From: Candidatus Thalassarchaeaceae archaeon
GTDB lineage: Archaea; Thermoplasmatota; Poseidoniia; Poseidoniales; Thalassarchaeaceae
DNA length: 18,330 nucleotides
Direction: 5' to 3'
Assembly: GCA_030747675.1 (NCBI GenBank)
Contig: JASLKH010000037.1
Location: forward strand, 1-18,330
Shown: in pieces, positions 1 through 18,330 of the stretch
Numbering within the stretch: position 1 is the first letter of the stretch
Layout: every line of letters starts with the position of its first letter
Notes under the pieces: model-generated
The model's input: the letters and a program-made list of their open reading frames with translations, nothing else
What the model was told of the DNA's origin: nothing
The model's database searches: none
Position numbers and translations under genes: made by a program

Positions 1-141
1 ACGCATCATTAAGTCGGCAAAGTTAATTCCGGCCCTATGGACTTCAATCAAGACCTCACCCTCATTCGGAGCAGGGGGTTCTTCTTCGATGATTTCAATA
101 GCTTCTAAGCCACCCCTTTGAGCATAAACGACACGTTTCAA
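1..141 (-). CDS. MDR-superfamily (NADPH:quinone reductase / VAT-1-like) oxidoreductase, N-terminal 47 codons, runs off the window start
   Basis: Manual translation from TTG at 141: MKRVVYAQRGGLEAIEIIEEEPPAPNEGEVLIEVHRAGINFADLMMR. GEVLI-V---G-NFAD is the typical MDR GroES-like N-terminus. GGAGG lies 7 nt upstream and the TTG overlaps the ferredoxin stop (TTGA). Not in the ORF track. Confidence 0.82.
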   Translation of the reverse strand, partial: MKRVVYAQRGGLEAIEIIEEEPPAPNEGEVLIEVHRAGINFADLMMR

Positions 142-467
142 TTTGAGACCTCCTGATTCATTAGCAGATGTTCTGCAATAGTTCCTGTTTGAAGATGTTC
201 GAGAAGTTCAGGAATATTCTCTTTACCCGTCAGAGTATACCATACACCTTCTGGATAAACAACACAAGATATTCCATGTTCACATTTACCCAAACATCCG
301 GCTTTCTGCACTCGGACGTTCGAGATGCCTTCTCTTTTTGCGGCAGTCTTCACTGCTTTCATTAGAACCAAGCTTTCCTTGGTTGCACAACATCCCTTAG
401 AATCACCCATTTCTCTTTCGTGGGCGCAGAAAAACATATGTCGATTAAATCCAGACATAAATCTCAC
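138..467 (-). CDS. Thioredoxin-like [2Fe-2S] ferredoxin
   Basis: FFC...GCC...GCLGKC...VVYPEGVWY pattern of the Trx-fold 2Fe-2S ferredoxin family. ATG overlaps the upstream stop (ATGA, 464-467). Confidence 0.9.
   Translation of the reverse strand: MRFMSGFNRHMFFCAHEREMGDSKGCCATKESLVLMKAVKTAAKREGISNVRVQKAGCLGKCEHGISCVVYPEGVWYTLTGKENIPELLEHLQTGTIAEHLLMNQEVSN
149..153 (-). promoter_or_regulatory. Shine-Dalgarno GGAGG for the TTG-start MDR gene
   Basis: Plus-strand CCTCC at 149-153, 7 nt from the TTG at 141. Confidence 0.6.
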
Positions 468-709
468 ATCATCGCATCAATTTCTTTGACGAGTTGCCAA
501 TCACGAGGAGATAATCCATCAATATCATGACTCCATGTACGAATCAAAACTTTCCCCCAACTAAGTTCGAATTCAGCGTGGTGATTTTGGCTTTCACAAA
601 TGGCACCAACCCTGTTTACGAATGATAGAGCGGCAGAAAAGTCAGGGAATGACCACACTCGTTCCAAATGGTGACTGTCAACCACTGTCCAATTTGGATG
701 ATGATCCAT
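464..709 (-). CDS. phhB: Pterin-4-alpha-carbinolamine dehydratase (PCD family), 81 aa
   Basis: LERVWSFPDFSAALSFVNRVG-ICESQNHHAEF...WSHD-DGLS-RD matches the PCD fold with its His cluster. Start moved from 853 to ATG 709, 4 nt after the upstream stop, which removes the overlap with the next gene. Confidence 0.9.
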   Translation of the reverse strand: MDHHPNWTVVDSHHLERVWSFPDFSAALSFVNRVGAICESQNHHAEFELSWGKVLIRTWSHDIDGLSPRDWQLVKEIDAMM

Positions 710-713
710 TAAT

Positions 714-1154
714 TCATCCCCATATGTGCTCGTCGCCGCCACCCTTGGATTCTTTTTCAACATCTTCATGGAGTTTCGCACGTCTTTTTTGGTCTTCTCT
801 TTCATAATGAAGGAGTTCAGTATCGTCAATGTATGGGGGGCGTAAATGGGCAATTAATTTCACTTCAACAACAATATCTCTAGATACCCATCGATACGAA
901 CCCTCTTGATCTAGTATCTCTAGACTCATTTTGTTGATTCCAATTAACCGTCCTCTAATGAAAAGTTCAGCATTCTCAATTAATGCACGAGGATCAAGTA
1001 AGATTTCGACAATATCATCCCTACGAATTCCACGACGCCTATCAATGAGGGGGCCAGTTAGAATATCCTCACAGACTTCCGGTTTCCCATAACTTTCCCA
1101 AATTGAAACAGCCCAATCGGGTAATTCTGGTGCTTTGTTAGTTCCTTTCGTCAT
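714..1154 (-). CDS. Hypothetical protein, possible Sm/LSm-like beta-barrel core with a charged C-terminal helix
   Basis: 146-aa ORF from ATG 1154 that fills the space and heads a tightly coupled minus-strand run. The fold guess rests only on the pattern DIVEILL...RGRLIGINKMSLEIL...RWVSRDIVVEVKL. Confidence 0.7.
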   Translation of the reverse strand: MTKGTNKAPELPDWAVSIWESYGKPEVCEDILTGPLIDRRRGIRRDDIVEILLDPRALIENAELFIRGRLIGINKMSLEILDQEGSYRWVSRDIVVEVKLIAHLRPPYIDDTELLHYEREDQKRRAKLHEDVEKESKGGGDEHIWG

Positions 1155-1255
1155 ACGCCTCGTAACTTCGAAATCCCCCTGACACTTGAACCGATGGGTA
1201 ATCACAGCCCCTTCATTGAAATGGGTTAGGCCCAGCGGCAACATGAGGGTGGCCC

Positions 1256-2371
1256 ATGGGTTCGGTAGTTTGGCGGAGTATCCCTACAGTACTAACTGTG
1301 GAAGAGTTACTCGATAAATCCTACAGTCGTGCTAAGAAGGCTGCAAATCAAGTAGTCGACAAAGACCGAATTTTTCGAACTCGCAAGCAAATGACCAGAA
1401 TGATTCAATCGGCAGGTGACAACCTTTCCTCTACTCTACTCGATTGGGTGCACCGATGGCCAAGTTTAGATCAGATGTCACCATTTGATGTAGCATTGGT
1501 CGAGGCTGCAGTTGGGTGCGATGACTACCGCCAAAGCCTTGGTGCCTGTCAATGGGCTGCAGGGATGTGCCAAGATATAACAATGCAAAATTGCAAAAAG
1601 TTGCGAAGAATGGTGAATTTACCTCCAATGCACGAAACCCGTCGAGAAGCCTATGGCCGCATTTCGAGTATCATAGGAAGAATTAGGGGAAATCTGGATT
1701 TCTTAAGGGATGCTAGAGACATATTACGCACTTTGCCAATGATTGATGCCTCAGAGCCGTGTATTGTAGTTGCAGGTGCCCCCAATGTAGGCAAATCAGC
1801 TCTTATCGCCTCAATGTCTTCTGGGAAACCAGAGATCGCCGAGTATCCTTTCACCACACAGCAGTTACATGTAGGTCATTTTGTAGATAGAAGAATCCGC
1901 TACCAATTAGTGGACACCCCTGGTTTATTGGATCGTCCGATGATTGAGAGGAATCAAATTGAGATGCAAGCAATTGCAGCCCTTGAACACGTAGGGGACC
2001 TCTGTCTTTTCCTAATGGACCCATCTGAAGCAGGGGGGACTAGTAGGGAATCACAACAAAATTTGTTGCAGGAGGTTGCAATGCTATTACCTCAAACCCC
2101 ACTGGTTGTTGTTGATGGAAAAGGTGACTTATTGGAAAATTTGGAACCTGAAGAATGGTCTGCTGTAGTCCAGATGGAGGCTGATTTATTAGAGAATCCA
2201 GATGGCCCAATTCCTGAAATTAGGAATCCCGAATCTGGCCATTTAGTAGTTAGTGGAACTATCCCAGCTGGAATTGCAAGGTTACAGTATGAAATCACAT
2301 CTAGGATTAAGAAGAATCAGGGCAATGACCCATTATCCTTGCCAGAAAATTGGCATCGAAATGATGAGTAA
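1256..2371 (+). CDS. NOG1-family (Obg-like) GTP-binding protein
   Basis: G1 GAPNVGKS, G2 YPFTT, G3 DTPGLLDRP, then ERNQIEMQAIAAL, preceded by a long helical NOG1 N-terminal domain. G4 reads GKGD rather than NKxD. Confidence 0.93.
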   Translation: MGSVVWRSIPTVLTVEELLDKSYSRAKKAANQVVDKDRIFRTRKQMTRMIQSAGDNLSSTLLDWVHRWPSLDQMSPFDVALVEAAVGCDDYRQSLGACQWAAGMCQDITMQNCKKLRRMVNLPPMHETRREAYGRISSIIGRIRGNLDFLRDARDILRTLPMIDASEPCIVVAGAPNVGKSALIASMSSGKPEIAEYPFTTQQLHVGHFVDRRIRYQLVDTPGLLDRPMIERNQIEMQAIAALEHVGDLCLFLMDPSEAGGTSRESQQNLLQEVAMLLPQTPLVVVDGKGDLLENLEPEEWSAVVQMEADLLENPDGPIPEIRNPESGHLVVSGTIPAGIARLQYEITSRIKKNQGNDPLSLPENWHRNDE

Positions 2372-2488
2372 TCAAATCGATGTAACGTGCCCGCACCTTG
2401 TGCAGAATACTTTGCGTTCTTGGAATTCAGTATCAAGCCCATCAAGTTGTATTGCAACTCCGCAACCTGCACAGCAAAACGCGCTCAT
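2372..2488 (-). CDS. 38-aa zinc-finger microprotein (CxxCG...CxxCGH)
   Basis: Manual translation MSAFCCAGCGVAIQLDGLDTEFQERKVFCTRCGHVTSI. GTGGGAG lies upstream of the ATG, and its TGA abuts the NOG1 TAA. Below the ORF-track cutoff. Confidence 0.75.
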   Translation of the reverse strand: MSAFCCAGCGVAIQLDGLDTEFQERKVFCTRCGHVTSI

Positions 2489-2531
2489 ACTTACTCCCAC
2501 TAGTATCCGGTTCTTGAACGACTCGCATCAA

Positions 2532-3116
2532 TTATTCCTTTTTACGCATGCTTGCAACCATCGGAAACGCCATGTGGAGACCTGATGCACATAACCCAAG
2601 ACCTACCAGAGCCAGTAATGCTGAAAACCAAGTAGCTAGATGTACTGACCATTCGGTAGTAACTGTATTTTCTCCCAATCCATCTGAACCAGTTTGCCCC
2701 CCTGTCACGAATCGAACACTACCTGGTTCTAGTGAATGATAAACATCACCTTCATTTTCAGGCCCACCAGCCAAGAATTTGTAATCAGATGCAGTGCAAT
2801 TTGTCAATCCAGTTTCATCTGGTGGGCAAGATTTTGCATATTTCGAATCAACAATTCCAATCCATGATTTTTCATCCAATTCAAGTGAAATTTCAAGTTC
2901 AACATTAAGTAAGAAAAATGCAGATGGGACATCAAGGTCTTCACTGGTCATCCCGGTTGGACACAATTCTTCATCCATTCCAACACATCCTAGCACTGGG
3001 ATTTCTTCCTCAATACTACCTGATGCAAATCCAAGCATCGAAATGAGGACCAATAATATGCAAATTGAACCTGTTGCAAATGGAAGAATAGATAAAACAC
3101 GCACCATTATTGACAA
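2532..3116 (-). CDS. Hypothetical membrane protein (N- and C-terminal hydrophobic segments around an acidic, Cys-containing domain)
   Basis: Hydrophobic N-terminus (VLSILPFATGSICILLVLISMLGFA) and C-terminus (WFSALLALVGLGLCASGLHMAF). GAGGGGG lies 7 nt before TTG 3116; ATG 3107 is an alternative start. Confidence 0.78.
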   Translation of the reverse strand: MSIMVRVLSILPFATGSICILLVLISMLGFASGSIEEEIPVLGCVGMDEELCPTGMTSEDLDVPSAFFLLNVELEISLELDEKSWIGIVDSKYAKSCPPDETGLTNCTASDYKFLAGGPENEGDVYHSLEPGSVRFVTGGQTGSDGLGENTVTTEWSVHLATWFSALLALVGLGLCASGLHMAFPMVASMRKKE

Positions 3117-3128
3117 TTTTAAACCCCC

Positions 3129-3446
3129 TCATGCGGCATTGAGAACTATTGGTAGAATTAGGGCAAGAACCATAATCGCCGGAGCGACATACAATAGAAT
3201 ATTCCAGCGTTTCCTCTGCCGTTCTCGATTCTCATATTCATCGTTACACCCTCCATCTCCACAAATTGGGGGGTCCCGCTTTAATTTGATTGGTGTATGA
3301 CAAATAGTGCAATGACGGTGAGGTGCGACATAAGCCGAGGAGTTTGGCGATTTAGGAAGCCCAGTACCTTGTTTTTTCTTTGATTCACCTTCTTTTGAAC
3401 GAACCACATTTGCTCGTATCTGATCTGCAAGTTTTTCCTTTGCCAT
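3129..3446 (-). CDS. DUF2116-family Zn-ribbon protein with C-terminal TM helix
   Basis: PHRHCTICHTPI...PICGDGGC followed by a basic stretch and hydrophobic tail (WNILLYVAPAIMVLALILPIVL). Start moved to ATG 3446, 4 nt after the pyrH stop. Confidence 0.8.
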   Translation of the reverse strand: MAKEKLADQIRANVVRSKEGESKKKQGTGLPKSPNSSAYVAPHRHCTICHTPIKLKRDPPICGDGGCNDEYENRERQRKRWNILLYVAPAIMVLALILPIVLNAA

Positions 3447-3450
3447 TGTA

Positions 3451-4158
3451 TCAACCAACCGTAATCCTAGTTCCTTTGAATTCATTTCCAGAAAGAGCAG
3501 ATGCCAAGCGTTCTACTTTTCGCCCATCGATAACAGCCAAAGGGAGACTGTAATCAATCGCTGCTTGCACACCTACAGGGTCAATAACACCCGAACCCCC
3601 AGCCTTTCCATGCACTGGTGGGCCTACGATTTCCTGAAGTTTTTCAAGTGTCATGGATTCTATAGAACGAGCATTTGAATTGATTTTCGGATCTGAATCA
3701 TATACATAATCGACATTTGTTGCGATAATACATTGTGTGGCTTTTGCATCGATTGCTAGACGAATAGCAACATTGTCAGTTGTATGTCCCGGACTTGTCC
3801 CCCCCATTACGACAATTTGATGATTTTCTAGTGCCCTTGCGGCTGCAGTTGTGTCTGAAGGAATCCCATTACAAACATCTAGTCCCGAATGACTCAGTGT
3901 TTGGGCGACAATAGTTGCGTTTAATCGAGTGGCTGCAATTCCGATTTCATCAAGCGCAGCGACGTCTTCAATCAATGGTTTAGCAATTGTTATTGCATCT
4001 CGAGCCGGTACACCACCACCAATTACCAAGCCGATTCTCCCTCCTGAACCAACATGTTCACTAACAGCCTCCTTTACTTGATCAAGCCAAACGTGCCTTT
4101 CAACTTCATCCGGGTGTAGTAAACTACCTCCCAAAGCCACGACAACAGGGGGTTCCAT
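3451..4158 (-). CDS. pyrH: Uridylate kinase, archaeal type
   Basis: VVVALGGSLL, VIGGG, DEIGIAATRLNA, GGTSPGHTTD, TNVDYVYDSDP motifs. Confidence 0.93.
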   Translation of the reverse strand: MEPPVVVALGGSLLHPDEVERHVWLDQVKEAVSEHVGSGGRIGLVIGGGVPARDAITIAKPLIEDVAALDEIGIAATRLNATIVAQTLSHSGLDVCNGIPSDTTAAARALENHQIVVMGGTSPGHTTDNVAIRLAIDAKATQCIIATNVDYVYDSDPKINSNARSIESMTLEKLQEIVGPPVHGKAGGSGVIDPVGVQAAIDYSLPLAVIDGRKVERLASALSGNEFKGTRITVG

Positions 4159-4236
4159 TGGTTATCGCGTAGCGCATCCACCACATGACGCCTTCGGCTA
4201 TTTGACAGGTTTTTTTGGGTCTTTGTACTGGGTTTA

Positions 4237-4253
4237 CGCCGACGTAGTCGGCG
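4237..4253. other. GC-rich hairpin CGCCGAC-GTA-GTCGGCG in the pyrH/aRF1 divergent intergenic region
   Basis: Perfect 7-bp inverted repeat with a 3-nt loop, read directly. Function unknown. Confidence 0.55.
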
Positions 4254-4288
4254 GTAGGATTGAAGGGGGTCGCCTATTCGTTGGGCTC

Positions 4289-4293
4289 GGAGG
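4289..4293 (+). promoter_or_regulatory. Shine-Dalgarno GGAGG for aRF1
   Basis: GGAGG 7 nt upstream of the in-frame GTG at 4301. Confidence 0.65.
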
Positions 4294-4300
4294 CGTAATC

Positions 4301-5554
4301 GTGGCAGAAGATCTTGAGACTCAACAGCGACGCCTTCGAGCAAAGAATAGCCTCGAAGATTTGCAGAAAATGCGAGGGATGGGTACCGAATTAGTGACAG
4401 TAATATTGCCACCAGACCGCCAAATACATGATGTTAGGCAGCAATTATCGCAAGAAATCGGACAAGCCCAGAATATCAAATCAAAGCAAACTAAGAAGCA
4501 TGTTTCGGATGCAATTGAATCAGCATCTAGTGCAATAGGGAGATATCGAGAAACACCTGAACATGGTTTGGCAGTCTTTACTGGACATGTGATTATTGGA
4601 AATAATAAAACTAGAATGGTGACAGTCGTAATTGATGATCCTCCTGAACCCTTTAGATCATTCAGGTATCGTTGTGACAGTACATTTGAAACAAGTCAAC
4701 TGGAAGACATGTTGGTTGACAAAACCTGCTATGGTTTATTTGTAATCGATCGTGGAGAAGCAGCTTATGGCATTGCAAGTGGAAAGCGTGTCCATTGCCA
4801 AGAAGAGTTGGAATCGAATATTATGGGTAAACACAGGCAAGGTGGCCAATCCGCCCAGAGGTTTGAGCGTTTGATTGAAGAAGCAGCGCACAAATTTTTC
4901 AAGCGTGCTACTGAACATGCAAATGAGTATTGGTTACCAATGATTTCGGATATGAAAGGAATCATAGTAGGGGGTCCCGGTGCGACAAAAGATTTCGTAG
5001 TGAAAAATGACTATTTTCACCACGAAATAAAGAAATTGATACGTTCACCTCATTTCGACGTTGGTTATTCAAATGAATCTGGATTGCGCGAATTGGTCCA
5101 AAGGGCTGGGTCATTAATGCATGAGATTGAATTAGATGCAGAACGTAATTTGGTTGACCAATTTTTGGCTGAAGTGATGCGTGCCCACCCAAAGGCAACA
5201 TATGGTGAAATGATGATTCGAGCAGCGTTAGAACAAGGAGCAGTTGACACATTACTTCTATCAGAGGGTCTCAAATCGTTCAGGATGGCATACTCTTGCA
5301 GACAATGCAATCACGAATGGGTTGTTACTAGTCAGCGATTAGTTGAGATTCCCCCTTGCCCATCATGCCAAGCATCTGCAGACCAGGTTCGTCAAAATGA
5401 AGAGAAGATTATATCGTTGATTGATGAGTTAACAATTTTGGCTAGTCAATCATCTTCTAAGGTAAAATTAATTTCTTTGGAAACAGAAGAAGGAGCCACT
5501 TTGATGCAAGCATTTGGTGGAATTGCAGCACTTCTTCGATATGCTTGGAGTTGA
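4301..5554 (+). CDS. prf1: Archaeal peptide chain release factor aRF1, 417 aa
   Basis: NIKS (AQNIKSKQT), YxCxxxF (YRCDSTF), GGQ (GKHRQGGQSAQRF) and C-terminal AFGGIAALLRY. Start moved from TTG 4202 to GTG 4301, which has an SD. Confidence 0.97.
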   Translation: MAEDLETQQRRLRAKNSLEDLQKMRGMGTELVTVILPPDRQIHDVRQQLSQEIGQAQNIKSKQTKKHVSDAIESASSAIGRYRETPEHGLAVFTGHVIIGNNKTRMVTVVIDDPPEPFRSFRYRCDSTFETSQLEDMLVDKTCYGLFVIDRGEAAYGIASGKRVHCQEELESNIMGKHRQGGQSAQRFERLIEEAAHKFFKRATEHANEYWLPMISDMKGIIVGGPGATKDFVVKNDYFHHEIKKLIRSPHFDVGYSNESGLRELVQRAGSLMHEIELDAERNLVDQFLAEVMRAHPKATYGEMMIRAALEQGAVDTLLLSEGLKSFRMAYSCRQCNHEWVVTSQRLVEIPPCPSCQASADQVRQNEEKIISLIDELTILASQSSSKVKLISLETEEGATLMQAFGGIAALLRYAWS

Positions 5555-5558
5555 ACAA

Positions 5559-7292
5559 ATGCGGGATTTAATTGAAGAAGTTCTTCCAGTATTTGAAATT
5601 GCAATAAACAAAGTTGGTATTGAAGGAAATCACTGGAAATCAATGCTTGGGCGTTCTAGGGAAGCAAGCCAAGGTGACATTTCATTACCGTGTTTTCCAT
5701 TTTCTAAACAATTGAGGTTAGCACCAGATGTTATCGCTGAATCAATTGTTGAGTATATTGATTCATCATTACCTTCAATCGGAGAAGTGACTGCTTCTGG
5801 TGGATATGTTAACATTCGGGCTGATATTGAATGGCTAATGGATCGATTACTCTCCCCTCAAGAAAAGCAAAGTCAAGAGCGCATCTTGATAGAACATACT
5901 TCTGCTAATCCAAATGGCCCATTCCATGTGGGTCGGGCACGAAATGCAGTTCTCGGAGATACATTTGTTCGGATGTACCGTGCAGCCGGTCAAGACGTGA
6001 CAGCTGAGTATTACGTTGATGATATGGGTAAGCAAGTTGGAATTTTGTGCTGGGCTTTAGAAAATTTAACTATAGAAAATGTCGAATCAATACTAGAAAA
6101 AGCGAATATAGAAACTGAGTTAGGGCCTCATGGAGATAAGGCTGATCACCAACGTGTACTATGGTACCAAGCCGCAAATGCGCTGAAGGAAAAAGACCCC
6201 TCGGTAGATGCAGGTGTTACTGAATTGATTCAACTTTCAGAAGAAGCTGATCCTGATGTATTATCTAGATTTGAATCTGCATACCAGCCCGTGTTAGATG
6301 GAATGCTGGAAACACTGGCTAGGATGGGAATTTCTTTCGATTCCTTCACAAAGGAAAGTCGTTTTATTGTCGATGGAAGTGTTGAAGTTTTGATGGATTC
6401 CTTAGAAAATAGTGAGTTGCATGGAACCGCTGAAAACGGTGCTCACTTCTTAGAACTCGAAACCAAAGGTGTGAAAGGGAAATCAACAAAATTCTTCTAC
6501 AGAAGAGGGGATGGTTCGAGCCTTTATGCAACACGTGACTTAGCATATCATCAATGGAAGTGGAGTCAAGCAAATCGCTTATTGAATATACTTGGCGAGG
6601 ATCACAAGTTACAATCCAAGCAAGTTGGAATTGCACTTGAAGAATTAAAAATTAAAAATCCAGATGTTGTATTTTATGCATTTACTAAATTGGCTGATGG
6701 GAAAATGAGTACAAGGAGGGGAAACGTCGTCTTCATGGACGATCTTCTTGATGAGGCTCAAGGCCGTGCATTGGCAGTAGTTCAAGAGATTCGATCCGAT
6801 ATTGAAGAGGAATCATTAGCAAAAATTTCCGAAGCAGTGGGTGTTTCTTCAACACGATTCAATATCGCTAGGATATCTCCTGAAAAAGGAATTACATTTA
6901 GGTGGGAAGATGCCCTATCGCTTGAGAAAGATAGTGCTCCATTTATCATGTATAGCCATGCTCGTTCGTGTTCAATATCACGACGTGCTGGAGCACAGTT
7001 ACTCCCCACTGGTGTTGACATGAAGGTTTTAGATGAAACTGCAATTGCCTTGATTCGACGAATGGCTAAAATGCAGGATGAATTGCAAAATGCAATTCAA
7101 TTGGCCCGACCAAATTTATTCTGTGATTGGTTGAGTGGAATGGCTGGCGATTACAATCGCTTTTATCGTGAAAATCACGTTGTAGTGGGAGATGAAATAA
7201 ATCTTCAAAACTTGCTACTAAATGAATTGGCTCGCGACCATCTTAGAAGAGGGTGTGATGCAGTGGGAATTATTCCGCTTGAAGAAATGTAA
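5559..7292 (+). CDS. argS: Arginyl-tRNA synthetase
   Basis: EHTSANPNGPFHVGRARN (HIGH-like), YYVDDMGKQ, RGDGSSLYATRDLAYH, GKMSTRRG, PFIMYSHAR. Start moved to ATG 5559, 4 nt after the aRF1 stop. Confidence 0.97.
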   Translation: MRDLIEEVLPVFEIAINKVGIEGNHWKSMLGRSREASQGDISLPCFPFSKQLRLAPDVIAESIVEYIDSSLPSIGEVTASGGYVNIRADIEWLMDRLLSPQEKQSQERILIEHTSANPNGPFHVGRARNAVLGDTFVRMYRAAGQDVTAEYYVDDMGKQVGILCWALENLTIENVESILEKANIETELGPHGDKADHQRVLWYQAANALKEKDPSVDAGVTELIQLSEEADPDVLSRFESAYQPVLDGMLETLARMGISFDSFTKESRFIVDGSVEVLMDSLENSELHGTAENGAHFLELETKGVKGKSTKFFYRRGDGSSLYATRDLAYHQWKWSQANRLLNILGEDHKLQSKQVGIALEELKIKNPDVVFYAFTKLADGKMSTRRGNVVFMDDLLDEAQGRALAVVQEIRSDIEEESLAKISEAVGVSSTRFNIARISPEKGITFRWEDALSLEKDSAPFIMYSHARSCSISRRAGAQLLPTGVDMKVLDETAIALIRRMAKMQDELQNAIQLARPNLFCDWLSGMAGDYNRFYRENHVVVGDEINLQNLLLNELARDHLRRGCDAVGIIPLEEM

Positions 7293-7294
7293 CC

Positions 7295-7375
7295 CTATTC
7301 TTCTTCAAAAAATCGCTCAATTTCCTCACCAGCACCGAAAATTGAGGCGAAAATTGCTGAAATCCAATTTACCAT
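7295..7375 (-). CDS. Putative 26-aa peptide MVNWISAIFASIFGAGEEIERFFEEE
   Basis: ATG 7375 lies 4 nt after the upstream stop with GAGTGA just before it. TAG ends 2 nt from the argS stop, so it fills an otherwise empty 87-nt gap. No homology evidence. Confidence 0.45.
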   Translation of the reverse strand: MVNWISAIFASIFGAGEEIERFFEEE

Positions 7376-7379
7376 GTCA

Positions 7380-7937
7380 TCACTCTGTGATGTCTTCATT
7401 CAATGAGTTGAATTTGTTTTGCTGTATTGTGCGTCGCTCACGATCCTTTTCATTTAACCAGGCTTCTCGAGAAGGCATTCTATGTTCTGTCCCTGCCGAT
7501 GTTGATTGAGCTCGCATTTCAATTAACCTCCGGAATGCTTGTTTGTAGTCATCAGCACGCTTTTCCCAATTTGCGGCTGGCCACCCACAATCCCAACGGC
7601 TCGAGTCAAACGTGTTTTGTTCAATCCAAGATCCACAACGAAGATTGTAACATCGTGCTCTTTCATTGTCACCTTCAACCCAAAAAGATCGCTCTTCACA
7701 AACTGGACAGGGGTTGCGATCAAATTCAGCGAGTATGAATTGACCATCTTCACCCACATAGTCGATTTCCCACACGGTTATATTTCCACTAACAATATCT
7801 GTTTCACCAGCTTTTGCGAGAAATGCTCTCAATACATCCCATGCATCTTCCTCTTTTGAGAATACACCGAGCGTTGTTTCAGAACCACCTGGGGTTGCTA
7901 CAATGGGGGCGAATACTTGCTTCAAGACGCCCTCCAT
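7380..7937 (-). CDS. Hypothetical protein with a C-x2-C-x15-C-x4-C zinc ribbon
   Basis: PCPVCEERSFWVEGDNERARCYNLRCGSW. Start uncertain: ATG 7937 avoids overlap, while 8039 would overlap the upstream gene by 65 nt. Confidence 0.75.
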   Translation of the reverse strand: MEGVLKQVFAPIVATPGGSETTLGVFSKEEDAWDVLRAFLAKAGETDIVSGNITVWEIDYVGEDGQFILAEFDRNPCPVCEERSFWVEGDNERARCYNLRCGSWIEQNTFDSSRWDCGWPAANWEKRADDYKQAFRRLIEMRAQSTSAGTEHRMPSREAWLNEKDRERRTIQQNKFNSLNEDITE

Positions 7938-7974
7938 GAGTGCGCCAGTAGTTGAAAGGTGAAATAACCCTCCG

Positions 7975-8235
7975 CTAGGATTGGTGCATAGCCAATGTTT
8001 CTGCCATGCGTTCGGGGGTTGCCGCTCTAACAACGGCAATTGGCTTTTCTTCCAGTATTAAAATGGCATAAGGGAGAACATCGATACTTGCCGTAAGAAT
8101 TGGATTTTCCTTCAATATTTTACTGGCATCAATTCTAGGCAGCCATTCAATATTTTCTTCCTTTCCAAGCAACGCTTCAAGTTCAATACAATGCAAGCAA
8201 TCATCATCTGTTATGATAGTCCACTTATGCCCCAT
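7975..8235 (-). CDS. Small thioredoxin/glutaredoxin-fold-like CxxC protein, 86 aa
   Basis: From ATG 8235: MGHKWTIITDDDCLHC...IDVLPYAILI..., i.e. beta strand, CxxC, helix, then a later xP followed by a strand, as in Trx folds. The upstream part of the track ORF is antisense to the peroxiredoxin. Confidence 0.65.
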   Translation of the reverse strand: MGHKWTIITDDDCLHCIELEALLGKEENIEWLPRIDASKILKENPILTASIDVLPYAILILEEKPIAVVRAATPERMAETLAMHQS

Positions 8236-8242
8236 TGTGTTG

Positions 8243-8282
8243 TGGTAAAAGGCACACATTCTTAGGTCAGTCGCTTTTACCA
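8243..8282. promoter_or_regulatory. 9-bp inverted repeat TGGTAAAAG-N22-CTTTTACCA in the 53-bp divergent intergenic region
   Basis: Arms at 8243-8251 and 8274-8282 are perfect reverse complements. A regulatory role is inferred. Confidence 0.5.
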
Positions 8283-8288
8283 TTAGGC

Positions 8289-8753
8289 ATGGTTGAAGTT
8301 GGTAATGATGCACCTGATTTTTCACTTTGTGATCAAGATAACAATATAGTGACTTGTTCAGAACACCATGGCAAAAGAATTGTTTTGGCTTTTTTCCCTG
8401 CTGCATTTACTGGAATTTGCACAACTGAGATGTGCACATTCCAAAACAATTTATCAAAATTAAATGCAGTTAATGCCGCTGTATTTGGGATATGTTCGGA
8501 TTCCAGATTCGCCAATAAGGCGTTTGCAGATCAGAATGGAATTACTTTCCCCATCCTTTCAGATTATTCTAGAAAAACAATAGAAGATTACGAAATTGCT
8601 CTGTACGACTTTGCAGGAATGCCAGGTTATACTGCTAGTGAAAGAGCGGTTTTCATCATAGATGAAGATGGTAAAATAATGTGGAAATGGGTGGGGGAAA
8701 ATCCAGGGAAGCAGCCAGATTATGATACAGTATTATCTAAATTAGGGGTTTAG
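8289..8753 (+). CDS. Peroxiredoxin (AhpC/TSA family, AhpE/PrxQ-like)
   Basis: MVEVGNDAPDF start, FFPAAFTGICTTEMC (PxxxTxxC with a second Cys 5 residues on), and ERAVFIID with the conserved Arg. Start moved to ATG 8289. Confidence 0.93.
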   Translation: MVEVGNDAPDFSLCDQDNNIVTCSEHHGKRIVLAFFPAAFTGICTTEMCTFQNNLSKLNAVNAAVFGICSDSRFANKAFADQNGITFPILSDYSRKTIEDYEIALYDFAGMPGYTASERAVFIIDEDGKIMWKWVGENPGKQPDYDTVLSKLGV

Positions 8754-9118
8754 AAAGTTGAGCCCTCAGGCCAAAACATCTCTACTAAAGCAAGCCCGCC
8801 ATCATGAGGCATGGGTGCATCCGGCTTTTCGATTCTTACTTTAATCGTTCCAACGTTCAAATGACCAGATATAATTTCAATAATTTGCTGGCACAGTGTT
8901 TCCATCATGTGGACTGAATCACCGCGCGCTATGACGTCATGAGCCGTGCGTTGTAGAAATCCATAATCAACACTTGAATCTAACTCATCATTCGCTGCAG
9001 GACTTTTTAATTTGACCCAAATACTGACAATGAAAGGTTGAAATTTCTCGCGTTCGAAATCAAAAACACCATGCTTCCCCTTAATTTTGAAGTTCTCTAC
9101 AGCAATTATAGTACTCAT
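8750..9118 (-). CDS. folB: Dihydroneopterin aldolase, bacterial FolB type
   Basis: GKHGVFDFE, SVDY, MMETL and EKP carry the FolB T-fold Glu/Tyr/Glu/Lys positions. Confidence 0.88.
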   Translation of the reverse strand: MSTIIAVENFKIKGKHGVFDFEREKFQPFIVSIWVKLKSPAANDELDSSVDYGFLQRTAHDVIARGDSVHMMETLCQQIIEIISGHLNVGTIKVRIEKPDAPMPHDGGLALVEMFWPEGSTF

Positions 9119-9126
9119 GATTCCAC

Positions 9127-9423
9127 CTATTCTTCACGTTCATGAACCCAAATAATATGATATCCAAATTCGGTTTTAACAAATCGGTCAACTTCCTTCA
9201 AAGGTTGTTCAAAGCAGGCAGCACTGAATGCCGGCACCATTTCCCTTTCATGGAACCAACCGAGATCCCCTCCCCTTTGCCCACTAGGGCATTTGGAGTA
9301 TTTTTTAGCAGCCTTTTGAAATACTTTCAAAGGTTTTTTTGCAGTATTTATTTCACTCAATATTCGTTTAGCATCTGATTTCTGTCGGAGTAATATGTGA
9401 CTCGCATGTGCACGTTTTTCCAA
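9127..9423 (-). CDS. ppiC: Parvulin-type peptidyl-prolyl cis-trans isomerase (Par10/PpiC-like), 98 aa
   Basis: ASHILL, YSKCPSGQRGGDLGWF, MVPAF, TEFGYHII. Start moved to TTG 9423 behind AGGTGG, which removes the overlap with the M28 gene; ATG 9447 is the alternative. Confidence 0.92.
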   Translation of the reverse strand: MEKRAHASHILLRQKSDAKRILSEINTAKKPLKVFQKAAKKYSKCPSGQRGGDLGWFHEREMVPAFSAACFEQPLKEVDRFVKTEFGYHIIWVHEREE

Positions 9424-9431
9424 GATACCAC

Positions 9432-11165
9432 CTACCAGGATAACCATGCAGCATATGTTCCATAGATAATGCCGCTAACAGCTAATGATTCTTCATTGAA
9501 TCGATCCATGTCGTCGTGGAATGTATGGTATTCCCATGACCCCGATCCATAGCAAACAATTGCACGTCCCGGATCGTCTCCTTCTTCTCGTTGTATGTCA
9601 TAAACAAATGGCCCATGGTCGCTGTTGTATGGCATCCCATCGGGCCCATTTTTCGGCCCGTCTAAAGTATCAACATTGATGTTATATTTGTCCGCAAGAC
9701 CCATTGGGTTTTCACTTTCAAAAGTATTAACAATTCCTCGAATGTGTTTTGTATCTCTCGCATCATTTCCAAACATCCACAATCCGTTTCCTCGGTTTTC
9801 TAAATCAATATCAACATGATTCATGTCAAGGTTGATGTAAAGTCGGAGATTTTCTTGGAGTGATGGTTGGTATTGGCTAACATATGCTTTTGAACCATGT
9901 AAACCCTCTTCTTCTCCTCCCCATGTGCAGAATTTGATTGTGTACTTCGGTTCACCAAGTTCCTCGCCGAGTTTTGCAAACTGACGAGCAAGTTCCAATA
10001 CTGTTGCAGTTCCGGAAGTATCGTCAACCGCACCAGGGCCACTATACACAGTATCATGATGTCCACCGAAAATGATTTCCTCTTCAGTCTCACCAGGCAA
10101 TACTCCGCAAGGCACCCGCACATTTCGGTCACCTTGATTATCAACATCAGTGTACAAAGCGATCAAATCATCGCCATTTCCAACACGGTCAAGGATGTCA
10201 TTACCGACATTATCACTAACCATGATGAATGGAATACCGTCTGGAAAATTCTCGAACCTAGATGTGTCAACGGATTTGAAGTAGGGAACACATCGCCCAT
10301 TTTCACCAGGAATTTTGCAATTGTTCGGTGGGTTTTCAGGATCAGGTGCGTAGGTGACAAGGATCAGTCCTGCAAGATCATTTGCTTGTGCAAGTAGGAA
10401 TATGTCGGTATTACTCGTAACTCCACCTTGGCCATACACCAGACCTATGGTGTGTGCTGCATTTGACCAATTTTGCTCAGCACTTCCATTTCCTAAATCA
10501 GTCACTCCTGTTTGGTCTTGATATCGAATATCTGCAGTGCCACTGTAACCTTGTATAACAAATTCTTCACGATGAACAAATTCAGTTTCCGAACCACCAG
10601 CAATTAGATCAGGTGGGCTACAGGGTGCCAATCCACCCAATGGCGAGTTACCTGGTGAGCAGATTGAAAGTCTCGGTTCATCTTGGATTTCGAACATTGG
10701 AACTGCAAAACTATCCATTGTCGCTGATAGGCCGAAAGATGTGAAGTTATCAAAATTCGATTGAGCCGCATTGTGTTCTTCCTGAGTCCCTGACATTCTC
10801 CCTTGCCATTGAGGGTGACCTAATGCAACTAAACCCTCTGCGAAAGCACGTGCTTGTGTGGGGTCAAAATCAATCAAATCATATGATGGCTCGCCTTCGA
10901 AAATAGATAATATTTCATCACTATAGATGAATGCAGATACTGAACCCCCAATGAGGAGTACGGCAACAACCGCAATAACGGGAGTCGTTGCCCATGGGAA
11001 TTTGTTTTGAAATCGCTCTAATCCGGCTAATTCAGTCCCGATTAGTCCTGATGAATCAGATTCAATTAATCTGGAAATTCTCTCTTTTTTATTACCTGAA
11101 GAAACTAAACCTCTCTGTTTGAGCATTTCTGCTAACTCAGATGAAGTGTGGTCTTCGTAAGCCAT
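9432..11165 (-). CDS. M28-family metallopeptidase with N-terminal SAP-like domain, TM helix and PA-like insert, 577 aa
   Basis: Metal/catalytic motifs GGHHDT, GAVDDTSG, WGGEEEGLHGS, INLDM and YHTFHD. N-terminal TSSELAEMLKQRGLVSSGNKKERISRL is SAP-like; TM at about aa 62-81. Start moved to ATG 11165. Confidence 0.9.
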   Translation of the reverse strand: MAYEDHTSSELAEMLKQRGLVSSGNKKERISRLIESDSSGLIGTELAGLERFQNKFPWATTPVIAVVAVLLIGGSVSAFIYSDEILSIFEGEPSYDLIDFDPTQARAFAEGLVALGHPQWQGRMSGTQEEHNAAQSNFDNFTSFGLSATMDSFAVPMFEIQDEPRLSICSPGNSPLGGLAPCSPPDLIAGGSETEFVHREEFVIQGYSGTADIRYQDQTGVTDLGNGSAEQNWSNAAHTIGLVYGQGGVTSNTDIFLLAQANDLAGLILVTYAPDPENPPNNCKIPGENGRCVPYFKSVDTSRFENFPDGIPFIMVSDNVGNDILDRVGNGDDLIALYTDVDNQGDRNVRVPCGVLPGETEEEIIFGGHHDTVYSGPGAVDDTSGTATVLELARQFAKLGEELGEPKYTIKFCTWGGEEEGLHGSKAYVSQYQPSLQENLRLYINLDMNHVDIDLENRGNGLWMFGNDARDTKHIRGIVNTFESENPMGLADKYNINVDTLDGPKNGPDGMPYNSDHGPFVYDIQREEGDDPGRAIVCYGSGSWEYHTFHDDMDRFNEESLAVSGIIYGTYAAWLSW

Positions 11166-11219
11166 AATTCTCTCTTCCTGTAAATTGCGTACGCGTTTGG
11201 CATTATTCAAGTCGTGGGT

Positions 11220-11792
11220 CTATTGGACCTCTTCACCTGTCCAACGTGCACCTAATTCGTGTTCAATTCCCATTTGGTCAAGGATTCGAGCGACAACGAA
11301 GTCTACCAAATCTTCGATATTAGTGGGTTTGTTATAGAAACCAGGGCTTGCTGGAAGGACAACAACTCCCCAATTTGACAATTTTGTCATGTTCTCTAAA
11401 TGTACTGTCGCATAGGGTGACTCTCGAGGGACAACAATAAGTGGCCGTCGCTCTTTTAGAGCGACAAGTGCTGAACGAGTGACGAGGTTGTCAGATATCC
11501 CAGTAGCTATTTTGCTAATGGTTGTTCCACTTGCGGGACAGATTACGTAATGATCAATCTTGGCAGAACCAGATGCAGACCTAGCTGCGAGGTTGTCATT
11601 ATTTTCGAGGGACACACCAGGAAGTTCTGACAAATCAGCCGCAGTCATACTTAATTCTAGATTGAGGTTTATCTCTCCTTCTCTTGTGACAATGAGAAGA
11701 ACTTTCCACCCCGAATTTGATAATGCACGTAGTAATCGTTCTGCATAAAGAGCGCCGGATGCACCAGTTATTGCAACAACAGCCTCTGGCAT
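11220..11792 (-). CDS. ubiX: Flavin prenyltransferase UbiX
   Basis: AITGASGA, ASGS, CPASGTT, DNLVTRSA-VALKERRPL, RESP, PASPGFY, DFVVARILD. Confidence 0.95.
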   Translation of the reverse strand: MPEAVVAITGASGALYAERLLRALSNSGWKVLLIVTREGEINLNLELSMTAADLSELPGVSLENNDNLAARSASGSAKIDHYVICPASGTTISKIATGISDNLVTRSALVALKERRPLIVVPRESPYATVHLENMTKLSNWGVVVLPASPGFYNKPTNIEDLVDFVVARILDQMGIEHELGARWTGEEVQ

Positions 11793-11801
11793 AATGCTGC
11801 C

Positions 11802-12923
11802 TCAAGCATTTCCTTCTTGAATGCTTGTCAGGAATTGTGACAGGACAGGCATCGCATTGGTAAATTCTCCACTGTCTCCACCCCATGCGACACGAAGATA
11901 GTTCTTCAGATCTGCATGGAACATACCTCCTGGCGTTGCTAGAAGCCCCAGTGGTTTACCGTATTGATGCATAGCCTCAACAGCATCAGTATCAATAGAA
12001 AAAGCGCCAAAAATACCGAATGGAGGTGGATTCCAATCAATTCCATGTTTTTTGAGAACCTCGAGTAATTTCGGTAAATTGTTCTCTCTTGCAACCCAAA
12101 TGGCATCCAACGCCTTGTCCAAATTATTGAATACAGCACCTGCGATAGAAACTGAGGGCGAACTAGCCATTCCTTGCATATTTTGGAATGCATGCTTTGC
12201 ATTCTCGATAATTTTAGGTGCCCCGAGAATCCATCCAAATCGAAGTGGTCCAAGTCCGTAAGTCTTTGTTAGAGAGTTCACAGAAACTGCATTATCGGAC
12301 TTTAAATACATCGGCCTATAGAATTCTGTACCTTTTGCTGCATCAAGATATACCTCGTCAGAAACAATGTTCACACCCGCTTTTTTTGTAACATCAACTA
12401 GCCAATCTTGGTCCTCTTCTGAAATCATCTCTCCAGTTGGGTTCATAACTGGTGTAAGTGCAATTACACCGACTTTTGGTAGAATATCCATGACCTCGTC
12501 ACGATTTAATTTCCATATACCGGGATTTGGTCCGCGACTGAAGGGAATAACTTCACAACCGATTAACCGTGCTGATTGTGATACAACTGCGAAAGAAGGC
12601 ATCTCTACACCAACTACTCTCGGCCCATCTTCGGGTAGGGCTGCTAGTATTGCCAACGATATTGCTTGGCAAGCGCCGTGTGCAATACAGACTTGCCTCA
12701 ATTCCACATTGTGGCGCTCTGCTACCCATTTCGCTGGATCATCACCACTTTTCCAGAATCCTAGTAATTCTTTGGAACTTAATTCAAAATCCCAGTCATA
12801 TGCAAATCCGGATTGAGAAAGGTCGTGTGGCCGATTTTCTTGCAGTCGTGGGACGTACCAAGAAAGGTAATCTACAGGCGGTATTTGATTTCCACTAACC
12901 GGGCCACCTAGCCGCGGCTCCAC
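11802..12923 (-). CDS. PLP-dependent aminotransferase, class I/II fold
   Basis: NPTG, SDEVY, SLTKTYGLGPLRFGW (PLP lysine) and YLRV near the C-terminus. Substrate not assignable. Confidence 0.9.
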   Translation of the reverse strand: MEPRLGGPVSGNQIPPVDYLSWYVPRLQENRPHDLSQSGFAYDWDFELSSKELLGFWKSGDDPAKWVAERHNVELRQVCIAHGACQAISLAILAALPEDGPRVVGVEMPSFAVVSQSARLIGCEVIPFSRGPNPGIWKLNRDEVMDILPKVGVIALTPVMNPTGEMISEEDQDWLVDVTKKAGVNIVSDEVYLDAAKGTEFYRPMYLKSDNAVSVNSLTKTYGLGPLRFGWILGAPKIIENAKHAFQNMQGMASSPSVSIAGAVFNNLDKALDAIWVARENNLPKLLEVLKKHGIDWNPPPFGIFGAFSIDTDAVEAMHQYGKPLGLLATPGGMFHADLKNYLRVAWGGDSGEFTNAMPVLSQFLTSIQEGNA

Positions 12924-12927
12924 ATTA

Positions 12928-13668
12928 TCACCGACGATTTATTTTGGCTAATAGACGCAACATTTCAAGATATATCCATACAACGGTTACAAGCAACCCG
13001 AAAACTGCTCTCCATTCGAGATTTTTCGGGGCACCATTTTCAACTCCTCTTTCGATGAAATCAAAATCTGCAGCGAGACAAAGAGCACCAAGTCCAATGA
13101 CGAACAACGAGAATCCAATTCCAATTGGGCCACTACCATGAATATAGGGTATTTTAGGGCCACTAACTAGTGTGAATATGATCGTAATCATGTAAACAAG
13201 GAATACTGCAGACATGGCACTGAAGAGAGCGATTCTGAAATTTTCATTGACATTGATAACCCCCATCCGATAAATGACCAGCATGCCGCCGAATACTGCG
13301 GCAGTCAACATGAATGCTTGAATTGCGATTCCAGGATATGCTACCTCGAATAATGTGGTAATACCACCAAGAAATAGGCCTTCTAAAGCTGCATAAGTTA
13401 GAACAGCGATAGGATTCTCAGCCAATCCAGTGAAAAGCATCACAAAGAAGAAGATGAAACCTGCGACCCACCCCACAATGCTCAGAGTAAATGCCAATTG
13501 AGTATTTCCCGTTTTGAATAGACCAAAAACCGAAATCCCACTGAGCATCAATACAAAGAAAGTAATCAGCCCCTTTTCGGCCACTCCCTCGATAGTCATC
13601 TTGTTATTTACATTTACTTTGGAATTGAAAACAGAATCATTCAATGCCGGGTTACTTGTCCTGTACAT
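12928..13668 (-). CDS. Bax inhibitor-1/YccA-family membrane protein
   Basis: MYRTSNPAL start, YAALEGLFLGGI, LAADFDFIE and GLLVTVVWIYLEMLRLL, with about 7 hydrophobic segments. Start moved to ATG 13668. Confidence 0.88.
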   Translation of the reverse strand: MYRTSNPALNDSVFNSKVNVNNKMTIEGVAEKGLITFFVLMLSGISVFGLFKTGNTQLAFTLSIVGWVAGFIFFFVMLFTGLAENPIAVLTYAALEGLFLGGITTLFEVAYPGIAIQAFMLTAAVFGGMLVIYRMGVINVNENFRIALFSAMSAVFLVYMITIIFTLVSGPKIPYIHGSGPIGIGFSLFVIGLGALCLAADFDFIERGVENGAPKNLEWRAVFGLLVTVVWIYLEMLRLLAKINRR

Positions 13669-13693
13669 TATAATCGCCAACAAGTACAGGTTC

Positions 13694-14338
13694 TCAAGAC
13701 TTCGCATGAATCCTGTTCAAATTGGTTTGAATTGTAGAGATTAGTGCCCCTTCAAGATCATCTCGTGTCAAATTCGGGTGATTTAGTGCGGCTAATGATG
13801 TAGTTAATCCATTTTCTAAACCACACCCTTGTAGTCCCTCTACCCTTCCTGGGTTTGTTGCATAATTGATGGTGAAACCATGCCTAGAAACCCATCGCAT
13901 GAATGATAATCCTACGGAACCAACCTTGTAATCATTTAACCAAATACCTTGCATTCTTTCATCGGTATTGGCCTCAATATCTATTTTGTTAAGCGCCGCA
14001 ATTGCCCATTTCTCCAATTTCGAAGTGATTTTTTTGACATTACTTTCTTCTTCTAAATCCCATTTGAAAATTGGATACACCACTAATTGTCCAGGGCCAT
14101 GATAAGTTATCCCCCCTCCACGATCAACCTCAGAAGTTTTGTAACTTTTAGGAATTGAAATATTTTCTCTTCGCGCTTTTGGACCAATTGTCACGATTTC
14201 AGGATGTTCTACAAAAATTAGGGTATCATCAATTTGTTCATCCAATCTTGCATTTTGCAATCGCCGCATTTTTTCATCAATTTCGCTGTGAGATACGATG
14301 CCGAGACGCAGAATCTTGACTATTCTGGGCTCTGCCAT
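13694..14338 (-). CDS. lipB: Lipoyl(octanoyl) transferase LipB
   Basis: VEHPEIVTIG, DRGGGITYHGPGQLVVYPI, GIW, KVGSVG, HGFTIN and GCG (catalytic Cys position). Confidence 0.93.
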   Translation of the reverse strand: MAEPRIVKILRLGIVSHSEIDEKMRRLQNARLDEQIDDTLIFVEHPEIVTIGPKARRENISIPKSYKTSEVDRGGGITYHGPGQLVVYPIFKWDLEEESNVKKITSKLEKWAIAALNKIDIEANTDERMQGIWLNDYKVGSVGLSFMRWVSRHGFTINYATNPGRVEGLQGCGLENGLTTSLAALNHPNLTRDDLEGALISTIQTNLNRIHAKS

Positions 14339-14447
14339 GTCACTCCGAACTACTCATCGAACTTCGGTGTTATGTTGTGGGCTTCTGAAGAATGGTTTCA
14401 AGAAGGTAGACTACAGGCAAGTAGACATGCTTCCCGACACATTGCAT

Positions 14448-14885
14448 ATGTTCGACAAACAAGACCGCAAGGCATACTGCCGGGTGTTAGCGGCAGTTGC
14501 ACTAGCAGATGGACGGGTGACATTAGAGGAAATGGCCAATTATGAGTCGAGAATGGGCATGGCTTTGCTCACTTCTGAGGAGCGCACAATGTTGCGTCAA
14601 GAATTGAAAAGAGGTCGCGCTTTCCTTGATGCTGCAGATGACATGCATCCAGCACATTTACGGGTTGCTTTACGAGATGCTTTACTAATGGCTGCAGCAG
14701 ATGGTCACTATGACTCTAGAGAGATGGATGTGGTGAAAAAATTAGCCGAAAAGGCAGCATTTTCTGAATCCGATCTAGAAGCTCTTTATGATTGGATTGA
14801 CCAAGGATGGGAATGGATGCGGGCCGGCCGGAGAGTTCTTGCATTACCTGAAGAAGTTCACCATTGGGGAACAGTTTACGATTGA
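14448..14885 (+). CDS. TerB-like family protein
   Basis: Two ADG motifs with acidic followers (VALADGRVTLEE; MAAADGHYDSRE), typical of the TerB/DjlA-N helical fold. Start ATG 14448 or 14427; the 14298 start overlaps lipB head-to-head. Confidence 0.78.
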   Translation: MFDKQDRKAYCRVLAAVALADGRVTLEEMANYESRMGMALLTSEERTMLRQELKRGRAFLDAADDMHPAHLRVALRDALLMAAADGHYDSREMDVVKKLAEKAAFSESDLEALYDWIDQGWEWMRAGRRVLALPEEVHHWGTVYD

Positions 14886-14891
14886 ATTTCT

Positions 14892-16313
14892 CTAGGCTGA
14901 ATGTATTGCGTGCCCGAGTGTTTTGAGGACACTCTCATGGAATGATTCAGTCATAGTTGGGTGGGCATGTATTGTGCCTGCGACATCCTCAAGAACAGAA
15001 CCCATTTCTAAGGCGAGAGTAAACTCTCCTGAAAGTTCACTGACATGGCTCCCTGTTGCTTGAATACCAAGTATAACATGATCACTGGCGCGGGCGACAA
15101 CGCGTACGAACCCTCCAGTCTTCTCTGCTTCCATAGTTAATGCCCTTCCATTGGCCGCGAGTGGGAATTTTCCTGTAATGATTTCTTCTCCAGCAGCAAT
15201 AGCCTCATCTGGAGTTAATCCAACACTGACAATTTCTGGTTCAGTAAATACAATTGCAGGTATAGCAACAGGGTCAAAAATTCTCTTGTGCCCAGCAATG
15301 ATTTCAGCAACCATTTCACCTTGGGCACTTGCGCGATGAGCCAACATAGGCTCCCCTGAAACATCGCCTATCGCATATACGCCTTTCATTGAAGTTCTAC
15401 ATTGATTATCAATTCGTATGAATCGTCCTGATTGGTCCATACGGAGGCCCATTTTTTCTAACCCCCAGCCATTCGTATTCGGCTTTCTTCCTACAGTGAC
15501 TAGTACTTTGTCAAACATTTCAGATTGCATTTTGCTGTCGCCATCCTTCCACGTGAGTTCTACTCCCCCATCTTTGATTTCAGCCCCTTGTGCGAGACAA
15601 CTAGTATGAGTCTTGACCTTGTTTTTGCGTAGCCAAGTAGTTAATGGCCTACGTAATTCATCATCAAAGATAGCCATCACTTTTTCAAGACCTTCGATAA
15701 CAGTTACATTGCTACCTAACCGCCGCAAAGCAATACCTAATTCCAAGCCAATGTATCCTCCTCCAATGACTGCTACTTTTTCAGGTAAAGAATCGAGATC
15801 GAGAGCTCCAGTTGAGGAGCAAATATGCTGTTCATCGAATTTCATGAATGGCAATTCAATCGGTGATGATCCAGTTGCAATAATGACATTTTCCGCTTCT
15901 ATTGTTACTATACCATCAGTGGTTTCTACTGAACAATTCTTTGCATTTTGAAATGTAGCCCATCCTGTGATTAATTCTGCTCCTGCAGTTTTCAGAAGAT
16001 GCTCGACTCCTTTATTTAATCGCTCAACAATTGAATCTTTCCAAGACACAAGAGCCGGCATATCGAGTTTCACTTCACCTGAAATTGAAATCCCCATGTG
16101 TCCTTCTGTATGGTGTGCTAGGTGCTCAAATCTTTCAGCGGCATGAATCATTGCTTTCGATGGTATGCATCCGCGGATGAGACAAGTACCTCCTGCTTTG
16201 TCCGCTTCTACAATTATTGTATCAAGTCCTAGTTGGGCAGCACGAATTGCTGCAACATATCCTCCAGGGCCGGCCCCTATGACTAGCACCTGGCATTTTC
16301 GCGAATTAGACAT
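14892..16313 (-). CDS. lpdA: Dihydrolipoyl dehydrogenase (E3), LpdV-like
   Basis: IGAGPGGYVAAIRAAQLG, GGTCLIRGCIPSK (redox disulfide), GGGYIGLE, MLAHRASAQG and HAHPT. Confidence 0.97.
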   Translation of the reverse strand: MSNSRKCQVLVIGAGPGGYVAAIRAAQLGLDTIIVEADKAGGTCLIRGCIPSKAMIHAAERFEHLAHHTEGHMGISISGEVKLDMPALVSWKDSIVERLNKGVEHLLKTAGAELITGWATFQNAKNCSVETTDGIVTIEAENVIIATGSSPIELPFMKFDEQHICSSTGALDLDSLPEKVAVIGGGYIGLELGIALRRLGSNVTVIEGLEKVMAIFDDELRRPLTTWLRKNKVKTHTSCLAQGAEIKDGGVELTWKDGDSKMQSEMFDKVLVTVGRKPNTNGWGLEKMGLRMDQSGRFIRIDNQCRTSMKGVYAIGDVSGEPMLAHRASAQGEMVAEIIAGHKRIFDPVAIPAIVFTEPEIVSVGLTPDEAIAAGEEIITGKFPLAANGRALTMEAEKTGGFVRVVARASDHVILGIQATGSHVSELSGEFTLALEMGSVLEDVAGTIHAHPTMTESFHESVLKTLGHAIHSA

Positions 16314-16322
16314 TTGAATTCC

Positions 16323-17579
16323 TCACATGAAAATGAGCGCTGGGTGCTCAAGAAGTCGTTTGAGGTGCTGCACTAATGCGGCTCCATCTGCACCATCGAC
16401 AACACGATGATCCCAAGAAGAGGAAACATTCATGATTCTCCGGATTACAATTTGTCCATTTAACACAACAGGCATTTCTCTTGCTTTGTGAACTCCTAGG
16501 ATACCAACCTCTGGATGGTTGATGATTGGAGTGGCTCCGAGCCCTCCATCGCGTCCCAAACTGGTAATTGTAAATGTGGAGCCAGCTAAATCTTCCATAC
16601 TTGCAGTTCCATCTCGGCAAGCCCCTGATACACGTTGCATTTCTGCGGCTGCTGACCAAGCATCCATTGCCTCTACATGCTTGACAACTGGTACAAACAA
16701 ACCTCTGTCTGTGGATGTAGCAATTCCGAGATGTATTGCTTCATGTCGGATTACCTTATTTTCAACCTCATTGAAAATCGCATTACATTCGGGGTGATGT
16801 GGCATTATTTTCGCTAGAGCTAGCATAATGAATGGCAAGTATGTCAACTTTGGTTGTTCAGGCGATTTGGTACTGTTCAAATGCTGTCGAAGCGTTTCCA
16901 ATTCAGTGACATCAATTTCTTCAAAGTAAGAGAAATGTGGGATATTTGTTTTTGAAATAACCATTTGTTCAGCAATCTTTCTGCGAAGCCCGACGACGGG
17001 ATGCTCTGTTGTCCCTGTGCGAGCAACACCAGATGGTGCTGCTGGGGTTGACATTGAACCCCCACTAGCGATGAAAGCATCTAGATCCGCATGGCGGACG
17101 CGTCCGGCAGGCCCTCCGCCAGGAACTTTAGATAAATCGATACCAGATTCGGTGGCCCTTCTGCGAACAGCAGGAGACGCCAAAGCACGTCCACTTGAAT
17201 TAACAACTGGAGCAGGAGCATTGGATGGTTCTGCAGGTAGGGGTTTTTCTTCCGCAGCTTTAGTTACAGGCTCAGTGATTACTTCTTCAGCAACTTCAGC
17301 CTCTACGACCTCATTTTCTGCAGACACATTCCCATCGCCATCGATTTCAAGCTCAATCATTGGACCTCCAACTGCAATCATATCCCCTACACCACCGTGC
17401 ATGGTTGTAATTTTTCCATTGACTGGAGATGGAATTGAAACAGTAGCTTTGTCGGTCATGACATCAACCATTGGTTGATCTTCACTAACGGAATCTCCAA
17501 CAGCAACGTGCCATGCAGTAATCTCACCTTCCACAACACCTTCTCCAATATCTGGCAGTTTGAACACATATGTTCCCAT
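16323..17579 (-). CDS. Dihydrolipoamide acyltransferase (E2) of a 2-oxoacid dehydrogenase, probably branched-chain
   Basis: One lipoyl domain (LPDIGEG...MTDKA), subunit-binding domain (ASPAVRRRA...GPAGRV) and catalytic DHRVVDG. GGAGG precedes the start. Confidence 0.95.
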   Translation of the reverse strand: MGTYVFKLPDIGEGVVEGEITAWHVAVGDSVSEDQPMVDVMTDKATVSIPSPVNGKITTMHGGVGDMIAVGGPMIELEIDGDGNVSAENEVVEAEVAEEVITEPVTKAAEEKPLPAEPSNAPAPVVNSSGRALASPAVRRRATESGIDLSKVPGGGPAGRVRHADLDAFIASGGSMSTPAAPSGVARTGTTEHPVVGLRRKIAEQMVISKTNIPHFSYFEEIDVTELETLRQHLNSTKSPEQPKLTYLPFIMLALAKIMPHHPECNAIFNEVENKVIRHEAIHLGIATSTDRGLFVPVVKHVEAMDAWSAAAEMQRVSGACRDGTASMEDLAGSTFTITSLGRDGGLGATPIINHPEVGILGVHKAREMPVVLNGQIVIRRIMNVSSSWDHRVVDGADGAALVQHLKRLLEHPALIFM

Positions 17580-17583
17580 TTTT

Positions 17584-18330
17584 TTATTCCTCCAATGTTC
17601 GGCGCATGGCCTCTGTTATTCTTTCTTGACTTGGAAAATAATCCCATTCCAAGGTGTGTGGGTAGGGAGTGTCCCACCCAGTGACTCTTTCAATTGGCGC
17701 TTCTAATTTCCAAAAGCATCTTTCTTGAACTTGACTAATTAATTCCGCTCCAAAGCCGGATGTTCGTGGAGCCTCATGAACAATGACACAACGGCCAGTT
17801 TTGTTAACTGAATTTTCAATAGCATCAATATCCAATGGGACGAGTGAGCGTAAGTCCAATATTTCAGCATCAATTCCACTACTTTCTGCAGCAGCAGTTG
17901 CTACATGAACCATTGTTCCATAGGCGAGAATGGTCACTTCTTTGCCCTCGCGAACAGTTTCTGCCTTTCCTAATGGGATGCTGTAGTAGTCATCTGGGAC
18001 ATCCCCTTTTGGATGAGTGTCCCATTTGACCATTGCAGCAGTATGATCTCCATCGAAAGGACCATTGTACAGACGCTTAGGTTCGAAGAATATTACAGGG
18101 TCGTTACATTCGATTGAAGATATCAATAATCCTTTGGCATCATATGGATTTGAGCAAATAACAACTTTCAAACCTGGTGTGTGAGTGAAATATGCTTCTG
18201 GAGATTGGCTATGGTAATGACCCCCTTTTATTCCCCCCCCACAAGGTGTACGAATTGTAACTGGTGCGCTGTATTCGCCTCCTGAACGGTAGCGTAATTT
18301 CGCTAATTCATTCGTGATTTGGTCGAAACC
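17584..18330 (-). CDS. 2-oxoacid dehydrogenase E1 beta subunit (probably 2-oxoisovalerate dehydrogenase), 5' end outside the window
   Basis: The frame stays open from 18330: GFDQITNELAKLRYRSGG...PCGGGIKGGHYHSQSPEAYFTHTPGLKVV, joining the track ORF (PVIFFEPKRLY, VVHEA, FGAE). Confidence 0.95.
   Translation of the reverse strand, partial: GFDQITNELAKLRYRSGGEYSAPVTIRTPCGGGIKGGHYHSQSPEAYFTHTPGLKVVICSNPYDAKGLLISSIECNDPVIFFEPKRLYNGPFDGDHTAAMVKWDTHPKGDVPDDYYSIPLGKAETVREGKEVTILAYGTMVHVATAAAESSGIDAEILDLRSLVPLDIDAIENSVNKTGRCVIVHEAPRTSGFGAELISQVQERCFWKLEAPIERVTGWDTPYPHTLEWDYFPSQERITEAMRRTLEE

What the first reader, a model, noticed from the sequence alone, without database searches (positions are those of the whole stretch)
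9432..11165. SAP domain - TM - M28 peptidase: a nucleic-acid-binding module fused across the membrane to a protease
Seen: aa 2-35 match the SAP helix-extended-helix pattern (EL...LKQRGL..SGNKKERI.RL), one TM follows at about aa 62-81, then a complete M28 peptidase with all metal-ligand motifs and Cys pairs (CSPGNSPLGGLAPC, CKIPGENGRC) suited to an external domain. Known: SAP domains bind DNA/RNA; M28/PA enzymes are usually secreted amino- or carboxypeptidases; MGII are considered protein degraders. Inferred: a cytoplasmic SAP and external peptidase could tether chromosome or mRNA to the membrane, localise the enzyme, or signal substrate availability. I do not know this architecture as characterised.
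Basis: partly seen in the sequence, partly recalled or inferred. Interest (0 to 1): 0.7.

Follow-up and report, generated by a model that had tools for sequence, protein, structure and literature searches.

The report
Surface aminopeptidase with cytoplasmic SAP tail
A Marine Group II archaeon anchors an ordinary zinc aminopeptidase on the outside of its membrane and carries a small, diverged SAP (nucleic-acid-binding type) domain on the short tail inside the cell. The same module sits on other surface proteins and on two ribosomal proteins of this lineage, and what it does has not been tested.

Summary
The ORF at window 9435-11165 (minus strand, 577 aa, ATG start) has four parts:
- a SAP helix-loop-helix, aa 1-38
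- a variable linker
- one membrane helix, aa 63-81
- a complete PA-type M28 aminopeptidase with every metal-ligand motif and seven invariant cysteines

This copy of SAP is diverged. It scores 15 bits against a Pfam cut-off of 23.9. It is still real: a profile of eight unrelated SAP domains from the same genome finds it at E 4e-6, and it is the only extra hit among 17,728 ORFs. In addition, 26 of 38 orthologs match Pfam SAP, and the AlphaFold model is confident.

The fusion is not a protease-specific device. Six single-pass or polytopic membrane proteins of this genome carry SAP. It lies at whichever end is on the predicted cytoplasmic side. Ribosomal proteins eL32 and eS1 carry it too. All 61 Poseidoniales genomes sampled have 3-10 SAP matches, and none of 14 model prokaryotes has one above the cut-off.

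The peptidase gene is a syntenic core gene, found in 56 of 61 genomes. It has lost the SAP at least twice. The most likely role is an accessory, low-specificity nucleic-acid or nucleoid tether; this is inferred, not shown.

This scan had already found the same architecture on other DNA. I found no published description.

The parts
9432..11165 (-). Whole CDS (577 aa plus stop): SAP, linker, membrane helix, PA-type M28 aminopeptidase
   Evidence: ORF list and translation. Full-length orthologs at 47-77% identity in Poseidoniales.
11168..11178 (-). Purine-rich stretch (GGAAGAGAGAA) 2-12 nt upstream of the ATG, a possible ribosome-binding site
   Evidence: Read directly from the sequence. Its function was not tested.
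11052..11165 (-). SAP domain, aa 1-38 (helix 8-17, extended loop, helix 26-38), predicted cytoplasmic
   Evidence: Pfam SAP at 15.2 bits, sub-threshold. Same-genome SAP profile at E 3.9e-6 genome-wide. The four residues invariant in 26 SAP segments (L11, G24, K26, R32) are all kept. AF2 pLDDT about 90. The top Foldseek hits are all SAP domains, with non-significant E-values.
10980..11051 (-). Variable linker, aa 39-62, low model confidence
   Evidence: pLDDT 46-65. Identity to orthologs is 0-50%, against 32-76% for the SAP segment.
10923..10979 (-). Single membrane helix (signal anchor), aa 63-81
   Evidence: Hydropathy peak of 2.45. AF2 helix 61-80. In the 15 flanking residues, K/R count is 2 on the SAP side and 0 on the other side.
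10656..10922 (-). First part of the peptidase domain, aa 82-170, with the conserved NFT sequon at N140 and Cys169
   Evidence: Alignment A1. The sequon is conserved in 38 of 38 orthologs. The fold matches PA-M28 aminopeptidases over the whole ectodomain.
10167..10655 (-). Inserted PA-like (apical) domain, aa 171-333, with invariant Cys182, Cys283 and Cys292
   Evidence: No Pfam family matches aa 83-355. Its position and fold correspond to the PA domain of 2ek8, BSAP and PaAP.
9435..10166 (-). M28 catalytic core, aa 334-577. Motif residues are H369, D381, E418/E419, D447 and H547
   Evidence: PF04389 at E 1.4e-27. Motifs align with PaAP, NAALADase-L, 2ek8 and GCPIII. All are invariant in 38 orthologs.

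Best explanation
The gene encodes a type II (N-in, C-out) membrane-anchored, PA-domain M28 zinc aminopeptidase. It trims peptides at the cell surface of a protein-degrading Marine Group II (Poseidoniales) archaeon.

Its 62-residue cytoplasmic tail starts with a small SAP helix-extended-loop-helix domain on a flexible linker. This SAP is one copy of a module that this archaeal class has placed on the cytoplasmic ends of many surface proteins and on ribosomal proteins eL32 and eS1.

The most likely job of the module is weak, sequence-independent binding to nucleic acid (nucleoid DNA or RNA). That would tie or position envelope proteins and ribosomes relative to the nucleoid. For this peptidase the module is an accessory that can be lost.

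Shown here: the domain architecture, intact catalytic motifs, predicted topology, lineage distribution and the losses. Inferred: enzyme activity, nucleic-acid binding and any tethering.
For: Architecture:
- M28 at E 1.4e-27.
- The ectodomain fold is closest to PA-M28 aminopeptidases: 2ek8 at E 2e-26, and BSAP (6hc6) at TM 0.76 of target.
- Metal-ligand and catalytic motifs align with solved enzymes and are invariant in orthologs.

SAP:
- Same-genome profile at E 3.9e-6, the only extra hit among 17,728 ORFs.
- 26 of 38 orthologs match PF02037.
- A profile of 26 such segments hits solved SAP domains: MKL1 at 1.3e-14, Tho1 at 5e-11, also Ku70, SARNP and SIZ1.
- The AF2 model is confident.

Topology: in 6 of 6 SAP-bearing membrane proteins of this genome, the membrane-helix flank on the SAP side has more K/R (2-4 against 0-2), whether SAP is N- or C-terminal. 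The ectodomain has 7 invariant Cys and a fully conserved sequon.

Generality:
- Eight further SAP proteins occur in the same 78%-complete genome. They include an S8 subtilase, a 2365-aa surface giant, a TSP3-repeat protein, eL32 and eS1.
- 61 of 61 Poseidoniales genomes have 3-10 matches. Most other Thermoplasmatota sampled have 0-1, and 0 of 14 control genomes has a match above the cut-off.

Selection: the SAP segment is 71-76% identical to the closest orthologs, against 50% for the linker.
Against: - No experiment shows that any archaeal SAP binds nucleic acid.
- This copy falls below the Pfam cut-off and has a near-neutral net charge (8 K/R against 9 D/E in the tail).
- In three sister genomes of the same genus the motif is further degenerated (0-10 bits).
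- The SAP is missing from the peptidase in one whole genus and part of another, with a stop codon upstream. Whatever it does is therefore dispensable for the enzyme.
- Foldseek E-values for the isolated 60-aa model are not significant.
Confidence: 0.55

Rival explanations
1. The SAP tail is a protein-protein handle rather than a nucleic-acid binder. A lineage-specific cytoplasmic partner would recognise it to sort, cluster, immobilise or turn over surface proteins and ribosomes.
For: The same module sits on functionally unrelated proteins at either terminus, usually after a long acidic linker. That pattern fits a generic tag. The SAP segments are near neutral in charge.
Against: The module matches bona fide DNA/RNA-binding SAP domains at E 1e-14 to 1e-7 and keeps their conserved Gly-x-Lys and Arg positions. 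No candidate partner was identified here.
Confidence: 0.22
2. In this particular protein the SAP is a decaying relic with no present function, kept only because losing it is neutral.
For: It scores below the Pfam threshold. The motif is degenerated in the three other genomes of the genus: the Gly of the loop is replaced and the profile score is 0-10 bits. The tree requires at least two independent complete losses. Small-genome genera carry fewer SAP copies.
Against: The segment is clearly better conserved than the adjacent linker (71-76% against 50% with the closest orthologs). It keeps all four residues invariant across 26 SAPs. It is modelled with pLDDT about 90.
Confidence: 0.13
3. Trans-membrane signalling: substrate binding or regulated intramembrane proteolysis releases the SAP fragment, which then acts on DNA as a regulator.
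For: A DNA-binding-type domain and an extracellular enzyme lie on opposite sides of one membrane helix.
Against: - SAP domains are not sequence-specific regulators.
- The same tail is on ribosomal proteins and on many other membrane proteins.
- It is lost twice without any change to the enzyme.
- The conserved neighbours are UbiX, parvulin, FolB and peroxiredoxin. None is a protease or a regulator.
Confidence: 0.05
4. The N-terminal SAP is an artefact: a chance motif or an untranslated region, with the true start downstream.
For: The single-sequence Pfam score is below threshold.
Against: The genome-wide profile E-value is 3.9e-6. The segment is conserved at the protein level in 33 of 38 orthologs. 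The only downstream ATG before the membrane helix is Met14, inside helix 1.
Confidence: 0.03

Closest known systems
Secreted PA-domain M28 aminopeptidases: Aneurinibacillus sp. AM-1 aminopeptidase (PDB 2ek8), B. subtilis BSAP/YwaD (6hc6), P. aeruginosa PaAP (8ac9), Shewanella M28 (3iib)
   Same: The ectodomain has the same fold, an M28 core with an inserted PA-like domain: Foldseek E 1e-23 to 2e-26, TM up to 0.76 of target. The co-catalytic zinc motifs are the same.
   Different: Those enzymes are secreted with a cleaved signal peptide or propeptide. This one keeps an uncleaved N-terminal membrane helix and has a 62-aa cytoplasmic tail with SAP. Sequence identity is only 14-18%. Pfam PA (PF02225) is not matched.
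M28B type II membrane proteins: glutamate carboxypeptidase II/III, NAALADase-L, transferrin receptor
   Same: The layout is the same type II arrangement: cytoplasmic N-tail, one membrane helix, then an M28 domain with an apical/PA insert.
   Different: There is no C-terminal helical dimerisation domain; the protein ends just after the catalytic core. The cytoplasmic tail carries a folded SAP rather than endocytic motifs. Relatedness is no closer than to the bacterial PA-M28 enzymes.
Eukaryotic SAP domains (Pfam PF02037: MKL1 2kvu, Tho1 1h1j/4uzw, SARNP/Hcc-1 2do1, hnRNPUL1 1zrj, Ku70 1jjr, SIZ1/PIAS)
   Same: The 35-aa helix-extended-loop-helix is the same, with the same conserved Leu, Gly-x-Lys and Arg-Leu pattern. 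The profile of the archaeal segments hits them at 1e-14 to 1e-5.
   Different: Those are soluble nuclear proteins. Here the domain is joined to a membrane helix in an archaeon. This copy is diverged below the Pfam cut-off.
Inner-nuclear-membrane LEM/HeH proteins (Lem2/Heh1, Man1/Heh2, emerin, LAP2)
   Same: They work alike in outline: a roughly 40-residue helix-loop-helix at the N-terminus of a membrane protein, facing the compartment that holds the chromosome. It is used to tether chromatin to the membrane (PMC3810338).
   Different: This is not shown to be homologous at family level. Pfam HeH (PF12949) was not matched by the target, and the best SAP copy of this genome matched it only below threshold. 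The other side of the membrane here carries an extracellular hydrolase. DNA binding is untested.

Membership tests
SAP domain (Pfam PF02037) | Profile match at or above the curated cut-off (23.9 bits) | tested here: inconclusive
   The target alone scores 15.2 bits, E 0.017, which does not meet the cut-off. At the family level, 26 of 38 orthologs match at E<=0.01, best 8.5e-14. A same-genome SAP profile hits the target at E 3.9e-6 genome-wide.
SAP domain (Pfam PF02037) | About 35-residue helix, extended loop, helix fold | tested here: met
   AF2 gives helices 8-17 and 26-38/39 with pLDDT 89-93 in two independent models. The ten best Foldseek hits are all solved SAP domains (Tho1 prob 0.97, TM 0.64/0.77), though the E-values are not significant for so small a domain.
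SAP domain (Pfam PF02037) | Conserved motif positions: Leu in helix 1, Gly-x-Lys in the loop, Arg-Leu in helix 2 | tested here: met
   L11, G24, K26 and R32 are invariant across 26 SAP segments (orthologs and paralogs) and are present in the target.
SAP domain (Pfam PF02037) | Binds DNA or RNA | not testable with these tools
   Needs EMSA or anisotropy with the purified domain.
Peptidase family M28 (Pfam PF04389, MEROPS M28) | Profile match above the cut-off | tested here: met
   97.1 bits against a cut-off of 21.3, covering aa 355-563.
Peptidase family M28 (Pfam PF04389, MEROPS M28) | Co-catalytic zinc ligands His, Asp, Glu, Asp, His, plus the catalytic Glu before the ligand Glu | tested here: met
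   H369 (GGHHD), D381 (GAVDDTSG), E418-E419 (GGEEEGLHGS), D447 (NLDM) and H547 (YHTFHD) align with the same motifs in PaAP, NAALADase-L, 2ek8 and GCPIII. They are invariant in 38 orthologs. Assigning residues to roles follows established M28 motifs and was not measured.
Peptidase family M28 (Pfam PF04389, MEROPS M28) | Aminopeptidase or carboxypeptidase activity | not testable with these tools
   Needs an enzyme assay of the recombinant ectodomain.
PA (protease-associated) domain, Pfam PF02225 | Profile match and insertion within the M28 domain | tested here: inconclusive
   No Pfam family matches aa 83-355. The insert at aa 171-333 occupies the PA position, and whole-ectodomain fold matches are best to PA-containing M28 enzymes.
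M28B subfamily (GCPII / transferrin receptor) | C-terminal helical dimerisation domain after the catalytic domain | tested here: not met
   The protein ends at aa 577, directly after the last helix of the M28 core. No further domain is detected.
LEM/HeH inner-nuclear-membrane tethers | HeH/LEM profile match (PF12949 or LEM) on a membrane protein | tested here: not met
   Only SAP and SAP_new25 were reported for the N-terminus. The resemblance is functional and architectural, not family membership.

The most novel reading that the evidence does not exclude
The SAP modules on cytoplasmic tails of surface hydrolases and adhesin-like giants, and on ribosomal proteins eL32 and eS1, form one system that physically couples envelope and ribosomes to the nucleoid in Poseidoniales. 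This would be a prokaryotic counterpart of chromatin-membrane tethering by eukaryotic HeH/LEM/SAP proteins, using a domain so far regarded as essentially eukaryotic.
Probability: 0.25. Interest if true: 0.8.

Novelty: new variant of a known kind. Interest (0 to 1): 0.5.

Why it matters
Marine Group II archaea are among the most abundant microbes of the surface ocean and have no pure-culture isolate, and their cell biology is essentially unknown. A eukaryote-type SAP module is present 3-10 times in every genome sampled, on the inner tails of surface enzymes and on ribosomal proteins. If it binds the nucleoid, it would reveal how these cells organise envelope, translation and chromosome. It would also bear on the origin of SAP/HeH tethers.

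For this one gene the practical points are more modest. The enzyme is a cell-attached, not released, aminopeptidase, which matters for models of protein degradation by MGII. Its annotation should also include the SAP tail.

Tried and rejected
- Pfam on the whole protein did not report SAP at all, even at E<=10. Only the isolated N-terminus gave a sub-threshold hit.
- Pfam found no family in aa 83-355, so the PA assignment rests on fold only.
- Foldseek with the isolated 60-aa model ranks only SAP domains at the top but gives no significant E-value.
I therefore could not check whether the SAP-less gene calls P0034, P0007, P0098, P0105 and P0120 are true losses or mis-called starts. Instead I examined the DNA of 29 orthologous loci from whole genomes. 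Seven of them have a stop codon upstream and no SAP.
- Sequon enrichment in the ectodomain was tested and is not above chance: 3 observed against 3.5 expected. Only the conservation of N140 is informative.
- The group statistics printed with the tree count only labelled rows, so I did not use them. The count of losses was read from the supported topology.
- Three literature searches found no paper that links SAP domains with MGII, Poseidoniales or Thermoplasmatota. The library lacks most subscription journals, so this is not proof of absence.
- A functional link to the conserved upstream UbiX gene was considered and rejected for lack of any rationale. It looks like conserved core synteny.

Full report
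**1. The gene**

The finding lies on the minus strand. The open frame runs from 11219 to the stop at 9432-9434.
- The first ATG is at 11165 and gives 577 aa. It is preceded by a purine-rich stretch.
- A TTG 15 codons further upstream is possible but unlikely. In three sister genomes a stop lies only four codons upstream of the equivalent ATG.
- The only other ATG before the membrane helix is Met14, inside the first SAP helix.

**2. The peptidase**

- Pfam gives Peptidase_M28 at aa 355-563, E 1.4e-27.
- The AlphaFold model built on 38 orthologs has mean pLDDT 83.5.
- Foldseek places the ectodomain closest to M28 aminopeptidases with an inserted PA domain: Aneurinibacillus 2ek8 (E 2e-26), P. aeruginosa PaAP, B. 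subtilis BSAP (TM 0.76 of target) and Shewanella 3iib. The transferrin receptor and GCPII/III come next.
- The motif residues align with the corresponding motifs of solved enzymes and are invariant in 38 orthologs. They are H369, D381, E418/E419, D447 and H547.
- Pfam finds nothing in aa 83-355, so the PA-like insert (about aa 171-333) is assigned by fold and position only.
- There is no C-terminal dimerisation domain, so the protein is not an M28B member.

**3. The SAP domain**

On its own the target fails the Pfam cut-off: 15.2 against 23.9 bits, E 0.017, when only the first 50 aa are scanned. Four independent lines show it is nevertheless a SAP.
- I built a profile from the eight other SAP domains of the same genome that are not orthologs of this protein. 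Seven are over the Pfam cut-off and one is just under it. The profile hits aa 1-33 at 26 bits. Searched against all 17,728 six-frame ORFs of at least 40 aa in the genome, it recovers its eight members plus exactly one further ORF, this one, at E 3.9e-6.
- 33 of 38 aligned orthologs have the segment, and 26 match PF02037 at E<=0.01, best 8.5e-14.
- An alignment of 26 segments (target, 17 orthologs, 8 paralogs) has four invariant columns: L11, G24, K26 and R32. All are kept by the target. Its profile hits solved SAP domains: MKL1 at 1.3e-14, Tho1 at 5e-11, then hnRNPUL1, SARNP, Ku70, SIZ1, SF3B2 and pTAC3.
- Two AlphaFold models give helix 8-17, an extended loop, and helix 26-38 with pLDDT about 90. 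The ten best Foldseek hits of the isolated model are all SAP domains, although none is statistically significant for a domain this small.

**4. Topology**

- The hydrophobic helix is aa 63-81.
- The 15 residues before it hold 2 K/R and the 15 after it hold none (net charge +1 against -5).
- The ectodomain is strongly acidic. All seven of its cysteines are conserved in 37-38 of 38 orthologs. The N140 sequon is conserved in 38 of 38.
- The same K/R asymmetry holds in all six SAP-bearing membrane proteins of the genome, whether the SAP is N-terminal or C-terminal.
- This supports SAP inside and peptidase outside. It is prediction, not measurement.

**5. The fusion is one instance of a lineage-wide pattern**

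A six-frame search of the window's own assembly (1.68 Mb, 78% complete) with PF02037 finds eight ORFs with their own SAP match above the cut-off. Pfam and hydropathy analysis of these proteins shows the following.

| Protein (G000 contig) | Position of SAP |
|---|---|
| Ribosomal protein eL32 (C29) | N-terminal |
| Ribosomal protein eS1/S3Ae (C72) | C-terminal |
| 693-aa protein (C24) | SAP, acidic linker, membrane helix, ectodomain |
| S8 subtilase (C52) | Membrane helix, then C-terminal SAP |
| TSP3-repeat protein (C33) | Membrane helix, then C-terminal SAP |
| 2365-aa surface giant with signal peptide (C99) | Membrane helix, EF-hand-like tail, then C-terminal SAP |
| Four-helix membrane protein (C56) | N-terminal |
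| 5'-truncated Pro-rich ORF (C6) | C-terminal |

Two complete genomes of the order and one of the sister order show the same mix.

Distribution of SAP matches:
- All 61 Poseidoniales genomes sampled have 3-10 matches above the cut-off. The small-genome genera have fewest.
- In a sample of 151 Thermoplasmatota, multi-copy SAP is confined to the class that contains the window. 22 other genomes have matches, 19 of them a single one, and 103 have none.
- None of 14 model prokaryotes has a match above the cut-off.

**6. History of this fusion**

- The peptidase is found in 56 of 61 Poseidoniales genomes, one copy each in 55 of them and two in G053.
- UbiX lies immediately upstream in 29 of 30 loci examined. 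Parvulin and FolB, or a peroxiredoxin, lie downstream. It is therefore a vertically inherited core gene.
- More distant relatives (34-40% identity, about 470-490 aa) start at the membrane helix and have no tail.
- In 29 loci read at the DNA level, 21 have a detectable SAP and one more has an obviously homologous but degenerate one. Seven have a stop codon upstream of a short tail and no SAP.
- On a well-supported tree of the ectodomains, the seven SAP-less genes fall in two places: the whole of one genus, and a pair nested inside SAP-bearing members of another genus. That requires at least two losses.
- In the window's own genus the three other genomes have a degenerated motif (0-10 bits), whereas the window's copy scores 25 bits.
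- The SAP segment is nevertheless better conserved than the linker next to it: 71-76% against 50% with the closest orthologs, and 32-55% against 0-20% with distant ones.

**7. Interpretation**

What is shown: a membrane-anchored PA-M28 aminopeptidase with a real, diverged SAP domain on the side of the membrane predicted to be cytoplasmic.

What is inferred: the SAP binds nucleic acid, as its solved eukaryotic relatives do, and so ties or positions the protein relative to the nucleoid or to RNA.

Three facts point to a general, accessory, low-specificity function:
- the same module is on ribosomal proteins;
- it is on many unrelated surface proteins;
- it has been lost from this peptidase twice.

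They argue against a protease-specific signalling device. I cannot separate nucleic-acid binding from binding to a lineage-specific protein partner, nor exclude that this particular copy is drifting towards loss.

The closest architectural analogy is the eukaryotic inner-nuclear-membrane LEM/HeH proteins, which tether chromatin to the membrane (PMC3810338). Family membership there was tested and not met.

**8. Novelty and earlier findings of this scan**

Three full-text searches found no paper that connects SAP domains with these archaea.

This scan had already reported the same SAP, membrane helix, M28 family on other genomes (e1-934147, e1-1485421). It had also reported the SAP tails on surface giants and on eS1 and eL32, including on other pieces of this genome. 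I reached my reading before opening those notes, and it agrees with them.

This report adds:
- the genome-wide profile test for this diverged copy;
- the six-of-six topology rule;
- the DNA-level count and tree placement of losses;
- the order-wide and phylum-wide tallies.

Noticed in passing
L012 (G000:C29:11143-11778) and L013 (G000:C72:8490-9458): Ribosomal proteins eL32 (N-terminal SAP plus a hyper-acidic linker) and eS1/S3Ae (C-terminal SAP) of the same genome carry strong SAP domains, at 62 and 47 bits. The same fusions appear in two other genomes of the class.
   Followed up: partly
L015 (G000:C52:2-2035), L017 (G000:C33:3-2186), L018 (G000:C99:21350-28444), L014 (G000:C24:4809-6887), L016 (G000:C56:2410-3135): Five further membrane proteins have SAP on the predicted cytoplasmic end. 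They are an S8 subtilase, a TSP3-repeat protein, a 2365-aa giant with an InhA-like MAM domain and EF-hand-like tail, a 693-aa protein with an unknown ectodomain, and a four-helix membrane protein.
   Followed up: partly
L021 (G000:C32:3394-7014): A 1207-aa ORF matches the single-subunit (phage T7-type) RNA polymerase family PF00940 and a phage zinc-finger family. It has a weak SAP-like segment near aa 1071, and may belong to a virus or mobile element.
   Followed up: no
L020 (G000:C95:28804-30570): A 589-aa soluble protein has SAP-like repeats. It matches SAP_new25 (PF18953) above its cut-off and has no membrane helix.
   Followed up: no
window 11220-11792 (-) and loci L041-L069: A UbiX-type flavoprotein gene lies immediately upstream of the peptidase gene in 29 of 30 Poseidoniales loci. 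Downstream are parvulin and FolB, or a peroxiredoxin. This is conserved core synteny with no obvious functional link.
   Followed up: partly
window 9127-9447 (-): The annotated start of a single-domain parvulin (PPIC-type rotamase) ORF overlaps the last 16 nt of the peptidase gene. The first 10 or so codons are not conserved in orthologs, so the true start may lie a little downstream.
   Followed up: no
window 7380-8039 (-): A 219-aa ORF has no Pfam match and contains CxxC...C...C spacing that suggests a zinc ribbon.
   Followed up: no
L027, L037 (genome G003), L025 (genome G086): In other genomes of the class, SAP is also appended to or inserted in further soluble proteins. Examples are a 319-aa and a 591-aa ORF in G003, and a 253-aa ORF in G086 with a basic, ribosomal-protein-like N-part. 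Their families were not identified.
   Followed up: no
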